A DNA stretch of 64,000 bases from a virus. The notes under the pieces are model-generated. The model did no database searches and was not told the DNA's origin. It was given only the letters and a program-made list of their open reading frames with translations. How positions within the stretch are numbered: the first letter of the stretch is position 1; the number at the start of each line of letters is the position of its first letter. The position numbers and the translations under genes were made by a program. The stretch lies in IMG/VR virus record IMGVR_UViG_3300000114_000743. The stretch is one strand, 5' to 3'. Shown here piece by piece: positions 1 to 64,000 of the stretch.

Positions 1-451
1 CTATAAATTGAATCTTCTTGAAGTCATTAAGCCCCAACCGTTTTATCGCGGAAACAATCTTTTCTTTCTCTGCATCGGTCACAATGCGCCCTTTAACCTC
101 TTCCTCAAAAGCTGTCATTGCCTTAATCTCGAACATTTCTCTGATTTTATCATCAGTCAGAATATCCTGTTTTACCGTTCCTTCTGCGTTTTCAAATCCC
201 GCATAAATACGGCAGTCCTTATTCTCAACATAAACACGAGCGCGTTTCCCTTTCCCGTCTTCACCGACAAAATGTACGTTCTGAGCATCAAATTGCGCGT
301 TGATTTCTGCGCGAGAAAGCATCACAAAATTGTTTCTCTTAATGTTCACTCCCGTGTCATTAGCTCCGTTGCAAAATATTCGGGGAAACGAAACATCCCA
401 TCCCGCCAAATTCTTAACCTTAATCATTTCCTGCATATTTAACTCAGGCAT
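1..451 (-). CDS. Conserved protein downstream of major capsid (YonA-like), runs off window
   Basis: Manually translated MPELNMQEMIKVKNLAGWDVSFPRIF..., GGAGG RBS, open to position 1; missing from ORF track. Confidence 0.8.
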   Translation of the reverse strand, partial: MPELNMQEMIKVKNLAGWDVSFPRIFCNGANDTGVNIKRNNFVMLSRAEINAQFDAQNVHFVGEDGKGKRARVYVENKDCRIYAGFENAEGTVKQDILTDDKIREMFEIKAMTAFEEEVKGRIVTDAEKEKIVSAIKRLGLNDFKKIQFI

Positions 452-479
452 AAAAAGTAACCTCCCATTCAAATCTTAG

Positions 480-498
480 GGGCGGCATTTCACCGCCC
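480..498 (-). terminator. GC-rich hairpin after capsid gene (no U tract; stabiliser or weak terminator)
   Basis: gggcgg-N7-ccgccc. Confidence 0.4.
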
Positions 499-510
499 GT
501 TATATTTATC

Positions 511-1632
511 CTACAGCGTCGGCACTCCGTTTGTATTGTCCGAAATAAGCCCGATTTTATGTTCCGACCCTTTTTCCAAGTCGAGCGCGATTTCCAAATC
601 AAACCTCGTGATAATCTTACCCGTCGGAATATCATTCCCGCTGAACGAAGTAAGCCCGCCTCTTGTGAATGTTCTTATAATCGGTCTCTGTCCGTTAGGA
701 AGGAACCATAACAACGAAGTGGGAAGAATCGTATTAAAATTGTCTTTCGCCGCGTTAAGCGCCGTCAAGTCATATTGATTCGGAAGTTCTACAACAAAAC
801 TACCGTTATACCAATCAATAACCCCATCCTTGCGAATACGCTCCATAACTGCCTCTGAAACACCTGCCACGGCAGGGTTCGTCCCCTGATAGCCGGCCCA
901 TCCGTTAAGCTGCGAAACCATAGCGTAATCGCCCAAAATGTTGGTGCGCCCGAACCTTCTCACGTTAGAGTTTACCGTGTCAACGGCAACCTTAGTGATT
1001 CCGGCGGCTTCGTTGATAAACTTAACTCCAACCGCGTTTTTAATCTGATTGTAAAGTTTAACAACACAATAAAGTGTAGCCTTGTTGCGAATGTCCGTCT
1101 TAATCTGGCTAATCAATTCATTCTCCCTCGTCATATCACCGAACAGAGCTTTTCTGTAATCAACCACATGACCGCCCGAAATCGCCTTCGTCGGAACCTG
1201 ATATTTTTCTTTGGCAGCAATCGGAAACACCACGTCGCCGTTAGGTGACTGGAATCTCGATTTTTCACCCTCAATGCTGTATGCTTCAACTTCGGGTGTT
1301 TCGTCATACCCAAGTGCTTGATACTGACCGAATAAACCAAGAGTAAATTTAACTTCTTCAAGCAATTTCGGTTCGGCGTTATACTTCCTGAGAGTGTTAA
1401 GCTCCGCGTGAGCTTTCATGTCACCCGCCGCCGCTGCCGTGTTAAGCTCCTTAATCCGTTCGACACAGCCGTTGGTGTCAATTTTCCTTCCGTCTTTCGT
1501 ATTTTTCGGTATATCTTTACCGTCAACCATTGCGCTGAACACCTCTACTATAGGCGAGGTTTCGGCAATCTGTGTAACATGAAAATCCCCGTCCTTGCGG
1601 GCGTTATTCAATTCAACTTCAAATGATTTCAT
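511..1632 (-). CDS. Major capsid protein (YonB-like)
   Basis: ~373 aa, position after protease and decoration genes, capsid-like C-terminus (TRFDLEIALD); start moved to ATG 1632 behind a CAGGAGG RBS. Confidence 0.8.
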   Translation of the reverse strand: MKSFEVELNNARKDGDFHVTQIAETSPIVEVFSAMVDGKDIPKNTKDGRKIDTNGCVERIKELNTAAAAGDMKAHAELNTLRKYNAEPKLLEEVKFTLGLFGQYQALGYDETPEVEAYSIEGEKSRFQSPNGDVVFPIAAKEKYQVPTKAISGGHVVDYRKALFGDMTRENELISQIKTDIRNKATLYCVVKLYNQIKNAVGVKFINEAAGITKVAVDTVNSNVRRFGRTNILGDYAMVSQLNGWAGYQGTNPAVAGVSEAVMERIRKDGVIDWYNGSFVVELPNQYDLTALNAAKDNFNTILPTSLLWFLPNGQRPIIRTFTRGGLTSFSGNDIPTGKIITRFDLEIALDLEKGSEHKIGLISDNTNGVPTL

Positions 1633-1670
1633 AAATGCAATTCCTCCTGTCATTCCGTATTTCAATGTCT

Positions 1671-2138
1671 TTATGCCACTATAACCTGAGCCTTTACGGC
1701 GTTGCCTAAAAGTTGAATCTTCTCGATGGCTTTTAAATAAACAGCATAACCCGCAGCCGCTGCGATAACTTCCGCGTTCCTGTCCGTCCCGACACCTAAA
1801 AGCGTTGTTCCCGCGACAATATCGTCATATGACTTGCCCGCCGCATATGTAATGCAATCCTCGTTCAAAACAATAATTCTGCCGTCTAATGCGCGTAACG
1901 CTTTAAAATTCACTTCATCACCCGCGAAAATCTTAACTTCGTCGCCGACCTCCGTTACGTCGATAAAACCCACGTCAATGCCTTTGCCTGTCGCAGCTGT
2001 CGCTTTTGAAAAAGTTTTAGCCGCCAAATCCACGACGCCAAAGCTATAATTCGGCACCCCATCATCAACTGCCTTAACGTGCGGAAAGTTCAATTCGTTT
2101 GGGATAACCCCAATAGTGTCATATTTAATTTTTCTCAT
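1671..2138 (-). CDS. Head decoration protein (YonC-like)
   Basis: 155 aa, Ala/Val/Gly-rich, between protease and capsid genes. Confidence 0.6.
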   Translation of the reverse strand: MRKIKYDTIGVIPNELNFPHVKAVDDGVPNYSFGVVDLAAKTFSKATAATGKGIDVGFIDVTEVGDEVKIFAGDEVNFKALRALDGRIIVLNEDCITYAAGKSYDDIVAGTTLLGVGTDRNAEVIAAAAGYAVYLKAIEKIQLLGNAVKAQVIVA

Positions 2139-2155
2139 ATTTAAACACCCTTCCT

Positions 2156-2172
2156 GTTATAAATTGTGTTAT
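2156..2172 (-). repeat. TATAAC tandem motif variant (ATAACACAATTTATAAC) abutting RBS of the 2138 gene
   Basis: Direct read of sequence; spacer longer than consensus. Confidence 0.5.
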
Positions 2173-2176
2173 CAAA

Positions 2177-3370
2177 TTAGTATATAGACCCTTCATCGGA
2201 TTCCTTCCTGTTGTTGGTTTCAAAAACCTCACCGTAAATATCTTCCGGCTTTTTATCCTGTTTCTTCGAGTTCTGCTCTGCCATAACCGCTTTAACCTTG
2301 TCAGCGATGCCAACTTTAATCGCCGTAACGATTGAATTGATTTCAACCCTGTCGGGTTTTTCGTTAAACGCTGTAATTTTTTCTTTAACGCATTCCTTTT
2401 CATTGTCGGTAAATTCTTTAATCGCCTCATTAAGCTCTCCGATAATCTGCTTTTTCTCCGCTTCTGCAAACTTACCGTTTAACTTGGTCACGGTTCCGTT
2501 CAGCTCGGCAATTTTACCATCTTTTTCTCCTGCTGCTGTCTTCAATGTTTCAATTTCGCCGTTTAGCTCGGCAATTTTTCCGTCCTTTTCCGCGACGGAA
2601 CTTTTCAACGTATTAATTTCTGCATTTTTGGCTGCCAAAGTGTTCAATTCCGTCACTTTGGTTTCCACTCCCGAAATTTTTTCATTCAGTTTATTAAACT
2701 GTTCAAGTAATTTTTCATCCAAAATAAAGCCCTCCTTACTTTCTTTCTTTAAATTTTTTGCGCTATTCAATTCCAACATAACTGCTGAATTATCAGCAGG
2801 TTTTATACTGATTATGTTATAACCGCCGTATATGTAATCCTTCGGAACCCGACCTTTTTCCTTCCATCCGCCGTCATAAACAATAGGTGTTCCGGGAATA
2901 GTCGATGCGATTTCAACCGAACCTGTAACTGCGTTTCCCTTCGATAACTCATCCTCAATCCATTTAACAAAATTCGGATATGTAAAATCGTCAATTTCCG
3001 CTTCGGCGGTCAAAACTTTTACAACTACGTCATTCAACGTCAACTCCTCTATCTTCGGATTCTTCGTATGCCCTACAACAACGGCATTTTGAAAAACGGG
3101 CTTGCCGTTAGCTGAACCCGTCAATCCGTGACCGAACGGCATATCTCTTTCAGAATCCAAAAACTCCGCTTTCAACGACATCCCGATCACCGTGTGCATA
3201 TTCTGCCGTGTATACTCCTCATTCCACGAAATTCCGTTGTCTTGATACTGCTCCGGCGAACCGAAAATTTCATGCAGAATAAATTTTGCGTTTCGTCGCC
3301 CGTTTATTGATTTTGAACTAATTTCACAAATATTCATCGGAACAGACGATAACTCGTATGTAACGTCCAT
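2177..3370 (-). CDS. Prohead protease fused to coiled-coil scaffold (YonD-like)
   Basis: N-terminal HG.TG and GSVEI motifs; C-terminal heptad repeats AEKDGKIAELNG. Confidence 0.7.
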   Translation of the reverse strand: MDVTYELSSVPMNICEISSKSINGRRNAKFILHEIFGSPEQYQDNGISWNEEYTRQNMHTVIGMSLKAEFLDSERDMPFGHGLTGSANGKPVFQNAVVVGHTKNPKIEELTLNDVVVKVLTAEAEIDDFTYPNFVKWIEDELSKGNAVTGSVEIASTIPGTPIVYDGGWKEKGRVPKDYIYGGYNIISIKPADNSAVMLELNSAKNLKKESKEGFILDEKLLEQFNKLNEKISGVETKVTELNTLAAKNAEINTLKSSVAEKDGKIAELNGEIETLKTAAGEKDGKIAELNGTVTKLNGKFAEAEKKQIIGELNEAIKEFTDNEKECVKEKITAFNEKPDRVEINSIVTAIKVGIADKVKAVMAEQNSKKQDKKPEDIYGEVFETNNRKESDEGSIY

Positions 3371-3426
3371 AAGACTAACCGCCTCCCTGTGTTTTTATCT
3401 TGTTTGATTTTTATATGAAATTATGT

Positions 3427-3455
3427 TTGATTATTTATCATTAACGATTTATAAT
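3427..3455 (+). promoter_or_regulatory. SigA-type promoter of GNAT moron
   Basis: TTGATT-17-TATAAT. Confidence 0.7.
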
Positions 3456-3509
3456 GGCTATTAGCGGAAGTTGTAATGATTCGGAGAATTTGTATATTTT
3501 GAGGTAATT

Positions 3510-4061
3510 ATGGAACAGATAAAAACTAAAAGACTATTGATGACTAAGGCGAGTATAAGTGATTTACCTTTGATAGAAGAAATCGAAAGTGAATGTGACA
3601 AATATTTCCGATTTGACCCACCAATCGCAGCCGAGCACAATCGTTCTTTACGAGAATGTTTAAATATAGGAGATGTGATTCCCGGTGTATTGGAAGATGA
3701 TTATAAAAGGGAAAATTATCATCTATATTATATTTGGAAAGATGGTATCCTTATCGGTTGGCTTGCGTTTTATCTCGAATACCAACAAAATGATACCGCA
3801 TATCTTTCTGTACTATACATCACAGAATCAAACAGAATGAAAGGTATCGGTACTGAAATTATAGAAGCATTGGCGTTTAAATTAGCTGGCTTACAAATCA
3901 AAATTATAAAAACGCATTGTTCTTTGAGAAATGCAATATCTCTTAGTTTTTGGGTGAAGAATGGATTTGACCATATAACAGAGATAGAGTGTACCGGTAA
4001 TCTTACACCTGAAAACTTTGGGGGTATAGGTTTAATGAAAATCATAAAGCCATACGAATAA
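3510..4061 (+). CDS. GNAT family N-acetyltransferase (moron)
   Basis: Acetyl-CoA motif RMKGIGTEII, N..AISFW.KNGF; opposite strand to head genes. Confidence 0.85.
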   Translation: MEQIKTKRLLMTKASISDLPLIEEIESECDKYFRFDPPIAAEHNRSLRECLNIGDVIPGVLEDDYKRENYHLYYIWKDGILIGWLAFYLEYQQNDTAYLSVLYITESNRMKGIGTEIIEALAFKLAGLQIKIIKTHCSLRNAISLSFWVKNGFDHITEIECTGNLTPENFGGIGLMKIIKPYE

Positions 4062-4119
4062 TATTAGCATTATCAACGGTCAATAATCCATATTCGTGCT
4101 TGTTGATTTTTTCAAAACA

Positions 4120-5685
4120 TTAATCTGATGGCTTCGGTTGGTTATTCCCTCCCGAAGCCTGTGATTTAATCGTGTTATCATTTTTCGGGTTTTCCTCATT
4201 CGGTCTTCCCGCTCTTTCATCCCCAGTCATAGTAAACGAAGTCTTATGAACAGGATATTTGTTCTCATAATCATCCGCCAACTCCTCATCCATCATAGCC
4301 ACATAAGAATCGAAATTAAATCCACAAGAAGAAATCCAAGCCTGTAAACTTCCCTTACCGCTCATATAAAGTTCTTTGGCATATTTGACGACTTTATCCT
4401 TATTGGCGAACGTCACAGGAAGATAATCAACTTCAACATAACAATTCTCGGTTTTTATCACGTTAGCGTTTATAACCTTGTTCAGTTCCGCTTGAAATTG
4501 CTTTATCCACGAAAATAACTCCGCGCTAACCAATTCCAAATTCGTCTGTTGGGTAGAATAACTCCCCTGCGACGAACCGTTTAGAAGCGATGCGGCAAAC
4601 CCCACATCAGCCGCTATGTCATCCCTTAGTTTCGCTTCGTTCTTCTCGTCAAATATGTTCGTATCTACGTCAAGCGTGTTCAACTTCGACCCCGCCGCAA
4701 GCGAAACGAAAGCCAGCGCCCGTTGCCCCTCTTTCCGATTATTCAGCGCCATTTTCACCGTGTCATGTTGATTTTTCTGCTGTGTTTCGGTCAGCGCCGA
4801 CGTTCCTTTTTCCTTCCCCTCCGGAAACTCTTGATAAACGAGCTTGTTATTTATCTCGTCAAGCAAATGCCGCTTCGTATCGGTAAAATAATCTGAATAA
4901 ATAATATTATCGAAAGCGGCAAGCGCGATAGGTCTGCCCCACGGCTCACTACGCATACTTCCGACCTTTGTTACAATAGTTTTGTTATTATCAAGAATCA
5001 CCCATTGCCCAGTGCCGGAACTCTTATTATAATTCTTCCAAGCCTCGCGGATTTCTTTCGGATAAATCCGAATCTTCTTTGCCTTGCCGTTTCCGTCAAA
5101 CTGATTGAAATAAGACAAATCAAACGCAATTTGATATGATGAATTGCGAATACCGATAATCCGGCAATAATCAACGGGAAGAGAAAACAAAGAGCAGTTA
5201 AAACCGTTTCTTGAATTTAATTCAGTTATTCCGTCAACATCGCTATCAAACAGCGTTTTCGTATTGTCGCCGGTTTCTTCCGAAACGAAATAATAAAATG
5301 CCACGGCGTCGTTGCAATTCCTCAAAATACTGTCCCGCACAATTTCTTTATCCTTAATCATGTCAAGAACTGAAACGAACTTTGCTTTATTTTCTCTATA
5401 TTTACCACAGCTCTTATTTTTCGAGCAAACAATTCTGTCAAGCGTTGGAATAGCACACATATAATCAACTGTATTTCGGATAACTCCGTTTGAATTATAA
5501 GCCCACCATGCCAAATCCCTGCATTTCCGATTATAAAACATAGGGTCAGAAATATATTTCTTAACCTGCTCAATGGAACACGGAAGTCGTTTATAATGCC
5601 ATTCATTCCAACATACCGAGCCGAGAAACGATTGAAACTCAAAAGACGATTCGCATGATTGGCTTTCGTTCCGTATATTACCCAA
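4120..5685 (-). CDS. Portal protein (YonE-like)
   Basis: 521 aa, between terminase and protease; WGRPIALAAF segment; TTG start with GGAGG. Confidence 0.75.
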   Translation of the reverse strand: MGNIRNESQSCESSFEFQSFLGSVCWNEWHYKRLPCSIEQVKKYISDPMFYNRKCRDLAWWAYNSNGVIRNTVDYMCAIPTLDRIVCSKNKSCGKYRENKAKFVSVLDMIKDKEIVRDSILRNCNDAVAFYYFVSEETGDNTKTLFDSDVDGITELNSRNGFNCSLFSLPVDYCRIIGIRNSSYQIAFDLSYFNQFDGNGKAKKIRIYPKEIREAWKNYNKSSGTGQWVILDNNKTIVTKVGSMRSEPWGRPIALAAFDNIIYSDYFTDTKRHLLDEINNKLVYQEFPEGKEKGTSALTETQQKNQHDTVKMALNNRKEGQRALAFVSLAAGSKLNTLDVDTNIFDEKNEAKLRDDIAADVGFAASLLNGSSQGSYSTQQTNLELVSAELFSWIKQFQAELNKVINANVIKTENCYVEVDYLPVTFANKDKVVKYAKELYMSGKGSLQAWISSCGFNFDSYVAMMDEELADDYENKYPVHKTSFTMTGDERAGRPNEENPKNDNTIKSQASGGNNQPKPSD

Positions 5686-5710
5686 ATTAACCGCCTCCTC
5701 ACAAAAATAT

Positions 5711-5739
5711 TTGATTTTTTAACACTAAGGATTTATAAT
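5711..5739 (+). promoter_or_regulatory. SigA-type promoter of second moron
   Basis: TTGATT-17-TATAAT. Confidence 0.7.
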
Positions 5740-5776
5740 GACTTTTAATAGGGAGATAATTTTTATTTATTAAAAG

Positions 5777-6508
5777 GTGGTAACGATAATGAATTACTTT
5801 AGAATTCTTAATTTTATAAAAAAGCATGGCTGGAATGTGATTAAAAAGTTATGCGCTGGATTAATAGCTGTTCTTTCAGTAATACTTTTATTTCAAGCGA
5901 ATGTCATGTTAAATACAAACAATGAAATATACAAGCAAGAACTATACCCTCATTTTCGAACAGAAGAAAAACGAGAAAACATGGATGAAAATGATCATTT
6001 TACAGATAATGTTATTTATATTAGACACTATAGCGGAAATTTTTATTCTCTTTCCTCATCGGTCAGTACATATATACCGTTTGAATCAAATGGTATAAGG
6101 TATATGATGCCATATAAGGGTTTTCATACTTTGACTCAAAACATGTTAGACGAAAACATAATTCGTAGACATTCCCATAAAAACAATAATTTAGTAACTC
6201 TTGATATGCTTGAAGAAGTAAATCAACTATTACAGGTTAACGGAAAAGAAGGGTCACATGGCTATCCTAATTCATTTGTTAAAGTAGAATATCAAACCAT
6301 TTTTGGTGGCTATGAAATTTTGTATTTCAAAGCCAGTGACAGTGAAAAAGTTGATAATGAAACTGGTAAAAAGTATGTTGATGATTTAATATCGAATTAC
6401 GAATTTAATGGCAATAATTATTCTTTTTACATGGATGGTATGACTGTTGATTTATTATATGAATTTGCGACTACTGCTTTAAAAGATGCTTTTCTAATAC
6501 AAGAATAA
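5777..6508 (+). CDS. Membrane-anchored hypothetical protein (moron)
   Basis: One N-terminal hydrophobic segment, very AT-rich, opposite strand to neighbours. Confidence 0.7.
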   Translation: MVTIMNYFRILNFIKKHGWNVIKKLCAGLIAVLSVILLFQANVMLNTNNEIYKQELYPHFRTEEKRENMDENDHFTDNVIYIRHYSGNFYSLSSSVSTYIPFESNGIRYMMPYKGFHTLTQNMLDENIIRRHSHKNNNLVTLDMLEEVNQLLQVNGKEGSHGYPNSFVKVEYQTIFGGYEILYFKASDSEKVDNETGKKYVDDLISNYEFNGNNYSFYMDGMTVDLLYEFATTALKDAFLIQE

Positions 6509-6511
6509 TAA

Positions 6512-8257
6512 TCAATTATACAAACACCGATACTCATACTCGCTCGTCTTCTTCCCATACAACTGCTCCTTGCTTTCAACTTCATATTCGTAAATAACCG
6601 AAAGACCGTATACCAATGAAGTAGCTCTGTCTCTTTTCCTTGTCTTAACAATCCGCTCATAAACCGTATTATTATGCTCCGTCATTTTCTCCTTAATATT
6701 GTTCAACTCCGAAACAAGCGCGTCATGCTCCTTATGTATGGCATACTCCGCATCCAATATATTACCTTCCTTCCACTCAATATCAACCTCGTCGGAAGAG
6801 GATAATATTTCTAAACTTTTATCTTGAAGGCACGACTTTAAATACGGGTAGAATCTGATATGAAACTCATTCGTCGCCGTTACGCAACGTATAATCGGCA
6901 TAGCATCGTCCATCTTCATGCCGATTTCGTCATCGTCCTTAACAATCGGCGGATATTCCGTCCGCTCACCTTTCGGACTGATATATTCCCAACTTTCATA
7001 AAACAAAGAAGGTAATGCCTCGCCCGAACCCCTTGTGTCAAGAACCAGTTTAACCGTGTTCGGGAATTTTATATGTAATAGTTCTCGTAAAAAATCCCTC
7101 TGTTCCGGCAATGTCATACCGCCGACGACCTTAGTGTAAACAATACTTTTCTTCAACGACCCGTTGGCTTTCTGTGTTAGCTTGATTACATGACTGCAGG
7201 CGTTATCCGCACCCCTCGCATCGCTTAACGCAACGTCGTGTGTAATAATATATTTCGCAGTCGTCTTCTTAGGCTGTTCAAGCTCCCCGCGAATACTCGT
7301 CCGACAAGGCGCGGTTATCTCATAAGGATAATAGCTTTCATTACTCGAACCGACGAATTGTCCGAGATATTCATATGTGTAGCGATCAGTCGTCATCGAC
7401 GGCTTATCAAGTTCGCTCGTAATGTCGTCCTCATCGAATATTCCTGCACTAACCCCGACTTGATATGGCAAGGCACAAACATAATATTTTTCGTCGCCTT
7501 TCACCATCTGCTCATAATGGTGCTTAAACCGAGAATATAACGGACTTATTTTCAAATAAGCGGACGTAATATAAATAATTTTTCCCTTTTCCGAAACACC
7601 CTGCTTAATAGCGACCTCGCGTTTGGTCTTAGTCATCGGAATTAATATCTCTTCAATAATGCTATCTTTAACCAAACGCGCTTCGTCTATAATCAAATAA
7701 TTAAAACGCCACGACCTTGCGCCGTCACCTCCGGTGCGTTGGTCAACAGATATAGCTCTAATTTCAGATCCGTTTTTGAATGTTACGCAACATTCGTCAC
7801 CGGTTACTTTTATAGGAAATTGAATCTCACGTTTAATGTTCTCGTTTTTTGCAAGCTCTCCTTGAATCTTCTGAACGATTACGTTTTTTGCCTGCCGAAA
7901 ATTTCCGCTTGCAACACCGCATTTAATATTCGGATACAAAATAGCTGAACATATGAAAAACACTGCTGTCAACCAACTTTTCCCTAAGCCGCGGCAAGCG
8001 ATAAACATACTGAATTGGTTTCGCCCCATAGCACGCAATATCACACGCTGAAACGGGTATAAATTCAACCCTAAAACGTTTATTGCAAATTCGTCCATAT
8101 AATAGCGGTAATAAGCGATAAATTTCCTCCACGCCCCTGTGTTGATATTTTCAACATTCGCTGTTATATTACTGTCAGGGCTGTCAAAATCATCAAATGA
8201 ACCCTCTTTAACTTTCCGGCTTTTCTTGCTGTAATTCTTATGATTCACCACTAACAC
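6512..8257 (-). CDS. Terminase large subunit (YonF-like)
   Basis: CRGLGKS Walker A, LIIDEA Walker B, C-terminal nuclease HDVA...DRATS. Confidence 0.9.
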   Translation of the reverse strand: MLVVNHKNYSKKSRKVKEGSFDDFDSPDSNITANVENINTGAWRKFIAYYRYYMDEFAINVLGLNLYPFQRVILRAMGRNQFSMFIACRGLGKSWLTAVFFICSAILYPNIKCGVASGNFRQAKNVIVQKIQGELAKNENIKREIQFPIKVTGDECCVTFKNGSEIRAISVDQRTGGDGARSWRFNYLIIDEARLVKDSIIEEILIPMTKTKREVAIKQGVSEKGKIIYITSAYLKISPLYSRFKHHYEQMVKGDEKYYVCALPYQVGVSAGIFDEDDITSELDKPSMTTDRYTYEYLGQFVGSSNESYYPYEITAPCRTSIRGELEQPKKTTAKYIITHDVALSDARGADNACSHVIKLTQKANGSLKKSIVYTKVVGGMTLPEQRDFLRELLHIKFPNTVKLVLDTRGSGEALPSLFYESWEYISPKGERTEYPPIVKDDDEIGMKMDDAMPIIRCVTATNEFHIRFYPYLKSCLQDKSLEILSSSDEVDIEWKEGNILDAEYAIHKEHDALVSELNNIKEKMTEHNNTVYERIVKTRKRDRATSLVYGLSVIYEYEVESKEQLYGKKTSEYEYRCLYN

Positions 8258-8326
8258 CCCCCTAAAAATGAGCGAAATGATATAAAAATCCCCTTCTAAA
8301 GAAGGGGGCAGGGGGAATATTCGCTG

Positions 8327-9214
8327 TTATAATGACTTTTGAATCGTTTGAAACGCCGCAAGCATTTCATCTATCTCGTCTTTCTTTATGGGAACGTGCT
8401 TATATATGTATTCTTCATTTTCAACTTGCTCAAAAATCTTCCCGAAACTCCCAAGCCCCACGTCGTTTATACTTCGCGATGATTCAGCAAACTTAGCGGA
8501 TTGACAAAGTTTATCAAAAGTTTCTCTCGCTTTGTTATATTGAATCTCTGCACCTTTTTCGCCCTTCATCATGTCTTCAAAGCAAATATCCATATATAAA
8601 CTCGCCTTAGCAATCTTTCGGGCATAATCCCTGTGATTTTCCGTTATAATTTTATAATCGCTCCGAAGTCCCGCATAATATTTGTCAAGATAATCACGTT
8701 CCTTAACCGTATACTCGCCGACCCACTCATTGCTGTATTCCTTTTCAACGGAAGAGTTATCTAAGCTCCTCTCAGTGAGAGAGGCAGGGAGGATTGTGTT
8801 TTGAATTATCGAATCATTTGAACCAATACCACCGCATTCAGTCAACGTATCAATAAAAGTTTTAACTCTGTTCAATCCCAAATTCGTCCGCCGTAAATAA
8901 GTCGATAAAAAATTCGTGTCACCTTCATCAATCTCGCTCAATATCTTTTTTGAAAAATACCAGTCAAACCTCGCGCAAATATGATACAACGCCGTAACTT
9001 TGTCCTCGAATGTCTTTGTATACTGGTTAAACAATTCCTTTATACAATCTTGACAAACGGTAGTCCGCCCATCATTGTTTTTATACAGTTTGCTCACGCT
9101 TGTATAAAAATTATCCTTTTTAATAGCTTCACAAGTCTTACGCAAATACCGCTCCGAAAAATTCGTTCCGCAGCAGGTGCAGACAATTTTCGGTTTCGTT
9201 TCTCTGTCCGCCAC
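8327..9214 (-). CDS. Zn-finger protein, putative terminase small subunit
   Basis: CTCCG...CQDC; directly upstream of terminase large subunit. Confidence 0.55.
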   Translation of the reverse strand: MADRETKPKIVCTCCGTNFSERYLRKTCEAIKKDNFYTSVSKLYKNNDGRTTVCQDCIKELFNQYTKTFEDKVTALYHICARFDWYFSKKILSEIDEGDTNFLSTYLRRTNLGLNRVKTFIDTLTECGGIGSNDSIIQNTILPASLTERSLDNSSVEKEYSNEWVGEYTVKERDYLDKYYAGLRSDYKIITENHRDYARKIAKASLYMDICFEDMMKGEKGAEIQYNKARETFDKLCQSAKFAESSRSINDVGLGSFGKIFEQVENEEYIYKHVPIKKDEIDEMLAAFQTIQKSL

Positions 9215-9229
9215 AGAGCATCACCCCAT

Positions 9230-9245
9230 GTTATAAATTGCTATA
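9230..9245 (-). repeat. TATAAC tandem motif (TATAGCAATTTATAAC) abutting RBS of the 9214 gene
   Basis: Direct read. Confidence 0.6.
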
Positions 9246-10532
9246 CCACATTTCTCTTAGTCCACTCTTTTTGTTCCAGACAAAACTCACAACCGTTTTA
9301 ACGCTTTTATTGAAAGCCTGTTGATGTTCCCAAGCAGAACTCGCGCAAATAGTCGGCAAGTATCTGATAATCATTCCGCTTTTTTCAAGCGTTTGCTGGC
9401 TGTGGTAATGTCCTGCGTGGCACTCGGCGAATAGGCTATCGCCATAATCCTTACGAGCTTCGACTTGCAACCATTCCGAAATATTATTTTTATTACAATC
9501 GCCGTGCAGCCAACCGATTAACACATTATCAAATCGTTTAAACTTTCTCGGATTCGGCGAAATATTAAACGTGATATTACTGTCATTTCTAAAAGCCTTC
9601 TCCAACGCTTTAACAAGCGAATACCCCAATAATCTGTCATGGTTTCCCGAAACGTAAACAATTTCTAAAGGAGCGAAATTCCCCAATAATTGAACAGCGT
9701 CTATAATCACATCTAACGTAGTGTCAAACACTTTTGCTATTCTTCCGTCCACCTGTTGAAATGTTCCTTTACTTGTCGTTTGATTGTCGTTATCAACATG
9801 AAGTAAATCACCAAGTGTGGCAAGTATTATTTTTTCAAATTTTCTTCCCTTGCAACGCTCAATAATGTCATTGAAACATTTGAGGAAGTTTTCTTTAAGT
9901 ATATGTATGTCATAATCTTCATTTGTTTCTTGACGCCATGAATACAATCCTGCGTGTAAATCGGGCAAATCTATTTCAAGGATTTCGCCGCTGTCATCGT
10001 AATTTGTAGGTTTGGTTAGCTCGTTTACTGATTTAAATACTTTGTTTTCAAAATATTTATCAATGTATTCAACAGACCAATCCGTCTTTTTGGGCTTTAC
10101 CGTTATTTTACTTGAATATAATTTCTTTGTTTCACCGCCCTTTATCTGAGCATCCCAAAAACTATTTTTGCTATTGATTAACTCCCATTTCAAAGGGTCA
10201 TAATTATGTAAGTTTAATAAACACTCAGAATCTCGTAAAACTTCTTCGTTTTCAATTACAAATTTTCCTTCACTAACCTGAGAACCATCACCGTTTACCG
10301 ATATATTTTTCCGTAAATTTTCAAAATTGTTTTGCGAAGGCTTTTTTATCCAACCTTCGTCAATATATTCTTTAAGTAGCAACCCACCCTTACGGACGGT
10401 GTCATTATGCAGTCTTTCTCCATAAAACTCAGTTCTCAAATCGGTTAATGAACTCCAAGTATTATCACCGTGGCGAATTTCGTTAATTATTTCTAACTGC
10501 TTTGATAAAAATTCAATTTTATTCAGCTTCAT
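9231..10532 (-). CDS. Calcineurin-like metallophosphoesterase (YonJ-like)
   Basis: DLHAG, GDLLH, GNHD, HGD, GHYH motifs; start moved to ATG 10532 after GGAGG. Confidence 0.85.
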   Translation of the reverse strand: MKLNKIEFLSKQLEIINEIRHGDNTWSSLTDLRTEFYGERLHNDTVRKGGLLLKEYIDEGWIKKPSQNNFENLRKNISVNGDGSQVSEGKFVIENEEVLRDSECLLNLHNYDPLKWELINSKNSFWDAQIKGGETKKLYSSKITVKPKKTDWSVEYIDKYFENKVFKSVNELTKPTNYDDSGEILEIDLPDLHAGLYSWRQETNEDYDIHILKENFLKCFNDIIERCKGRKFEKIILATLGDLLHVDNDNQTTSKGTFQQVDGRIAKVFDTTLDVIIDAVQLLGNFAPLEIVYVSGNHDRLLGYSLVKALEKAFRNDSNITFNISPNPRKFKRFDNVLIGWLHGDCNKNNISEWLQVEARKDYGDSLFAECHAGHYHSQQTLEKSGMIIRYLPTICASSAWEHQQAFNKSVKTVVSFVWNKKSGLREMWYSNL

Positions 10533-10719
10533 CACCGTCCTCCGGCAATTCTTCATCAATCTTTATTGAAATGCTTAACCCGTCAATTTCGCTCCAATCA
10601 GAAAGAATCTTGTTTAAGTCATAAATCTTCGTTTCATCTTTAATAATTTCGGTTATCGTCATGTCTTCTTTACAAATAGTTGCGTTTCGGAATAACACTG
10701 CCTTTGAAAATTTAGCCAT
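10519..10719 (-). CDS. YonK-like small protein
   Basis: MAKFSKAV...YDLNKILSDW...SISIK pattern, position next to YonJ-like gene. Confidence 0.7.
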   Translation of the reverse strand: MAKFSKAVLFRNATICKEDMTITEIIKDETKIYDLNKILSDWSEIDGLSISIKIDEELPEDGDEAE

Positions 10720-10736
10720 TAATATATCTCCTCCAT

Positions 10737-10752
10737 GTTATAATTTGATATA
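10737..10752 (-). repeat. TATAAC tandem motif (TATATCAAATTATAAC) abutting RBS of YonK-like gene
   Basis: Direct read. Confidence 0.7.
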
Positions 10753-10837
10753 TCCCATATATACATTTTGCAAACCCTTTAATTAACAGGGGTTGAGGGA
10801 TATGTGTAGTAGACTTAACCGTCATTTTTTGTAAACA

Positions 10838-10876
10838 AGCAAAAAGACGAACCGATTAATCGTTCCGTCTTTTGCT
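10838..10876 (-). terminator. Intrinsic terminator downstream of HU remnant
   Basis: gcaaaaagacg...cgtcttttgc inverted repeat. Confidence 0.6.
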
Positions 10877-10910
10877 ATCCTCTAAAAATTTCATATGATA
10901 AATCTTAAAA

Positions 10911-11120
10911 CTATTTGTTCATAGCGTTTTCCAAAGCCTTTCCTAACTTCAAAACGAGGTGTTTTTGAAGCGGCAATTTTCATCGGTGCGTCGGATTGTG
11001 GGTTTCTTCCTCCGCGGGAGGCGCTAACGGCTACGTCAAATATACTCAAATTATTAAGGGGCTTTGTTTGCTCAAACATGGCGGTTAATTGTCGTCATGT
11101 TTGAGTGCATCAGTAATGAT
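10911..11120 (-). pseudogene. Decayed HU/IHF-like gene (YonN position)
   Basis: Fragments IITDALKHDD, GRNPQSDAPMKIAASKTPRF and, after removing one base, VGKALENAMNK*; N-terminus absent. Confidence 0.75.
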
Positions 11121-11131
11121 AAAACAGTTTT

Positions 11132-14100
11132 TTATTTTGGTATGACTGGCTTTATAACCTGCTTGACAATTAATTTGTCTGCATTACTGTTTTCATACAC
11201 AACAATTTCTAAATATTCGCTAACAGGGTTAATGCTGACTGGTGATGATGAAAGCGAGTATATTCCTTCTCCTGAACTTATTGTTGCAGTATTGAAGCTC
11301 ACTTTTGTTTTTACACCCGTATCATCAATTTTATAAACTTCAACGAACACACTTGCCAGATGTGTACTTACTGCGGTCAATTTAATCGTATTCATGGTCA
11401 TCAATTTTGAAGTTTTATTGTATGTCATGCCGGGCGTTGTTATGATGAAGTCATATGAAGTTAGGGCATTAATAGAGTTAATAGAACCAAAATCCTTCCA
11501 AACATGCGTCGTCTGATATATTGAAACAGAGTTATCTGGAACATACAACTCGACGTTACTCAAATTAATTCCTCCAAAATCCTCGGTTCGGATAGACGGA
11601 GGAAAATCCACTAAGCAAGTAACTTCTTTCAAACCATCGCAACCGTAAAAGGCGTTTAGTCCGATTCTTGTAATGCTTTCAGGGATAGTAATTTCTTCTA
11701 AGCTCGAACAATTATAAAAGGAGTTATCAGAAATAATAGTTACACCATTGGGAATCTCTACACTTTCAAGCTCAACGCAGTCATAAAATGCGCTGTTGGC
11801 GATTGTGTTGAGATTGCTCGGCAAAACTACTGACTTAATATTTGTTCTCGCTAAATCAAAACTTGACAAATTATCAAAGGACGATAAGTTAAGAGTGCCG
11901 CCCACTTTTAAGCTATTGAAATTAAACTCTTTAACTCTATAACTACCGGAATCTAATTCCCATATTACACCCGACCACTCGCCCGGTTTGTTTAAATCCC
12001 ATCCCAAAAGTGATAAATTGTTAGCGGTATTTGCAAATTTATTTAATATGCTATATTCGGTCGGATTAAACATACTTACTGCGGCAGAAATTTTCTGAGA
12101 AATATAACTTACTCGTGAATTAAGTCTGGTTTCAATATCCTTTAAATGGTGATAAACCCAAGTGTTTCCTGCAATAACTAAATAGTTGTCTTCGCAGTCA
12201 ACAAACGTAAGCAAGGGGCAATTCGATGTATATTCATTTATGCCGATTGCTAAACTGTTTATACCTGCATTTCTGCATGAAAGATAAGCTAATTTTGCAC
12301 AGTTTGAAACATTGACAGATGTTAAACGATTGTCGTCGCAGGAAAGACGGGTAAGCTGTGTCATTCCCGACAAATTTAAGTTTCCTGCAAGTTCCAACCC
12401 GTCGATATATAGTTCCTGTACATAATATTGATTGTTTGACAATACCCATAACACACCCGTCCATGTTTCAGGACTGGATAAATTCCATCCGAGTTTTGAC
12501 AGGTTAGAGCCTTGATTCGCAAATGTTGTAAGGAGCGTGACATCGCCGGAGTTCATCACAGGATTTTCCCTAATTTTTTGCGGTTCATACCAAGCCACCG
12601 AACCGGGGCGGGTTTCTATTGTTTGTATCTGCGTTAATAATGCTGAATCGTCGCCAATGTCTAAAAAATTATCCTCACATCGGAGCTTGGTTAATGCTGT
12701 ATTTGCTGATAAATTAAGTGTTAATAAATTATTACTGCTACACCATAAATCGGTAAGTGATGTATTGTTTGAAACATTCAATGTAATCAGCGTATTAGCT
12801 TCACAGTTAAGTTTTTCAAGACCTATGGTGCTATTTAAATTAAGAGCCGTAAGTTTATTATACCCACAGTCTATTGTCGCAGCGGTTGGTACGGTTAATT
12901 CCGATAAGTAGTTGTCGGCGCAATTTAAATCAACAAGTGAATTACATCCAGTCAAATTAAGTTTATATATTAGATTCCCTCTTATGTTTAAATCTTCCAG
13001 TTTAGAGAAACCACTTAAATTTAGCTCGCCGAACACATCTTTGAACTCAATATTTATTGAACTGACTCGATTTTCTAAGTCAGAAGTCCAAAGCACACCA
13101 TCCCATGTTGAACAATCCGTTAAATTCCACCCAAGAATTTGTAGGTTATCGTCAAATTGAGCAAATGCTTTAAGTTGCGCTATTTCACTTGCGTTTGGGT
13201 TTGATGGATTTTGTATACCCGTTGCAGAAACACTTAAAAACATATGGGGGGTATCTGCCGTAAACAAATCATTTTTTAACGCCGAATAGTATGTAAAAGG
13301 TGTATGTGTATTATAGATATAATTTTTAAATGTGTCGCTTCCGTCAATAAAATAGCTTGCTATTCGACCGAATTTTGAATTAAATTTAAATGTTAAGATT
13401 CTCAAATTCCCGTCTATTGCAGCAGGTGCAACTACTTCTCTGAAAAAATAGTACAACGTTTCATAAGGTGTTTCATACTTGTGCCATATATCTCCTCCTG
13501 CTTCCGGCGGTCGCTGACTAACAAGTAAATCATAACTTGAATCTTTTTCATAATAATCTTGAACTGAACTCCAGTAACCTCCGACATAGGATAACATTCC
13601 TGATGTCCCTTCAGAATTAAAATTAACTTTATCTTTTTTATAAGAGAGGTCAATAAAGTTGCTTACTTCATTCTTGAATTTATTACTGTTGGCGGTATTG
13701 CTGTCATTATATTCATAATCTGCGTTTGCAGAATATAGTATGCCGTGTTTACCATATGTCCAATAATCTTTCAACGGTACTTGAGGAACAAAATCGTCCT
13801 CGAAACAAAAGTTGAATATGTTGTTTACTAACGAACCGGAAGGATTTGGGTTGCGTGTATTGTTCGGCGTAGCAAAAGTATATGCAAAAATATTACTTGA
13901 ACCATAAGTGCTGTTCAAATCATACGCCAGTAAATTAGCTACTGCAGCCCCACGGCTATGTCCGGTTACCAAGATAAGTGGATTGCTAATATTATATTTA
14001 CTAAGATAGTCAGTCAGTTGTCCTTTGACGCACTCTTTCCCTTCGTTAAAGCTATAGTGATTTATCAAACTTTGATAATGGTCACCTGTGACATCCATAT

Positions 14101-15766
14101 TACCTTTCCATTCTTCGGTGTCTGTACCTCTGATGATAACTGTTACAAGGTTTCTTTCTATTCCGTTATTGAAAACTTTTTTATGTGCAAGCGTAAAACT
14201 TACATTTTGTGCGTTATTATCTTTATATTGCGATATTTTTTCCCCAAAATCCCATATAACATCTTTATATTTTTCTTCGTTCCTCAATCTGTAAATCAAA
14301 TTTTCAGGATAACTAAATTCTTTATAAAAATTTTTACTGGTTTTCTTTGTTACTTCAGCATAATTATCGTTGTAATAAACAATATTTTCATAAGCAAGCT
14401 TAGAATATTCGGCGCATAAAACTGCTAAATCCTTGCTGTAAACATTAGATTGAAAAGCCCACTCATTTTGTGCCACATACTTTATTGGTTGTATTTGCGC
14501 GCCGCTTAAACCTTTATTAAGTTCATTATAAATTACCGTTTTTTCATTGGACGATATGAGCGAAAGAACGTCGACTCCCGAATAATCTCTTGTTTTTGTC
14601 ATAAGTAGGTTAAACTTACCTATAGGCGTATTTGCGCCGTATTTAATAATTTCGCTTGTTGACAAATCCTCTATATATCTGAAAGCGTTTCTTAAGTGTA
14701 CCCAATCAACATTATCGGTTATTTTGATTAAAACGCAAGCCATCCCGTAATAACTGTATTTGTTGTTATTAAAAGATTGATTGTAACTAACGCTTCCGTT
14801 GATTCTGTCTGCATAATTATAAATATAATCTTTATAGCCGACACCGCCTGTGAACTTTTTTCCTTGTTGAAAAAACGCTTCGTTTGTTTGATCAAAATAA
14901 TAATATGTAAAAAAAGTGTTTAATGCCAGGCTATCAAATCCCCAGTTGGGATGTACAAAACTATAACTTATTCCCTTAATCGGCATTTCAGCTATATTTA
15001 CATTATTAGCAACCATATTGGCTGCTACATCCATAGCTGTTAAATAGTTATCATCTTGAATCGACCAATAAATTCTTTGTCCTGAATCCGTATAATTCAT
15101 TTCAACTTCTTGAGGCAAATGCCTTGATGTTTGGAAATACATATTTTTGTCAACTCTATTGCTAAAAGGTCTATCGCCGCCAACCAAACCATAAACAACA
15201 TAATTCGCTTCGGTTATTTTTTGCAAAAATGTATTCAAATGTGTATATGTAAAAATATCGGCAAAACAGTTTTCTAATTTAAAAACCATATTAAAGCCCA
15301 AATGACTTTTTGAAATATCGGCTCTGTAGCTTTCCGGTGGTAAAAGCGGTCCAACTCTGGTTCTCGGAGTTTCTGTCGAAAAATTATTCTCGAAAAACAA
15401 ATCGTCGCTTGTTATCAAATCAAGAAAAACATAATCTATTTCATCTTCGCCGACACCGAAAATTTCAGAATAGTTTTGCAAAATATATTCAGAGTCCATT
15501 TCGGTTCCATAAAGTTCATAAAACTTTTCTTTCAATTCAACATTCCTATAATTTCCGTCCATTAAAGCAAAATATTTTTCTCTTGCTTCGTTTATAGACG
15601 AAAATCCATTCTCGCTTACCATTGCTAATTCATACTCAGGTAATGGCTCATTGTTTTCGCTGACCGTCGCCAAAGCCGTCAATGAATTAAAGCAGAATAA
15701 AGCTACCATAAGAAGGGATATACAACTAACAAAACTTTTTCTTGTGATTTTTTGATTTATTTTCAT
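11132..15766 (-). CDS. Large secreted class-3 lipase / LRR / BspA-repeat protein
   Basis: Signal peptide; GHSRG nucleophile elbow, IRGT, EDDFVP, late His; three LGW(N/D)L...W.GV.W-capped LRR blocks; BspA-type repeats (SIGxxAFYxC-like). Confidence 0.8.
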   Translation of the reverse strand: MKINQKITRKSFVSCISLLMVALFCFNSLTALATVSENNEPLPEYELAMVSENGFSSINEAREKYFALMDGNYRNVELKEKFYELYGTEMDSEYILQNYSEIFGVGEDEIDYVFLDLITSDDLFFENNFSTETPRTRVGPLLPPESYRADISKSHLGFNMVFKLENCFADIFTYTHLNTFLQKITEANYVVYGLVGGDRPFSNRVDKNMYFQTSRHLPQEVEMNYTDSGQRIYWSIQDDNYLTAMDVAANMVANNVNIAEMPIKGISYSFVHPNWGFDSLALNTFFTYYYFDQTNEAFFQQGKKFTGGVGYKDYIYNYADRINGSVSYNQSFNNNKYSYYGMACVLIKITDNVDWVHLRNAFRYIEDLSTSEIIKYGANTPIGKFNLLMTKTRDYSGVDVLSLISSNEKTVIYNELNKGLSGAQIQPIKYVAQNEWAFQSNVYSKDLAVLCAEYSKLAYENIVYYNDNYAEVTKKTSKNFYKEFSYPENLIYRLRNEEKYKDVIWDFGEKISQYKDNNAQNVSFTLAHKKVFNNGIERNLVTVIIRGTDTEEWKGNMDVTGDHYQSLINHYSFNEGKECVKGQLTDYLSKYNISNPLILVTGHSRGAAVANLLAYDLNSTYGSSNIFAYTFATPNNTRNPNPSGSLVNNIFNFCFEDDFVPQVPLKDYWTYGKHGILYSANADYEYNDSNTANSNKFKNEVSNFIDLSYKKDKVNFNSEGTSGMLSYVGGYWSSVQDYYEKDSSYDLLVSQRPPEAGGDIWHKYETPYETLYYFFREVVAPAAIDGNLRILTFKFNSKFGRIASYFIDGSDTFKNYIYNTHTPFTYYSALKNDLFTADTPHMFLSVSATGIQNPSNPNASEIAQLKAFAQFDDNLQILGWNLTDCSTWDGVLWTSDLENRVSSINIEFKDVFGELNLSGFSKLEDLNIRGNLIYKLNLTGCNSLVDLNCADNYLSELTVPTAATIDCGYNKLTALNLNSTIGLEKLNCEANTLITLNVSNNTSLTDLWCSSNNLLTLNLSANTALTKLRCEDNFLDIGDDSALLTQIQTIETRPGSVAWYEPQKIRENPVMNSGDVTLLTTFANQGSNLSKLGWNLSSPETWTGVLWVLSNNQYYVQELYIDGLELAGNLNLSGMTQLTRLSCDDNRLTSVNVSNCAKLAYLSCRNAGINSLAIGINEYTSNCPLLTFVDCEDNYLVIAGNTWVYHHLKDIETRLNSRVSYISQKISAAVSMFNPTEYSILNKFANTANNLSLLGWDLNKPGEWSGVIWELDSGSYRVKEFNFNSLKVGGTLNLSSFDNLSSFDLARTNIKSVVLPSNLNTIANSAFYDCVELESVEIPNGVTIISDNSFYNCSSLEEITIPESITRIGLNAFYGCDGLKEVTCLVDFPPSIRTEDFGGINLSNVELYVPDNSVSIYQTTHVWKDFGSINSINALTSYDFIITTPGMTYNKTSKLMTMNTIKLTAVSTHLASVFVEVYKIDDTGVKTKVSFNTATISSGEGIYSLSSSPVSINPVSEYLEIVVYENSNADKLIVKQVIKPVIPK

Positions 15767-15801
15767 TTAATATTCATCCTTTCTGATTTTTAATAATTTG
15801 T

Positions 15802-16341
15802 TTAATTTTCTATTAATCTGATTATCGGTCTATCATCTACCCAATGACCATTTTTAACACGACTATACAAGTCAAGTTTGGTTCTAATACTAATTCTTAT
15901 GGAACTACTTATTTCATTAAAATTTGGAGCATCTTTAGAAGTGACATAAATACATACCTGCATAAATACATCATCTATTTCATACTCATAAAAAACATCG
16001 CTATTTTTTTCTATTGTTTCCTTTAATTCCTGTTCAATATCTTCTTCAATTTTTCTCAGCAGTTTATCTTTTTGCCCAGGTAAAAAATACACTTTTTTAT
16101 AATAAACCGAACGTAAGAAACTTGTATGAATCGATTTTGATTTATAGTAATAATCTTTATAGTTACGACTGTAAATGGCTGTTCTTCCGTTTCCTAAATT
16201 CGCTGTATCAAAGCGCCATTCTGTCCAAAAGAAAAAAAGTATTATTATTAAAAATATCGACAACGCGATTGTGATTTTTATTTTCTTTTTAGCGAGAGTT
16301 ATCAACGCAGACATTGCATTTTTAATTAACACATCATCCAT
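15802..16341 (-). CDS. Single-TM membrane protein, paralog of 16354-16911
   Basis: Basic N-terminus + TM; shared YFLPGQK..L.KI.ED and L.LYS.VKNG. Confidence 0.75.
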   Translation of the reverse strand: MDDVLIKNAMSALITLAKKKIKITIALSIFLIIILFFFWTEWRFDTANLGNGRTAIYSRNYKDYYYKSKSIHTSFLRSVYYKKVYFLPGQKDKLLRKIEEDIEQELKETIEKNSDVFYEYEIDDVFMQVCIYVTSKDAPNFNEISSSIRISIRTKLDLYSRVKNGHWVDDRPIIRLIEN

Positions 16342-16353
16342 CCTTCTGCTGTT

Positions 16354-16911
16354 TTAATTGTTTGAGTCATTTTCTATATGTATGAATGTTGACCCATCAT
16401 ATTCTAAACGGCGACCATTTTTAACATCGCTGTATAACAGTATTATATCTCCAATACGGCTAAATGCAGGATTTATTTTATCTCCTCTCGGATCATAAAT
16501 ACCATATGAAAAATCTGGAACTTCATAGATATGAACTTTCCTAAAATCATCACTGATTTCATATCCGGTAAAGTAATCTCCGTTTTCGTCCATCATTTTT
16601 TCCAGTTCAGTTACTACATCTTCTCTGATTTTTGCCAACATTTTCTTTTTTTGACCGGGTAAAAAATAAATTTTCGCGCGAAGATGTGACCCGAAAAAAT
16701 TTCGGACACTCCATTTGACATATAAGTAACAATCGTCATATTCCTCGATATAGTTTTGACTTCGCCCCTCTTTTACAAGTACAGGGGTAAAACAGACTTC
16801 CGTCACGAAAAAATAGAGAAGTATCGTTAATAATGTAGCTAACATTATTGAGGTTTTTGGTTTCCGCTTGCAGAAGGATTTCGCCTTGGATATTGCGTTT
16901 TTGATTGCCAT
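16354..16911 (-). CDS. Single-TM membrane protein, paralog of 15802-16341
   Basis: Basic N-terminus + TM; shared motifs as above. Confidence 0.75.
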   Translation of the reverse strand: MAIKNAISKAKSFCKRKPKTSIMLATLLTILLYFFVTEVCFTPVLVKEGRSQNYIEEYDDCYLYVKWSVRNFFGSHLRAKIYFLPGQKKKMLAKIREDVVTELEKMMDENGDYFTGYEISDDFRKVHIYEVPDFSYGIYDPRGDKINPAFSRIGDIILLYSDVKNGRRLEYDGSTFIHIENDSNN

Positions 16912-16953
16912 TTTGCTCTACTCCTTTTATTTTCTCTAACTTATGCGCTCAAA

Positions 16954-18963
16954 TTAATATGTTGCTATATCAACGGTCGTGCTACCGAAACCAGCTCTTT
17001 TAAATTTAACAAAGGTGATTATATCATCATAATTCCCCGTATAGTCAAACGCGATTAACCCTGCGTTAGTGTCATTTTGAATATTGCTAACGTTCCCGCC
17101 GCTGTCGATCAAAACAAATTCGAGAATATCCGTATCGTAGCTTATGTAGAAATGATTTGCGTTTGTGTTCGTCATTTCCGACATTATTATGGGAATATCG
17201 TAATATGTTTTTTTCTCGACCTCGAATGACACGCTGATCACGTTACTTTCGGCGACTACATCTTTTTTACCATATCCGTCTAATAACAATGACAAATCCA
17301 ACGCATCAACTTGACCGTCGCCGTTTAAATCAGATATTCTCGTTCCTGATTTGCCATAATTGTCAAGCAATTCAGAAAAGTCTCCGGAATCTATTTGTCC
17401 GTCGTTGTTAATATCGCCCGGAATAAGCGTGACTAACGGCAATGTTAGGCTATTGGGAACTTTCATTATTAATTTCCTATATGATAAATGACCGGGCTTT
17501 TTCGCTTCAAACATATATGAACCCAATGGTACATTTTCAAATAAATAATCAGTCGTAATTTTTCCGTTTGTGTCGGCCACTCTGGTAAGCGACAAAATAT
17601 CAGCTAAACCGCTTTTCATCAACTTAATTGCTACGTCATTTTTATGATTATAAGAAACAACCTGCCCTGATACAGAGTGTTCACCTGCGGGTGGTAACGG
17701 CGTTGATGTTGCCGCAGGTATTGGCGTGGGAGTTGCTAATGGGTTGGGAGTGAAACCAGGTGTAGGAGGTTCGTCATTATTTGTAAAACAACCATACAAA
17801 TATTGCGTGACATTGGAAGGATTTCCTGAATATGTCCACAAAAAGCAAACAATATGATATTCGCTATTTTGCTTTAATCCTGTAAAAGTATAATCACCGC
17901 TTGGAAGTGCGTTAGGAAATTGGCTACTGTCCCATATTCCGCTACCACTACTGACATCAAATATTCTAATCGTAGCGTCACGAAATTCCGAAGTAAGATT
18001 AATTCTTACGGTTATAGTGCTTTTTGAACTGCTGACAAACGAGATATTTGCTTGCGGTGCTGGCGTGGGGCGTGGTGTCGGAGTTGGGGTAGGTGTAGGA
18101 ATTAGAGTAGGCGTGGGAGAAATAGTTGGCGTTGGGGAAGGCGTCGGTGTTGAAGAAATAGTTGGCGTTGGAGATGGTGTCGGCGTTGGTGAAATTGTCG
18201 GTGTTGGCGAAGGAGTGGGGTCGTTGTTGTTATTAGTCCAAGCACCGTTTAAAGATTCAGTTATAAGATTACCTTGATTAAAACGATGATAAAGAATATC
18301 ATACGAGGTATACGGCTCTAAACCGGTAAATGTATATTGTCCACTTGTAATGCCCATACTTTGCGTAAATTGTTCTTCCCATACACCGTTTTTCCAAATA
18401 AGCATTGACGGTGAAGTATGTCCTGACGGAACTGTAATTGCAACAGTTATAGTGGTTCTTGAACTGCTGACAAAAGAAATGTTCGCCTGTGGTACTGGCG
18501 TAGGAGGAAGATAACCATCTTCTGCTAATGTTCTTTCTCCCCAAAAGGTTCTCATTACCCAATCACTACCATCCTCCGGCATATAATAATAAAAGATGTC
18601 ATATTGAGTAAATGGGGTTAATCCGGTAAATGTATATTCTCCGGTTGAAATATTATTGTGTTGCGTGAGCCAGTTGTCTTCCCCCGAAGGACGATATTGT
18701 AAATTATACCAATAAGCACCGGGGGGAAGAACTATGCTTACCGTTATTGTGTACTTTGTGACATCAATTAGAGTAAGGACTTCTGCCTCCATTAATTTAA
18801 TTGAGTTTGACCCGCGCTCTGCTTGGTTTTCACTCGGAGGTATGGGTTGCGGGGGTTTAGGTTGTGGATTTCCAGCCAAAATCGTTGAAAATGTTAATAA
18901 CGAAATAACGAGAAAAGCTGCTGTTGCCGTTATTATTGATATTGTTCTTTTATGTTTATTCAC
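16954..18963 (-). CDS. Secreted protein: three FN3-like repeats, PT linker, dockerin, cohesin-like C-terminus
   Basis: [13 protein letters not shown] repeats with YTFTGL; [13 protein letters not shown]...[12 protein letters not shown] dockerin; [11 protein letters not shown] cohesin-like; GTG start after AAGGAGG. Confidence 0.75.
18058..18222 (-). repeat. Pro/Thr low-complexity linker repeat
   Basis: ([10 protein letters not shown])n coding repeat. Confidence 0.85.
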
Positions 18964-19374
18964 TGTTTCCTCCTTCTTGCCGTTTGACGACAAAATTAAT
19001 TTATTAAGTTATTTTCAGGTCATACCTTCTTTTCCAAATTATAGCATAAAATCAAAATTTAAAACAAGCCTTATTTTAATTGCCGATTTATTGCGTTGAT
19101 AGAATCCTTGTGCTAACTTGTATCCATATGTTTTCCTCCTTTCGTCTTCCATTCGGGGGTTTACTGCCTTTAAATACACCTTTTTATTCCCTCAAAAGTT
19201 TTTATCTGTCCATTTTTCGGGGTACAGTTTAATTGAACTATATTAATGTTTACTTTTTTATAAAAGCCCCATTTAAAAACATTTTAAAGTAAAATGTTAA
19301 TAATTCGGCTTGTGTTTGCAAGAAACTTCTGTTATAATTCGCCTATAACAAGAACTATAAAAAAGTAAACCTTT

Positions 19375-19962
19375 TTATAGTTCTTGTTTTTTCTTTCCTC
19401 TCCGACATTCCCTCAAACGATTGTAGAATGTGGCTTGTTTCAAACCCGTTTGTTTTAAAACTTCTGAAATTGCTATTTTTCCTCGCTCCCATTGCTTCAC
19501 AATTTCACTGAAATTTTCAGGGGGCTTTTTTATAGGACGCCCAAATCGAACACCGCGCCGTTTTGCTGATGCAATGCCTTCTGCTTGACGTTGCAGGATA
19601 TAACCTCGCTCTAATTCCGCAACCGCACCAAATACCGTAAGCATAAACTTTCCCGTTGGAGTCGATGTGTCTATATGTTCCTTTTGGCTGACAAATTCAA
19701 CCCCTTTTGCCGTAAGTTTATCAATCAGCTCAAGCAAATCCCGTGTGTTTCGGGCAAATCGGCTAACAGATTCAACAATAACCGTGTCGCCCCGTTTCAC
19801 CGTTTTTAATAAACTTTGCAAGCCCGGACGCGCCGTATCCTTACCACTTTGTTTATCAATAAATATTTGTTTTGTTGGTATTTTTAACGCTTCAAAAGCA
19901 TCAAGCTGACGATTCTCATTCTGGCAAATATCCGATACACGGCAATAACCATATGTTTTCAA
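19375..19962 (-). CDS. Serine recombinase (resolvase/invertase family)
   Basis: YGYCRVS catalytic Ser, GDTVIVESVSRFAR, C-terminal HTH; start overlaps the YonO-like stop. Confidence 0.95.
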   Translation of the reverse strand: MKTYGYCRVSDICQNENRQLDAFEALKIPTKQIFIDKQSGKDTARPGLQSLLKTVKRGDTVIVESVSRFARNTRDLLELIDKLTAKGVEFVSQKEHIDTSTPTGKFMLTVFGAVAELERGYILQRQAEGIASAKRRGVRFGRPIKKPPENFSEIVKQWERGKIAISEVLKQTGLKQATFYNRLRECRRGKKKQEL

Positions 19963-22802
19963 CTTTCCAACCCCTCTCTGCGAAACTTAAAATCGTAAAG
20001 CGTTATATCGCCATCATCACATTCCGTCAACTTCGATATATTCGTGTTGTTTTCATTAATCAAATCAATAAATACATCGTCCGATTTTTGAAAAACTGTT
20101 TGGAATATCAATCTGTGAACATCAGAATAATCTTTGTTTTCAAACGCTTTGACCAATAAATACGCGACCCTTCTTCCTATTCTCAGAGAAGAAATATAAT
20201 TCTTGCAAGCACTCTTCATTTCGTCAATATCCTTAAAAACGCATTTGTGCTCATGTTTATCGCAACTACTTAATCGGCAGTATGCTTCTTTGATTTTTTT
20301 GTTGGACAACCTGATTTCATCAATAATTCTATTAAACGTTTTATAATATTTGCCGTTAAATTCAACTCGCTCAACTGTTTTAATAATTGAACAAAACGGC
20401 AAATAGGTCTCTTTTACTTCTTTGCGGTTGTTATAAACATAACGGTTAATTATTTTTTGCAAATAATCCATAGAAGTATGAAAATATTTGTATCTGTGTT
20501 TCGGGTTAAGTTCATATCCGTTTTCTTTGGTAATCATTTTGAAAAACATCGGTTTAATAATCATCGGTGCTTTTGATTTGTCATCTCTGCCTTTCCATTT
20601 CCACTTTTCTTTAAGAAATTTCAATTCCTTCATGCTGTCAATCGAAAATTCTTTCTTAGCTTTGTCAATCTCAATCCCGCTGAGAACCGATAGTTTGCAA
20701 ATATCGCTGTACAAATCCGAATTTTGCTCAAAACTTTGCCCATCGTGAATATTGTGCCAAAACTTACTGTTCAATTCCTGCGACAAATTCACGATTTCAC
20801 CGATTTTGTTCACGCTTGTCTTAACGTCTAAATCTGCTTTTTCGTAATCGGAATATCGCCGTTTAGCTTTTTCGGCGGCAACACAGTTCGTCGGAACAAG
20901 ATACCTGTTATAATTTGTTATAGCGTTATCAATAAGAGTTTTATCATCGGTAATCAGCAAAGTATCCGAATCATAATCCGCGCCGTTGAGTTTTTGTTGT
21001 AGATTCTCGCAGATAGCGTTTACACAGACAATTTCATTGCTCAAATTAAAATATCTGTAAAATCCGGCATGGCTTATGTTTTCAGCTAAATAAATATTCG
21101 CCATAGTGATATGCGGCGAACGTGTCCCTAATAATTTCTTGCCGACAGAAAACCGCTTTGATATAACATTACCGACACCTATTTCAGATTCGCCGTTAAA
21201 TTGCCCAATGCTTTGCTTCAACATTTCAAGACCGTTTCCGAACATTACCGAATAATTACCGTTTATCAAAACATGACCGCGCTTCAAATTTTTAATCATT
21301 GATTTAACCAAATCATTCCGGAAATCCTGATACAGCTTTGTTTTGGTGAAATCATCGTTTACACCCATCAACGCAAAAACCACGTCGCTTTCCGAAGAAA
21401 ACTCATAATCTTCAATATTACTGTGAGGATGTTTTATATGATACCTCAGCACATCAGGATCGTCTTTTACCTTAGTTATATAATCCAAAGATGGTTGTAA
21501 AAACCGCTGCATATCCTCAGAGCTCAACTGCAACGTATTCAGCAGTTGATAATGGCATTGAACCATTCTTCCATCGAAGTGATGCGGAGGTTTTTCATGC
21601 TTCACAATTCCGAATGTATTGTCCCAATTATCAAACCATTGCTGTTTATTACCGAACTTCAAATATTTTATGCTGTTCGGCGTCGTAATCAGTTTAATAT
21701 CTTCGACACGCTTTGCTAAAGTGAATCCGTTTAACTGACTGACTTCGTAAATATCATTGTCAGCGAGCCAATCTTGAATATTCGTGTTAAACGCACAAGT
21801 CTTAAAAAACCTATTGCGAAGCAATAACATTCCGTATTGCGAGTATTTCCCGAACAAGCTTTTATCCATTAGGGATTGCCCATCCCAAATACTGTTTTTT
21901 ATTTCCGCCTCGCCCATCCGTGCCGATAGACAACCATCTTCAAAACCGACAGAAACCACATTATCTTTAAACACACTTTCATAATCGTCGATTATTAAAA
22001 CGTTTTCCGGCAATATTTCCATTGTGTCTATAATACTGCTTGAAGTCAGCGAAATATAAGATTCAAACGCCGCTAAGTCGATTTCGTCACCGTCTTTTAT
22101 GTCCAATCCGCATAATTGCCATTGGTGAAACCGTGAATATAATAATTCGTTGATAAACCAACACTTCCCGACACGGCTGCTCCCGCTGCTTCGTTTAAAC
22201 CTTATATATTTTGCGCCGTCAAGCATGAACCCCTCTTTATATAAAAATTCTCTCAGCTGCTGTTTGGTTTTAATCGTCGGAATACTGCCGGAACGTTCAT
22301 AAACATTTTTTTCTGCATTATAACTAAAATATTTTGATTGGAAGGAATCAAGCTGATTGCTTTTAATCGGTTTATCAACTTTAATGCCGATTACTTCGCC
22401 GCCAATTATACAGATATTATCAACAAAATCGAGATTCCGATATAAATATCCCGCTTTTATATAAATATTTTTACCCGCTTTATTGTATAATTTGTGAGTG
22501 TATTTAAACGTCACGTTCAAAATATACGATGAATATCGTTTGCCCTCAACTTCAAACGTCCAATCTTTCCTTCTCGCTATCTTGGTATAAATCTCAGACA
22601 GTTTAATCATGTCCAAGCTATAATCGAACGCATTAATATATCGTTTCAGACTAACAGTTCCGTCAGAAAATCGGGTGCTGTAACCCATTCCGTTTCCATT
22701 CACAAGGTTATTTGAATTATATAAGTCCTTTGCATCAACACTTAGAATACGAACGCTCTTATTTTCAACCAAAAAAACCCCTCCCTTTTTAATTTCCGTC
22801 AT
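19959..22802 (-). CDS. YonO-like single-subunit RNA polymerase (eukaryotic RdRP-related double-psi barrel)
   Basis: RSPH and GADYDSD metal-binding motif, 947 aa, synteny; real start possibly TTG 22772. Confidence 0.85.
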   Translation of the reverse strand: MTEIKKGGVFLVENKSVRILSVDAKDLYNSNNLVNGNGMGYSTRFSDGTVSLKRYINAFDYSLDMIKLSEIYTKIARRKDWTFEVEGKRYSSYILNVTFKYTHKLYNKAGKNIYIKAGYLYRNLDFVDNICIIGGEVIGIKVDKPIKSNQLDSFQSKYFSYNAEKNVYERSGSIPTIKTKQQLREFLYKEGFMLDGAKYIRFKRSSGSSRVGKCWFINELLYSRFHQWQLCGLDIKDGDEIDLAAFESYISLTSSSIIDTMEILPENVLIIDDYESVFKDNVVSVGFEDGCLSARMGEAEIKNSIWDGQSLMDKSLFGKYSQYGMLLLRNRFFKTCAFNTNIQDWLADNDIYEVSQLNGFTLAKRVEDIKLITTPNSIKYLKFGNKQQWFDNWDNTFGIVKHEKPPHHFDGRMVQCHYQLLNTLQLSSEDMQRFLQPSLDYITKVKDDPDVLRYHIKHPHSNIEDYEFSSESDVVFALMGVNDDFTKTKLYQDFRNDLVKSMIKNLKRGHVLINGNYSVMFGNGLEMLKQSIGQFNGESEIGVGNVISKRFSVGKKLLGTRSPHITMANIYLAENISHAGFYRYFNLSNEIVCVNAICENLQQKLNGADYDSDTLLITDDKTLIDNAITNYNRYLVPTNCVAAEKAKRRYSDYEKADLDVKTSVNKIGEIVNLSQELNSKFWHNIHDGQSFEQNSDLYSDICKLSVLSGIEIDKAKKEFSIDSMKELKFLKEKWKWKGRDDKSKAPMIIKPMFFKMITKENGYELNPKHRYKYFHTSMDYLQKIINRYVYNNRKEVKETYLPFCSIIKTVERVEFNGKYYKTFNRIIDEIRLSNKKIKEAYCRLSSCDKHEHKCVFKDIDEMKSACKNYISSLRIGRRVAYLLVKAFENKDYSDVHRLIFQTVFQKSDDVFIDLINENNTNISKLTECDDGDITLYDFKFRREGLES

Positions 22803-22856
22803 TCCTCCCTATTATTTTCGTTGCGGGTTTCGACACACACGCAAATTCCTTATCGG

Positions 22857-23048
22857 TTATTCATAAATCTCTGATTCAATCTCATACGCCAAATCTTTAT
22901 GTCTCAATTTACTTGCTTCTTCAAACCGTCTGCTCGGAAACATATCCATATGTATTTCTGTATCATAATAATCAAGATATATTTCATATTCTTGATATAC
23001 CTTTTCTTTGTTGGTCATATATCCATATTCTCCTTTCATTTTTTTCAT
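22857..23048 (-). CDS. Small hypothetical protein
   Basis: AAAGGAG RBS suggests start at Met11. Confidence 0.5.
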   Translation of the reverse strand: MKKMKGEYGYMTNKEKVYQEYEIYLDYYDTEIHMDMFPSRRFEEASKLRHKDLAYEIESEIYE

Positions 23049-23070
23049 TGCATTTCAAGTATATATATTG

Positions 23071-23086
23071 GTTATAATTTGTTATA
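23071..23086 (-). repeat. TATAACAAATTATAAC perfect motif
   Basis: Direct read (gttataatttgttata on +). Confidence 0.75.
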
Positions 23087-23095
23087 AGGTTTGTT

Positions 23096-24148
23096 TTATA
23101 ACGGTATAGCATTCAGCTTAATCAAATAATCAACAAGTTTATTTTGATTTTGCACATATTTTGGATGTAACTTATATTTTTCATTTTTCTGCTCCAAAGC
23201 ATAATCCGGCAATGTTCCCCAGAACATTTCATCAGCTTTGTGCTCGTCAACGATTTGCTCCTGCCGGTCACTATAAATATCAATGTTTCGGCAAAATTGT
23301 GAAACCGCTTGTTTACACAAAACTTCAACAATTTTTTTGTTAAGCTCGTTCTTTGCATATTCAAATTCGGCGACAGGAATATTATTCTTTATCTCATCCC
23401 CGATAAAAATAATTTTATATTGTTTGTAGACGTACAACCAATTCCGCTCCCGTAAAAAAACTTTGTTTGTTAAATTAAAGAATTTTTTTCTTGAAAATCT
23501 GTAATAAATTTGAACCATCGACTGCAATTCAAGATTTTCCAACACCTTATTTTTTGTCTTGATTATGTAGGAAACTTCGTTGTCTGCCGCAGTCCTATGA
23601 AGTTCCGTATCACCGTCCTTTTCTACGACCACATACTCCTCGCAATATTCAATAAGAAATCTGTTTCTTAAATTATTTAATGCCGAAACTAATATCTTGT
23701 CCAATCTCGTCGGCACCCGTCTGTAAAAATCCCTAACATCAAATTGAGTCATTCCGTCTATGTTTTTAATAAGCGCCCCTCGATTTTTCTCATCAGCATA
23801 AAGAATATAGTTTTGATTCACCATAAACAAATTCAAATATAAATCCTTTTTAACAAGCTCACAATTATTTCCGGGTTTCGCTGCAAGATATTTCATAAGA
23901 AGAAGCTCTATATATGCGATATAAACCGAATTGTTACCGTTTATCCGCCTGTCTGTTTTTGGCAGCGGCTCATTATATATATCCTTAATTAAAAACTTTT
24001 GCCCTGCTTTTTCATAACCAAAATAGCGGCACCACTCCTTTAATTGTGATTTTTTTGAATTCCCCTCATATTCATTTTCTCTAAGCAATTTGCACATTTC
24101 TTTATAATTTTTGACTTCTTGCCCTAAATAAAGTTTTGAACAGTTCAA
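23096..24148 (-). CDS. Conserved phage hypothetical protein upstream of RNAP gene
   Basis: 350 aa, KNYKEMC..L...GNSKKSQLKEW.RYF N-terminus; TTG start with GGGGG RBS. Confidence 0.7.
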   Translation of the reverse strand: MNCSKLYLGQEVKNYKEMCKLLRENEYEGNSKKSQLKEWCRYFGYEKAGQKFLIKDIYNEPLPKTDRRINGNNSVYIAYIELLLMKYLAAKPGNNCELVKKDLYLNLFMVNQNYILYADEKNRGALIKNIDGMTQFDVRDFYRRVPTRLDKILVSALNNLRNRFLIEYCEEYVVVEKDGDTELHRTAADNEVSYIIKTKNKVLENLELQSMVQIYYRFSRKKFFNLTNKVFLRERNWLYVYKQYKIIFIGDEIKNNIPVAEFEYAKNELNKKIVEVLCKQAVSQFCRNIDIYSDRQEQIVDEHKADEMFWGTLPDYALEQKNEKYKLHPKYVQNQNKLVDYLIKLNAIPL

Positions 24149-24234
24149 TATGTCCCCCTGTTTTTATTAATATTTTATCCGCTTATCTTCGAGCAACTTA
24201 TTATTACGCCAGTCGGCACTATACGAACTTACTG

Positions 24235-24320
24235 AAATAAAAATTGAACATTTAAAAAGCTATATAAAATTTAATTATGTAATTATTATTATCCCTGTTT
24301 AAATGTTCAATTTTTTATTT
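24235..24320. repeat. 22-bp inverted repeat flanking AT-rich spacer
   Basis: aaataaaaattgaacatttaaa (24235-24256) / tttaaatgttcaattttttattt (24298-24320). Confidence 0.7.
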
Positions 24321-24535
24321 TAAGCTAAACCAAAGAATCCAAAAATCATTTTACGAGCGACGCAGGAGCGAGTAACAGGGCGTAAGCCCTACGACCGCAA
24401 GCCCTCGGCAGAGTAATTTTATCCGCACTTTAATGTCAGCGAAATAAAAAAAGACACTCTGTTCATCCGAATTTACGCTATTACAAATAGCGGTTGCCCA
24501 AACAAGGCGGATGAAAAAAGTATCTTTCAAAAGCA

Positions 24536-24551
24536 TATAACAAATTATAAC
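24536..24551 (+). repeat. TATAACAAATTATAAC perfect motif just downstream of the leftward promoter
   Basis: Direct read. Confidence 0.75.
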
Positions 24552-24565
24552 CGTGTAATGTATTT

Positions 24566-24594
24566 ATAATATCACACGGGTTTTACTTTGTCAA
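24566..24594 (-). promoter_or_regulatory. Leftward SigA promoter driving toward the RNAP operon
   Basis: TTGACA-17-TATTAT with TG extension. Confidence 0.75.
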
Positions 24595-24627
24595 GAGTTT
24601 TATAAATTCCCCGAAGAGTTTTCTTTG

Positions 24628-25110
24628 TCAACAGATACCAGCTTCTAAAGAATCAACCGGGACAATAAAAAGCTCCTTTCCATTATCTTTCGCATATTGT
24701 ATTGTAAATGCTGTACCACCGCTGTTTCGCCCATCATAAACAGCAATTATTCTTTCAGCTTGATTAACCATGTATTTATTTCTTGCTTTATAACAGGCGT
24801 TGCTGTAATTTTCAGATAAAACAATAAAAGAATCGCATTGTTCAAAAATTCTATGAAAATCATTGTTTTTTGTTTCCGCTCTCTTTCGATAAGGAAGGGC
24901 AGCTTCAAGTCTTATTGTGGGATTATCTTTCTTAGTTTCAATGACGAGTTCAGCAAATAACAAATCTGTTCCCTCAGCCATCCCGGAAATAAAGTGCGTA
25001 TATCCGTCATTAATAGCATTTTGAATTTGTTTTCTAAGCTCCCTTTTAACATAGTCAATCTGTTTTGTTAATAAAACCCTGTGTCCAGTTACGCAACATT
25101 CCTTAACCAT
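24628..25110 (-). CDS. YpsA/DUF1273 SLOG-family protein
   Basis: VTGHR, FISGMAEGTD, RNKYMV, VYDG..SGGT motifs. Confidence 0.85.
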   Translation of the reverse strand: MVKECCVTGHRVLLTKQIDYVKRELRKQIQNAINDGYTHFISGMAEGTDLLFAELVIETKKDNPTIRLEAALPYRKRAETKNNDFHRIFEQCDSFIVLSENYSNACYKARNKYMVNQAERIIAVYDGRNSGGTAFTIQYAKDNGKELFIVPVDSLEAGIC

Positions 25111-25290
25111 TCATTTTCTTTCCCCTCTTATGATTTTTTTATTTAAACCGCATCTACATCAAGTAGAAGCATTTGTATATAATAACCTCACCATGTAGTC
25201 ATTGTCAAGATATAGTCTAATTGATGTGGTCGTTTTTGTTAAAACGCAGTATATAATTATCTTAAAAGTGACAAAAGCGAGGATGATGAC

Positions 25291-25626
25291 TTGATGGACG
25301 AATATTATCAAGATTATTTAAAATATTTTTCTAATCGACTTATTAAACTGCGTATGGCAAAAGGGGTTTCAGCACGAGAGATGAGTCTGTCAATCGGTCA
25401 AAGCAAGGGTTACATAGGTTCGTTGGAAAGAAAACACAGCTTGCCGTCTATGTCCATTTTTTTCGTTATATGCGAATACCTTAATATTTCACCGAAAGAG
25501 TTTTTTGACGATGGAATTGAGTTTCCCGTTGTTTTCTGCGAGTTGCTTGAAAACTTGAAAGGGCTTGATGAAGAGCAGTTATCGAATATTAACAGCATTA
25601 CCAAAGGTCTTAAACGCAAAGTTTAG
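25291..25626 (+). CDS. XRE-family HTH regulator
   Basis: RLIKLRMAKGVSAREMSLSIG...LERKHSLPSM. Confidence 0.85.
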   Translation: MMDEYYQDYLKYFSNRLIKLRMAKGVSAREMSLSIGQSKGYIGSLERKHSLPSMSIFFVICEYLNISPKEFFDDGIEFPVVFCELLENLKGLDEEQLSNINSITKGLKRKV

Positions 25627-25686
25627 CAAATATATTTATTTAATTAGGTAAAGAAGTAAAATTATTTGCCTCGTAAATGAAGCGTT

Positions 25687-25908
25687 AAACATTGATAAAA
25701 TAAGAGTTTGTTTAATTTTATAATAACAGTTATGGAGTAATCTTCACGAAACAGCGTAATATAAAGACTTTAAGTGACATGGCGTCTTTTTTCTTTATGT
25801 GTATAATCTCTCAAACGCTGTATTTATAAGGCTCTTACGAGGGTTATTTATTTTTTGTTTGATATGAGATTTTTATGTTAAGATGACGAAACGCAGTAAT
25901 ATCAAGGC
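25687..25908 (+). repeat. Four degenerate ~20-bp direct repeats
   Basis: 25687 aaacattgataaaataagag, 25749 aaacagcgtaatataaagac, 25813 aaacgctgtatttataaggc, 25889 aaacgcagtaatatcaaggc. Confidence 0.5.
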
Positions 25909-26172
25909 TCGTTGAGTAAGTGAAGTGCTTATTGCTGATTTGCTCAAAACGAAGCCTTTAAAGATGTAAAATACCCCCCCATTCCGCATATATACAGGGT
26001 TTTTCGTTGTTTTCGACTTGATATAAATATATATTATATCAAGTCGTTACAGCTCCGACAGCTCAACAAACTAAAAACAAAAAAACACTTTGCACCATCT
26101 TTCTTGTCAATTCTGATGGCGTTATTTTTTACTTTATTTGTTAATTACTTTTTTAATAACCGAAACTAATTC

Positions 26173-26201
26173 TTGAAAACCACTTCACAAAATGTTATAA
26201 T
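26173..26201 (+). promoter_or_regulatory. SigA promoter
   Basis: TTGAAA-17-TATAAT, TG extension. Confidence 0.7.
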
Positions 26202-26222
26202 ATGGCTGAAGGTGGTGACTTA

Positions 26223-26420
26223 ATGGATAATAAAAAAGTCTTTAATGAAACGCAATATAAGCGAGATTTTAACGCCGCAAACTATGATCGAATTGATTTA
26301 TCTTTACCCAAAGGGAAAAAGCAAGTTTTAAAAAACATAGCGGCTGAAAACCACGAATCAGTTAATAATTTAATTAATCGGGCAATAGATGTTGAAATAG
26401 AAAAATATAAAAAAATTTGA
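26223..26420 (+). CDS. Ribbon-helix-helix (Arc-like) small regulator
   Basis: NYDRIDLSLPKGKKQVLK..A....SVNNLINRAI; start moved behind AAGGTGG RBS. Confidence 0.7.
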   Translation: MDNKKVFNETQYKRDFNAANYDRIDLSLPKGKKQVLKNIAAENHESVNNLINRAIDVEIEKYKKI

Positions 26421-26438
26421 GAAAATCGAGAAAAACGC

Positions 26439-26467
26439 TTGACATCTCCTGTAAGATGTGCTATAAT
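26439..26467 (+). promoter_or_regulatory. Consensus strong early promoter
   Basis: TTGACA-17-TATAAT with TG extension. Confidence 0.85.
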
Positions 26468-26583
26468 ATAATCATGGTTGAGAGAGCGGAAGACAACGCA
26501 AGAGGGCAGGTGGGAACCTGCGGAGAACCAAAATCCCGTTGGATGCTAACCGAATACCAAACTAAAAATTCAAGGAGGCAAAA

Positions 26584-26937
26584 ATGTTAAACAATTCAAA
26601 ACTTGCAAACGCTTTCAAATTATCAAGCCGAATCAATGCCTACATTCCCGCAACCGTTCACGATAAGGAAGTAGACAACACGCAATATGTCGAACGCATA
26701 GCAAGCCTTTTTTCGGAATGGTTCGGCGGCGCAACATCAACACCTGCTTTGGGTTATTGGTTGAGCGGAAGTATCGGGCTTATTAAAGAACGCACAACAA
26801 TCATTTTTGCCTATTGCACTACAGAACAGCTTGAAAAGAATATTGATAATGTGGTTGATGCTCTTCTTGAATTAAAGGAAGAATTAAAACAAGAAGCGAT
26901 GGCGCTTGAAATCAACGGCGAAATGCACTTTATTTAA
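26584..26937 (+). CDS. Hypothetical protein (DUF3574-like alpha/beta fold)
   Basis: FGGAT....GYW...G.LIKE pattern; AAGGAGG RBS. Confidence 0.6.
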   Translation: MLNNSKLANAFKLSSRINAYIPATVHDKEVDNTQYVERIASLFSEWFGGATSTPALGYWLSGSIGLIKERTTIIFAYCTTEQLEKNIDNVVDALLELKEELKQEAMALEINGEMHFI

Positions 26938-26957
26938 TAGGCTTTAAGCCTTTTGTG

Positions 26958-26973
26958 TAAAGCAAATTATAAC
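26958..26973 (+). repeat. TATAAC tandem motif (TAAAGCAAATTATAAC) abutting GGGAGG
   Basis: Direct read. Confidence 0.7.
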
Positions 26974-26986
26974 GGGAGGAAACAAG

Positions 26987-27475
26987 ATGAGCACGCCAAA
27001 CTTCAGAACACAAGCGAATTTTCCCTTATACGTTTTTGATGAAAGTCTCACCCGTGATGAAGTCATCGAAGTGTTAGAAGCGAACGACGAAGAAATAACA
27101 GAATCGAATATAAACAGATGGTATGGCTATCTAATAGAAGACAGGGCGCAGTTCTTCATAGACGACATACAACCGGAACTTGACAAAATTAACAACAGTC
27201 TAAACTTCTTTAAAATAATATTGCGCGACGGCTATTATACAGGAATACAGCTATATATCGAATCTACAACCGAATACAATTACGCCGATTATGACAACGA
27301 TGAAACCCGTTACGAATTTGATTTATGTCTGTCACAATTCAAGCGGAAATATGCGGCGGAGGCAAACAAAATCGGGCGACACATGAAAAAGTTGGCGGTA
27401 GATTATGGAATGATACATCTTAACTGTATCGGTATATTCAGCAACGGCGAGGCAATTTACGAACAGGTAGCATAA
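26987..27475 (+). CDS. Early hypothetical protein
   Basis: Strong RBS, 162 aa, ends FSNGEAIY. Confidence 0.75.
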   Translation: MSTPNFRTQANFPLYVFDESLTRDEVIEVLEANDEEITESNINRWYGYLIEDRAQFFIDDIQPELDKINNSLNFFKIILRDGYYTGIQLYIESTTEYNYADYDNDETRYEFDLCLSQFKRKYAAEANKIGRHMKKLAVDYGMIHLNCIGIFSNGEAIYEQVA

Positions 27476-27479
27476 CTTG

Positions 27480-27495
27480 TATATCAAATTATAAC
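27480..27495 (+). repeat. TATAAC tandem motif (TATATCAAATTATAAC) abutting AGGAGG
   Basis: Direct read. Confidence 0.75.
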
Positions 27496-27509
27496 AGGAG
27501 GCAATTTCT

Positions 27510-27848
27510 ATGTTGTTTGAAATTAATCCTACTATACTCATTGATGAGACGATGAATATTTTAACAGATTATTATGAATATAGACGCCGACATAAACAAA
27601 AATATCCTTATGGGGTATATGTCGAAGAAGATACAAAATTTAATGACTTGCGTGACTATGTTGGCTCGGATAAATGTGAAAGTAAATTAAGTCTGTTATA
27701 TTATATCTTTTGTGGACTTGATATTGATAATCTTGTTCGTACAGCTCGTAGATGGTATGAAAAAACAAATTGGCAAATTTGTTTGTCAAACGAAACGGCA
27801 GAAAAACTTATTCGATTTTATTCTAAGGTCGAGGAGAAAACAACATGA
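27510..27848 (+). CDS. Early hypothetical protein
   Basis: AGGAGG RBS. Confidence 0.7.
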   Translation: MLFEINPTILIDETMNILTDYYEYRRRHKQKYPYGVYVEEDTKFNDLRDYVGSDKCESKLSLLYYIFCGLDIDNLVRTARRWYEKTNWQICLSNETAEKLIRFYSKVEEKTT

Positions 27849-28114
27849 AAATTTTAGGGTATGAAAACATAACCGTTTTAAGTCGCTATGAAATGGAGGA
27901 AGACAAAAGCATATTACTTTATGAAGACGACACGAAAAAAATTAATAAATACGGCATATTGTTTGAAGAAAAGTATAACAGCGACACAAATTATGATAAA
28001 GTTAGGAACGGCGCGTTCAATTACGAAACACTAAAGGAAGCCATCAACGAGTTCACGTCGCGGATAAACTGGTTTTTAAGTTACACAATGATTTTTCAAA
28101 ACAGTAAACAATAG
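27845..28114 (+). CDS. Early hypothetical protein
   Basis: ATGA overlap, GAGGAG RBS. Confidence 0.7.
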   Translation: MKILGYENITVLSRYEMEEDKSILLYEDDTKKINKYGILFEEKYNSDTNYDKVRNGAFNYETLKEAINEFTSRINWFLSYTMIFQNSKQ

Positions 28115-28117
28115 CCA

Positions 28118-28133
28118 TATAACAAATTATAAC
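28118..28133 (+). repeat. TATAACAAATTATAAC perfect motif abutting AGGAGG
   Basis: Direct read. Confidence 0.8.
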
Positions 28134-28144
28134 AGGAGGTAAAT

Positions 28145-29476
28145 ATGTTGCATTTTAAAAACGTAAAATCATATGAGGATTTAAAAACGCAATATCGTAA
28201 ATTAGCGCTTGCCAATCACCCCGATGCCGGAGGAGATACGGCGATAATGCAAGACATAAACAAGGAATACGATCAGCTTTTTATTATATGGAAAAACCGA
28301 AGCAAAATAGAAGCCAACGAAACGGCCGCCAGTACGAGAAACGAATTTTACACTTCAAACGGTTGGGAAGGCGAAAACTATAACAGCAAATTATCTTTGA
28401 AGGAAATAGCCTGCATTATACGCGAGTTTATTAACATTCATTATAACGATTGCAAATTCAGCGTAACAACAGAATATGCAAGTATGTGTCAGGAATTGCA
28501 TATCTCCATAATGGAAAGCCCGCACAGAGCATATAAAAAATTCGACGAGCTAACCGATGACGATATAGAAGAAATGCGAAGGGATTACAACTATAATAAC
28601 CCGAATTTCTATAACGAAACCGAGAAAATTTTCAACGAAAGATACACAAAAAGATTTTACACTGAGGAAATCAAAGAACCTATGAACGCTGTCAACGATT
28701 ATGCAAACAGCTTTAATTATGACGATACGGATGCACAGATTGATTACTTCGATGTTAATTTTTATTTCTTCGGTGTCAAAGTCGGCAAATGGGACAAACC
28801 TTATAAAATCGTGCAACGTACAAAAAAGGACGTTCCAAACGTCGAACATGAAAACGTATCCGTCACGAAAACACGCAAATACAAAACTCTCGAACCGCAG
28901 GACATAAAAGCTCCGGCAGAGTTTTCGGAAGGGCAGACATTTCAATTAAAAGTCGGGTTTAATTACGGCTGCCGATGCGGGTTGGTTTATAAAATCACCT
29001 CAATAAGCAACGGTTATATCAACGCCTATAAATTGGGGAAGGAATATAAAAACGTATGCAAGGGCAATATTCGCGGAAACAACTTTTGCCCTTCGGTCGA
29101 AAAACTCAAACAATGGGTTGCGACGGGTTCAATTTCTTTCATTGAGCTTATCGAAGTAACAAAAACCGAAGAATATACAAGCGTAGTCCGCAGACCGAAA
29201 AAGCAGACAGGAGTATCAACAGAAGTCAACGCTGAATATAAAAACACGAACGAAACAACACAACACAAAAATTTCACGGTAACGCCCGACATTGATACCC
29301 GCGACAATTCCGCAATATGGGTTATGAAAATAACCGATAGGTTGAACAGGGAAGATTACAAAATGGCAGCAGAAGCCATAAAAAATATCGGAGGTTATTA
29401 CAGCAAATTCAAACACGGTTTTATATTCAACGCTGAACCGGAAACAGCAGAAATTGAAAGAGCATTAAGCGCATAA
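28145..29476 (+). CDS. J-domain + LPD29-like polyvalent protein
   Basis: YRKLALANHPDAGGD (HPD motif); KFSVT...Y..SFNYDD.D.QIDYFDVNFY. Confidence 0.7.
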   Translation: MLHFKNVKSYEDLKTQYRKLALANHPDAGGDTAIMQDINKEYDQLFIIWKNRSKIEANETAASTRNEFYTSNGWEGENYNSKLSLKEIACIIREFINIHYNDCKFSVTTEYASMCQELHISIMESPHRAYKKFDELTDDDIEEMRRDYNYNNPNFYNETEKIFNERYTKRFYTEEIKEPMNAVNDYANSFNYDDTDAQIDYFDVNFYFFGVKVGKWDKPYKIVQRTKKDVPNVEHENVSVTKTRKYKTLEPQDIKAPAEFSEGQTFQLKVGFNYGCRCGLVYKITSISNGYINAYKLGKEYKNVCKGNIRGNNFCPSVEKLKQWVATGSISFIELIEVTKTEEYTSVVRRPKKQTGVSTEVNAEYKNTNETTQHKNFTVTPDIDTRDNSAIWVMKITDRLNREDYKMAAEAIKNIGGYYSKFKHGFIFNAEPETAEIERALSA

Positions 29477-29548
29477 GTGACATAAACGCAGAGTAACCGC
29501 GCAAGCGGTTAATGCGGCAAGGTGAACGGTTACAAGCCCGAAGACCGC

Positions 29549-29564
29549 AATAACCTATTATAAC
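29549..29564 (+). repeat. TATAAC tandem motif (AATAACCTATTATAAC) abutting AGGAGG
   Basis: Direct read. Confidence 0.65.
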
Positions 29565-29577
29565 AGGAGGACACATC

Positions 29578-30598
29578 ATGTTAAAAAAAGCAAATATTCA
29601 ATGGAGCGCAAAAACGCTCACAAATCAAATCCAAAAAGGAAACGTCCTGTTTGAGTGCGCGATACAGCGCGGTTATGTATGGGATAACGCAAAAAACAGT
29701 CTTCTTATACATTCATTGATTGAGGGCTATCACGATTCCGGCGTTCTACTTTGAAAAACGCTTTGACGGGCTTTATGACGCTTTGGATGGAAAGCAAAGA
29801 AGTAATGCGATAAGCCAATACATAAACGGAAATTACTCGCTCTGTGACGATTTTGAAATCGTTACGGACGACGAAGGGAAGGAACATGATTTTTCATGTT
29901 TGTATTTTTACAGCTTGCCGGATTGGGCGCAAGAGGCAATAAAAGAGTTTTCTCTCACAATTTACTATTTCGAGGACTTGACGGAAGAACAGCGCGATAA
30001 CATATTTTATCGTCTTAACAACGGCAAACCGTTGACAGCGGTTGAGCTTACAAGGGTAAAAGCGAAAAGTCTGACGCAGTTTCAAGAAATGGCGAAACAT
30101 GAAATCGTCAATCTCGCCGTATCCGATAAAGGACGTATAAAGTATAATCACGAAAATTTAACAATGCAAGCGTGGGCGGTTTGTTTTACTGACGATGTAT
30201 CATTTGAAACAAAAGTTTTCAGAAACCTCATTGAAAAAGTTGAAGTTGAACAAAAACAAGTCGAAGCGGTTTATCGACGGTTCAACACGATTTTAGACAT
30301 TCATAATTCATATGGAGAAGGCAAGACCGAAAAGCGTTTGCAAAAACGCATAATCACAAGGACACACTTAGTTTCATTGACGAAAGCCGCTCATATAGCC
30401 GAAGCACGAGGGTATGACACACAAAAATTCAAAACGTGGGCGATGTACTTCTTCAGCGGCACAAAAGGCGCGTCGATTGATGAAACATATAACTTTGCAA
30501 GCGGCGCAGGGTCGGCGCGGAAAGACAAAGTAAGCGCGAGAATTGATGCGATTATTAACAGCATGACCGAATATTTCAAAGGCGAGGAGGTGGCATAA
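29578..30598 (+). pseudogene. DUF262 (ParB-like/GmrS-type) protein with +1 frameshift near 29732
   Basis: MLKKANIQW...QRGYVW..LLIHSLIEGY then IPAFY...DGKQR in the next frame; deleting A29732 gives EGYPIPAF. Confidence 0.8.
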
Positions 30599-30756
30599 TG
30601 TCGAAATTTGCAAACAAATTTGAAGAATTGCAATACGCCAAAGAAGCAGTTATATTTATGCTTAATCACGAAAACGGCTTAGTTGATATGCACAGTTTAG
30701 AATATTGGGCTGGCGTTGTTACACAATTAAGAAAAGAAATAAGAGAAAACCTATAA
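30598..30756 (+). CDS. 52-aa hypothetical protein
   Basis: GGAGG RBS; MSKFANKF...YWAGVVTQLRKEI; below ORF-track cutoff. Confidence 0.65.
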   Translation: MSKFANKFEELQYAKEAVIFMLNHENGLVDMHSLEYWAGVVTQLRKEIRENL

Positions 30757-30776
30757 GGTGATAAGGAGCTAAAAAA

Positions 30777-31382
30777 ATGACACATGAACAATATTTTACT
30801 TTCGGAAACGACAACTTTCTTTCTGATGAAGAAAAAAATTACGAAAAAGAATTGAACTCAAAAAACAAATATGGGTTAAGCGATAATCAAATAATGACGC
30901 TAACACGCCGACACAAGAAAGCGCGAAAAGATGAAGATTACAGGACAATGGCGAAAATCGAATACCGCCTAACCGACATAAATTTTCATTGGGAATGCAG
31001 GAAAATGCACACGGGAGAATACGCTGAAATCTATGAAGGTTTTTTATGCAAGAAATTTACTTATTATTTAATGAACGAAAATTGCAACGGTATAAGGGTT
31101 TCGGCGGAAATCGGTAAAAACAAAGATTGGGTCAGATATTCCGACGGTAACGACGGCGAAAAGAATTATTACTGTGACGCATTATCCGAAGACGGCAGGA
31201 CTCTCTACTGCGACGGCGAAGTTTGCCGGATAAAAGGTTACAACGAAGAAGCCCAGACCGTAGAATTATCAAATTACTTAAACGGCGCGGAAGACGGTGA
31301 GTTTACTATTCCGCTTGAACAATTCGTCGCCGACTTCGGCAGAATGTTTAATATTATGATAGAAGAACAGTTTAACAAATAA
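30777..31382 (+). CDS. Hypothetical protein carrying duplicated module copy 1
   Basis: AAGGAG RBS; shares 187 bp with 32862-33048. Confidence 0.7.
   Translation: MTHEQYFTFGNDNFLSDEEKNYEKELNSKNKYGLSDNQIMTLTRRHKKARKDEDYRTMAKIEYRLTDINFHWECRKMHTGEYAEIYEGFLCKKFTYYLMNENCNGIRVSAEIGKNKDWVRYSDGNDGEKNYYCDALSEDGRTLYCDGEVCRIKGYNEEAQTVELSNYLNGAEDGEFTIPLEQFVADFGRMFNIMIEEQFNK
30824..31010 (+). repeat. 187-bp duplicated coding module, copy 1
   Basis: About 13 mismatches to copy 2 by eye. Confidence 0.9.
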
Positions 31383-31409
31383 AATAAACACGCGGGAGGT
31401 TTTGCGAAT

Positions 31410-31637
31410 ATGCAGAAATTTTATGAGGGTCAAGCGGTCGAAATGCTCGGAGAAAAGCACGGCGGCGGATTCAATGAACAGACAATCGGATGGCAGAAAG
31501 GTTTTATAAAAAAGCTGGGTAAAACGACGATAATATTAAAATTCGACGGATGGCAAGACAACCGTATAAGTATCGACGCATTTAAAAGCATCTTAGAACA
31601 GGGAACAATGCGGATTAAAGAAACGACTAATGTCTAA
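31410..31637 (+). CDS. Small hypothetical protein
   Basis: GGGAGG RBS. Confidence 0.7.
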   Translation: MQKFYEGQAVEMLGEKHGGGFNEQTIGWQKGFIKKLGKTTIILKFDGWQDNRISIDAFKSILEQGTMRIKETTNV

Positions 31638-32433
31638 ATATAACCTGCGAGGAATGATAAATATGAAAATCAAAGTAAATTACACATTCGCCGAGGAATA
31701 CATACCTCCACGCTGCCGTAAACCGAGAAGCAGAGAAATTAACAAAACAATGAATGTAACAATCAAAGAAATCAGCGTAGAGCTTGCACCTGTCGCAATG
31801 ATAGTGACAGACTACGAAACGCGCGACGGTGAATTCGGCGTAAACGATACCGCCTATCGGTGGTACAAAAACAAGCTCTATAAACTATATAGGGTTCAGA
31901 GCGGTGACGAAACTGGAAATCCTCACACGATGAAAGATGTTGAACGAGAAATAGACCGAGCGGGTTACGGTTATTTCGACAACGCCGATGAGAAAAAAAG
32001 GGTGTCTGACATAAAAAAAGTCGCGAAACGTTATTTGATAATCGACGGGGAAATATACCGCGAAGCCGGAGAACCGCGCTATTACGTTGTAACATTCGGA
32101 TTAGGTCACAATCATGGTGGGTCATCGCTTTCTATAATCGAATATTATAACGACAATATCAGTAAAGACAATTATTTCAACGCTTTTCAGCGTGAAGAAG
32201 CAATAAAGTGTTTCGAGTGGGTCGCATTAGGCAGGGGCGACACCAAAAGCGTTAAAAGTGAATATGTGGACAACATAAAAGTCTTGATTCCCGAAGCCGT
32301 AAAATGCAAACCCCAAAAGGAACACGGCGATGGCCACCCGTTTTTAAACAAATTGAATGCAATAACCGAATGTGCGCCGGACACATTATCAGCAGGTTTT
32401 ATGGCAATGGCTCTGGCGTTCGACGGTATATAA
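31630..32433 (+). CDS. Conserved phage hypothetical protein
   Basis: PPRCRKPR, FGLGHNHGGS motifs; likely start ATG 31663. Confidence 0.7.
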   Translation: MSKYNLRGMINMKIKVNYTFAEEYIPPRCRKPRSREINKTMNVTIKEISVELAPVAMIVTDYETRDGEFGVNDTAYRWYKNKLYKLYRVQSGDETGNPHTMKDVEREIDRAGYGYFDNADEKKRVSDIKKVAKRYLIIDGEIYREAGEPRYYVVTFGLGHNHGGSSLSIIEYYNDNISKDNYFNAFQREEAIKCFEWVALGRGDTKSVKSEYVDNIKVLIPEAVKCKPQKEHGDGHPFLNKLNAITECAPDTLSAGFMAMALAFDGI

Positions 32434-32755
32434 AAAAACAAGCTGTTTTATCGGCTATACGGACAGGAAAGAGCTTGACGCAATAGCGCAACAGTCCGAA
32501 GTCAAAGACATTAAGCAACGGTTGGAAAAAGAAAATGGCGGCAATTATATATTTCACGATAACGGAATGAGCGTTACAATTACCACCGCCGACAAGAGTG
32601 TTTGTCACGAATGGAATATTGACTACGACGATAAAAACTGTGTTAGTAAAATAGTTGTTATACATGACAGCTACTACAACGACGAGATTCACTTCATCCT
32701 TGAAATCACGAACTACGACGACAGCTTCGAGAACAAAATAAAAAACGCGAGTTGA
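32372..32755 (+). CDS. Hypothetical protein or gene fragment
   Basis: Open frame but no clear RBS/start. Confidence 0.35.
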   Translation: MRRTHYQQVLWQWLWRSTVYKKTSCFIGYTDRKELDAIAQQSEVKDIKQRLEKENGGNYIFHDNGMSVTITTADKSVCHEWNIDYDDKNCVSKIVVIHDSYYNDEIHFILEITNYDDSFENKIKNAS

Positions 32756-33108
32756 AAAAGAGCAAAAAGTCGATTTTTGAAAATTTATATTACAACGCTA
32801 TCGCGAGTGAGTGGGAATATTTCTTTGAAAATAATTTTGACGATTACTACGTCGATCTCTTTGATGAAGAAAATGAATACGAAAAAGAAATGAACTCAAA
32901 AAACAAATACGGGTTAAGCGATAATCAAATAATAACGCTAACACGCCGACACAAGAGAGCGCGGAAAGATGAAGATTACAGGACAATGGCGAAAATCGAA
33001 TACCGCCTAACTGACATAAATTTTCATTGGGAATGTGGAAAAATGTACGTAGATAAATATGTGGAAATATTCGACAAATTAAAGGGAGGGTGGCAACAAC
33101 ATGATTAA
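32752..33108 (+). CDS. Hypothetical protein carrying duplicated module copy 2
   Basis: Shares KNKYGLSDNQI.TLTRRHK.ARKDEDYRTMAKIEYRLTDINFHWEC with 30777 gene. Confidence 0.65.
   Translation: MKKSKKSIFENLYYNAIASEWEYFFENNFDDYYVDLFDEENEYEKEMNSKNKYGLSDNQIITLTRRHKRARKDEDYRTMAKIEYRLTDINFHWECGKMYVDKYVEIFDKLKGGWQQHD
32862..33048 (+). repeat. 187-bp duplicated coding module, copy 2
   Basis: See copy 1. Confidence 0.9.
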
Positions 33109-33931
33109 CAGTTTTGAAACCGAGGACTTTGAAATTCTCATAAACGAAGAAAGTGAGTATATGTGTTGTTTACATGAAACACCGAGAAATTCGGAATGGT
33201 GTATTGAAAATTGTCCGAAACAATCATCGTGTGATACTTATGCGTGGGCTGGTGACGAACAAAAACTGCTTGATGGCGAAGCAATACTCCTGTTAAGAGT
33301 TTGCGCCGACCCGTCAGGCATATACGGTTATAGTTCAAGCAAATTGCCGACGAAAATATTAAAAACTTACAATCTGCTTCGCAGATGGGGGAACGAAAGA
33401 GTCGCTATAGGGGTCAGGCACATTTTCGTTGTCAACTCCTACGAAAAATATATTCGTGCCGAATTCCCTGACAGACCGATTTTTATAATCACAGGCGGCA
33501 ATACAAGTTTCAGAAAACGGCGCGAAATAATCGACGAGTTGGCAAAAACGCCGAATGGAATATTGATTTCCACACAGCAAGCATTATCAGCATCAACAAA
33601 CATTGATTTTGTCGATAAAGTCCTGTTGCCGGAGCTTCACTACAACAACGCCGCCATGAGCCAGTATTATTTCAGGTTTATCCGTTACACGAGCAAGAAT
33701 TGGAAACAGGTTTACTTCCTAACATACGAGAACACAATCGAAAGCAATGTGCTCAAAATGATGCTTGTGAAAGAAAAACTAAATCTGTTTATGAAAAACG
33801 AGATTTTAGATGACGACGAGCTATACGAACAGTTCGGTGTAGACCCCGCCATGATAAACAACCTCATGTCGAAAGAATACGACGAACAAGGCAGGGTTCA
33901 TTTACGGTGGGGCGAACAAAAAATATCATAA
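33101..33931 (+). CDS. Stand-alone C-terminal SF2 helicase-like domain with Cys-rich N-terminus
   Basis: STQQALS.S.N...V..V..PEL.YN...MSQYYFRFIR pattern; no Walker A. Confidence 0.6.
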   Translation: MINSFETEDFEILINEESEYMCCLHETPRNSEWCIENCPKQSSCDTYAWAGDEQKLLDGEAILLLRVCADPSGIYGYSSSKLPTKILKTYNLLRRWGNERVAIGVRHIFVVNSYEKYIRAEFPDRPIFIITGGNTSFRKRREIIDELAKTPNGILISTQQALSASTNIDFVDKVLLPELHYNNAAMSQYYFRFIRYTSKNWKQVYFLTYENTIESNVLKMMLVKEKLNLFMKNEILDDDELYEQFGVDPAMINNLMSKEYDEQGRVHLRWGEQKIS

Positions 33932-33952
33932 AATAGGGGGAGAGGAATACAA

Positions 33953-34186
33953 ATGAACGACGACATTTTATTAACAAAATCACAATTAACCGCTTTCATA
34001 AAAAATGAATTCATCAAAAGAGATTACAACACTCAAAAGGAAGCCGCAATTATTAAAACCATTTATGAATTATGGGAGTATATGCTGCGCGACAACTGCG
34101 GTTATATGCAAGAGTGGGTCGGCGACCTCATTGACGATTTTTTGAAAGCATCTTCGCAAATATTGAACACGGAGGAATTGAAATGA
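33953..34186 (+). CDS. Small hypothetical protein
   Basis: GGGGGAGAGG RBS. Confidence 0.65.
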   Translation: MNDDILLTKSQLTAFIKNEFIKRDYNTQKEAAIIKTIYELWEYMLRDNCGYMQEWVGDLIDDFLKASSQILNTEELK

Positions 34187-34689
34187 GCATCTACAACGAA
34201 CAGCAATTAATAAACCTTTTACCGTGTAAAGCCGGGGACGTCCTGTATGTCCCGTACAAGATGAGCAAATGCGTTCTTCATTACACGGTTCAAAAACTTG
34301 TTTGTGATGAAAAAGGTTATTACATAGTTTTAACCAATTCCGTGAAAGTTCCGCTGTCCGCAATCGGCGACGATTATTTTTTGACTTATTCCGAAGCGGA
34401 AGAGGCGTTAAATGCGAAAAATACGTCGAAATACGTTGTTAAACGGTCATCGGACAATTACAAAATATTGAGGAATAAATTAAATCTAAAAAAATTAATT
34501 GCGGATTTTCAAGAAACTATCGACGAAATGAAACATTACGAATGTCAATTAAATGGAGAAAGTAACGAGTGGGCAGTCAGATATTGGATGGGACGCCGCG
34601 ATACCATTCACAAATTGATCGATTTCGTCACGGGAGAGGAACACAGCACTCAAACGGTGATAGAATTGTTTTGCACGGTAAAAGAATAA
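34183..34689 (+). CDS. Phage hypothetical protein
   Basis: LPCKAGDVLY motif; GGAGG RBS. Confidence 0.65.
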   Translation: MSIYNEQQLINLLPCKAGDVLYVPYKMSKCVLHYTVQKLVCDEKGYYIVLTNSVKVPLSAIGDDYFLTYSEAEEALNAKNTSKYVVKRSSDNYKILRNKLNLKKLIADFQETIDEMKHYECQLNGESNEWAVRYWMGRRDTIHKLIDFVTGEEHSTQTVIELFCTVKE

Positions 34690-34721
34690 TACAAACATAT
34701 GACGAAGGGCGATGAAATAAC

Positions 34722-36053
34722 ATGAGTACAGAACGCTACATTTTTCCGACGCTTGACCTGTTAAGCAGCACAATGCTTATTGATGAGCGTGAAAATGACA
34801 GAACCGAGAAATTGCAATCCATTTTAAACGATCTTAAAATAAAAGCAACGATCGAATGTCACACAACGGGTTCAAGAGTAACACAGTATGAAACGAGGCT
34901 TGATGTCAACGTTTTATTAAGTAAAGTCGAACGTCTCACGCGAGACATCGCCCTCCGTCTCGGTGTCGAGCAAGTCAGGATATGCCCCGCCCCCGGTAAA
35001 GAAGGACTAATTGGCATAGAAATCCCTAACAAACATATCCAACCGGTTAGTATCAGAAAAATCATAGCCTCAACCGCCTTTAAAAACACGGAATCAAAAA
35101 TCACCTTCGGTCTCGGCGAAACCGTAGAGGGAAACATAATTATTGACGACATAGCTGAAATGCCCCACCTGCTCGTCGCTGGCGCAACCGGAACGGGTAA
35201 GAGTGTATTTTTGAATACTTTAATAACGAGCATTCTCTATAAATCAACGCCGGAAGAAGTAAGGTTTCTAATGATTGATCCGAAAATGGTTGAGTTAGCT
35301 TCATATGATGGTTTACCGCATTTGCTTTCGCCAATTATAACCGACACCAAGAAAGCAATCCGTGCATTAGAATGGGCAGTCGGCGAAATGGATAGGCGAT
35401 ATAGTCTTATGGCAGCTTTAGGAGTAAAAAATTACAATGAATATAATGTGAAATCAAATGAAAAGCTCCCGCAAATAGTTATAATTATCGACGAACTTGC
35501 CGATTTAATAATGACTTGCACAAATAGAGAAAATGACATGACGTTGATTGAAAAATTAATAGCTCGTCTTGTGCAGAAATCAAGAGCCGGAGGGATTCAT
35601 TTGGTCGTGGCGACGCAAAGACCCGACGCCAAAACAATCACACCGTCAATCAAGGCAAACCTACCGTCAAAAATCGCGTTCCGCGTTGCGACAGGTTCAA
35701 ATTCAAAGGTTATAATAGACGAAATGGGCGCAGAGAAACTATTAGGTAAAGGCGATATGCTGTTTCAATCGTCAACTTCCATGCCGTTAAGATTACAAGG
35801 CGCATTTATTTCTAACGACGAAATTGAAAATATCGTAAAATATATCGTAAGGAATAACAATGAAGCGGTATACAACACCGAATTAATGGAATTGTTAGAC
35901 GACACAAGTAGTGTTCCGTATTGGATAAAAGACCCATACAATCAAACAGATAGAGCGGAAATCGAACATCAGCTTGGTTATACCATATCTGATGAATTGT
36001 TTAAAGAAATCGTAAATAAAATATTTTATAAAGCATACGGAGTCTTTTTATGA
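34722..36053 (+). CDS. FtsK/SpoIIIE-family ATPase (motor alpha/beta only)
   Basis: HLLVAGATGTGKS, IDPK, IIIDELAD, RAGGIHL..ATQRP, GAEKLLGKGDMLF; no TM domain, no obvious gamma domain. Confidence 0.9.
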   Translation: MSTERYIFPTLDLLSSTMLIDERENDRTEKLQSILNDLKIKATIECHTTGSRVTQYETRLDVNVLLSKVERLTRDIALRLGVEQVRICPAPGKEGLIGIEIPNKHIQPVSIRKIIASTAFKNTESKITFGLGETVEGNIIIDDIAEMPHLLVAGATGTGKSVFLNTLITSILYKSTPEEVRFLMIDPKMVELASYDGLPHLLSPIITDTKKAIRALEWAVGEMDRRYSLMAALGVKNYNEYNVKSNEKLPQIVIIIDELADLIMTCTNRENDMTLIEKLIARLVQKSRAGGIHLVVATQRPDAKTITPSIKANLPSKIAFRVATGSNSKVIIDEMGAEKLLGKGDMLFQSSTSMPLRLQGAFISNDEIENIVKYIVRNNNEAVYNTELMELLDDTSSVPYWIKDPYNQTDRAEIEHQLGYTISDELFKEIVNKIFYKAYGVFL

Positions 36054-36102
36054 CCTTGAACACAAAAAGGACTAATAATTGCAAAAAATAAGGAGAATTG
36101 AA

Positions 36103-37068
36103 ATGAGCAGACTAAAATTTATTGAAGCAATAGCAAAATATAACATTTATATGCTGGCAAATGAAACGCCGAGTAATACTATCAGAACGCATTTATCCGC
36201 TGTCAACCGCTTTTTCAAATGGTGTCAATGCGAATATATAGAAGACATAACACCTGATTTATTAATGCAATACAAAATATATCTGCGTGAAATTGCCAGA
36301 GCCGGGGGAAATTCAATTAACACCTACTTTGCCTATCTGCGAGTGTTTTTCAAAACAATTTTCGACAAACAGTATACCGAAACCGATTTGTCGAATCATT
36401 GTGAGGGTTATCCAAACCACCGCGCTGTCGATATTCTCGGAAAGCGTCAGGAACAGTATAAAGACAAAGACGATACAAAGAAATTTATAACCAAAGACCA
36501 TCGTAAAAAAATGTTTGAAGCAGTAGGTAATATAAAAAAATTAGGTACGCGCAACAAACTTATGATTGAGACAGTATTGTTCTGTGGATTGCGCAAATCG
36601 GAAGTTTTAAGTTTGCGCCCCTGTGATATTACTGATAGCGAAGTAGGCAGTAAAATGATGACTATTCACAAAAGCAAAAGAAATAAGACCCGTTCTTTCT
36701 TTGTTCTTAACCCCGATGTGCTCGAAGGTCTTTTAAAATACATAGACGTCAACGGTATACAATACGAAAACTATATTTTCAAGGGAAGATACGGCGGCAA
36801 AATGACGACATCACAATTCTATAATATTTTCAAAAACGCATTTGAACTCGCCGGGCTTCCGGTTGGAAGAAAAAATGGTTCCTATACCACTCACGATTTG
36901 CGCGGAACATTTATAACCGCTATGCTCGATGCAGGTTTCAATGCCGAAGATATTGCTGAAATCGTGGGGCATAAAGATATTAAGCAAACTCTGGAATACA
37001 GAAGAAAAAGCAACAGCGAGGAAAAGCTGAACCGCCAAAAAGCACTATACAAAAAAACGGGATTATAA
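36103..37068 (+). CDS. Tyrosine recombinase with intact catalytic set (YopP/SroD position)
   Basis: GLRKSE (R), KSK (K), HDLR, GH...T..Y; N-terminal SAM-like domain; start ATG 36103 after AGGAG. Confidence 0.9.
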   Translation: MSRLKFIEAIAKYNIYMLANETPSNTIRTHLSAVNRFFKWCQCEYIEDITPDLLMQYKIYLREIARAGGNSINTYFAYLRVFFKTIFDKQYTETDLSNHCEGYPNHRAVDILGKRQEQYKDKDDTKKFITKDHRKKMFEAVGNIKKLGTRNKLMIETVLFCGLRKSEVLSLRPCDITDSEVGSKMMTIHKSKRNKTRSFFVLNPDVLEGLLKYIDVNGIQYENYIFKGRYGGKMTTSQFYNIFKNAFELAGLPVGRKNGSYTTHDLRGTFITAMLDAGFNAEDIAEIVGHKDIKQTLEYRRKSNSEEKLNRQKALYKKTGL

Positions 37069-37084
37069 TTTAACTTAATACAAC

Positions 37085-37100
37085 TAAAGCAAAATATAAC
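37085..37100 (+). repeat. TATAAC tandem motif (TAAAGCAAAATATAAC) just upstream of a -35 box
   Basis: Direct read. Confidence 0.65.
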
Positions 37101-37102
37101 CG

Positions 37103-37131
37103 TTGACAATCACAATAAAATACTATAATAT
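37103..37131 (+). promoter_or_regulatory. SigA promoter for DUF262 and degenerate-recombinase genes
   Basis: TTGACA-17-TAATAT. Confidence 0.6.
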
Positions 37132-37161
37132 TTTATTATTAAATTCAAGGGAGCTGTTTTC

Positions 37162-38157
37162 ATGGCATATAAACCCAACACAAAGAATCAGCCTGTAAGC
37201 TGGATAATATCGCAAAACAAGAAAGGAAATTTGAACAAGAATATTTCAATTCAACGTAAAGAAGTTTGGGGTATTGTTCAAAAAAGCAACTGGATACTTA
37301 CATTGATAAAAGACGTGCCGTGTGAGGGACCATTGCTTGAAGAAGCGGAAAACGATACCTATCTATTATTAGACGGCAAACAACGTATTTTGACAATTTG
37401 TTCATTTATAGAAGATGGATTTGCGCTATCTCCTAAAATGTTGGATAAAGAATTTAGAGGAACAGTGCTTGTAGATAAAAAATTCTCAGAACTGCCGGAA
37501 GATATACAGAGCCGAATTTTAGAATGTTCAATTCCGATTACAATAGTGAACCCATTAACAGACGAAGAGCGTGATGAGCTTTTTTACTTGAGAAATCAAG
37601 CAGCATCACTTACAACAATGGATTTATTGCCGTCTCTTATCGGCGACTCCGTAATGAAAAATTTTGACGAGTTATGTCAACATAAATTCATCACAAATAA
37701 AATAAAACCGTCACCCGCCGCTATTAAAAATCGTGATGATTTAAAATTCCTCCTTCATTACTTAGTTTTATGCTCAAACAACAAATCCGGTCTTTCAGGT
37801 GAATCTCTTTTAGACTTAGGCGACGATATAAGAAGCGGTAAGGTTATAATCAATAAAAATGATATAATTTCGATTTTAGACTATTTGGATTTGGCTTTAT
37901 CGAGCAAAAGAGCATATTTTAAAACAATATTTACCCCTATAATTCTATATCTCGCAAAACTCGCGATAGAAAAAGGGATAAATGCCGATTTGTTCGGAAG
38001 TAGGCTTGACGATTTCTTTTTGACGACCGCTTTGTACGACGAGAAGTTCAAAGATGCATGTAAAGGCAGAAGTGCAGATAGAACAACCATCCAAACTCGA
38101 TTATCAATTATGAGCAAAATTTTGGACGACGGTTATGATGATAAACATGGTCATTAG
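37162..38157 (+). CDS. DUF262 (ParB-like) protein (YopQ/SroE position)
   Basis: IQRKEVW, LLDGKQR motifs. Confidence 0.8.
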   Translation: MAYKPNTKNQPVSWIISQNKKGNLNKNISIQRKEVWGIVQKSNWILTLIKDVPCEGPLLEEAENDTYLLLDGKQRILTICSFIEDGFALSPKMLDKEFRGTVLVDKKFSELPEDIQSRILECSIPITIVNPLTDEERDELFYLRNQAASLTTMDLLPSLIGDSVMKNFDELCQHKFITNKIKPSPAAIKNRDDLKFLLHYLVLCSNNKSGLSGESLLDLGDDIRSGKVIINKNDIISILDYLDLALSSKRAYFKTIFTPIILYLAKLAIEKGINADLFGSRLDDFFLTTALYDEKFKDACKGRSADRTTIQTRLSIMSKILDDGYDDKHGH

Positions 38158-38205
38158 GCTGTAATGTTAAAAACAATATTAAGCAAACAAACTCGGAGGT
38201 CTTCG

Positions 38206-39117
38206 ATGTATAATGAAATTATTAAAAATCAATATTTAAACGAACTCCCGACAAGCGCTTTGAAAAGCATTTATGCTTCTATATTTAAAAGAACTGATGT
38301 TATGGAAGAGCAGCTTGAAAAAGACATATTTAGCTTCGATTTAAAAGATTGCATTGATTTACTCCTGTTTTTAAGTCCGAAATCAGTTTCTGCAATCAAA
38401 ACGTTTAAAAGTCAAATCGGTAAATATGTTGATTGGGCGATAGAAAACCGCATAAGTCTTGAATCTAAAAACTATTGGTTAATAGTTCCGGTTGATGACG
38501 ATTTTATTAAAGCTTCATTTAAAAACCGTTATATAAAAGACCTTGACGAGTTAATTGAATTGGTAGACATAGGTATAGCATCAAATTATGACAAATGTGT
38601 CGTTTACTTGCTGTATATGGGAATAATGGGCGAAAACTGCGATGAAATAATCGAACTTCAACGGACAAACGTAGATGAGCGTAGTAATACAATAACGACA
38701 AAAAGACGAGTATATAATGAAATCATCGAACCGCTTTATGATATTATCAAACGTGACGAATATGATATAGAAGAAAAGAAAGGGCGCGACGAGGAATCAA
38801 TATATTTTATCAAACCGTATAATTCAATACGTTTAAAAGGGAAACCGATTAATCCTTACTATATTTACCGTGTGTTCATTAAAATGAATGAAAACATATA
38901 TGAATCGACAAATGAGCGGAGAAATTTTGTACCTATGACGATATGGCGGTCTGGTTTATTTAACTCATTATATAAAATTGAACAGGCTAAAAACAGTTTG
39001 ACAAATGACGATTATATTCAAGTTTGCAAGATTTATGGAAAAGATACATCAGACATAAGCGTGATAGCAAATTTGTCACGAGAATACAGGGTATACAAAG
39101 AAGTGTTTTGGAGTTGA
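38206..39117 (+). CDS. Catalytically degenerate tyrosine-recombinase-fold protein, MrpR/SroF(YopR)-like repressor candidate
   Basis: SAM-like N-domain, LLYMGIMG lacking catalytic Arg, TIWRSG in place of HxxR; start ATG 38206 after GGAGG. Confidence 0.7.
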   Translation: MYNEIIKNQYLNELPTSALKSIYASIFKRTDVMEEQLEKDIFSFDLKDCIDLLLFLSPKSVSAIKTFKSQIGKYVDWAIENRISLESKNYWLIVPVDDDFIKASFKNRYIKDLDELIELVDIGIASNYDKCVVYLLYMGIMGENCDEIIELQRTNVDERSNTITTKRRVYNEIIEPLYDIIKRDEYDIEEKKGRDEESIYFIKPYNSIRLKGKPINPYYIYRVFIKMNENIYESTNERRNFVPMTIWRSGLFNSLYKIEQAKNSLTNDDYIQVCKIYGKDTSDISVIANLSREYRVYKEVFWS

Positions 39118-39178
39118 ATGTTTCCGCTGCCCACCGTTTTCTTGAAATAAACGAAATTAAAAAATGAGGATAAATCTT

Positions 39179-39204
39179 AAAGCCCGAAGAAAAATTCGGG
39201 CTTT
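39179..39204. terminator. Bidirectional intrinsic terminator
   Basis: aaagcccgaa-N6-ttcgggcttt between convergent genes. Confidence 0.85.
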
Positions 39205-39206
39205 TT

Positions 39207-39827
39207 TCATCTTACACAGCTTTGGAAAGCAACCGCTCTCCCTAAAATTCGTATTTGTTCTAATTCTTCATTTTCATAGTAAAGAACGGGAAAAGTCGGG
39301 TTTTCGGCACGAAGCTCAATTCTGTTTTTGAATTTAAAAACACGTTTCAAAGTAGCGTCGTTTTCAATTAATACCACAGCAATTTGCGCATTATCAACAT
39401 CGGATTGCTTTTTTACAAAAACTATATCGCCGTCAAAAATACGAGCATTTATCATGCTTTGTCCTTTTACACGAAGGCAATAGTCGCAATTAATATCTGT
39501 ACCGACTTCTATATAACATTCTAAGTCCTCTTCCGCAAAGATTGGTTCACCTGCTGCGACAGTTCCGAGAAGGGGAACCTTTTGGGTTGTTATGGGGCGA
39601 ATATTATTAAACGACAAATCCTCATCTTCACCCGAACCCATTAATTTATTCGGTTTAATATCCAACACTCGACATAAATCTTGAATGGCTTTTATGTTAG
39701 GCTCGAATAAGTTAGTTTCCCAATTTGAAATTGAAGAATGCTTAACGCCAATTTTGTCAGCCAATTCTTTTTGAGTTAATCCTTTTTCTGTTCTTTCCTT
39801 TTTCAGTTTTTCACCAAAATTGATCAT
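39207..39827 (-). CDS. CI/LexA-like repressor (XRE HTH + S24 peptidase)
   Basis: HTH; VAAGEP cleavage site, GQSM Ser, ATLKR Lys. Confidence 0.9.
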   Translation of the reverse strand: MINFGEKLKKERTEKGLTQKELADKIGVKHSSISNWETNLFEPNIKAIQDLCRVLDIKPNKLMGSGEDEDLSFNNIRPITTQKVPLLGTVAAGEPIFAEEDLECYIEVGTDINCDYCLRVKGQSMINARIFDGDIVFVKKQSDVDNAQIAVVLIENDATLKRVFKFKNRIELRAENPTFPVLYYENEELEQIRILGRAVAFQSCVR

Positions 39828-39847
39828 TGTTACTCACCTCGATTCTG

Positions 39848-39954
39848 ATAATACCATAATATTTCGATTTTGTAAAGAGAAATTTCGTGTAATGCTGAAA
39901 CGAGTTCTTGACATTCGTGTTTAAATGGAGTATAATTCCAGCATTACACGAAAT
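39848..39954. promoter_or_regulatory. Divergent promoters and inverted 16-bp operators
   Basis: Left TTTACA-17-TATTAT (39876-39848); right TTGACA-17-TATAAT (39908-39936); atttcgtgtaatgctg 39882-39897 / cagcattacacgaaat 39939-39954. Confidence 0.8.
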
Positions 39955-39971
39955 CAAAGCGAGGTGAAGCA

Positions 39972-40190
39972 ATGAATCCGGCAATAAACATAGGCGCATA
40001 TTTAAAGGAAATTCGCATGAAACAAACAGATTTATCAATTAAAACAGGAATATCCTGTCCAAAACTCAGTTTGGCATTTTCAGGAAAACGGAGGTTGAGC
40101 TTACAAGACATTTCCAATATCTGTTTTATCTTAAATAAAACTCCCAATGACTTCATTGTACCTGAAGCACCTGATTTTGTAAAAAATTAA
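39972..40190 (+). CDS. Cro-like HTH regulator
   Basis: MKQTDLSIKTGISCPKLS...GKRRL; divergent from repressor. Confidence 0.85.
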   Translation: MNPAINIGAYLKEIRMKQTDLSIKTGISCPKLSLAFSGKRRLSLQDISNICFILNKTPNDFIVPEAPDFVKN

Positions 40191-40218
40191 TAAATAAAAT
40201 TACAAGGAGGATTCGTTA

Positions 40219-41295
40219 ATGCAGCCAACAATTAGTATTTCAGTCGAAACAATCATAGTTCATCCGCGCAACACGGAGTTTTTTGACGATATAAGCGGAA
40301 ATGAATACGAAACATTCCGTGATTCAATCAGAGATGAAGGAATAATAACTCCTCTTATAGTCGCAAGCGATATGACGTTATTAAGCGGTCATCAAAGGTT
40401 GAAAGCGGCACAGGATGTAGGATTAACAACTGTTCCCGTAATCGTAAGGGACGACATAAGCGATGATTTTGAAAAATTGAAAATCCTGCTTATCACGAAT
40501 TTTGGACGTTCAAGGAACGACGATAAAAAGCAGCGTAAGATTGCAGATGAATATGTGAAGCTGCGAGGAAACAAACACGGTGGTGACAGAAAATCAAGTT
40601 CTGATAATCAGAACTTGAAATTGACTCAAGATGACATAGCAAAAGAACTTGGTGTATCTGTTCCGACTCTGAACGAAATGCTTTCTATTGAGCGTAAACT
40701 CACACCTGAAATCAAAGAAATTCTCGACAGCGGAGCATTTACTAAAACAACAGCATCAAAAATTCTGATTAAATTAAGCAAAGAAGAGCAAAAAGAACTC
40801 ATGGAAATCTACGGTGCCGAAATAATCGAGGGTGTCACACAAAAGAAAATGCAGGAATTTGTTGACAAAATTAAAGGTCTTGAAGATGCAAAATCAGCTC
40901 TCGAAAACCAACTTGAAGAAATTCAAAACACCGATACTCAGCCAAACGAGGATGTTTTAGAAATCATCGTGGAAAGAGACAAATTGAAACAAGATTTACG
41001 GGAGCAGTATGAGGTTTCGCAACGTTATAAAAAAGAATTGGAAGAGGTAAAACGTTTTCAACGCATTAACGACAATGATAAAATATCTGAACCCGAAAGA
41101 AACACCGTAGACATAGAGACTCTCATTGAAGTCTGCGAAAATTTTATGAAATCGGTTGAATCGTATCAATACACAAATGAATTATATAAGAAGGCTCGGC
41201 AGCAAGAATTACAAGACGGGTCAGACACATTAGACGACACTATCCAAATAATCACAACGATAAGAAATAAATTGCGAAATGCGCTTCAAGAGTAG
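40219..41295 (+). CDS. ParB/Srx-domain protein with HTH and coiled coil
   Basis: HPRN, SIRDEGIITPLIV, GHQRLKAA, TQDDIAKELGVS. Confidence 0.85.
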   Translation: MQPTISISVETIIVHPRNTEFFDDISGNEYETFRDSIRDEGIITPLIVASDMTLLSGHQRLKAAQDVGLTTVPVIVRDDISDDFEKLKILLITNFGRSRNDDKKQRKIADEYVKLRGNKHGGDRKSSSDNQNLKLTQDDIAKELGVSVPTLNEMLSIERKLTPEIKEILDSGAFTKTTASKILIKLSKEEQKELMEIYGAEIIEGVTQKKMQEFVDKIKGLEDAKSALENQLEEIQNTDTQPNEDVLEIIVERDKLKQDLREQYEVSQRYKKELEEVKRFQRINDNDKISEPERNTVDIETLIEVCENFMKSVESYQYTNELYKKARQQELQDGSDTLDDTIQIITTIRNKLRNALQE

Positions 41296-41320
41296 CGGAA
41301 GTTAAAGCGAGGTCGATAAC

Positions 41321-41560
41321 ATGAACCCTATATTTGAAAATATAATTACGGAACTGATACAAGAAACCGCATATGCAACCAATCATCTGGAAGCCGACTA
41401 TATTAATGAATTGGAAAACAAAATATTAATAATAAAAAGTATTTACCCCGAAAATTCCGACATAAAGACAATGATAGGTTGGATTGCTGAAGCACGGCGC
41501 TACATTAAACAATTAATGAATGCTGACTGGATAGACGGCGAAATTATTATCAACGCATAA
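41321..41560 (+). CDS. Small hypothetical protein
   Basis: GAGG RBS. Confidence 0.55.
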   Translation: MNPIFENIITELIQETAYATNHLEADYINELENKILIIKSIYPENSDIKTMIGWIAEARRYIKQLMNADWIDGEIIINA

Positions 41561-41587
41561 ATTTGCCGAAAACATACAAACAATAAA

Positions 41588-42010
41588 ATGGCTAACAGCC
41601 GGGAAGGAAATGGTTTAATGAATTTTTTATGGTTAATAAAGTATATTATCGCAGGAGCGGGCGGGGTTATAAGCCTGTTTCTCGGTGGTTTCGATGTGTT
41701 CTTATATACATTGTTATCATTCATGACTCTCGATTATATTACCGGCGTATCAGCAGCAATAAAAGAAAAAGAACTTTCCGCTCAAAGCGGGTTTTGGGGT
41801 ATAGTAAGGAAATTATGCGCTCTCTCAATGGTAAGCATAGCATACTTCATAGATGTCTATTTGCTTGATAACTGTTCAATAGTCAGATATACGGTTATAT
41901 TTTTCTATATCTCGAATGAAAGTATTTCCATATTTGAAAATACGGTTCGGCTCGGTGTTCCGCTGCCGCAGAAGGCAAAAGATGTTTTGAAAGCAATGAA
42001 AGGTGAGTGA
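41588..42010 (+). CDS. Phage holin (holin 4-1 / toxin-secretion type)
   Basis: LGGFD, DYITGV..A...K.LS...G..GI.RK, NESISIFEN...LGVPLP; likely start 41618. Confidence 0.85.
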   Translation: MANSREGNGLMNFLWLIKYIIAGAGGVISLFLGGFDVFLYTLLSFMTLDYITGVSAAIKEKELSAQSGFWGIVRKLCALSMVSIAYFIDVYLLDNCSIVRYTVIFFYISNESISIFENTVRLGVPLPQKAKDVLKAMKGE

Positions 42011-42034
42011 AGCAAAAAGCAATATGCTTTACGC

Positions 42035-42050
42035 TATAACAAAATATAAC
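42035..42050 (+). repeat. TATAACAAAATATAAC motif
   Basis: Direct read. Confidence 0.7.
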
Positions 42051-42112
42051 TATAGGCAGGTGATGCAAAAACGCAATACCGTAATAATTATTTTAACAGG
42101 TGGTGATAAAAA

Positions 42113-42316
42113 CTGAAAAGAATTCCGTCAATTCCAAAAAGCCGGTTGTTTTCACAACCGAAACCGAACAGTAAAAAACAAAAGCAAAAACGAAAATCAC
42201 TTGAAAAAAATCCTCCGCAGTATGTATGCTGCCAAAAATGCAAATTGAAATTCACAACTCTTTTTAACATCCGTGGAAAATATTACTGCGGAGAACATAA
42301 ACCTAATCAGAAGTAA
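42113..42316 (+). CDS. 67-aa basic Zn-finger-like protein with putative CTG start
   Basis: AGGTGGTGA RBS, CQKC...YCGEH; manual translation. Confidence 0.5.
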   Translation: MKRIPSIPKSRLFSQPKPNSKKQKQKRKSLEKNPPQYVCCQKCKLKFTTLFNIRGKYYCGEHKPNQK

Positions 42317-42327
42317 ACAACCCACCC

Positions 42328-42343
42328 TATAACAAATTATAAC
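42328..42343 (+). repeat. TATAACAAATTATAAC perfect motif before AAAGGTGA RBS
   Basis: Direct read. Confidence 0.8.
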
Positions 42344-42360
42344 CATGAAAGGTGATTTAT

Positions 42361-42708
42361 ATGACAGAATCCACAAATAGGCCTTATTTTACAAAAAGCG
42401 TAAAAGTTGCGACATACCTGCGATTGTATGGAATAAGTGAAACCAACACCAGCGACAAGGTGACGGAAAGAAACCCAAAAGGATTAGTTGTTTTCTATTA
42501 TGAAGACGGCGACCGCGTAAGAAACGCCCTTCTCAGCTATAAAGACGACACAGATTTTCACGATCAGTTTGACTGTTATTACGAAGTGATGAGAGTTATT
42601 CACGGAAAAGCCGACACAGACGATGAAACACTTGCTAAGAATTCCGCCAAAAACGACGACAACGCAAACAATTACGACATAAAGGGAGAATCAGAATATG
42701 ACGAATAA
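42361..42708 (+). CDS. Hypothetical protein
   Basis: AAAGGTGA RBS. Confidence 0.65.
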   Translation: MTESTNRPYFTKSVKVATYLRLYGISETNTSDKVTERNPKGLVVFYYEDGDRVRNALLSYKDDTDFHDQFDCYYEVMRVIHGKADTDDETLAKNSAKNDDNANNYDIKGESEYDE

Positions 42709-43699
42709 AGAAAATACATTAAAACAAACACGAGGTTTTTTCAAGCTCGTCGGTTACATTTCCGGCGTTATGCGTAACGATTACTATACAGAGAAAATGA
42801 CGAAAACAGACAACCCAAAACTTCGCAAAGCAGTAAAGTTCGCTGTTCAGACGAGTCCTGAAAACAAAGTTTTTGTCACGTTAGCGGCACAACCGATGGA
42901 AAAAGTCTATTTTGCCAAAAAATCCGAAACCAAAGGTGAAAATTCTGCAATAAAAGCGGTCGATTGGGACAAACGCAAATCCTTCAAGGAAGAAGGTTAC
43001 AAGCTCATCGGTTGCAATATCGGCTTGGCGAAAAAAATTAATGCTGACGGAAAGGAAGTAAACGATAGCCAAAATCTTGCTGCGTATGATGCGATTGATT
43101 TGATAAAGACAAATTTACAGGACGGTATGTGCGTATTTGTCAGAGGGCATATAGAATACAGCCGTTTTGAAGAAAAAAATATCAAACAATACGTCATAGA
43201 CCAAATATCCCTTTGCCAACCGATTGATTTCACAGCGGAGGACTTCAAGCAAACGGCGAACTGGGAGCAGCCTATTGCGTTTCGGTCAGTTGAAAGTGAT
43301 GCGTCTGAAGCGGGTAAGTTCGTTTTGACCGGGAGTGTAATAAATTATAACGACATTGTTGATACCGATTTTATTATACGAGATGAAAAAATTGCGGTCA
43401 CATTCAAGAAAAACCTTAAACCGTATACTCATATTAAAATCTATGGCGATTTAATCGGAAGCGTTCAGGAAGTCGTCGTTGACGAAAATGACGGTTGGGG
43501 TGAACCGAACCCTATGGAAGCCATAAACGGTTATTACAAGGAAATGCTTGTCACCGGCGCTGATAAAACCACAATAGACACCGAAATCTATTCAGAAGAA
43601 AAATTCGATGAGTTTATGAGAAGCAAAAAAGAATTCGGCGAAACAGGCAGTGTGTCGTCTTCAAACAGCAGTGATGAAGAAGATGATTGGTCAGTATAA
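42698..43699 (+). CDS. Putative single-stranded DNA-binding protein
   Basis: Beta-rich, acidic tail SSDEEDDWSV, heads replication module. Confidence 0.65.
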   Translation: MTNKENTLKQTRGFFKLVGYISGVMRNDYYTEKMTKTDNPKLRKAVKFAVQTSPENKVFVTLAAQPMEKVYFAKKSETKGENSAIKAVDWDKRKSFKEEGYKLIGCNIGLAKKINADGKEVNDSQNLAAYDAIDLIKTNLQDGMCVFVRGHIEYSRFEEKNIKQYVIDQISLCQPIDFTAEDFKQTANWEQPIAFRSVESDASEAGKFVLTGSVINYNDIVDTDFIIRDEKIAVTFKKNLKPYTHIKIYGDLIGSVQEVVVDENDGWGEPNPMEAINGYYKEMLVTGADKTTIDTEIYSEEKFDEFMRSKKEFGETGSVSSSNSSDEEDDWSV

Positions 43700-43714
43700 G
43701 GGAGGAACCTACAT

Positions 43715-44875
43715 ATGGCAAGAGCGAGAAAAGGTACATCAACGCAAACTAAACTCGGCTTTTTGATATATGGCGAGCAAGGTACATGGAAATCATCCAT
43801 GTGTCTTGAGTTCGCCAAATATAAGCGCGAAGACGGCAAACCGTTTAAAGTTCTCTATTTAGACATAGAATCCGGTTCAATCGACGACTATATAGACGGG
43901 CTTGCCGAACAGGGAGTCAATCCAGATAACATATACATCGTCTACACACAGAGCCTCGGTGAAGTTCGCGAATATATCAAACGCGCAACATTAAACGAAG
44001 ATTTTTACGAATTAGACGAAAACGGTAACGAAACAATCAACATTGTAACCGATGCGGAAGGAAACCCCTTCAGAGCCGATGCAATCGTTGTAGACGGCGT
44101 ATCCGTGCTTTATATTGCAACCCAGCAGGGTCTTACGGAGTTTTCCAAAAAGAGAGCAACCGTAAGAGCAAAGAAAAACGAACTCACCGGCATAGAAAAA
44201 GTTGTTGCTATAGAAGGCAGCGGGCTTGAATTAAAAGATTTCAACACGCTTGTGTTTAAAGGGCAAGACCTTATCCTCGACTTAATCGCAAGCGGTAAAC
44301 ATTGGGCGATTACGGCACGTGAAACCGATGAAAAAGAGCGTGTCAAGGTCGTTTCCAACGGTGAAACCAGTTTTAACAGCATTGCAACCGGAAGGAAAAT
44401 GCCTGAAGGTTTCAAAAATATGGGTTACAATGCGAAAACCGTTCTCCACATGGTTATGAGCGAAGAAGGTGATGTTCAGGCGATAGTCGAGAACAAAGAC
44501 AGGTCTCTCATCCACAGGCAAAATGAACTTCTCGAAAATCCGACGCTTATGGATTGGGTGAAAGTAATTGAGCGTAATAAAAACCGCAACGAGTTTGTGT
44601 TAGCTAACGGTCTGGGCGAATCTGTGCGGACGGAACAGAAAATCTATGAAAAAGAAATTATGAACATAGACAACACGCCTGTATCTGACACCGGTAACAA
44701 TAGTGTCATTGACCAACACAAAGCGGAAATCACAAAAATCATGTCTGAAATGGATGCCGCAAAAAGAAAGACGATCAAAACACAGTTCGGCGACTTACCG
44801 TTTAAACCATCTGAAATAGCAGCAGTCGCCGACATTGACGTGCTGGAAAGGATTTTAGAAATAATTAAGAAATAA
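43715..44875 (+). CDS. AAA/Sak4-like P-loop ATPase (YorG-like)
   Basis: IYGEQGTWKS, LYLDIESGS, IVVDG. Confidence 0.75.
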   Translation: MARARKGTSTQTKLGFLIYGEQGTWKSSMCLEFAKYKREDGKPFKVLYLDIESGSIDDYIDGLAEQGVNPDNIYIVYTQSLGEVREYIKRATLNEDFYELDENGNETINIVTDAEGNPFRADAIVVDGVSVLYIATQQGLTEFSKKRATVRAKKNELTGIEKVVAIEGSGLELKDFNTLVFKGQDLILDLIASGKHWAITARETDEKERVKVVSNGETSFNSIATGRKMPEGFKNMGYNAKTVLHMVMSEEGDVQAIVENKDRSLIHRQNELLENPTLMDWVKVIERNKNRNEFVLANGLGESVRTEQKIYEKEIMNIDNTPVSDTGNNSVIDQHKAEITKIMSEMDAAKRKTIKTQFGDLPFKPSEIAAVADIDVLERILEIIKK

Positions 44876-44883
44876 ATGCAAAA

Positions 44884-44923
44884 CTTCCCTGCGGGCTGAT
44901 TCTCAATGCAGCCCGCAGGGAAG
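44884..44923. other. Perfect 15-bp stem-loop inside replication operon
   Basis: cttccctgcgggctg / cagcccgcagggaag; no forward U tract. Confidence 0.7.
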
Positions 44924-44955
44924 AACATTAATCTATATGGCGGGAGTCGGTAAAA

Positions 44956-45450
44956 ATGTTGAAAGATAATAATTTTGCAAAATCAAATAAATCATTATCA
45001 AAACTCCCTACAAAGAAAAAAATAAATGACGACAAAAAGGCTTTATTAACATACCTTTCAAGCATTTATGGCATTACATACTTTAATAAATCGTTTGTTT
45101 TTACAATAAACCATATCAATAACGGAACTTTGAAAAATCTTCAATCTCCAATATCCTACGCCGAACTCTTGGATATGTTCAAGTTTTATAAACAATTTTT
45201 AACAAATAAACAGATATACAATAAAAAAATAGGAAAGACATTTTCAAGCCAGCAAAATATTTTAAACTACGATTTAGCCGTTATTCTTTCAAAACACTCT
45301 GATTATTTACAAGAATTAGAAACGGAAAAGGCACGCGGAACGGAATCTGCAAAAATAGAGCCAACCTCAAAATTCGTAAACAAATCCGTAACCCCAAAAA
45401 CGATTGATAATAATGAGATTGATATAGAAAAAATGCTCGGCGAATGGTAG
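44956..45450 (+). CDS. Hypothetical protein, possible helicase loader
   Basis: Abuts helicase; ends DIEKMLGEW. Confidence 0.55.
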   Translation: MLKDNNFAKSNKSLSKLPTKKKINDDKKALLTYLSSIYGITYFNKSFVFTINHINNGTLKNLQSPISYAELLDMFKFYKQFLTNKQIYNKKIGKTFSSQQNILNYDLAVILSKHSDYLQELETEKARGTESAKIEPTSKFVNKSVTPKTIDNNEIDIEKMLGEW

Positions 45451-47010
45451 GTGAATGAAATCGAAAATGAAGATAAAAAGAACGATAGAAATGTAGTCAC
45501 TGAATCGTTTTTAATCGGAAGCATATACAAACAGCCCGATTTTTACATTGAATACAGCCGTTATATAGTCAGTAAGTATGATTTCGCCGACGATGCAACA
45601 AGGTTTTTTTACGATAATTTTGCTCTAATGTACGAAACTTTTACACAGACGATAAATGAAATCAACATCAACGCTTGGATGACGCAGGATAAAGACCGCT
45701 TGAAAAAATATAAACTGTACGGCGGGTACACCCTCTTGAAAACATGGATGGATTTATCGCAGGAAAAAGATTTTAAAAATTATTTTTCAACCGTAAAAAA
45801 ATTCAGCTTGATAAGGGAATATCAGCGTTATGGTTTTCCGGCGGAGCGAATCACAGAATATAGTAATTTTGAAAAAATGACCGCAAAAGACGTGTACAAA
45901 TTAATCCGTTCTAAATGCGATAAAATCTTCACAATAATCGACGGCGAAGAAGAAAGTCATATTATTAATGACGATATGATTAAAGTAATAAATTCCTGTT
46001 TAATAACACCTGACATCGGCCTGCCGTATCCGTTTGAAATAGTCAACGAGCTTTTTAAAGGAATGATGGAACAGACGTTTTTATGTGTCGGAATGGCGTC
46101 AAACGAAGGAAAAACACGTTTTATGATAATGCTTGTCGCTTATATTTCTTTGGTTTTAAAGCAAAAAACTTTCGTAATGTTGAATGAAATGACCGAAAGG
46201 CAAATAAAGCACTGCCTTATTACAACAGTCTTGAACAATAAAGAGTTCAAAACTCTCCACGGCGTTGATATAACAAAAAACGAAAAAGAAATCTCGCTTG
46301 GCTTATACAGGGATAGCAAAGGAAACTTCATTACTCGCAAAACGGACAGCAACGGTAAATTTACAGAAACCGAAAGTGACTATATCCGCCGTTTAGAAGA
46401 AACAAGCGATGAATACAACAAAGTCCGAAAAGTCGCCGAATGGGTTGAAGCCGAAAGCGAGGGCAAAATTTATGTCAAAGAGTTAATGCGCTACGACGAC
46501 GCAACACTTGAGTTCGAGATACGCAAGCACGTTTTAATCTACAATGTAAAATATGTTTTCTACGACACAATGAAAAACGACGATTCTACAATCGGTGATT
46601 GGGCGGCGTTTAAATTAACAACAACGAAGCTGAAACAGATAATAAACGAATTGAAAATTTATGGGTACGGTTCAATACAGCTTACTGACGACACGCACTT
46701 CACCGACCCGTTGCAGCTTAATTCAAACAATATCGGAGCTTGTAAGGCGATTAAGCATTTATTAGACCAATTACTCTTATCAAGAAAAATCAGCAAGGAA
46801 TCTTATTACAAATATCAGATTATTCAAACTGATGATGAATGGGGCGAACCGCACCCAGCCGATTTAGACTTGAATAAAATTTACTACAGTTTTCTTGTTG
46901 ATAAAAACAGAAAAGGCGACAAGCAAGCGATAGCTTTTCAAGTTGATTTAAATTTGAACACATGGCAGGAAGTCGGAATCCTTACATATAAAAAGAAAAA
47001 GAACGATTGA
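45451..47010 (+). CDS. DnaB-like replicative helicase (YorI-like)
   Basis: GMASNEGKT, VFYDTMK, SIQL, VDKNRKG. Confidence 0.85.
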   Translation: MNEIENEDKKNDRNVVTESFLIGSIYKQPDFYIEYSRYIVSKYDFADDATRFFYDNFALMYETFTQTINEININAWMTQDKDRLKKYKLYGGYTLLKTWMDLSQEKDFKNYFSTVKKFSLIREYQRYGFPAERITEYSNFEKMTAKDVYKLIRSKCDKIFTIIDGEEESHIINDDMIKVINSCLITPDIGLPYPFEIVNELFKGMMEQTFLCVGMASNEGKTRFMIMLVAYISLVLKQKTFVMLNEMTERQIKHCLITTVLNNKEFKTLHGVDITKNEKEISLGLYRDSKGNFITRKTDSNGKFTETESDYIRRLEETSDEYNKVRKVAEWVEAESEGKIYVKELMRYDDATLEFEIRKHVLIYNVKYVFYDTMKNDDSTIGDWAAFKLTTTKLKQIINELKIYGYGSIQLTDDTHFTDPLQLNSNNIGACKAIKHLLDQLLLSRKISKESYYKYQIIQTDDEWGEPHPADLDLNKIYYSFLVDKNRKGDKQAIAFQVDLNLNTWQEVGILTYKKKKND

Positions 47011-47027
47011 AAGCAAGGTGGTGCTGC

Positions 47028-48062
47028 GTGGATGTAAAATTTCTAAACGGGTTTATTTACGAGAACAATCAAACCGAGAAAGTTCTTGAAGAACTCGGTA
47101 TGCACCACATAAAACAGCACAAAGGCGGCAAATATTACACCTGCGGAATTCCCGGCGGCGACAACAATTCAAGTACCATAATCTATAATAACGAACGCTT
47201 GAATGTAGTTGCTTACACTCGTGATATTATAGACACTTTCGGTAATTCCGACATAATTTCACTAACCTGTTATATTCACAAATGTTACTTTTCAAACGCA
47301 ATAAAAATCTTGTGTGATATTGTCGGGCTTGATTACTACGCATCCCCCGACGATGAACTACCCGATTCGATAAAATGGACTAAACAACTTTTAGCAATGA
47401 ATTCCAATATCGAAAACGACGAACCCGAAATTCTTGAACCCATCAACGAAAATATTTTATCCTACTACAAACAAAAACCGATTTCGCAATGGATACAAAC
47501 AGAAGATATTTGCAATAAAGTGCAAAAAGAGTTTGAAATAGGATTTGATTTGCAAACAGAAAGAATAACAATCCCGATACGCGATGAAATGGGAAACCTC
47601 GTTGGCGTCAAGGGACGTTTATACTTGCAAGAACCTACGGAATTTCTCCCGAAATACGTATACTTAGAACGTTGTCCCAAAACCCAAATTTTATTCGGAC
47701 TTCACCATGCTTACGAAAGCATTAAACGAAAGAAAGCCGTCATCGTCTGTGAATCTGAAAAAGGTGTCATGCAGTTATGGTCGAAAGACATTAAAAACGC
47801 CGTCAGTATTGGCGGGCACACATTTAGCAAAACGCAAATAGAGAAGATTTCACGTTTAAATTGCAGGGTAATCGTGGCGTTCGACAAGGATATTTCAGAG
47901 AAAGAAGTTTTAAAAGAATGCGATAAATTTATGCACTGTATAAATGTTTACTACATCATGGATAAAGACGGCTTGCTCGGCGAAAAAGAAAGCCCTATGG
48001 ACAACGGTGATAAATTCAAAATACTTTTTGAAAACAACATATATCCTTATGTGAAAGGTTGA
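47028..48062 (+). CDS. DNA primase (YorJ-like)
   Basis: IPIRD..G..VGVKGR, VCESEKG TOPRIM, AFDKD; GTG start. Confidence 0.9.
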   Translation: MDVKFLNGFIYENNQTEKVLEELGMHHIKQHKGGKYYTCGIPGGDNNSSTIIYNNERLNVVAYTRDIIDTFGNSDIISLTCYIHKCYFSNAIKILCDIVGLDYYASPDDELPDSIKWTKQLLAMNSNIENDEPEILEPINENILSYYKQKPISQWIQTEDICNKVQKEFEIGFDLQTERITIPIRDEMGNLVGVKGRLYLQEPTEFLPKYVYLERCPKTQILFGLHHAYESIKRKKAVIVCESEKGVMQLWSKDIKNAVSIGGHTFSKTQIEKISRLNCRVIVAFDKDISEKEVLKECDKFMHCINVYYIMDKDGLLGEKESPMDNGDKFKILFENNIYPYVKG

Positions 48063-48067
48063 GCGAA

Positions 48068-48655
48068 ATGGATTTAAAACAACGGGTTATAACCGAATTA
48101 AATAAAAGGATAGCGGAGTTGCAGAACATTTTACCCAAAAATGTGTTTGATATAAACGATTTCTACTTCGCCGGAGGTTGCATTTACAGCATATGGCACG
48201 GCAACGAGCCAAAGGACTACGATATATTTTGTAAAAATAAAAAAGCGATGAAGAAGATCATAAACTTTTTTAACGTAAATAAAGAAAAATGTAACGTAAT
48301 AACCGAAAATGCAATAACAATGGGAAATTATCAGTTTGTTACAAAATATATCGGCAATCCCGATATTCAGGTCAGCAAATTCGATTTCAAGCACAATATG
48401 TTCTATTATGACGGAAAAGAATTGGTTTCCGTGTCGGGTTGGAAATACATAGAAAGTAATCAATTAGAGTTCAATTCCAAACGAGCGCGTGACGTTTTAA
48501 ACATTATTTCCCGAATTCCAAAATTCGTCGAGCGCGGCATGGAAATTACTCAAAGCGAAATTTACACCATCCTCGAATGCGGCACACGCCCCTCCCGTAT
48601 ATTCAGTGAAAGAGCAGCGGTTAAACGCCACCGAAGCGGAAGGAGCGGATATTAA
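48068..48655 (+). CDS. Pol-beta-superfamily nucleotidyltransferase
   Basis: FAGGCI...KDYDIF motif, KFDF. Confidence 0.65.
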   Translation: MDLKQRVITELNKRIAELQNILPKNVFDINDFYFAGGCIYSIWHGNEPKDYDIFCKNKKAMKKIINFFNVNKEKCNVITENAITMGNYQFVTKYIGNPDIQVSKFDFKHNMFYYDGKELVSVSGWKYIESNQLEFNSKRARDVLNIISRIPKFVERGMEITQSEIYTILECGTRPSRIFSERAAVKRHRSGRSGY

Positions 48656-50392
48656 ATGAAATACAAACTGATAAGCGGCAGCACAAACAATATTAACGAA
48701 ATAAAAACCACGGTTTTGAACAACAGAGGAATCGAAAATATTAACGAGTTTATAAACATAAATCCTGCTTGCCGTCTTCACTACGAATTGCTCAACAACA
48801 TCGTTGAAGCCGCTCATTGTTTAATCCGTCACATCGAAAACAACAGCAACATACATATTGTCGTCGATTGTGATGCTGACGGTATTTGCTCCGCCGCTAT
48901 GCTTTATCAATATTTGAAAAAGCATAAGCCGTTATTGAACATAAAATATAGTTTACATACAGGCAAACAGCACGGGCTTTCCGAGGATATAATGATTCCG
49001 CCGGAAACAAATTTAATCATTATTCCCGATGCCGGAAGCAATGACTTTGAACAACACAAACGCTACAAAGAGCAAGGAATAAATATTGTCGTCCTTGACC
49101 ATCACGAAGTAACGCATTATTCCGAAAATGCCGTTATCGTAAACAATCAGTTGTCAGCGAGGTATACGAACAAATCACTCTCAGGTGCTGGAGTAACATA
49201 CAAATTTCTGCAAGCTCTCGACGACGAACTATGGAACGACGATGCTGACAGTTACTTGGATTTAGTCGCTATATCCAACATAGGCGACGTAATGGACTCC
49301 CGCTCATTGGAAACCAGAAGTTATATGATTGAAGGTTTAAAACGTGTAAAATCAAATGCAGTAAAAGCTCTTTATGATAAGGTCAGCGACCGCATGGGTG
49401 AACAATATACTCTCATCGGCGTTGCGTTCTACATAATCCCGTTGATAAACGCCATGATGCGCGTCGGAACGCAGGAACAAAAAGAATCCCTGTTCAAAGC
49501 CTTTTGTAATATATACAGTGAACACGACTACACAAAACGTGATAAAACGGTTATTAAGGAAACCGTTTATGAAAAAGCCGCCCGCGAATGTTGCAACGCC
49601 AAAGCCCGTCAGGATAGGCAAAAACTCACCATTTCCGAAAGCGTTTCTTCGCACATCGAAAAAAACAAATTAAACGAAAATCAAATTATACTGTGCAATG
49701 TCGATGACTTGATTACAAGCGAGTTAATCGGCTTAGTTTGCACCGAAATCGCAAAAAAATACAGAAGACCCGCGTTGTTATATAGAACAAGAGCAGAAGA
49801 AATTAACGGTAAAAAAGTCATAATATACAAAGGAAGCGGCCGAAATTACGATGGCTACGAACTAACTGATTTCAGAACATTCCTGCGTGAAACCGAGTTG
49901 CTCGAATATGTTGACGGTCACGCAAACGCTTTCGGTTTCGCCTTCAAATCCGAGAACGAAATTGCAATTATAGATTATTGTAATAAGAAACTCGCCGACC
50001 ATACTGCTGACTATACATACTACGTTGATTTTATCACAGATTTCGAGGATTTAGACGACGGAGTTTTCTGCGGAATGGATAAAATAAAAAACCTGTGGGG
50101 GCAAAAAGTCGAAGAGCCGTTATTCGCTATTCTCGACGTTGACGTTTCATTCAACAAAATCAATATCAACGAAGGAAAAGCGGGAACAACAGTAAAATTT
50201 GAAGTTGACGGAATCACATTCATCCGTTTCAAGGTTGATAAAAATGACGAACTACTGCGGATATGCCGCGATTGGGAATTTGACGAAGCTAATGCCAAAA
50301 TCAACGTTATCGGTCAAATCGGCATTAACAGTTTTGGTGGAATAAAAAGCAAACAAGTCATCGTGAACGAATGGGAATTTATTAAACAATAG
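48656..50392 (+). CDS. recJ: RecJ-like DHH ssDNA exonuclease
   Basis: DCDADG, IPDAG, LDHH, GSGR, GHANAFG. Confidence 0.9.
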   Translation: MKYKLISGSTNNINEIKTTVLNNRGIENINEFININPACRLHYELLNNIVEAAHCLIRHIENNSNIHIVVDCDADGICSAAMLYQYLKKHKPLLNIKYSLHTGKQHGLSEDIMIPPETNLIIIPDAGSNDFEQHKRYKEQGINIVVLDHHEVTHYSENAVIVNNQLSARYTNKSLSGAGVTYKFLQALDDELWNDDADSYLDLVAISNIGDVMDSRSLETRSYMIEGLKRVKSNAVKALYDKVSDRMGEQYTLIGVAFYIIPLINAMMRVGTQEQKESLFKAFCNIYSEHDYTKRDKTVIKETVYEKAARECCNAKARQDRQKLTISESVSSHIEKNKLNENQIILCNVDDLITSELIGLVCTEIAKKYRRPALLYRTRAEEINGKKVIIYKGSGRNYDGYELTDFRTFLRETELLEYVDGHANAFGFAFKSENEIAIIDYCNKKLADHTADYTYYVDFITDFEDLDDGVFCGMDKIKNLWGQKVEEPLFAILDVDVSFNKININEGKAGTTVKFEVDGITFIRFKVDKNDELLRICRDWEFDEANAKINVIGQIGINSFGGIKSKQVIVNEWEFIKQ

Positions 50393-50406
50393 AGAGCGGT
50401 GAAAAA

Positions 50407-53400
50407 ATGAGTTACACGGCGTTACACAATCATTCAATGATAGATAGTCTCTTAGACGGATATGCTACACCTGCCGAGTATCTTGACAAAGCAAAAGCCA
50501 TAGGTTTAAACGGCTTCGCTGTTACAGGGCATGGCGGTTGTTACAGCTACCCCTATTACGACAAAATAAAATCTAATTATCCCGACATGAAAATAATTTA
50601 CGGTATTGAAATTTACGAAGCGTTTGATATGTCAGAAAAATTGGCGGACAATAAATACTTTCACTTAGTTGTCCTCATCCGCAACGAGCAAGGTCGTAAA
50701 GATTTAAACCGCCTCGTAACAAAAAGCAACACGGAAGGATTTTATTACAAACCACGTCTCGATATAAACGCTTTCAAGGAATACGACTGTAATAATTTCA
50801 TAGTTTTAAGTGCCTGTCTCGCCGGAAAGCTCGCCCGAACCGAAGACTACAATCAATGTAAAAAATATATCGCCGAATATAAGGCAACATTCCCACATTT
50901 TTATTTGGAAATGCAAAGTCACAAACACATCGAGCAATCGCAATATAATCAGAAAATCTTACGATTGTCAAACGATACCGAAACCCCGTTCGTAATAACG
51001 ACAGATTCACATTTTGTAAACGCCGACGACGGAAAATGGCAGAATTACCTCGTTACAATAGGAAGAAATCAAAAAGGTGACAACGCCAAAGACAAACTCG
51101 AATTGTCAGAAATTTACGACGGCTGTTATTTGCAAACCGAAAACGAAATATACGAAATAATGACACCCCAAATCGGCGCAGACAACGTAAAACTTGGTCT
51201 TGATAACACTAATAAAATCAATGATTTTATCGAATCCGTAGATATGCCGTTTCAAGAGCCGCAATTACCGGAATTTGAAGTTCCTGCTGAATATAAAACG
51301 ACAAAGGAATATATGCGTTATTTGATTAAAGAAGGTTGGAAAGACAGAGGGTTCGATAAGTTATCTGACGAAAAGAAAGCCCAATACCATAACCGCCTCG
51401 AATATGAATTTGAAATTATCTGCAACATGAATTATGAAGGCTATTTTCTCATAGTATGGGATTTTTGTAATTATGCAGACAGTATTAATATGGCAAGGGG
51501 TGCGGGGCGCGGAAGCGGTGCAGGTAGTTTGATTTGTTATTTATTGAAAATAACGAACCTCGACCCCATCAAATACGGTTTGATTTTTGAAAGATTCCTG
51601 AACCCGGAACGCATTTCGCTTCCTGATATTGACAGCGATTTCGGCGACAGGGATAAAATCATTCAATACATGGAAAGCAAATACGGTAAAAACAAGGTCT
51701 GCCAAATTGCAAACTTCGTTTACATAACGCCGTTAATGGCTATTCAAGATGTTGGCCGTCTTTTAGGTTTATCGTACAGCCTTACACAAAAAATAAGTGA
51801 GTATTTTAACGTAGACTCTTTTGAACAAGCGTTTGAAATAAATCCGGGTTTGAAGGACAAATACTCGGAACAAATAGAATTGTTTGAAATAGCTTCTAAA
51901 ATCAGCGGCAGGATTCGCGGAATAAGCCAACACGCCGGGGGAGTTTGTGTTTCAAAAACCGATTTGTCCGATTATATGCCGTGCAAGGTCGGTAAAAACG
52001 GCGAACAGGTTATTCAAGTAGATATGCGAGTTGTAGAGCAAATTGGTTTGGTAAAGTTCGATATTTTAGGTGTGGAAACGCTTAACATTATCCAACAAAC
52101 AGTAGAAGACAGTGGGTTGACGCTCCGGGACGTTGATATAAAAAACGAAAATTTCGAGAATGACCTGCAATCATATGAATTACTCGGCGAAGCTAAAACA
52201 AACGCTGTTTTCCAGTTGGAATCATCCGGTATGAAAGACTTGCTAATCCGCCTCAAACCGCAGAATTTGGAAGAATTAAGCGCAATCCTCGCACTCTACC
52301 GCCCCGACACCATGCAAATGCTTGAGCAATATATCGCAAACAAACATGACAGCACAAAAATATCCTATATACACGAAGACATTAAGCCGTTTTTGCAATC
52401 GTCATACAGCTGCATTATATATCAGGAACAGGTCATGGATATTGTAAGGAAATTCGGTGGAAGAACTTATGGAGGCGCAGACCTTTTCAGAAAAGCCATC
52501 GGGAAAAAGGATAAGGTTCTCGTGAAAACTGAAGTCGAAAAGCTAAAAACAGAAATTATAGAAAACGGTTATTGCGAAAATACTGCGGCGAAGATATGTC
52601 TTTTGTTAGAGGATATGGGTGGTTACAGCTTCAATAAGTCCCATTCTACCGCCTACGCTGTTCAATCATTGCAAACGGCTTATTTAAAATCCCACTATCC
52701 GTTGCAGTTTATGAAAGCGTTATTAAATTCAAAAAAAGACAATAACGGCAAGCTCAATAAGTATATGGTTGATGCCAAAGAGTTCGGTGTTAAGATTGTT
52801 CCCCCGCACATAAACAAATCTACCGATAAATTTGAAATCGTAGATGGAAAGATATTGTTCGGGCTTTCGGCAATCAACGGACTCGGCGAAAGCATTACCC
52901 ATCAAATCTTAGATGAACGCCGCCAAAACGGCAATTTCAATAACCTTCACGATTTACAAAGCAGAGTCAAGTTAACCGTCAGTCAAATGGTAGCATTAAT
53001 AAAATCCGGCGCAGTTCCTACAAGCGATAAAGAAAATTATCTAAAAAGGTATGCCGATAGCTTATTTGAAAGAAGGCAATTCAAGCCATACAAAACAGTT
53101 TCGATGAACCTTTCCGATTTGAAATTGAATTACGGAATAGACACGAAAGACAAGGAAGAGCGGCTACGGCTTTTTAACATAGCAAAAGAAAGAGATTTCA
53201 ACAAACAGCAAAACGAAAAACTCGAAAAGCATATGTGCGAATTTACCGAAAAACACATTAGTGATAAAGATTTCTGGGAGTTTCAAGCGTTGTCGGTCTT
53301 CATCGAAAACAATCCGTTCGAGAGTGTCTACGAATACGTTAAACCGTTTGACGAAGTAGAAGATGATGCAAGCGCAGTTGTCATCGGTATCATATCAAAC

Positions 53401-53640
53401 GTACAGAAAAAGACCGACAGAAAAGGCAAAAAATACGCCATTCTTCAATTATATTCAGCTTTCGGAATCATTGAAATCATGTGTTGGAACTCACAATACT
53501 CCATGCACACCGATTTAATAATCAAAGGAAGTAAAGTCGCAGTCAAATGTAAGAAGAAAGACAACAAAGCCTACGCCGCGATTTTAAAATCCTATGACAA
53601 ATGGCTTAACGATACGAAAAGTTTAAGAGGGGAGGTTTGA
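50407..53640 (+). CDS. dnaE: DNA polymerase III alpha subunit
   Basis: PHP domain LHNHS, GRGSGAGS, PDIDSD, KFDILG, YSFNKSHS. Confidence 0.97.
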   Translation: MSYTALHNHSMIDSLLDGYATPAEYLDKAKAIGLNGFAVTGHGGCYSYPYYDKIKSNYPDMKIIYGIEIYEAFDMSEKLADNKYFHLVVLIRNEQGRKDLNRLVTKSNTEGFYYKPRLDINAFKEYDCNNFIVLSACLAGKLARTEDYNQCKKYIAEYKATFPHFYLEMQSHKHIEQSQYNQKILRLSNDTETPFVITTDSHFVNADDGKWQNYLVTIGRNQKGDNAKDKLELSEIYDGCYLQTENEIYEIMTPQIGADNVKLGLDNTNKINDFIESVDMPFQEPQLPEFEVPAEYKTTKEYMRYLIKEGWKDRGFDKLSDEKKAQYHNRLEYEFEIICNMNYEGYFLIVWDFCNYADSINMARGAGRGSGAGSLICYLLKITNLDPIKYGLIFERFLNPERISLPDIDSDFGDRDKIIQYMESKYGKNKVCQIANFVYITPLMAIQDVGRLLGLSYSLTQKISEYFNVDSFEQAFEINPGLKDKYSEQIELFEIASKISGRIRGISQHAGGVCVSKTDLSDYMPCKVGKNGEQVIQVDMRVVEQIGLVKFDILGVETLNIIQQTVEDSGLTLRDVDIKNENFENDLQSYELLGEAKTNAVFQLESSGMKDLLIRLKPQNLEELSAILALYRPDTMQMLEQYIANKHDSTKISYIHEDIKPFLQSSYSCIIYQEQVMDIVRKFGGRTYGGADLFRKAIGKKDKVLVKTEVEKLKTEIIENGYCENTAAKICLLLEDMGGYSFNKSHSTAYAVQSLQTAYLKSHYPLQFMKALLNSKKDNNGKLNKYMVDAKEFGVKIVPPHINKSTDKFEIVDGKILFGLSAINGLGESITHQILDERRQNGNFNNLHDLQSRVKLTVSQMVALIKSGAVPTSDKENYLKRYADSLFERRQFKPYKTVSMNLSDLKLNYGIDTKDKEERLRLFNIAKERDFNKQQNEKLEKHMCEFTEKHISDKDFWEFQALSVFIENNPFESVYEYVKPFDEVEDDASAVVIGIISNVQKKTDRKGKKYAILQLYSAFGIIEIMCWNSQYSMHTDLIIKGSKVAVKCKKKDNKAYAAILKSYDKWLNDTKSLRGEV

Positions 53641-55913
53641 CGGTGCTAACAAACGAACAGCATACTTTCACGGTAGTTCCGACATACACGCGCTATTACA
53701 AAGACGGTTTCGGTATTTACGAATTTTATACCGAAGATGCAGGAATACCCAACTTAAACGAGAATATTAAAGAGACCGATGCTTTTGACTTTTTCGAGGA
53801 AGACAACAAAAGAAAAACAGTTTATACGGGCATAATGCTTGGCATATGCCAAACGCTTGAACATAACATACCGTATAGCCTGACCGCTAAAATGGAGTAC
53901 AGCAGCAAATTCAATCAACATCAATACCGAATTATCAACATATCGCCGCTAAGACCCAAATCGAACATTGAATACAGACGATTCTTATATACGATTTTGA
54001 CGCAAAAGCAAACCGACACGTTGGTTGAAGTATATCCGAACATAGTAAATGAAATCATTGAAAACCCGACTTTTGAACCGGATTACAACAAGTTGAACGG
54101 AATAAAAGAAAAGACGTTCACAAGAATCCGGAATAAAATCCTCGACACCTATGTAATAAGCGACTTACTTGTCATGCTTCAACCACTCGGCGTCACTTAC
54201 AAAATGATTCTCCGTCTCGTAGACGGTGAACCCAACAGCCGTCTGTTAAAACAACAGTTAGAAGAAAATCCGTATGAACTCACCCGAATACACGGCTTAG
54301 GTTTCAGTTCAATAGATAAATTCGCGATAAAACTGCGCCCCGATTTATTAAAATCACAGCATCGTGTTGCCGCTTGCATTAAATACAATCTTAAAGAAAT
54401 AGAAAATTCCGAAGGTCATAGTTGGATTTATATAGAACGACTGACTCAACTCGTTAAAAAACTTGTTCCTGAGTGCAGAGATTCTTATAAGGAAGTAATA
54501 AATACTTGTCGGAAAGAGTGCGCTGAAAATAAACCGTCGTTCCTGTATACCGACGAAAAACGCGTCGGTATGTACACGAATTACCTCTACGAATTGATGA
54601 GCGCAAATAAACTATGGGCGTTGCAAAACGCAGACAATCTCTACATAGATGTTGACTACGAAGCCGCGATTGAAAAAACAAACGAACAAAACGGATTTGA
54701 GTTGACGGAAGAACAGTGCGCGGCGGTAAAAAGTGTACGAGACAATAACGTAACGATTATAACAGGAAGCGCCGGAAGCGGAAAAACGTCAATCGTTAAA
54801 GCAATCGTAAATATGTACAATCACTATGATGTGGCATTAACTGCGCTGTCGGCAAAAGCTGCGCGTCGTATGACCGAAGTAACGGGAGCGAGAGCAACGA
54901 CAATACACCGCTTGCTTGAATGTGATGCAAAAGGTTTCAAGAAACGTCATTCCAATCCGTTGTATCAAAAATTGATTATCATTGATGAAGCAAGCATGAT
55001 AAACAGCTATTTATTTTCCTCTTTACTTGATGCAATATCTCTGCACAGTAAAGTGGTTATAGTTTTCGATTTCGCTCAACTTTCCCCAATCGGTACAGGA
55101 AACATCGCTGCCGACCTATTGACTTCAAAATTGCCGATATTCCGTTTCACCAAAATACACAGACAAGCCGAAAAATCCGGCATATTGGTTGACGCCAATA
55201 AAATCCGCATAAACGAATCGCCGATAACCGAATTTGACGAGCAAATAGTAAACGGTGAATTACAGGACATGATTTATTATTTCCGTGAACAACCCGTGAA
55301 CAACGACACATACGAACAGTTGAATGACTTGGCATTAAAAACTTTCAAGCACTTGTTAGAACAGAATGTCAGCATAGACGACATTTCGGTTATTGTTCCG
55401 CGAAAACAAAGTGTGATGAACAGTGTCGGCTATTTCAATAGAAAAATGCAGGAAATCGTCATTCCCGGCAAAGTTCCGTACATGGAATACGGTGAAAAAA
55501 TCTTTAAACTCGGCGCAAAGATAATCCAAAAGGTAAATAACTATGATAAAGATGTCGTAAACGGCGAGATAGGTTACATAACAGAAATTTTAAAACCGAA
55601 CAAAGATAATAAATACGATTTCACGGTAGACTTCGGTGATAAAAAAATCGTGGAATATAAGCGTAACGAATTAGAACAAATCGACTTGGCTTATGCGATT
55701 ACGGTTCATTCTGCACAGGGAAGTCAATACAAATACGTTATCATCGTCTTAGACATGACCCATTTCGTTTTGCTGGATGTCTGCCTGTTCTACACGGCTA
55801 TTACGAGAGCGAGCGAAAAATGCTACTGCATAGCTCAACCTAAAGCGTTTATCCATGCGCTTTCAAACAGTAAAGCAGAAGAACGGCAAACATTCCTGCC
55901 GGAGTTGATTTAG
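53637..55913 (+). CDS. recD2: RecD2-like SF1 helicase
   Basis: GSAGSGKT, IIDEAS, QLSPIG, YAITVHSAQGS, YTAITRA. Confidence 0.92.
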   Translation: MTVLTNEQHTFTVVPTYTRYYKDGFGIYEFYTEDAGIPNLNENIKETDAFDFFEEDNKRKTVYTGIMLGICQTLEHNIPYSLTAKMEYSSKFNQHQYRIINISPLRPKSNIEYRRFLYTILTQKQTDTLVEVYPNIVNEIIENPTFEPDYNKLNGIKEKTFTRIRNKILDTYVISDLLVMLQPLGVTYKMILRLVDGEPNSRLLKQQLEENPYELTRIHGLGFSSIDKFAIKLRPDLLKSQHRVAACIKYNLKEIENSEGHSWIYIERLTQLVKKLVPECRDSYKEVINTCRKECAENKPSFLYTDEKRVGMYTNYLYELMSANKLWALQNADNLYIDVDYEAAIEKTNEQNGFELTEEQCAAVKSVRDNNVTIITGSAGSGKTSIVKAIVNMYNHYDVALTALSAKAARRMTEVTGARATTIHRLLECDAKGFKKRHSNPLYQKLIIIDEASMINSYLFSSLLDAISLHSKVVIVFDFAQLSPIGTGNIAADLLTSKLPIFRFTKIHRQAEKSGILVDANKIRINESPITEFDEQIVNGELQDMIYYFREQPVNNDTYEQLNDLALKTFKHLLEQNVSIDDISVIVPRKQSVMNSVGYFNRKMQEIVIPGKVPYMEYGEKIFKLGAKIIQKVNNYDKDVVNGEIGYITEILKPNKDNKYDFTVDFGDKKIVEYKRNELEQIDLAYAITVHSAQGSQYKYVIIVLDMTHFVLLDVCLFYTAITRASEKCYCIAQPKAFIHALSNSKAEERQTFLPELI

Positions 55914-55982
55914 ATAACAATTACGGGTTGATCGCCGTAATAAAGGATAACCGGTTGTCCTCCACGTAAAGGAGGATAAAAT

Positions 55983-56852
55983 TTGAAAATAGTAAGCCTA
56001 TTTGACGGAATTTCTTGCGGAATGGTCGCGCTTGAACGAGCCGGAATAAACGTGGAAGAATATCATGCTTTTGAAATCGAACAAAACGCAATAACCGTCA
56101 GCAAAAAGAATTACCCGCAAATTAAACACCACGGAAATGTTTATGAAAATGACTTTAAGAAGTTTGTCGGGTTCGACCTTCTTATCGGCGGAAGCCCGTG
56201 TCAAAGCCTCAGCATAACACAAAGCAAGAAAAGAAAGCATTTAGACGGTAAAAGCAAGCTGTTTTTTGAATATGTAAGAGCGAAGAAAACAGTAAACCCG
56301 CGCTATTTCCTGTTTGAGAACGTCGCCAGCATGAACGTGGAAAGCAAGCGAATAATCTCTGAGCTTCTGGGTTGCGAACCGATTTTAATTGATAGCAACT
56401 GCTTTTCGGCACAAGACAGACCACGGCTATATTGGACGAATATCCCAAATATCAAAACAAATCTGAAAGCAAATCCAACAGTCTTAAAAGACATATTAGA
56501 AAAAGAAGTCGAAGAAAAATATTTCTATAACCAAAAAATATCCGGCATTGATATGAAGAAAAAAGTTTGTGCGACGTTAGACATTAACGGTCACGATATT
56601 TTAAAGCGTGTAAATAACCCGAATTTCAAATGCCAGACATTGACAACTTGCGGCGGCGGAAACACGCAAAAGAAGGTAATCGACGGCGTAAGAGCAAGAA
56701 AATTGACCCCCGTCGAATACGAGCGTCTTCAAACCCTGCCAGACGGTTACACCGAAGGAATCGCAACTACAAACAGATACACGGCAATCGGCAACGGTTG
56801 GACAGCAGACGTGATAGCATACATATTTTCATTTTTGCCAAACGCTATATAA
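55983..56852 (+). CDS. C5-cytosine DNA methyltransferase
   Basis: SLFDG, GGSPCQ, ENV, QDRPR, R.LTPVEYERLQ, IGNGW. Confidence 0.95.
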   Translation: MKIVSLFDGISCGMVALERAGINVEEYHAFEIEQNAITVSKKNYPQIKHHGNVYENDFKKFVGFDLLIGGSPCQSLSITQSKKRKHLDGKSKLFFEYVRAKKTVNPRYFLFENVASMNVESKRIISELLGCEPILIDSNCFSAQDRPRLYWTNIPNIKTNLKANPTVLKDILEKEVEEKYFYNQKISGIDMKKKVCATLDINGHDILKRVNNPNFKCQTLTTCGGGNTQKKVIDGVRARKLTPVEYERLQTLPDGYTEGIATTNRYTAIGNGWTADVIAYIFSFLPNAI

Positions 56853-56875
56853 AATTACACAGAGAAGGTGATTTA

Positions 56876-57529
56876 CTGAAAGTATTGGAATTATTCGCCG
56901 GAACAAGGAGCATATCAAAAGAATTCGATGCCGACGGACATGAAACATATACAATAGAAATTGACAAACGGCACGGCAACATAACCCTTTACGAAGATAT
57001 ATTAAATATTACATCAGAGCAAATATTAAAAACATTCGGAAAACCCGACATTATTTGGGCAAGCCCTCCTTGCACCAGTTACAGTATCGCCGCAATTTCT
57101 CATCACAGAGCGAAAGAAGCAAACGGCAACCTCGCTCCTAAAAGTGAATTTGCTAAATTATCAGACCAACTCTTGTTACAAACATTCAAATTAATTAAAG
57201 AATTAAATCCAAAATATTGGTTTATCGAAAACCCCGTGGGCGGTTTACGAAAAATGGATTTTATGACAAATGTTCCGAGATACATGGTTACATACTGTCA
57301 ATACGGCGACACAAGGATGAAGCCTACCGATGTATGGACTAATCATCCCGAACCTTGTTTTAAACCCCCATGTAAAAACGGAGATAATTGCCATGTAGCC
57401 GCACCGAGAGGAGCAAAGACAGGAACGCAGGGAATCAAAAGTGCGATACAGAGAGCGGTTATTCCACCCGAATTGTGTAGACACATAGTTAAAATATGCT
57501 GCAAGGATAAAGGGGTGGTCGGTATTTGA
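56876..57529 (+). CDS. Short C5-cytosine methyltransferase-like protein (putative CTG start)
   Basis: KVLELFAG, WASPPCT, IENP; AAGGTG RBS. Confidence 0.85.
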   Translation: MKVLELFAGTRSISKEFDADGHETYTIEIDKRHGNITLYEDILNITSEQILKTFGKPDIIWASPPCTSYSIAAISHHRAKEANGNLAPKSEFAKLSDQLLLQTFKLIKELNPKYWFIENPVGGLRKMDFMTNVPRYMVTYCQYGDTRMKPTDVWTNHPEPCFKPPCKNGDNCHVAAPRGAKTGTQGIKSAIQRAVIPPELCRHIVKICCKDKGVVGI

Positions 57530-58266
57530 GATTAATATACGGCGACTGTCTTGTCGAAATGGATAAATTGATTAACGAAGATATAAAAATTGATATGATT
57601 TTGACCGATTTGCCATATGGAAGAACCCAAAACCGCTGGGACACAATAATTCCGTTCAACGAACTGTGGTGCAGATATAAAAAACTTATAAAAGAAAACG
57701 GTTGTATTGCCTTATTTGCAGATGGTTTATTTATGGCAGACCTAATGAACTCAAACCGAAAAATGTGGAAATACAATCTGGTATGGGACAAAGTTTTGAT
57801 AAGCGGTTTTCTCAATGCAAACCGTATGCCGTTACGACAGCACGAAGAAATATGTATTTTTTATAACAAGCAACCCACATATAACCCTCAAAAAATCATA
57901 GGAAAACCAAATCACAGCAAAGGCAAACCGAAAAACTGTACTAACAATAACTACGGCTCATTCAAGTTTGCCGACAACAGAGAATCGCTCGGCGACATGA
58001 AGCATCCAACGAGCCTGTTGAAATTTTCAAAACCTCATCCGTCAAAAATGCTTCACCCGACAGAAAAGCCCGTAGAGCTATGCGAATGGTTGATAGAGAC
58101 TTTTACAAACGAGCATGAAACCGTGTTGGATTCATGTATGGGAAGCGGGTCAACAGGTATTGCTTGCTTAAAAACAAACCGTAATTTTATTGGAATCGAA
58201 TTAGACAATGAAATTTTTGCGAAAGCAAAAAACAGAATATCAATTTTGAGGATGGTGATTGATTGA
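57526..58266 (+). CDS. Beta-class N6A/N4C DNA methyltransferase
   Basis: DLPY, HPTEKP, VLDSCMGSGSTG. Confidence 0.93.
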   Translation: MRLIYGDCLVEMDKLINEDIKIDMILTDLPYGRTQNRWDTIIPFNELWCRYKKLIKENGCIALFADGLFMADLMNSNRKMWKYNLVWDKVLISGFLNANRMPLRQHEEICIFYNKQPTYNPQKIIGKPNHSKGKPKNCTNNNYGSFKFADNRESLGDMKHPTSLLKFSKPHPSKMLHPTEKPVELCEWLIETFTNEHETVLDSCMGSGSTGIACLKTNRNFIGIELDNEIFAKAKNRISILRMVID

Positions 58267-58865
58267 AAAAAGATTGGACGGGAAATCAAAACAGCATATT
58301 TAAAACCCTCGGCGCATCCAATCATACTGAAAAAGACCGAGAATTAAACGATTTCTATGCGACGGAACCGAAAGCTATTGATGTTCTTTGCGGTATAGAA
58401 AAATTTGAAGGTCAAATCTGGGAATGTGCCTGCGGTGAAGGGCATATGTCGAAGCAGTTGCAAAAACACGGTTATGACGTTATAAGCTCCGATTTGATAG
58501 ATAGGGGTTTCGGGGTAGGTAATATAGACTTTTTAAAATGCGATGAATTGTTTGACGGCAATATAATCACAAACCCACCGTATAAATTTGCTAAGGAATT
58601 TATCGAAAAAGCTCTTGATATTATTCCCGATGGAAAGAAAGTTGCAATGTTTTTAAAAATACAGTTTCTCGAAAGTAAAGCAAGAAAAGAAATGTTTAAG
58701 AAACATCCACCGAAAACGGTTTATGTGTCGAGTTCAAGATTGCTTTGTGCGAAAAACGCTATGTTTGACGATATGAGAGCCGGGGGTGGCAGTGCGGTCG
58801 CTTACGCATGGTATGTCTTTGAGAAAGGGTACAAGGGGGATTCTGTTCTTAAATGGGTGAATTAG
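58263..58865 (+). CDS. Small amino (N6A/N4C) DNA methyltransferase
   Basis: FYATEP, WECACGEG, ITNPPY. Confidence 0.88.
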   Translation: MKKDWTGNQNSIFKTLGASNHTEKDRELNDFYATEPKAIDVLCGIEKFEGQIWECACGEGHMSKQLQKHGYDVISSDLIDRGFGVGNIDFLKCDELFDGNIITNPPYKFAKEFIEKALDIIPDGKKVAMFLKIQFLESKARKEMFKKHPPKTVYVSSSRLLCAKNAMFDDMRAGGGSAVAYAWYVFEKGYKGDSVLKWVN

Positions 58866-58884
58866 AGGAAAGGAAGAAGCGTGA

Positions 58885-59409
58885 ATGATAGTAAATAAAA
58901 TTGCCAATAGCGGCGATGACGAATTCTACACTCCGATGTATGCCATTGAACCAATATTAAAATACATAAAACCCAATTCAATTATATGGTGTCCGTTTGA
59001 TGAAAAAGAAAGTCTTTTCGTTAAAAGGTTCATAAAAGAAGGGTATACGGTAATTGCAACGCACATCAACAGCGGTGAAGACTTCTTTGAATATGAACCG
59101 CCGGAGTGCGATTACATAATAAGCAACCCGCCATATTCCTTGAAAAGTGAAGTGTTGAGAAGGCTTTTTGAAATAGGTAAACCGTTTGCAATGCTGGTCG
59201 GTGTCGTCGGTTTATTCGAGAGTCAGAGACGTTTCGATATGTTCAAAACAAATGATTTTGAAATCCTCTACATGAACAGAAGAATTGCATACTTCAAAGA
59301 TTACGCAGAACAAAAGCCATCCCTAAATCCGCCTTTTTCAAGCGTATACCTGTGTAGCAAAATGTTACCTAAGCAAATCATGTTCGAGGAAATAAACAAG
59401 TCAGCATAA
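58885..59409 (+). CDS. Small amino DNA methyltransferase
   Basis: DEFYTP, IWCPFD, ISNPPYS. Confidence 0.8.
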   Translation: MIVNKIANSGDDEFYTPMYAIEPILKYIKPNSIIWCPFDEKESLFVKRFIKEGYTVIATHINSGEDFFEYEPPECDYIISNPPYSLKSEVLRRLFEIGKPFAMLVGVVGLFESQRRFDMFKTNDFEILYMNRRIAYFKDYAEQKPSLNPPFSSVYLCSKMLPKQIMFEEINKSA

Positions 59410-59420
59410 CAAATTATAAC
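59405..59420 (+). repeat. CATAACAAATTATAAC motif
   Basis: Direct read; overlaps the stop codon of the 58885 gene. Confidence 0.7.
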
Positions 59421-59457
59421 ATGAAAAATATTATATTGCGAAAGAAGGGAAGTTTAG

Positions 59458-59913
59458 ATGGCGGATTTTGATAACAACAGATTCCAAAGTAAAAATCAAG
59501 AATACGCTACGCCGACAGATTTATTCAAAGTTTTAAATAATGAGTTTCATTTCACAATGGATGTTTGCGCCGACGAAAACAACAAAAAGGTTGACACATA
59601 TTTTTCAGAACAGGAAAATGCCTTGATTCAAGACTGGAAGGGCGTCTGTTGGATGAACCCTCCATATAAAAACATGAAAAAGTGGGTCATAAAAGCCTAC
59701 GAAGAAAGTATAAAACACAATTCAACCGTCGTTTGTCTTATACCTGCAAGGACGAACACGTTATGGTGGTATGACTACTGCATGAAAGGTGAAATAAGAT
59801 TCATTAAAGGCAGACCGAAATTTGATGGCTGTATACACGGGTTGCCGCAACCATTAGCGATTGTAGTGTTTGGTGACAGATACAAAGGAAATTACAAGGC
59901 GGTGAACTTTTAA
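59458..59913 (+). CDS. Phage N6-adenine DNA methyltransferase (lambda-like Dam family)
   Basis: YATP, DVCA, WMNPPY, LIPARTNT.WW. Confidence 0.9.
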   Translation: MADFDNNRFQSKNQEYATPTDLFKVLNNEFHFTMDVCADENNKKVDTYFSEQENALIQDWKGVCWMNPPYKNMKKWVIKAYEESIKHNSTVVCLIPARTNTLWWYDYCMKGEIRFIKGRPKFDGCIHGLPQPLAIVVFGDRYKGNYKAVNF

Positions 59914-59947
59914 GAAAACATAAAAACAATTCAAAAAAACGAGCGAG

Positions 59948-60586
59948 GTGACAAATGTAAATAGCACATTATTAATAGATGAATATGTAGTTTATATACA
60001 CACAAACATAACAAACAATAAAAAATATATTGGAATAACATCATACGAAAACCCTAAAAGAAGATGGAAGGGTGGAAGCGGATATAAAAATCAACCATAT
60101 TTTTACAATGCTATAAAGAAATATGGTTGGGATAATTTTATTAATGAAATAATTGACAAAGGACTTTCTAAAAATGAAGCAGAATCAATGGAAATAGAAT
60201 TAATATCAAAATATAACACTACAAATAAAGAATTTGGCTACAATTTGTCAAACGGCGGAGCTAAATATGGCAAGCATAGCGATGAAACTAAAATGAAAAT
60301 AAGCATGATTCGTAAAGGCATTATATTTAGTGACGAACATAGAAAAAATCTAAGTAAAGCACATAAAAATATTATTCAAACACCAGAACAAAACTATAAG
60401 AATATGATGAGTAATCCAAGAAGAAAACCAGTAATTTGCGTGGAAACACAAATGGTTTATGCAAGTATAAGGGATGCTGGCAGAAACACTAATATTAGTT
60501 TTAAGCTAATAGCCGCAATATGTAATAAAAAATATGGTCGTAAAACTGCTGGCGGTTATCATTGGAAATATTATATGAAGGGGTAG
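59948..60586 (+). CDS. Free-standing GIY-YIG homing endonuclease with NUMOD repeats
   Basis: VVYIH....KKYIGIT, HSDETKMKIS, PVICVET...YASIRDA. Confidence 0.88.
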   Translation: MTNVNSTLLIDEYVVYIHTNITNNKKYIGITSYENPKRRWKGGSGYKNQPYFYNAIKKYGWDNFINEIIDKGLSKNEAESMEIELISKYNTTNKEFGYNLSNGGAKYGKHSDETKMKISMIRKGIIFSDEHRKNLSKAHKNIIQTPEQNYKNMMSNPRRKPVICVETQMVYASIRDAGRNTNISFKLIAAICNKKYGRKTAGGYHWKYYMKG

Positions 60587-60589
60587 TGA

Positions 60590-61615
60590 ATGACACTATA
60601 TAGCAATGAGATAGTATTTAGAGGACACCCCGATCGTGTCTGCGACCAAATATCCGCCTCTCTGCTTCGCGCCTATATGGACGGCGATTCAAACACCCGC
60701 GCCGGAATCGAAGTCTGCGGAGGCAAGAAAAGAATCTTTATAACCGGCGAAGTCACAAGCAAAGCAATAGTTGATGTTGGACAAATTACGAAAAGAGTGT
60801 TGCGCGACATCGGATATTCGACCGAATACGAAATCATTAACAATTTGGGATTGCAAAGCCCAGACATCTCGAAAGGTGTAGATATAGGCGGTGCCGGAGA
60901 TAACGGCATGATGTTTGGATATGCCTGTAATGACACAGCGGAATTATTGCCGACAGCAATGGTGATATTACAGCGATTTGCCGAGGATTACGAGCATTTG
61001 CGAAAATACAACAGCAACTTTCTTCCCGATGGAAAAGCGCAGATAACCGGATATTACGATGACGATTTTAAACTTATTAAGATAAAAGATTTTACAATAT
61101 GTTATCAAAACTTAGAAATCTGCCGTGACATGACTGACAAAATCTTGAAGGATAACGCAAAATTCATTTGTGATGATTACGGTATTGAAATTGAAAACTT
61201 TAATATAAATCCAACCGGTAAATTTTTAATAGGCGGGTTCGAGGGGGATTCCGGGCTTACGGGCAGGAAGATTGTTGTAGACGCTTATCAGTCATTTGCG
61301 AATGTCGGCGGCGGATGTATGAACGGAAAAGATCCATCGAAAGTTGATTTCAGCGGCGCGTATAAAGCAAGACAAATAGCTTGCACATATCTGAAACAAA
61401 GAGATTTGAAGTGGTGTGAAGTTCAATTAAGCTATTCAATCGGATTGAAACGACCTATGGCTGTTTACATTAACAGCGATATTGGGAGTATAAAGCCACT
61501 CCCAACATTATTCATTGATTGTGAACCGTCAAACATAATTTGTGATCTTGATTTGAAACGCCTGAATTTTGAGGAACAAGCTAAATTTGGACATTTTAGA
61601 AAAGCATTTCAATAA
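60590..61615 (+). CDS. metK: S-adenosylmethionine synthetase
   Basis: GHPDRVCDQIS, GAGDNGMMFGYA, PDGKAQIT, GLTGRKIVVDAY, GKDPSKVD. Confidence 0.95.
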   Translation: MTLYSNEIVFRGHPDRVCDQISASLLRAYMDGDSNTRAGIEVCGGKKRIFITGEVTSKAIVDVGQITKRVLRDIGYSTEYEIINNLGLQSPDISKGVDIGGAGDNGMMFGYACNDTAELLPTAMVILQRFAEDYEHLRKYNSNFLPDGKAQITGYYDDDFKLIKIKDFTICYQNLEICRDMTDKILKDNAKFICDDYGIEIENFNINPTGKFLIGGFEGDSGLTGRKIVVDAYQSFANVGGGCMNGKDPSKVDFSGAYKARQIACTYLKQRDLKWCEVQLSYSIGLKRPMAVYINSDIGSIKPLPTLFIDCEPSNIICDLDLKRLNFEEQAKFGHFRKAFQ

Positions 61616-61658
61616 TAGAAATCTGCATAACAAAATACATTATGGAGTGTGATACTGA

Positions 61659-64000
61659 TTGAAATTAGGAAGTTTGTTTTCAGGTAGCGGAACGTGTGAA
61701 CTTGCGGCAACCTTATGCGGAATAGAACCTGTATGGGCTTCGGAAATCGAAAAGTTCCCTATTGAAGTAACTACAAAGCGTTTCCCGAACATGAAGCATT
61801 TAGGTGATATAACAAAAATAAGCGGCGCAGAAATTGAACCTGTAGATATTATAAGTGGAGGCTCACCTTGCCAAGATGTCAGCGTGGCTGGTAAAAGAGG
61901 GGGGTTAAATGCCGAGCGTTCCGGGTTGTTTTTTGAGTATATAAGAATAGTCAAGGAAATGCTGGAAGCAACTAATGGCGAATACCCAAAAATCATTTTA
62001 TTTGAAAATGTCCCCGGATTGTTAAGCAGCAATAAAGGTGCAGATTATATGACGGTTCTCAGTGAATTTCAAAATTTAGGATTCATACCTGACCCCGGTA
62101 TATTCGATGCACAATTTATGGGTGTTCCGCAAAGAAGGAAGAGAGTGTTTATAGTTTGCGTAAATGGGAGCACTTTTCAAGTGAGGAAGACGAATACATC
62201 ACTAACAATATCAATGGAAATTCTTGTGCAAATATTGCAAGGGCTTTGGGTAGACATGAAGGAAGTATTATCAAAAGAGCCGGAAAACTTAGAGCAAGGA
62301 ATAAAAATAGAACCATCAGACACTTTACTGACGAAGAGGATGCTTTCATTAGAGAAAACGTTGGGAAAAGACGTATGGCTTATATTGCAAAAGAGCTTGA
62401 AAGAACAAACGGAACAGTTAGGGATAGAGCAATTCGTCAACTCGGATTTACTAAAGATGAACTTAGATATAACGGTGGCGCAGAAGTTTGGTCATCAAAA
62501 AACGGATATTCAAGAACAACAAGAATCGTTGATGGACAACGAAAAGAAGTGTTTTTGCATAGAGAAATTGCTTCGCAAAAATATGGACGAGATTTACGAA
62601 ATGGCGAAATCGTCCATCACGCAGATTTGGACAAGGGAAACAATGAAGAAAAAAATCTGTTTGTATGCAGAAACAATGCTCAACATCGCAGAGTACATAA
62701 GTCACTCACCCCAATTATTACAAAATTGTTCAAACGGAATATTATTAAGTTTAATTTTGATGAAGGAGTTTACGAATTATGCGAATAAACGATTGCTTAA
62801 AGCAAATGGAATCATGGGAAGGGATTTGGATTTCAAATCTTTATCCGAAAGAATTTCAACCAATAGAATCGAGATTGAGCGGAATATTAGAAATGAATGT
62901 GCCGGAGAAATTTTATTTAAGCCAGAAAGCGTGTACGGGAATTTTACGCAGAGCGACGAATCGGAGGAAGGAATTACCGAGAATACTGAAAGAAGCTCTT
63001 ATGCGGCAAGCGGGTATGACGGATTCAACTTCGCTCTCACGGGCGACACAAGTTTTATCGTTGGAGTAAATTGTGGTTTGTCAACCGGCAAAAACGGTAT
63101 CATTGAAAAAAACATGAAAAAGACAGCCGGTGGCAATGATACATCTGCAACATTGTGTTCTGCTTACGGAACAAAATGGAACGGCAATGCAGGCGCATAC
63201 AACGGCGATAATTTTGTTTTGGATGAAGCAAATGAAGACGTGATTTGTGTTGCGACACAACAAACCAACGCCGAAATTATGGTCGATAAATGCCCCACAA
63301 TTACCAAAGCCGCAGGAACGAGCGGAAACAACAAGCCTTTCGTCTGTTTACCCGAAAATCTCAGTTATGGCGTAGTTTCTAAAGGAAACGGCGAAGCCTT
63401 TTTAACGAAAGAACGACATATGAGTTTATCGGTAGGTGGTGGTCAGGCAGGACAAGGCTATCCGTGCGTATTAACCGAAGAAGTAGATGGAATCGGAATA
63501 AGCGGTCAAATCGCCGTTACTCTCGATGCAAATTCTTATAAAGGTTGCGATGTACGAGGAGGGATTGAACGCGAAGTTGTATTAACAGCGGGATTTATCG
63601 GGGGACAAGGAGCTAAAGCCGGAAGTATTGGATATGCGGAAGAGCAATCCCCAACGCTTCGTTCAGAGCAAGATGTTCATGTTGTTACATATGATACTTT
63701 GGCAATTCACCAAAACGCAGATGGAGAAGTTAGAGAAAGCGAAGTAGCATATGCAATCAATACAAACAGTAATGCAAGCGGAAGAAATGTGCCGCTGGTG
63801 TATTCCTTTGATTCATTGTCATCAAATTCAATGAAATCACAAAATTCAAATTCCGGGTGCAGGGAAGTTGATGTCGCAAAAACGATTGATACAAGTTCAC
63901 AAGACCCGTCTAAAAATCAAGGTGGTATCGCGGTTGTGTATGGAATAGCGACAAAACAATTTTCTCAAAATATTATTGAGAATGTATCACCGCCAATTAT
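61659..64000 (+). CDS. Long C5-cytosine DNA methyltransferase (alpha frame), runs off window
   Basis: Manual translation: LGSLFSGSG, GGSPCQD, ENVPG, GVPQRRKRVF, CAGEILFKPES, then TL-type variable modules; no stop codon in 780 codons. Confidence 0.92.
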   Translation, partial: MKLGSLFSGSGTCELAATLCGIEPVWASEIEKFPIEVTTKRFPNMKHLGDITKISGAEIEPVDIISGGSPCQDVSVAGKRGGLNAERSGLFFEYIRIVKEMLEATNGEYPKIILFENVPGLLSSNKGADYMTVLSEFQNLGFIPDPGIFDAQFMGVPQRRKRVFIVCVNGSTFQVRKTNTSLTISMEILVQILQGLWVDMKEVLSKEPENLEQGIKIEPSDTLLTKRMLSLEKTLGKDVWLILQKSLKEQTEQLGIEQFVNSDLLKMNLDITVAQKFGHQKTDIQEQQESLMDNEKKCFCIEKLLRKNMDEIYEMAKSSITQIWTRETMKKKICLYAETMLNIAEYISHSPQLLQNCSNGILLSLILMKEFTNYANKRLLKANGIMGRDLDFKSLSERISTNRIEIERNIRNECAGEILFKPESVYGNFTQSDESEEGITENTERSSYAASGYDGFNFALTGDTSFIVGVNCGLSTGKNGIIEKNMKKTAGGNDTSATLCSAYGTKWNGNAGAYNGDNFVLDEANEDVICVATQQTNAEIMVDKCPTITKAAGTSGNNKPFVCLPENLSYGVVSKGNGEAFLTKERHMSLSVGGGQAGQGYPCVLTEEVDGIGISGQIAVTLDANSYKGCDVRGGIEREVVLTAGFIGGQGAKAGSIGYAEEQSPTLRSEQDVHVVTYDTLAIHQNADGEVRESEVAYAINTNSNASGRNVPLVYSFDSLSSNSMKSQNSNSGCREVDVAKTIDTSSQDPSKNQGGIAVVYGIATKQFSQNIIENVSPPI
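62156..62788 (+). CDS. Nested HNH endonuclease with two Myb/SANT-like repeats (frame +2 of the MTase)
   Basis: FSSEEDEYI / FTDEEDAFI repeats; LHRE.A...GR.L...EIVHH.D.DK.NN...NL....QH..VH. Confidence 0.85.
   Translation: MRKWEHFSSEEDEYITNNINGNSCANIARALGRHEGSIIKRAGKLRARNKNRTIRHFTDEEDAFIRENVGKRRMAYIAKELERTNGTVRDRAIRQLGFTKDELRYNGGAEVWSSKNGYSRTTRIVDGQRKEVFLHREIASQKYGRDLRNGEIVHHADLDKGNNEEKNLFVCRNNAQHRRVHKSLTPIITKLFKRNIIKFNFDEGVYELCE
62779..63069 (+). CDS. Nested EcoHK31I-beta-like MTase polypeptide (frame +1 of the MTase)
   Basis: ESRLSGILEMNVPEKFYLSQKACTGILRRA...KELP.ILKEAL; AAGGAG RBS 9 nt upstream. Confidence 0.75.
   Translation: MRINDCLKQMESWEGIWISNLYPKEFQPIESRLSGILEMNVPEKFYLSQKACTGILRRATNRRKELPRILKEALMRQAGMTDSTSLSRATQVLSLE

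Follow-up and report, generated by a model that had tools for sequence, protein, structure and literature searches.

A phage gene island combining seven DNA methyltransferases with a riboswitch-free SAM synthetase: a candidate anti-restriction module

Why would a phage carry seven DNA methyltransferases (MTases) and its own SAM synthetase (MetK) in one run of genes? In the window (the whole 64,000-nucleotide stretch analysed here, from IMG/VR record IMGVR_UViG_3300000114_000743), three C5-cytosine and four amino-type DNA MTase genes plus metK, all on the + strand, extend from position 55983 to the window end. The answer that we favour, and consider probable, is that these genes form an anti-restriction island: the phage would methylate its own DNA, with deregulated SAM synthesis supplying the methyl donor.

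Gene content and genomic context of the island

Nine co-oriented genes were called with Pfam, PHROGs and NCBIfam. Their spacing goes from a 4 nt overlap up to 69 nt, and a Shine-Dalgarno-like sequence lies ahead of each. All the ORFs are uninterrupted, and the seven MTase ORFs, which represent five sequence families, all keep their catalytic or family-invariant residues: the C5 motifs F-x-G, P-C and E-N-(V/P) are intact in ORF1, ORF2 and ORF9, and the amino-type motif (D/N)-x-P-Y in ORF3 to ORF6. The database matches thus agree with the first-pass annotation, which had counted three C5-type and four amino-type MTases plus metK and had placed the exact start of the island; its inventory had, however, omitted a GIY-YIG endonuclease gene and an HNH endonuclease gene nested in ORF9.

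Upstream, DNA polymerase III alpha (50407-53640, + strand) and a RecD2-like helicase (53637-55913, + strand), both identified with Pfam and PHROGs, close a replication module that also comprises a DnaB-like helicase, a primase and a RecJ-like exonuclease. Just 69 nt separate the RecD2-like helicase from the island. Promoter-like sites around the island were as frequent as in shuffled sequences (40 vs 41.1) and none was recognisable as the island's own, while terminator-like sites were slightly above the shuffles (22 vs 15.5, sd 4.2). Searches of the 82.7 kb record with PF00145, PF01555 and PF02384 gave no further match outside the island; since all the PF00145 and PF01555 matches of the record lie inside it, the clustering of the MTases is not due to chance.

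The record is classed as a provirus, and its source is a temperate, SPbeta-like phage of gut Bacillota (Firmicutes). Orphan MTases can regulate genes, and a prophage could in principle express the MTases and MetK to rewrite the host methylome, altering host expression or physiology, with the protection of phage DNA not being the main role. We regard this lysogenic conversion as rather improbable. The rewriting of the host epigenome that the first-pass annotation suggested is, apart from the presence of the genes, unsupported. The genes sit in the replication operon without a recognisable promoter of their own, which is the usual site for lytic early or middle genes, and seven MTases of different classes exceed the expected regulatory need. 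Moreover, the genome shows a strong avoidance of palindromes, indicating that restriction is the selective force. The metK gene of the S. agalactiae prophage 12/111phiA, on the other hand, has been linked to aggregation, glycocalyx and biofilm (PMC8223999), which fits a conversion role; this reported effect on host aggregation and biofilm, and not on phage methylation, counts against the island reading.

The avoidance itself is marked. CTAG is absent from the genome (47 expected), GGCC occurs 8 times (91 expected), GATC 24 times (164 expected) and CCWGG a mere 3 times; the depletion extends to many 6-mer palindromes. These deficits show that the phage is under heavy restriction pressure. Note that avoidance this strong also counts against the island reading, as it shows that avoidance is still needed in spite of methylation.

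Six smaller methyltransferases and two homing endonucleases

ORF1 (55983-56852, + strand) is a 289-aa C5-cytosine DNA MTase that matches PF00145 (117.8 bits, profile positions 1-319 of 324) and TIGR00675 (110.5 bits, above its NCBIfam cut-off), with motifs I (LFDGIS), IV (SPCQ), VI (ENV), VIII (QDRPR), IX and X (GNGW). ORF2 (about 56885-57529, + strand; start uncertain, TTG 56885 or CTG 56876) is a minimal C5-type MTase of about 214 aa (PF00145 43 bits; phrog_757 152 bits) carrying FAGTRS, SPPC, ENP, TYCQYGDTRMKPTD and CxNGxxCH. Its homologues number at least 8000, with lengths of about 210 aa and identities of 65-78%, and every invariant residue is conserved in ORF2. Its AlphaFold2 model (pLDDT 85.5) fits the DNA MTase fold, the top Foldseek matches being DNMT3A/B, M.HaeIII and M.HhaI.

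ORF3 (57526-58266, + strand), which overlaps ORF2 by 4 nt, is a 246-aa beta-class amino (N6A/N4C) DNA MTase (PF01555 98.7 bits, profile positions 1-220 of 221) in which motif IV (DLPY) precedes motif I (DSCMGSGST). The DLPY in place of DPPY counts against the island reading; DxPY variants (DIPY, DAPY, DLPY, DVPY) are present in 9 of the 63 related phage and genome N6_N4 ORFs. The next two genes encode NPPY amino-MTases. ORF4 (58263-58865, + strand; 200 aa; phrog_799 222.7 bits, no Pfam match) consists of a catalytic domain only, a separate target-recognition domain being absent, and is 66-81% identical to at least 7984 homologues, which are about 200 aa long. ORF5 (58885-59409, + strand; 174 aa; phrog_799 101.7 bits, PF13651 28.1 bits) is its distant paralogue (31% identity), from a family with 2031 cluster representatives at E<=1e-3, and retains the family-invariant DExYTP, WCPFD and NPPY motifs. 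The AlphaFold2 model of ORF4 (pLDDT 71.8) fits the DNA MTase fold, with M.TaqI, M.BseCI and CamA as top Foldseek matches, and some tRNA MTases (TrmM and aTrm11 folds) score alike, at similar E-values. This tRNA-MTase likeness, together with the lack of a recognisable target-recognition domain in ORF4 and ORF5, counts against the island reading. For both very large families, the mini C5 of about 210 aa and the NPPY proteins of about 200 aa, no solved relative was detectable by sequence. Finally, ORF6 (59458-59913, + strand) is a 151-aa phage Dam-type N6-adenine MTase (DVCA, NPPY; PF05869 108.5 bits, phrog_111 159.7 bits), which remains under the NCBIfam cut-off of TIGR01712 (84.3 bits vs 97).

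Could several of the seven MTases be relics that have lost their activity, or have RNA or protein as their substrate, leaving a narrow effective anti-restriction spectrum? The DLPY of ORF3, the 174-200 aa of ORF5 and ORF4 without a recognition domain, the TrmM- and aTrm11-like folds of the latter, the scores of ORF6 and MetK under NCBIfam equivalog cut-offs, and the HNH gene nested in ORF9 all go in this direction. We nevertheless consider it improbable: no frame is interrupted, the family-invariant residues are retained, ORF9 is coding-like over its full frame, and ORF2 and ORF4 belong to very large families whose members, equally short, are 65-80% conserved. Family size and conservation argue for purifying selection and thereby weaken this explanation.

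The remaining small genes encode endonucleases. ORF7 (59948-60586, + strand), located between the Dam-like ORF6 and metK, is a 212-aa free-standing GIY-YIG/NUMOD3 homing endonuclease (PF01541 30.2 bits plus NUMOD3; phrog_314 127 bits; TIGR01453 39.7 bits, under the NCBIfam cut-off). The other is a 210-aa HNH endonuclease ORF (62156-62788, + strand; PF13392 HNH_3 28 bits) in another frame inside ORF9, followed in the third frame by a 96-aa ORF (62779-63069, + strand). By coding score both frames qualify as coding, and the same nesting occurs in a homologue on another contig (L135:3111-3746 and 3728-4015). Both genes were considered as restriction partners and rejected: ORF7 matches homing endonuclease families and is a selfish element, and the nested HNH match is also of homing type.

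MTases make up half of a restriction-modification system, and the island could therefore be part of such a system, or of another defence, used by the prophage against competing phages. We consider this very unlikely. No cognate restriction endonuclease was found although every ORF from 55983 to the end of ORF9, about 9 kb, is assigned, in line with the first-pass annotation; the only nucleases present match homing endonuclease families; and the Type I/IIG N6_Mtase (PF02384) is absent from the whole record. In favour of a defence role, the contig stops 343 nt after ORF9, placing any sequence further downstream outside the record.

The giant modular C5 methyltransferase ORF9

ORF9 (61659-64000, + strand, continuing 967 nt past the window; L001:1501-4809) is a C5 MTase of 1102 aa whose frame scores as coding throughout. 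The PF00145 match is split between residues 1-278 and a stretch near 1017-1076, and HMMER aligned the two parts to M.HhaI 15-196 and 246-320. Motifs I-VIII lie at residues 1-170 and motifs IX-X at about 1030-1075; thus, a single catalytic core flanks an enlarged variable region. Within it, residues 498-1002 hold a tandem array of target-recognition-like modules of the TL type, about 14 in number and with a spacing of 27-49 aa, and the last module and motifs IX/X align to the M.HhaI recognition domain (HMMER). A matrix of the module gave 4.5 matches per homologue vs 0.09 in shuffles (about 48-fold, 112 homologues), and the control M.SPRI (K02124), a three-specificity enzyme, has modules of this kind at three places (residues 280, 310 and 358). 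The module count of M.SPRI thus equals its number of specificities. As judged from these tandem modules, ORF9 alone probably recognises several motifs.

This architecture recalls the multispecific C5 MTases of the SPbeta group of Bacillus phages (M.SPRI, M.Phi3TI, M.SPbetaI), studied by the Trautner laboratory. Those enzymes are also orphan phage C5 MTases, and like ORF9 they combine one catalytic core with an enlarged variable region, in which recognition modules built around a T-[LIV] core, each about 40 aa long, follow one another in tandem. As in SPbeta, the C5 MTase lies downstream of a Pol III alpha, RecJ-like and helicase replication module. There are also differences: M.SPRI has 439 aa and 3 modules, it lacks the extra conserved region of about 290 aa (ORF9 residues 176-465) that the HNH gene overprints, and its identity to the N-terminal core of ORF9 is only about 35%. 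Moreover, ORF9, unlike the SPbeta-group MTases, is accompanied by six further MTases and MetK. Relatives of the ORF9 module region are encoded by NatCom Oscillospiraceae and Ruminococcus phages, and the family of C5 MTases of 600-1400 aa in Clostridia and their phages counts more than 7000 homologues.

A bolder proposal, which we hold only tentatively and consider rather doubtful, makes ORF9 a hyper-multispecific m5C MTase: with the majority of its approximately 14 modules functional, it would protect a dozen or so unrelated motifs and confer, with the six other MTases and the riboswitch-free MetK, near-universal protection from methyl-sensitive restriction. To our knowledge, a dozen motifs would be several times those of any characterised multispecific MTase, and inactive 'pseudo' domains are known among the SPbeta-group enzymes. 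If true, the 600-1400-aa C5 family would amount to an unexplored store of modular m5C specificities.

Loss of the SAM-I riboswitch and linkage of metK to methyltransferases

ORF8 (60590-61615, + strand), which starts 3 nt after ORF7, is a compact MetK of 341 aa with the three MetK Pfam domains above their cut-offs (PF00438 71 bits, PF02772 71.2 bits, PF02773 114.8 bits). It aligns to residues 5-363 of E. coli MetK with the catalytic residues retained, including GHPD, GAGD, the K165 equivalent, D-x-G-x-TGRK and GGGxxxGKDxxKVD. Its score against the NCBIfam TIGR01034 equivalog (259.4 bits; cut-off 309.4) falls short, which counts against the island reading, and the compact form fits the difference. 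ORF8 and the cellular MetK of gut Bacilli/Erysipelotrichaceae share 60-66% identity, a length of about 340 aa and their shortened loops; the riboswitch-controlled metK genes of gut Bacilli have this compact length too. On the MetK tree, the window copy groups (clade support 99) with 9 cellular copies, of which 7 are labelled Erysipelotrichaceae, and with 7 viral copies that have an MTase next to them. The phage MetK descends from the compact form that cells of the host lineage encode. The viral copies as a whole are polyphyletic.

In cells, the SAM-I riboswitch shuts metK off when SAM is high. Neither Rfam RF00162 (window and L001) nor our own model R1 found a SAM riboswitch at the island metK. 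Next to this, we compared 124 loci encoding the compact MetK type, 44 viral and 80 bacterial. The riboswitch is present at 59 of the 80 cellular loci and at none of the 44 viral ones, while a DNA MTase ORF lies within 1 kb of metK at 37/44 viral vs 4/80 cellular loci, and no locus has both the riboswitch and an adjacent MTase (0/59/51/14; 124 loci). Besides the S-box leader, the cellular compact metK at the one locus inspected for neighbours (L111) has housekeeping genes around it, such as one for a Pfs-like nucleosidase; the phage metK has neither. Note that few independent events stand behind the link between riboswitch loss and an adjacent MTase: there are 7 contrasts, 3 of them well supported, and the sign test is not significant, which counts against the island reading.

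Among 27 whole viral records, 25 carry at least one MTase, and in 24 of these it is within 3.5 kb of metK. Each of these related, metK-bearing records, which may or may not belong to the Heliusvirales, has 0-4 MTases, vs 7 in the island. The co-occurrence of metK with MTases in related phages, proposed earlier as a check, is thus found, and the linkage and riboswitch counts lend comparative support to the first-pass idea of a self-supplied module. They also bear on another explanation, in which MetK is independent metabolic cargo (for instance for polyamine- or AI-2-related metabolism, or general fitness) and its MTase neighbourhood has no functional meaning. In one relative (L013) metK adjoins an unrelated class-V aminotransferase gene, and MetK is listed among the general auxiliary metabolic genes of Ca. 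Heliusvirales (PMC11283538). However, the linkage recurs across several MetK clades and in nearly all the whole records, and we give the cargo explanation a low probability.

A model for the island and its implications

In the anti-restriction reading, the seven orphan MTase genes would be co-transcribed with the replication genes, methylating the replicating phage DNA at many motifs ahead of packaging. In the next cell, progeny DNA would then be pre-protected from many methyl-sensitive restriction systems, of Type II and of other kinds, and would thus have the broad-spectrum protection proposed in the first-pass annotation. Since the riboswitch that shuts the gene off has been lost, MetK would keep making the methyl donor during infection, so that continuous SAM synthesis could feed the heavy methylation load. 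A point against this reading is that a heavily methylated phage would be vulnerable to Type IV (methyl-dependent) restriction.

The T3 SAM lyase (SAMase) is a precedent for a phage enzyme that alters the SAM pool of its host in the contest with restriction and BREX. It works the other way round: T3 depletes SAM and so disables restriction that depends on it, while the island phage would add SAM synthesis for its own MTases, and the two enzymes have no sequence relation. Closer in content are the Ca. Heliusvirales, phages of gut Clostridia with genomes of about 50-80 kb, whose commonest auxiliary genes are the C5 MTase (67% of genomes) and SAM synthetase (58.9%); the linkage of MetK to MTases and the riboswitch loss were not reported there (PMC11283538). 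They differ from the island phage, whose replication module is of the Pol III alpha type. The Streptococcus Javan prophages and S. agalactiae 12/111phiA encode a compact MetK 37-38% identical to ORF8. The Streptococcus prophage MetK is annotated beside one adenine and one cytosine MTase, two vs the seven of the island, and in 12/111phiA an endonuclease gene adjoins metK (PMC8223999). The kind of island is, therefore, already known, as is the general idea, from the SPbeta-group enzymes, the Heliusvirales with MTase and MetK and the Streptococcus prophages; the advance is one of degree and detail, not of principle.

Phage-encoded methylation decides which hosts are reachable, and it confounds methylation-based phage-host linking in microbiomes. 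Seven MTases of five families occur together in this one compact natural collection, and the giant modular ORF9 could yield new m5C specificities. Finally, viral metK copies without a SAM riboswitch and beside MTases lead to a testable claim: phages may have deregulated SAM synthesis specifically to feed DNA methylation.

Gene content and setting of the island

From window position 55983 onwards, nine genes follow one another in a single orientation (ORF listing; Pfam, PHROGs and NCBIfam scans). On the plus strand they encode a C5 DNA methyltransferase (MTase; ORF1, 55983-56852, 289 aa), a mini C5 MTase (ORF2, about 56885-57529, about 214 aa), a beta-class N6/N4 MTase (ORF3, 57526-58266, 246 aa), two NPPY MTases (ORF4, 58263-58865, 200 aa; ORF5, 58885-59409, 174 aa), a Dam-type MTase (ORF6, 59458-59913, 151 aa), a GIY-YIG/NUMOD3 homing endonuclease (ORF7, 59948-60586, 212 aa), the SAM synthetase MetK (ORF8, 60590-61615, 341 aa) and a C5 MTase of 1102 aa (ORF9, from 61659), which is cut by the window end and reaches its stop 967 nt further on in the full record. 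The first-pass annotation had placed the start at 55983 and had counted three C5 and four amino-type MTases together with metK. Our listing and scans confirmed both points, and added the endonuclease ORF7, which that gene list had overlooked. The lack of a restriction enzyme, also claimed, holds for the island, and because of this the reading as a restriction-modification system was rejected; a hidden system of this kind fits the data less well than the anti-restriction function discussed below.

The genes are closely spaced, from a 4-nt overlap up to 69 nt, and a Shine-Dalgarno-like sequence precedes every start. In the promoter scan, promoter-like sites in the island were not commoner than in shuffles, and terminator-like sites showed a slight excess (22 versus 15.5 in shuffles). 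The window spans positions 17396-81395 of an IMG/VR record of 82.7 kb that is listed as a provirus and has an estimated completeness of 62%; in this record PF00145, PF01555 and PF02384 had no match outside the island. The minus strand at the left carries the portal and terminase genes, and a plus-strand replication module (Pfam, PHROGs), ending at 55913, encodes a Sak4-like protein, a DnaB-like helicase, a primase, a RecJ-like exonuclease, Pol III alpha and a RecD2-like helicase. This module resembles the yor module of SPbeta, after which comes the phage MTase gene mtbP, and the island appears to be expressed together with the replication genes. The island had no Megablast match among 50,697 phage records, a search for viral relatives via the helicase found none, and no contig on record encoding the ORF9 product was found. 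Note that the phage early region also has an Rfam match to the Twister-P5 ribozyme (29487-29541, plus strand; 51 bits, gathering score 37.6, E 1.2e-7).

Integrity of the methyltransferases and modular structure of ORF9

Partial decay of the MTase array fits the data less well than the self-methylation reading discussed below. None of the seven MTases has an internal stop, and ORF1 shows every C5 motif and gives a Pfam match of full length. The short ORF2 was suspected of truncation, but this was dropped because about 210 aa is the norm of its family (at least 8000 homologues, 65-78% identity). It keeps all the family invariants: FxGTRS, SPxC, ENP, TYCQYGDxRMKPTD, CxNGxxCH and the motif-X-like IPxxLCxHI. 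At its start (56860-56890), the family N-terminus MKVLELFAG aligns to a CTG at 56876, with the TTG at 56885 as the earliest canonical start; the gene-caller version starts further upstream and is 243 aa long. In ORF3, DLPY replaces DPPY, and variants at this position occur in 9/63 related N6_N4 ORFs. ORF4 is a member of a family of proteins of about 200 aa that is highly conserved, as large as that of ORF2 and without a Pfam model. Since sequence searches of ORF2 and ORF4 against the PDB gave nothing meaningful, fold searches were needed for both. The AlphaFold2 model of ORF2 (pLDDT 85.5) matched the catalytic domains of DNMT3A/B, M.HaeIII and M.HhaI in Foldseek (E about 1e-8). For ORF4 (model pLDDT 71.8) the nearest folds are the M.TaqI, M.BseCI and CamA catalytic domains; the model has no recognition domain, and some tRNA MTases score about as well. 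Finally, ORF5 keeps the invariants of its own family (DExYTP, WCPFD and NPPY; 2031 cluster representatives), and ORF6 is a phage Dam (PF05869).

The catalytic core of ORF9 has motifs I-VIII at residues 1-170 and motifs IX-X close to the C-terminus; HMMER aligned residues 998-1076 to the M.HhaI recognition loop, including its TL dipeptide, and to motifs IX and X. Between them, residues 498-1002 hold 14 modules, each with the pattern small-x-T-[LI]-x-small and a hydrophobic strand after it, at a spacing of 27-49 aa. A matrix derived from these modules found 4.5 matches per variable region in 112 homologues, compared to 0.09 in shuffled regions. The positive control M.SPRI, an enzyme with three specificities, has three such modules (residues 280, 310 and 358); by the matrix two of its modules score at least 7, and the TV variant is missed. 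Judged by its sequence, ORF9 is most likely multispecific. Its family comprises more than 7000 members of 606-1929 aa, chiefly from Clostridia and their phages, some with inteins, and Heliusvirales phages hold relatives of the module region. Two giant C5 MTase homologues on other phage contigs (L005:10001-13063 and L006:10001-13324) have inteins (Hint_2, Intein_splicing, Hom_end) and adjoining HNH genes.

Residues 176-465 of ORF9 are conserved, in the MTase frame, in 37 homologues. The same DNA also encodes, in two other frames (62156-63069, plus strand), an HNH endonuclease (PF13392, 210 aa) and a 96-aa ORF; the MTase frame is uninterrupted there and has a coding score throughout. The same nested pair lies inside a 736-aa homologue on an unrelated contig (L135:3111-4015). 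A one-off insertion was rejected, since the region is common to the 37 homologues and the nested ORFs recur in the one homologue examined. An intron is likewise without support, as neither a group I intron nor any other RNA family matched near the nested HNH gene (Rfam, locus L001 around ORF9, E<=1). The giant C5 MTase gene looks like a hotspot for selfish elements.

Origin of MetK and its link to methyltransferases

ORF8 has all three Pfam domains and aligns to residues 5-363 of E. coli MetK with conserved catalytic residues, a deletion of 8 aa and a gating loop shorter by 5 aa; it scores below the NCBIfam equivalog cut-off. Compact MetK proteins of about 340 aa, with 60-66% identity to ORF8, occur in 129 bacterial genomes, for the most part MAGs of uncultured gut Bacilli, Erysipelotrichaceae and Clostridia. 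Because these cellular copies are equally long, a phage-specific truncation was rejected. One cellular metK, on a 765 kb contig, adjoins a Pfs-like nucleosidase and other housekeeping genes. In an Erysipelotrichaceae MAG, about nine tRNA genes form an array immediately downstream of a riboswitch-controlled cellular metK (L060:11673-12548).

We compared 44 viral and 80 bacterial loci with this MetK type, using six-frame HMM scans with profiles built for this analysis. An MTase ORF lay within 1 kb of metK in 37/44 viral loci and in 4/80 bacterial ones. The 13 bacterial loci whose metK has an MTase no more than 3.5 kb away group with viral copies on the MetK tree, and look like prophages. A separate, independent search covered 27 whole viral records (PF00145, PF01555, PF05869, phrog_799): 25 had at least one MTase, and the distance from metK to the nearest was at most 1 kb in 19 and at most 3.5 kb in 24. 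These records hold 0-4 MTases each (median 1), so the seven found here are the top count in the sample. Moreover, PF05869 and phrog_799 are almost missing from the metK-bearing relatives; thus just the metK-MTase link, and not the composition of the island, is conserved. In a distant relative of 140 kb, whose Pol III alpha is 28% identical, the genes are, in order, a GIY-YIG endonuclease, an unknown gene, C5 MTases of 810 and 286 aa, MetK, an unknown 221-aa gene and a class-V aminotransferase (L013:3732-13362).

Rfam placed a SAM-I riboswitch 60-160 nt upstream of metK in 5/7 cellular copies tested. A covariance model built from these five leaders detected it in 59/80 bacterial loci and in 0/44 viral loci, and it was not found in the window. 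The cross-tabulation gave 0, 59, 51 and 14 loci, with no locus combining a riboswitch and an adjoining MTase; the Fisher test on this table is descriptive only. In a FastTree phylogeny of 124 MetK sequences, the window copy falls in a clade (support 99) that also holds 7 viral copies with an adjacent MTase and 9 cellular ones, of which 7 are labelled Erysipelotrichaceae; the viral copies are polyphyletic. Independent contrasts between riboswitch loss and MTase adjacency were not significant and underpowered (3 well supported, 7 in all), and the association describes the sample and is not proven statistically. A published study of an S. agalactiae prophage (PMC8223999) would favour MetK as unrelated metabolic cargo, a reading that fits our data less well than one in which a host-derived MetK, released from SAM feedback, would feed the MTases of the island.

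Site avoidance and proposed function of the island

Palindrome avoidance in the window is extreme and points to restriction pressure: CTAG is absent (47 expected), and there are 8 GGCC (91), 24 GATC (164) and 3 CCWGG sites. Many 6-mer palindromes have 0-3 sites versus 9-21 expected, with CAATTG and GATATC absent and one site each for TTCGAA, TCATGA, ACATGT, GTCGAC and ATGCAT. No strong depletion was seen in the window for CCGG, GCGC, GCNGC or GANTC. The palindrome depletion therefore indicates that the phage uses site avoidance besides methylation.

The best-supported interpretation is that the island is an anti-restriction self-methylation set, supplied with SAM by a MetK of host origin that is no longer under SAM feedback. 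The first-pass annotation had proposed a self-supplied module for anti-restriction or epigenome rewriting; the finding is real, and the reading, as a proposed function, is largely right. Rewriting of the host epigenome during lysogeny fits the data less well than self-methylation.

Orphan phage MTases and the multispecific enzymes of the SPbeta group are textbook knowledge. MetK is annotated in 134 phage records, and in Streptococcus phage Javan55 it adjoins an adenine and a cytosine MTase. In Ca. Heliusvirales, 58.9% of genomes encode MetK and 67% a C5 MTase (PMC11283538). What the present locus contributes is the array size, the MTase with 14 modules and a clean contrast between the riboswitch-bearing cellular metK and the riboswitch-free, MTase-linked viral metK.

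Follow-up and report, generated by a model that had tools for sequence, protein, structure and literature searches.

Homing endonucleases that split phage genes include those of the T4 td and nrdB introns, the mobE-split nrdA of phage Aeh1, and the T4 gene 60/mobA cassette. A more concealed layout is represented by the ShiLan domain; in actinobacteriophages, DNA methylases with this domain hide an HNH endonuclease in a different frame (Gosselin et al. 2023, PMC9957025; Arsenault, Gosselin & Gogarten 2025, PMC11855218); an out-of-frame HNH within a stop-free methylase insert was published in 2025 for mycobacteriophages (PMC11855218). A different type of nesting is known from M.EcoHK31I, whose beta subunit is read from a second frame, on the same strand, within the alpha gene (Lee, Kam & Shaw 1995, as described in PMC2836561). 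The locus described here combines at one site two unusual layouts, a stop-free HNH insert and an alternative-frame methylase subunit.

The window analyzed is a stretch of 64,000 nt of the IMG/VR record IMGVR_UViG_3300000114_000743; the whole record beyond the window was read as well. The initial annotation, made from the letters alone, had described a single locus with three proteins in three frames, and its reading of the open frames was borne out. The methylase frame starting at TTG 61659 continues past the window end (in-window ORF 61659..63998 (+), 3'-open) and comprises 1102 codons. Within it lie a Myb-repeat/HNH endonuclease ORF and a third ORF, beta, which has its own putative ribosome-binding site. 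All three frames are simultaneously open at 62779-62788. The features are listed in Table 1.

Table 1. Positions of the features of the methylase locus, in window coordinates.
Feature	Position (strand)	Description
Alpha, C5 DNA methyltransferase ORF	61659..64000 (+), on to window-equivalent 64967	1102 aa in total; Pfam PF00145
Alpha N-domain	61659..62156 (+)	Motifs I (FSGSG), IV (SPCQ), VI (ENVPG), VIII (QRRKRVFIVC); from translation and alignment
Motif VIII codons and HNH start	62130..62158 (+)	Purine-rich CAAAGAAGGAAGAGAG, then TTG at 62156, overlapping host Val-Cys codons
HNH homing-type endonuclease ORF	62156..62788 (+)	210 aa; TTG start; frame -1 relative to alpha
Host-frame read-through of the insert	62157..62897 (+)	Alpha residues 167-413; stop-free; predicted all-helical
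Shine-Dalgarno-like sequence of beta	62762..62768 (+)	GAAGGAG, 10 nt before ATG 62779; built from HNH codons for '(D/E)EGV'
Beta ORF	62779..63069 (+)	96 aa; ATG start; frame +1 relative to alpha
Alpha/beta dual-coding overlap	62898..63069 (+)	Alpha reads a linker ('CAGEILFKPESVYGNF...'); beta reads its conserved core
Alpha target-recognition-type module array, start	63070..64000 (+)	'SATL', 'CPTITKA', 'SPTLRS' and others; leads to motifs IX/X outside the window

The long frame matches the Pfam DNA_methylase family (PF00145) with an E value of 3.9e-46 (158 bits vs a cut-off of 22). Its C-terminal part, within the same 1102-aa open frame, matches profile positions 258-322 and carries motif IX (RRLTPHECQRLQGFPD, residue 1025) and motif X (GNG), both outside the window. 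Alpha therefore has the features that define a C5 methyltransferase, namely, motifs I, IV, VI, VIII, IX, and X in one protein that scores above the Pfam cut-off. The recognition-module array was identified by translation and by homology to insert-free relatives. No near-identical DNA was present in the phage collection searched, a search for sequencing runs containing this DNA listed none, and a promoter and terminator scan gave no excess over shuffled sequences.

In the nested endonuclease, an HNH_3 domain (PF13392, E 1.7e-06, 28.0 bits vs a gathering cut-off of 24.8) comes after two Myb/HTH-like repeats. The residues H154, H155, N163, N167, H177, and H181, forming the pattern HH..N..N..H..H, are invariant in 13/13 homologues; with these catalytic histidines and asparagines in place and a score that passes the gathering threshold, the ORF belongs to the HNH endonucleases. 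When used as a query in tblastn against 50,697 phage records, the window HNH found full-length matches only in nine cluster J records. Searching viral contigs with the single protein retrieved no relatives, but an alignment used as the query did. In a tree of HNH proteins, the window sequence groups, with moderate support (88/93), with the HNHs of Planctomycete-type methylases and not with those of its nearest methylase relatives.

The initial annotation had noticed about 245 extra codons between motif VIII and CAGEILFK and had roughly estimated the chance of their staying open at below 1e-5. The insert in fact adds about 247 codons to the host frame, between 'VFIVC' and 'CAGEILFK'. Keeping the HNH protein fixed and drawing synonymous codons from the usage of this genome, we calculated the exact probability of an open methylase frame. 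Across the HNH ORF, 9.4 stops were expected and none was observed (P = 7.4e-06, which confirms the rough estimate), while the third frame contains 25. The same holds for the homologous loci: the host frame has no stop in 14/14 (per-locus P from 1.6e-06 to 2.7e-02), and the third frame has 6-25. Thus, the suggestion of selection on the host frame is upheld: chance is excluded, the observation is real, the locus is under selection, and that selection keeps the host frame stop-free.

This selection should be distinguished from selection on the peptide itself. AF2 predicts helices for the read-through part of alpha, with block-mean pLDDT of ~54-84 except for two low stretches. Across the homologous loci, the read-through peptide shows 25.4% identity vs a null of 18.7% (an excess of 6.7 points). 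The stop-ridden third frame reaches 21.8% vs 16.9%, and its excess of 4.9 points nearly matches that of the host frame. Because the host-frame peptide is barely more conserved than the third frame, the evidence indicates that the frame must be open and not that it encodes a functional insert domain. We therefore do not claim an amino-acid-selected domain in the host frame.

We compared 16 retrieved loci, each with a relative of the window HNH that is complete or nearly so. In all 16, the three-frame module occupies the same site directly after motif VIII with the same geometry: QRRRR-VFIVC is followed directly by the HNH in frame -1, the host frame stays open, and the beta ATG falls at the HNH 3' end. 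The HNH start is located 23-26 nt past the first base of the QRRRR codons in 14/14 loci (12 ATG, 1 GTG, and 1 TTG). The loci range from 38 to 68% GC and come from gut Firmicutes phages, cluster J mycobacteriophages, and Planctomycete and Verrucomicrobia MAGs, and this fixed geometry is thus observed across phyla. HNH-bearing and insert-free genes are intermixed in one well-supported N-domain clade, a sporadic distribution. The HNH cassettes form an old, widespread, phylum-spanning family with fixed geometry and are not a mycobacteriophage oddity. The cluster J homologue itself requires several frame changes downstream.

The third ORF, beta, has the consensus 'LSGILE..VPEKFYLSQKACTGILRRA..R.KELP..L..AL', which corresponds to the conserved segment after motif VIII. 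The 96-aa ORF matched no Pfam family; 2196 database cluster representatives match it at E <= 1e-3, and tblastn matches lie within methylase genes of many phages. The top match of the beta search, P0002, was a tandem-repeat artefact and was ignored. Mean identity of beta across 12 HNH-bearing loci is 44%, and its AF2 model has a pLDDT of 82. In the overlap with alpha, the host frame has no stop in 12/12 loci, while the third frame has 2-9; the corresponding part of alpha (residues 415-519) is predicted to be disordered (AF2 pLDDT ~25). With this degree of conservation, beta is under strong purifying selection.

Insert-free relatives point to the origin of this ORF. In the methylases P0045 and P0008 (type 3 genes), the beta segment is read in the methylase frame, with motif VIII before it and the recognition modules after it, and the PF00145 envelope of P0045 extends into it. 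In Javan191, TPDSL_ph1, and NatCom_3870, which also lack the insert, beta is again in the +1 frame, and it is the beta frame and not the alpha frame that is conserved there. These relatives have no obvious beta start, and their beta overlaps motif VIII. Hence, the nested beta polypeptide of the initial annotation is a real ORF but is not private to the insert, being found in +1 in many HNH-free relatives. Beta is an ordinary post-motif-VIII methylase segment displaced to the +1 frame and not an invention of the insert. A true duplication of motif VIII flanking the insert was considered and rejected: the downstream "copy" aligns gap-free only in the beta frame, has no trace of motif VIII in other HNH-bearing loci, and consists of beta residues, which in single-frame relatives come after motif VIII. 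Neither beta alone nor a beta profile gave more than chance-level matches in PDB sequence searches, and Foldseek of the beta model against the PDB returned nothing at E <= 0.001. A predicted complex between beta and both the N- and the C-domain of alpha scored 0.01, a value that weighs neither for nor against binding.

We propose, with a probability of roughly 0.7, that an HNH homing-type endonuclease cassette invaded a phage multi-module C5 methyltransferase gene right after motif VIII. The cassette would stay in the RNA and in the protein, the methylase frame having been purged of stops instead. Ribosomes translating alpha would pass through the nuclease gene, adding the predicted helical stretch of ~247 codons, and would then cross the small beta gene as ~57 more codons of disordered linker before reaching the modules and motifs IX/X. 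The nuclease would be made separately from a start codon that overlaps the Val-Cys codons ending motif VIII; in the window, this start is a TTG, whose weakness we count against the proposal. Beta would likewise be made separately, from its ATG and a Shine-Dalgarno sequence formed by the last nuclease codons, and would probably associate again with alpha, serving as a small subunit in the manner of C5 methylases that are naturally split. We infer that all three frames are translated, that beta binds alpha, that the insert-bearing alpha is active, and that the nuclease homes.

A further-reaching and tentative idea is that nuclease, methylase, and beta are entangled in an addiction-like manner, such that the selfish gene is not cleanly lost. 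It is suggested by three features: methylase motif VIII codons supply the HNH start signals, conserved C-terminal HNH codons ('(D/E)GVY.LC') supply the ATG and the Shine-Dalgarno sequence of beta, and the recognition modules are reachable only via read-through of both genes. In an extension of this idea, the +1 beta of insert-free relatives could be a scar left by past HNH invasions that were followed by deletion.

The proposed read-through has to be weighed against a split enzyme, in which an N-domain is complemented by a restarting downstream piece and the frame is open for another reason, such as holding ribosomes on the mRNA to couple translation of the HNH, beta, and the sequence downstream, or avoidance of Rho-dependent polarity. 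C5 methylases can function as two chains (M.EcoHK31I, PMC2836561), and locus L014 encodes a fusion in which beta, the recognition modules, and motifs IX/X form a single +1 ORF with its own ATG. The alpha frame of L014 stops ~90 codons past the HNH, although it is still open across the HNH. Thus, a two-polypeptide form exists, in which read-through is unneeded to join the halves. However, the frame change in L014 coincides with a G9 run, a likely place for an indel or assembly error, and the window and most other HNH-bearing loci keep the modules and motifs IX/X in the alpha frame, contiguous with the read-through and without a start signal of their own. We therefore regard a split enzyme as unlikely.

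Recoding would instead join the pieces into one chain by frameshifting or slippage, either from the N-domain in frame 0 into beta in +1 or from beta into the modules (-1). Such an event could account for the missing beta start and the motif VIII overlap in the insert-free relatives and for the type 2 loci (L011), in which the N-domain frame stops and beta reads on into the recognition modules. In L009, L014, and L019, a G9 run also marks the junction of beta and the modules, but the window has no slippery run at either junction. Moreover, beta has its own ATG in 16/16 HNH-bearing loci, with an SD-like GGAG/GGGA ~10 nt upstream in most of them. The nucleotides of the motif VIII strand (RIYLV) also encode the 'ES.LS' of beta, and a single shifted chain cannot contain both. 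These observations make recoding quite improbable.

We consider it very improbable that the HNH ORF is carried by a self-splicing intron or some other element that is spliced out. Phage HNH genes are commonly intron-borne, the annotators of a homologous locus in phage Schatzie noted that they were "unable to determine intron boundaries," and excision of exactly 62157-62778 would put the N-domain in frame with beta, as in type 3 genes. After such splicing, however, the beta stop would still cut off the modules and motifs IX/X, and a stop-free host frame, for which an intron has no need, is present in all 14 loci. The Rfam search of the locus gave no intron family at E <= 10, and no group I ribozyme core was recognized. 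Only ~110 nt of the insert lie outside the HNH ORF, and those encode beta; because the insert is wholly covered by the conserved coding frames of HNH and beta, there is no room for a ribozyme core. Pfam analysis of the host-frame peptide found no Hint/intein domain, and the HNH is out of frame, unlike an intein endonuclease. The earlier view that neither an intron nor an intein is involved thus agrees with both searches.

Last, a decaying gene or assembly artefact with an accidentally open frame, for which one could cite the record being a metagenome-derived provirus of an estimated 62% completeness and the frame changes of the cluster J homologue, is effectively refuted by the comparative data, given P = 7e-06 here, the recurrence of the architecture in 16 independent loci, and the intact methylase and HNH motifs.

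With read-through as the preferred reading, the locus offers a compact model for two questions, namely, how much translation through foreign sequence a protein can tolerate and how overlapping genes share their start signals. The purging of stops is statistically demonstrable here in an AT-rich genome. It also matters for annotation, as pipelines overlook the HNH, beta, or both or label such genes broken.

The closest described system is the ShiLan domain. As there, the HNH ORF lies in another frame and the insert adds no stop to the host methylase, no intron or intein signature is present (here from computational searches of Rfam and Pfam), the disjunct distribution suggests homing, and the host-frame peptide is predicted to form a helical hairpin or bundle. 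Thus, this mode of gene occupation is not new for homing endonucleases, as it had already been published (PMC11855218), and the locus is a well-supported new lineage of hidden-nuclease insertion and not a new principle. ShiLan, if included in the 50,697 phage records, was absent among the tblastn matches of the window HNH; neither these matches nor the start-codon geometry revealed homology to the ShiLan HNH and insert or the same insertion site. The window HNH has Myb/HTH repeats, whereas that of ShiLan has zinc fingers, and its start overlaps host motif VIII, whereas the ShiLan HNH starts at a GTG located 18 bp into the insert. The hosts in our set extend far beyond Mycobacterium, including AT-rich genomes in which stop statistics are strong, and a third conserved ORF, beta, which PMC11855218 does not mention, is located at the HNH 3' end.

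The analogy with M.EcoHK31I, drawn in the initial annotation with a factually right account of that enzyme (PMC2836561), is valid insofar as beta is coded within alpha in a different frame of the same strand. It fails in that the M.EcoHK31I beta carries motif IX, while at this locus alpha contains motif IX and beta is the post-motif-VIII segment; the window beta is therefore not of the EcoHK31I type. No HNH is involved in that system.

The shared theme with intron-borne, intein-borne, and free-standing homing endonucleases is a selfish endonuclease at a conserved site of a host gene whose function is preserved. Those systems achieve this by splicing, bypass, or gene splitting, none of which is seen at this locus; instead, the host protein apparently tolerates translation through an out-of-frame endonuclease gene.

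The provirus record holding the window (IMG/VR) spans 82.7 kb at 38% GC. Its methylase frame, alpha, carries C5-methyltransferase motifs I, IV, VI, and VIII in residues 1 to 166 (Pfam PF00145, 3.9e-46) and motifs IX and X within its final 80 residues, with a long array of xPTLxA-type recognition modules in between. We found that ~247 codons directly 3′ of QRRKRVFIVC are absent from every insert-free relative, i.e., from related methylase genes without the HNH ORF, and that alpha picks up again at CAGEILFKPES. The initial annotation had come close with an estimate of ~245 extra codons 3′ of motif VIII; it was also right about the nested endonuclease, which combines a pair of Myb/HTH-like repeats with an HNH_3 domain (Pfam), and about a separate ribosome-binding site for the frame +1 polypeptide (beta), as GAAGGAG lies 10 nt 5′ of the beta ATG. 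Directly 5′ of the methylase is a phage SAM synthetase gene, itself directly preceded by a free-standing endonuclease gene, which together with the HNH makes two different selfish nucleases inside 2.2 kb.

Features of the methylase locus and of homologous loci (L-numbers; bare coordinates refer to the window)
Feature	Coordinates	Strand or frame	Details
Alpha	TTG 61659 to window end, no stop	+	Continues to window-equivalent 64967 in the full record; 1102 aa
HNH ORF	62156-62788	-1 vs alpha	210 aa
Beta ORF	62779-63069	+1 vs alpha	96 aa; ATG overlaps last HNH codons
C5-methylase matches	55983-57529		Genome 73378-74223, 74274-74657; in a run of methylase genes
GIY-YIG/NUMOD3 homing-type endonuclease	59948-60586		Pfam
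SAM synthetase	60590-61615		Pfam
Beta over motif VIII, insert-free	L005:2563-2800, L006:2503-2740, L007:2485-2720, L011:2264-2500	+1	
Late-opening host ORF	L015:2199-2470		HNH-bearing
G9 runs	L009:3264, L014:3370, L019:3322		
Cluster J frame changes	L009:3100-3800	0, +1, 0, +1	Downstream of beta, vs L021
Second hidden-HNH kind	L031:1815-2813, L032:1710-2846	-1	ORFs 333 and 379 aa

The same layout was found in 16/16 loci with a relative of this HNH, at GC contents of 38 to 68%. In each, the HNH sits immediately 3′ of motif VIII in frame -1; its start codon, which in 14/14 loci lies 23 to 26 nt past the point where the QRRRR codons begin, overlaps the Val-Cys codons of the host. The host frame is open in all 16, the longest ORF reaching 1081 aa and those on two short contigs being truncated by the contig ends. 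Beta opens with an ATG at the HNH 3′ end, in most loci ~10 nt past an SD-like sequence built from the conserved (D/E)GVY.LC codons of the HNH. At L015, the host ORF opens only just before motif VI, with motifs I-IV absent from it; this methylase may be truncated, although the locus keeps an intact HNH and an intact beta.

When beta was searched by tblastn, matches fell within methylase genes from many phages, immediately 3′ of the N-domain and shifted by +1 against its frame. Three insert-free genes, from Javan191 (Streptococcus), TPDSL_ph1 (Terrisporobacter), and NatCom_3870 (Ruminococcus), were translated explicitly, and each yielded a +1 ORF ending in '..LS.IL..VP.KYYLS.KAC.GILRRA..RGK.LP..L..AL..Q*'. 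Conservation of this ORF coincides precisely with the stretch in which the alpha frame is unconserved, and the underlying nucleotides hardly differ from one of these distant phages to another; they include the nearly invariant 'ATC TAC CTT GTC GCA GAT TTT'. At four insert-free loci, beta in the +1 frame overlaps motif VIII. An exhaustive HMMER search collected 2196 cluster representatives in three groups: many free ORFs of 70 to 190 aa; beta followed by in-frame recognition modules and motifs IX/X (P0017 and P0033); and complete methylases in which one frame passes from motif VIII through beta to the modules (P0045 and P0008). Because of these last in-frame copies, and because the Pfam methylase envelope of P0045 reaches into the beta segment, beta is the segment that this methylase family itself carries after motif VIII. 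Family members encode it in cis, joined to the C-terminal half, or in a +1-frame cistron of its own. AF2 models beta as a small helical unit (pLDDT 88-98 at residues 31-80), for which a PDB match was not found.

The split enzyme does exist as a variant, with L014 as an instance, but there the frames change their relation to each other at a G9 run. Such runs occur at three loci, exactly where the beta and recognition-module frames cross; beta is linked through the run to the remainder of the enzyme in L014 but not in L019 or the cluster J phages. The runs may reflect phase variation, slippage, or homopolymer error. At L011, the frame of the N-domain terminates, and that of beta extends into the C-terminal half. 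Recoding, conceivable in the insert-free relatives, need not be invoked here, since beta comes with a start of its own. Motif VIII 'RIYLV' and beta 'ES.LS' use the same nucleotides, so that one frameshifted chain cannot hold both, which favors separate polypeptides. In Mycobacterium phage KashFlow and 8 related records, the conserved modules and motifs IX/X of the cluster J methylase can be read only through several frame changes; this enzyme, annotated differently among near-identical genomes, may be decaying or slippage-dependent.

Host-frame stops were evaluated by an exact calculation, with the HNH protein fixed and synonymous codons sampled from the genome's own usage. Across the HNH, the alpha frame has 0 stops versus 9.4 expected (P = 7.4e-06), while the remaining frame holds 25, which substantiates the earlier suggestion that an open host frame is unlikely by chance. 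The depletion recurs at the homologous loci, with 0 host-frame stops in 14/14 and 6 to 25 in the third frame (per-locus P, 1.6e-06 to 2.7e-02). Because the host-frame peptide is conserved only slightly above the stop-ridden third frame, across the HNH and likewise across beta, the demonstrable constraint on read-through is "no stops." AF2 of alpha, run with 11 homologues, predicted long helices at moderate confidence for residues 170-414 (block means mostly 54-84; two low stretches) and disorder for residues 415-519. An intron is an unlikely account of the insert, as an Rfam search gave no match, the insert leaves no non-coding room, and splicing gives no reason for the missing stops. The out-of-frame position of the HNH and the lack of a Hint domain (Pfam) exclude an intein.

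Among 50,697 phage records, full-length HNH relatives were confined to nine cluster J mycobacteriophage records (34% identity, E = 5e-26). Every one sits within the methylase gene of its phage, annotated either as a single long "DNA methylase" CDS or as "unable to determine intron boundaries" together with an HNH CDS. An alignment-based search added relatives on contigs of viruses and of MAGs (Pirellula, Verrucomicrobia, Oscillospiraceae, and Lachnospiraceae). Among homologues, the HNH keeps invariant catalytic His and Asn residues. In the N-domain tree, one clade (support 99/97) holds both HNH-bearing (this window, L020, and L033) and insert-free genes, while the window's HNH groups instead with those of Planctomycete-type methylases (88/93). 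The element is thus sporadic and has, at least partly, moved horizontally. Another type of hidden HNH, whose N terminus is Cys-rich and zinc-finger-like, is nested in other C5 methylases (L031 and L032), where it separates motif IX from motif X; the host frame is open across this HNH within the fetched stretch.

The hidden out-of-frame HNH has been published as the ShiLan domain, described solely from phages of Mycobacterium and with no third ORF mentioned (PMC9957025, PMC11855218). The window locus follows the same principle, and the predicted helices of its insert agree with the helical hairpin reported for ShiLan. The way proposed in the initial annotation for a homing endonuclease to occupy a gene without an intron or intein had thus been published before (PMC11855218), and the annotation's analogy to M.EcoHK31I holds in part: there too, beta lies inside alpha in another frame (PMC2836561), but that beta is motif IX, whereas beta here is the post-motif-VIII segment. 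Because the principle was already published, the locus is a well-documented new lineage and variant of it, not a new category.

Follow-up and report, generated by a model that had tools for sequence, protein, structure and literature searches.

The window analysed here is the whole stretch of 64,000 nucleotides of viral DNA (IMG/VR record IMGVR_UViG_3300000114_000743). At its end lies a long DNA methylase gene, alpha, within which an endonuclease ORF (HNH) and a short ORF (beta) occupy the two other reading frames of the same strand. The features are as follows:

61659..64000, continuing past the window end, + strand: alpha, ORF of a C5 DNA cytosine methyltransferase (PF00145, E=3.9e-46)
62130..62156, + strand: motif VIII codons CAA AGA AGG AAG AGA and the next strand, VFIV
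62157..62879, + strand: inserted cassette, approximate extent; 723 nt (241 codons) longer than the constant spacing seen in type C genes without the insert
62156..62788, + strand: putative HNH homing endonuclease ORF, 210 aa, TTG start, +2 frame relative to alpha (PF13392 HNH_3, E=1.7e-6)
62763..62768, + strand: Shine-Dalgarno sequence of beta, AAGGAG, 10 nt ahead of the beta ATG and inside the HNH codons D-E-G-V-Y
62779..62874, + strand: N-terminal extension of beta, 32 codons, MRINDCLKQMESWEG...IESR, +1 frame relative to alpha
62875..63069, with the stop at 63067, + strand: core and tail of beta, LSGILEMNVPEKFYLSQKACTGILRRATNRRKELPRILKEAL..., dual-coded with alpha …ECAGEILFKPESVYG… and then a variable linker

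The alpha frame is free of stops over the entire ORF, which comprises 1102 codons in the genome record (L004, 160..3468). It starts with TTG, with GGAG 11 nt 5' of it, and Shine-Dalgarno-like runs of unequal quality precede all three starts (alpha, HNH and beta). Motifs I (FSGSG), IV (SPCQD), VI (ENVPG) and VIII (QRRKR) are present in a single chain, together with motif IX (RRLTPHECQRLQGFP) and motif X (GNGMALP). By its PF00145 match and this set of motifs (I-X), alpha is a complete predicted C5 methyltransferase chain. In overall identity, its N-domain is ∼55% identical to type C and equally to single-chain relatives; the only specific ties to the latter are that motifs VI and VIII stand close together and that 52 residues match P0010 at 67% identity.

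The HNH ORF is entirely nested within alpha. It matched HNH_3 with 28 bits (cut-off 24.8), and PHROG HNH families also matched it, down to 3.7e-15. The predicted product consists of two helix-turn-helix-like repeats followed by HNH_3, contains no CxxC pairs, and shares residues H135, H154, H155, N163, N167, H177 and H181, which were invariant across five homologues. Full-length homologues were confined to methylase genes (KashFlow-type phages, L090, L093, L094 and L100), the insertion site was identical in all of them (after QRRxR-x-F-x-V-C), and empty-site alleles are known in Omega, Porcelain and Dove. With a catalytic motif, one conserved site and empty alleles, the ORF is a mobile insert of the HNH_3 type and a putative homing endonuclease. 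When the window HNH was used as a tblastn query, only cluster J phages were found, and no match was obtained in cluster A1, E or F1 phages at E<=1e-3. A single-protein locus search with it returned no loci, and an alignment query was required to find its relatives.

The purine run AGAAGGAAGAGAG (62133-62145), which is made of motif VIII Arg codons, precedes the HNH start in the window by 13-20 nt, or by 10 nt when counted from its last base. The same Arg codons supply AGGAGG, GGAGGAGG or AAGGAG in the other invaded genes, at 11-14 nt ahead of an HNH ATG; the corresponding codons in the uninvaded Omega are CGA CGT CGT CGA. It appears that the motif VIII run may also act as a Shine-Dalgarno-like site for HNH, at a spacing that is long for such a site.

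The three-frame layout of alpha, HNH and beta recurs in KashFlow-type mycobacteriophages, L090, L093, L094 and L100; in L100, two internal stops interrupt the HNH frame while alpha is still open and beta is intact. The extra length relative to insert-free spacing was 723 nt in the window, 690 in KashFlow, 726 in L093 and 696 in L094, all of which are multiples of 3. Over the window HNH ORF, the alpha frame contains 0 stops vs 9.6 expected, a value reached in 0 of 20 000 resamplings, and it was stop-free over HNH in all five invaded genes (P(0) of 0.001-0.012 each); the beta frame over the same stretch held 10-25 stops. Comparison of Omega (empty) with KashFlow (invaded) revealed a block replacement and no copy, with 97% identity resuming exactly at the beta core. 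Mapping of the insertion boundaries in the window yielded the approximate extent given above; because a close empty-site allele was not found, the edges could not be placed to the base and are inferred by analogy with the other invaded genes. No direct repeats were observed at the insert boundaries.

Beta (96 aa) lies wholly inside the alpha ORF and retains every invariant residue of the core. Its ATG at 62779 overlaps the final HNH codons (L-C-E), and its extension therefore probably belongs to the cassette. All five invaded genes have GGAG (GGAAAGG in L093) 7-10 nt 5' of the ATG of beta. The extension is missing from uninvaded cluster J phages, and is exactly 32 aa long in the stand-alone betas P0005, P0016, P0080 and P0139. 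An HMM of this front end matched in-frame linkers of P0010 (23.2 bits) and P0047 (21.4 bits). Among 2000 decoys the top score was 10.4, and none of the +1 segments of type C genes rose above the decoys. Judged by this match, the front end is homologous to the linker found in frame ahead of the beta core in these two single-chain relatives. Pfam and PHROGs searches with beta returned no family, a PDB sequence search gave chance matches only (E of at least 0.38), and a single-protein locus search found one locus only, so an alignment query was again required. In some type C genes the +1 frame gives YPKE over VPQRR, the same four residues as in the window front end, and this match speaks against the cassette interpretation given below.

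To what extent beta is a general feature can be judged from the methylase family. Its motif KYYLS.KAC occurs in the +1 frame of the long methylase ORF in 89 of 89 loci, and a beta match was present in 2196 cluster representatives of the family; beta is also present in phage P1 dmt. The overlap of the beta and alpha motifs in insert-free relatives, which the first-pass annotation had described, is real: the beta motif lies in the +1 frame, 18 codons past the Q of QRRxR, in all but two of 84 insert-free loci. The conserved core (ES.LS.IL...) starts ∼5 codons past QRRRR, and thus overlaps the strand after motif VIII and not the arginines themselves. The opposite case, a beta motif without overlap with alpha motif VIII, which by the criterion of the first-pass annotation counts against its own model, also exists among insert-free relatives: in single-frame proteins, beta is located 58-65 residues downstream of motif VIII. 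Annotators presently split, truncate or skip such methylase genes, and no description of a family-wide beta gene was found in the literature.

Variability by alpha codon position in 52 non-redundant loci was.21/.16/.49 before motif VIII; over the beta core it was.39/.10/.12 and.56/.32/.18, and the variable position changes there from the wobble position of alpha to that of beta. On this pattern, beta is under selection. The alpha frame over the beta core and tail was stop-free in 52/52 loci vs 122 stops expected, and the +1 frame was stop-free from codon -78 in 51/52 loci (94 stops expected). A +1 ATG is conserved near codon -75, after the conserved run ATGAGGTG, and the Asn codon at this ATG is AAT in 31/31 loci vs 54% elsewhere. 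It should be noted that joint probabilities of these tests overstate independence because the loci are related by descent. In the type B relatives P0018, P0019 and L096, the chain is divided into overlapping ORFs at a point past motif VIII and ahead of the target-recognition region, and naturally split relatives begin their C-terminal half at the conserved +1 ATG. Taken together, these patterns suggest that beta in insert-free relatives is an independently initiated overlapping gene. Another candidate start, an ATG formed by the alpha D-A codons just ahead of motif VIII, was rejected because the third base of the D codon varies (0.47) and many loci have ACG. We also discarded the idea that type B proteins (for example, P0018) are circular permutants with a real N-terminal domain, as their N-termini are the +1 reading of alpha WENVPGA.

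When an insert-free alpha was modelled in complex with the beta core of the same gene, ipSAE values were 0.68, 0.67 and 0.68 (best of three controls, 0.00), passing a mark that was also attained in 58 of 80 solved complexes and in 2 of 110 pairs with mismatched partners. The pLDDT of the partner was 74-75, the runs shared at least 73% of contacts, and beta YYL paired with the motif IX strand VRRLT. The structure model is consistent with beta binding alpha, and its pass may reflect resemblance to single-chain C5 methylase folds.

On the basis of these results, we consider that both junctions of a 723-nt homing-endonuclease cassette, inserted in frame, lie within 62121-62930, with three proteins encoded on one DNA and no duplication (probability of roughly three in four). 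All three products are predictions from sequence. Alpha would be translated straight through the cassette, which would set motif VIII and the AG.ILFE segment ∼241 residues further apart. HNH would be made from the +2 frame, from TTG 62156 behind the purine-rich site of motif VIII arginine codons, and beta from the +1 frame, from ATG 62779 behind AAGGAG, its start overlapping the end of the HNH gene. Insertion past motif VIII would sever beta from its upstream start, and the cassette would make up for this with a replacement, namely a start and the 32-residue front end. We infer that beta binds alpha and gives in trans the post-motif VIII segment of single-chain C5 methylases, and that empty alleles are targets of homing by the HNH enzyme, with conversion of flanking sequence. 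A broader proposal, which we hold with belief and doubt in about equal measure, is that this phage and prophage C5 methyltransferase family, a large one, encodes beta as a separately translated protein that acts in trans as a hinge, and that one HNH lineage has adapted to the dual-coded spot by its stop-free course, a ribosome-binding site in Arg codons and a replacement beta front end.

The first-pass annotation had interpreted the same region differently, as a dual-coding motif VIII segment that was duplicated at HNH insertion, the copies being subfunctionalised so that the upstream one serves alpha and the downstream one beta. The readings on which it was based were confirmed: the upstream alpha frame at 62121-62156 is GVPQRRKRVFIV, the upstream +1 frame reads VFRKEGRECL before TAG at 62152-62154, and the downstream +1 frame at 62854-62922 is EFQPIESRLSGILEMNVPEKFYLS. 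The downstream alpha reading, RISTNRIEIERNIRNECAGEILFK, was also as reported, but it is not degenerate, since CAGEILFK is the conserved alpha motif AG.ILFE.EG of the family. The idea of separated functions is partly borne out: the family is dual-coding just past motif VIII, alpha R-I-Y-L-V and beta E-S-T-L-S share the same DNA in insert-free type C genes and here flank HNH separately, and upstream the +1 frame is now interrupted (seven stops at 61906-62152 vs none in 51/52 insert-free loci). Further resemblances that could favor duplication are YPKE in the window beta, where the type C +1 reading of VPQRR gives YPKE or FPNE, and an alpha-frame 'RI' opposite beta 'ES' that recalls the end of QRRRRI but is forced by the beta codons GAA TCN. 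However, an origin by duplication was not supported. Global alignment of 62100-62175 with 62830-62910 gave ∼42% nucleotide identity, and the best local alignment of the motif VIII region (132 nt) with the region downstream (141 nt) scored 18 vs 16.1 +/- 2.3 for shuffles (P=0.24); the same local test gave P=0.33-0.73 in three other invaded genes, so that similarity was at the level of chance in all four, and boundary repeats are lacking. As far as these comparisons reach, the supposed copies appear no more alike than chance, whether in DNA or in either frame. Moreover, hhalign of the beta front-end profile with what 52 type C loci encode upstream in the +1 frame gave a probability of 0.1%, equal to the reversed control; the front-end HMM pointed to single-chain linkers and not to type C segments, as described above; and alpha-frame readings of the front end in the four other invaded genes were never motif VIII-like. 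Duplication, which would have been a rare case of an 'unzipped' overlapping gene pair, is thus unlikely.

Alternatively, a +1 ribosomal frameshift near the motif VIII Arg codons might lead from alpha into beta and so produce an alpha(N)-beta fusion. In E. coli, ribosomes are known to be prone to +1 shifts at runs of AGA/AGG codons, and the beta core starts right behind such a run. This explanation, which we regard as quite improbable, has to face the 10-25 beta-frame stops between motif VIII and beta in invaded genes, where beta has a Shine-Dalgarno sequence and ATG of its own; insert-free genes conserve both signals 75 codons upstream with the frame open from there, and it is at that ATG that naturally split relatives start their C-terminal half.

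Homing HNH genes are frequently intron-borne, and the annotators of phage Schatzie remarked that they were 'unable to determine intron boundaries'. HNH could accordingly be imagined within a self-splicing intron or as part of an intein, splicing restoring the methylase and the open alpha frame being incidental. However, an Rfam E-value scan of 61000-64000 gave no intron at E<=1 (one chance miRNA match only), and no ribozyme core was found by it. Just 10 nt separate the end of the motif VIII codons from the HNH start, beta begins before HNH ends and has its own start inside the element, and HNH cannot be an intein domain because it is out of frame with alpha. The stop-free alpha frame over the insert in 5/5 genes, far beyond chance, and the insert lengths in multiples of 3 also argue against splicing, and the analogous ShiLan element likewise lacks an intron or intein signature according to its authors (PMC11855218). 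We therefore give little credence to this possibility.

That the methylase was simply inactivated by the insertion, beta being a decaying remnant, is hardly credible: cluster J mycobacteriophage copies are indeed broken further downstream (an in-frame stop or frame change before motif IX), but alpha in the window is open with all motifs intact, beta keeps its invariant core residues, and the order of decay in L100 is the reverse, HNH being broken first.

Free-standing homing endonuclease genes can divide a host gene into two parts that both still work, as does mobE in the nrdA gene of Aeromonas phage Aeh1. Similar to mobE, the window element is a putative homing endonuclease gene inside a conserved enzyme gene that would supply expression signals for the downstream part; in contrast, the host ORF in the window is unsplit and would be read through the endonuclease gene in a different frame.

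Two-subunit C5 methyltransferases offer a second comparison. In M.AquI, as summarised in PMC3404938, the break between the subunits falls after motif VIII and before the target-recognition region (Karreman and de Waard, 1990). The type B relatives are split likewise, whereas the window alpha is complete and the second frame keeps only a ∼60-residue core. M.EcoHK31I, according to the accounts in PMC2836561 and PMC3404938, is a heterodimer (Lee et al., 1995) in which beta carries motif IX, which alpha lacks, and is needed alongside alpha, its N-terminal part being dispensable. Compared by these descriptions, the arrangement is alike in that a small beta is encoded wholly within the alpha gene in another frame; a requirement for beta and a dispensable N-terminus, reported for M.EcoHK31I, are predicted for the window. 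On the other hand, motif IX is on alpha in the window and absent from beta, which has instead the post-motif VIII segment of single-chain enzymes. For this methylase family, which is very common in phages and includes dmt of phage P1, our data indicate a conserved overlapping gene that has gone unannotated.

The closest counterpart is the ShiLan domain, in which an HNH endonuclease is hidden out of frame within a DNA methylase gene of actinophages (Gosselin et al., 2023, PMC9957025; Arsenault, Gosselin and Gogarten, 2025, PMC11855218). The out-of-frame HNH arrangement is thus already published, and M.EcoHK31I is a precedent for the nested beta chain. Both elements are mobile insertions in a phage methylase ORF that add no stop to the host frame, place HNH in a third frame without intron or intein signature, and occur patchily among close relatives; by these features of sequence, the window insert is of the ShiLan type, which widens the hidden-HNH arrangement from actinophages to Firmicutes prophages. 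The ShiLan HNH is described as a 195-aa protein flanked by zinc fingers, whose gene opens with GTG 18 bp inside the insert and closes with TAAC; its authors saw no ribosome-binding site and suggested leaderless initiation (PMC11855218; PMC9957025). Compared with this description, the window HNH differs in having helix-turn-helix-like repeats and HNH_3 without CxxC pairs. It also differs in being preceded by a Shine-Dalgarno-like run of motif VIII codons, and a ribosome-binding site in the motif VIII arginine codons is a candidate answer to the translation question left open in the ShiLan paper. Finally, the window element brings with it the start and the front end of beta in a third frame, on which the ShiLan papers are silent, and would be a mobile element that keeps two overlapping host products simultaneously.

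Three overlapping ORFs were found at the methylase locus, with two further genes just upstream (frames are given relative to alpha):

From 61659, open to the window end, + strand: alpha, C5 DNA methyltransferase ORF (PF00145, E=3.9e-46)
62156-62788, + strand: HNH_3 endonuclease ORF nested in alpha, +2 frame
62779-63069, + strand: beta, 96-codon ORF nested in alpha, +1 frame
59948-60586, upstream of alpha: GIY-YIG/NUMOD3 homing endonuclease ORF
60590-61615, upstream of alpha: SAM synthetase with three MetK Pfam domains

No stop occurs in the alpha frame from 61659 to the window end, and in the genome record alpha comprises 1102 codons, ending with motif IX (RRLTPHECQRLQGFP) and motif X (GNGMALP). 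The beta ATG overlaps the last HNH codons. All four frame readings reported by the first-pass annotation, two upstream and two downstream of HNH, match the sequence exactly. Just upstream of alpha, the interval 55983-61615 contains a series of DNA methyltransferase genes (including 58885-59409 and 59458-59913). After beta, a short module with T-L or T-I at its end recurs about ten times in alpha (ATLCSAYG, PTITKAAG, AVTLDANS, SPTLRSEQ, AKTIDTSS, SPTLCSDS, SYTLNTTD and others; window 63070-64000, positions 1570-3468 of genome record L004); the array looks like consecutive target-recognition modules of the kind present in multispecific phage C5 methylases.

Insert-free phage methylase genes matched beta by tblastn, in the +1 frame of one long annotated CDS. 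At all 89 loci examined, the motif [KR][YF][YF]LS.[KR]AC fell in the +1 frame of a long ORF; of the 84 insert-free loci, all but two place it exactly 18 codons past the Q of QRRxR, and phage P1 dmt, a Vibrio phage and mycobacteriophage Omega share this placement. The beta/alpha overlap that the first-pass annotation described for insert-free members was borne out. Codon-position variability and stops were analyzed in 52 non-redundant loci of this arrangement (type C). Up to and including motif VIII, the third alpha codon position varied most (.21/.16/.49), whereas from about 5 codons past QRRRR to about codon +50 it was the first, which is the beta wobble position (.39/.10/.12, then.56/.32/.18). 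Over this stretch the alpha frame had no stops in 52/52 loci (122 expected). The wobble shifts to beta while alpha stays stop-free, and therefore both frames are read. The upstream +1 frame lacked stops from codon -78 in 51/52 loci (94 expected) and starts with an ATG at alpha's T-[N/D/H]-G, where the Asn codon was AAT in 31/31 loci compared with 54% elsewhere; a conserved run, ATGAGGTG, lies ten nt 5' of this ATG. These sequence patterns indicate that beta is a real gene in the insert-free relatives. The IMG/VR locus L059 was the only one of the 52 with +1 stops (six) upstream of motif VIII, and its first +1 ATG is at codon -28 rather than about -75. In phage P1 dmt (MH445381.1, 2150-2620), the beta core (LLSQVLEQTSIPQRYFLSSKACAGILRRAEARGRKLP...) lies in the +1 frame of the annotated CDS; that frame is open far upstream of the core and the region has no gene annotation in it.

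A search of 1.84 billion representatives yielded 2196 proteins matching beta, which fell into three groups: single-chain enzymes in which beta follows motif VIII in the same frame (type A; P0047, P0010), split enzymes whose C-terminal half starts from the same upstream ATG and contains beta, the recognition region and motifs IX-X (type B; P0018, P0019 and locus L096), and short stand-alone betas. On the metagenome contig with P0019 (L096, 1690-3278), the methylase is naturally split: alpha terminates some 45 codons past motif VIII, and a +1 ORF from the conserved upstream ATG, the only one reported by the gene caller, bears beta, the recognition region and motifs IX-X. The top match, P0004 (1621 aa), had 14 separate matches to beta residues 28-54 and is possibly a long repeat protein with the LS.IL...KYYLS segment as its unit. 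When an insert-free alpha was modeled in complex with its own beta core, ipSAE was 0.68, 0.67 and 0.68 (best of three controls, 0.00), a mark reached by 58/80 solved complexes and 2/110 mismatched pairs. Partner pLDDT was 74-75, contacts agreed between runs by at least 73%, and the motif IX strand lay against beta YYL. The model supports binding of alpha by the beta core in the insert-free pair; however, single-chain C5 methylases have the beta segment in cis, so the result may reflect only likeness to these enzymes.

Full-length homologs of the window HNH were found inside methylase genes only, in nine cluster J mycobacteriophages, three metagenome contigs and one Desulfosporosinus MAG. All carriers share one layout: alpha is open throughout, HNH follows QRRxR-x-F-x-V-C directly in the +2 frame, and beta is in the +1 frame with its ATG (M-R-x-K) formed by the HNH codons for L-C-E. 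The alpha frame across HNH had no stops in 5/5 genes, against 3.8-5.3 expected from each gene's own codon usage (P(0) of 0.001-0.012 per gene); under the codon usage of the window the expectation was 9.6 stops, and zero was reached in 0/20000 resamplings. The extra length relative to type C spacing (723, 690, 726 and 696 nt) was always a multiple of 3, and an Rfam scan of the locus found no intron. Shine-Dalgarno-like runs precede both internal starts. In the invaded genes, that is, those holding the cassette, GGAG lies 7-10 nt 5' of the beta ATG. In the invaded genes other than that of the window, an AGGAGG-like run from the motif VIII arginine codons precedes the HNH start by 11-14 nt; in the window, a looser run, AGAAGGAAGAGAG, ends 10 nt before it. 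These arginine codons are CGT AGG AGG CGA in KashFlow but CGA CGT CGT CGA in uninvaded Omega. In the Desulfosporosinus sp. MAG (JBAQLX010000697.1; 2400-3110 of L100), the same cassette has two internal stops in the HNH frame, with alpha open and beta intact; alpha and beta are therefore kept in their own right, and this copy resembles a late step in the homing-endonuclease life cycle. GenBank annotations of the locus conflict among the cluster J phages L005, L007, L008 and L095: one long 'DNA methylase', or methylase fragments with HNH and a 'hypothetical protein' (beta; Thibault gp104). For Schatzie, the record reads 'coding region not determined; unable to determine intron boundaries'. Ahead of motif IX, the methylase copies of these phages are broken by a stop or a change of frame.

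At the insertion point, type C genes use about six codons for both proteins (alpha R-I-Y-L-V, beta E-S-T-L-S). Invaded genes carry the two readings on separate DNA flanking HNH, and seven stops interrupt the upstream +1 frame of the window, a stretch that is stop-free in relatives. The first-pass annotation had suggested duplication of the motif VIII region followed by subfunctionalization. The separation is real, but no test supported duplication and divergence as its mechanism. The two supposed copies showed 42% identity in global alignment, the best local alignment was at chance (window P=0.24; KashFlow and the invaded loci L093 and L094, P=0.33-0.73), and no repeats were found at the insert boundaries. 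After HNH, the alpha-frame stretch is alike in all invaded genes (W.D.L[SR]...LER...EC, then AG.ILFE), with no motif VIII likeness in any. What had been read there as degenerate motif VIII is in part the conserved alpha motif CAGEILF and in part forced by beta: alpha R-I arises because beta GAA TCN must read xGA ATC. The beta-frame stretch is a fixed 32-residue front end (M-R-x-K....L..W.G...). An HMM of this front end from six invaded genes matched the in-frame linkers of single-chain P0010 (23.2 bits) and P0047 (21.4 bits), compared with 10.4 for the best of 2000 decoys, and no type C '+1 reading of motif VIII' segment (n = 52) outscored the decoys; profile-profile comparison agreed. Uninvaded cluster J phages matched KashFlow beta from residue 30 only. 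From the beta core onward, identity between Omega and KashFlow is 97%; ahead of the core, KashFlow carries a foreign block that comprises a different N-domain, HNH and the front end. On the basis of these HMM matches and phage comparisons, the front end is probably cassette-borne, derived from an ordinary linker of single-chain enzymes, and not a motif VIII copy. The earlier observation as a whole is partly confirmed, and the sequence comparisons point to a homing cassette that replaced a module as the mechanism.

The literature search found no paper describing a family-wide beta gene. Both components have known counterparts. The ShiLan domain is an out-of-frame HNH in a phage methylase ORF that leaves the host frame open, with zinc fingers and a GTG start without visible ribosome-binding site (PMC11855218, PMC9957025); no third-frame gene has been reported alongside it, whereas the window element has beta in the third frame. 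M.EcoHK31I has a beta chain encoded within its C5 methylase gene in a different frame (PMC2836561, PMC3404938), but this chain bears motif IX, which is on alpha in the window. M.AquI-like split enzymes resemble the type B relatives. The locus combines two known kinds, the hidden out-of-frame HNH and the nested beta, in a new variant.
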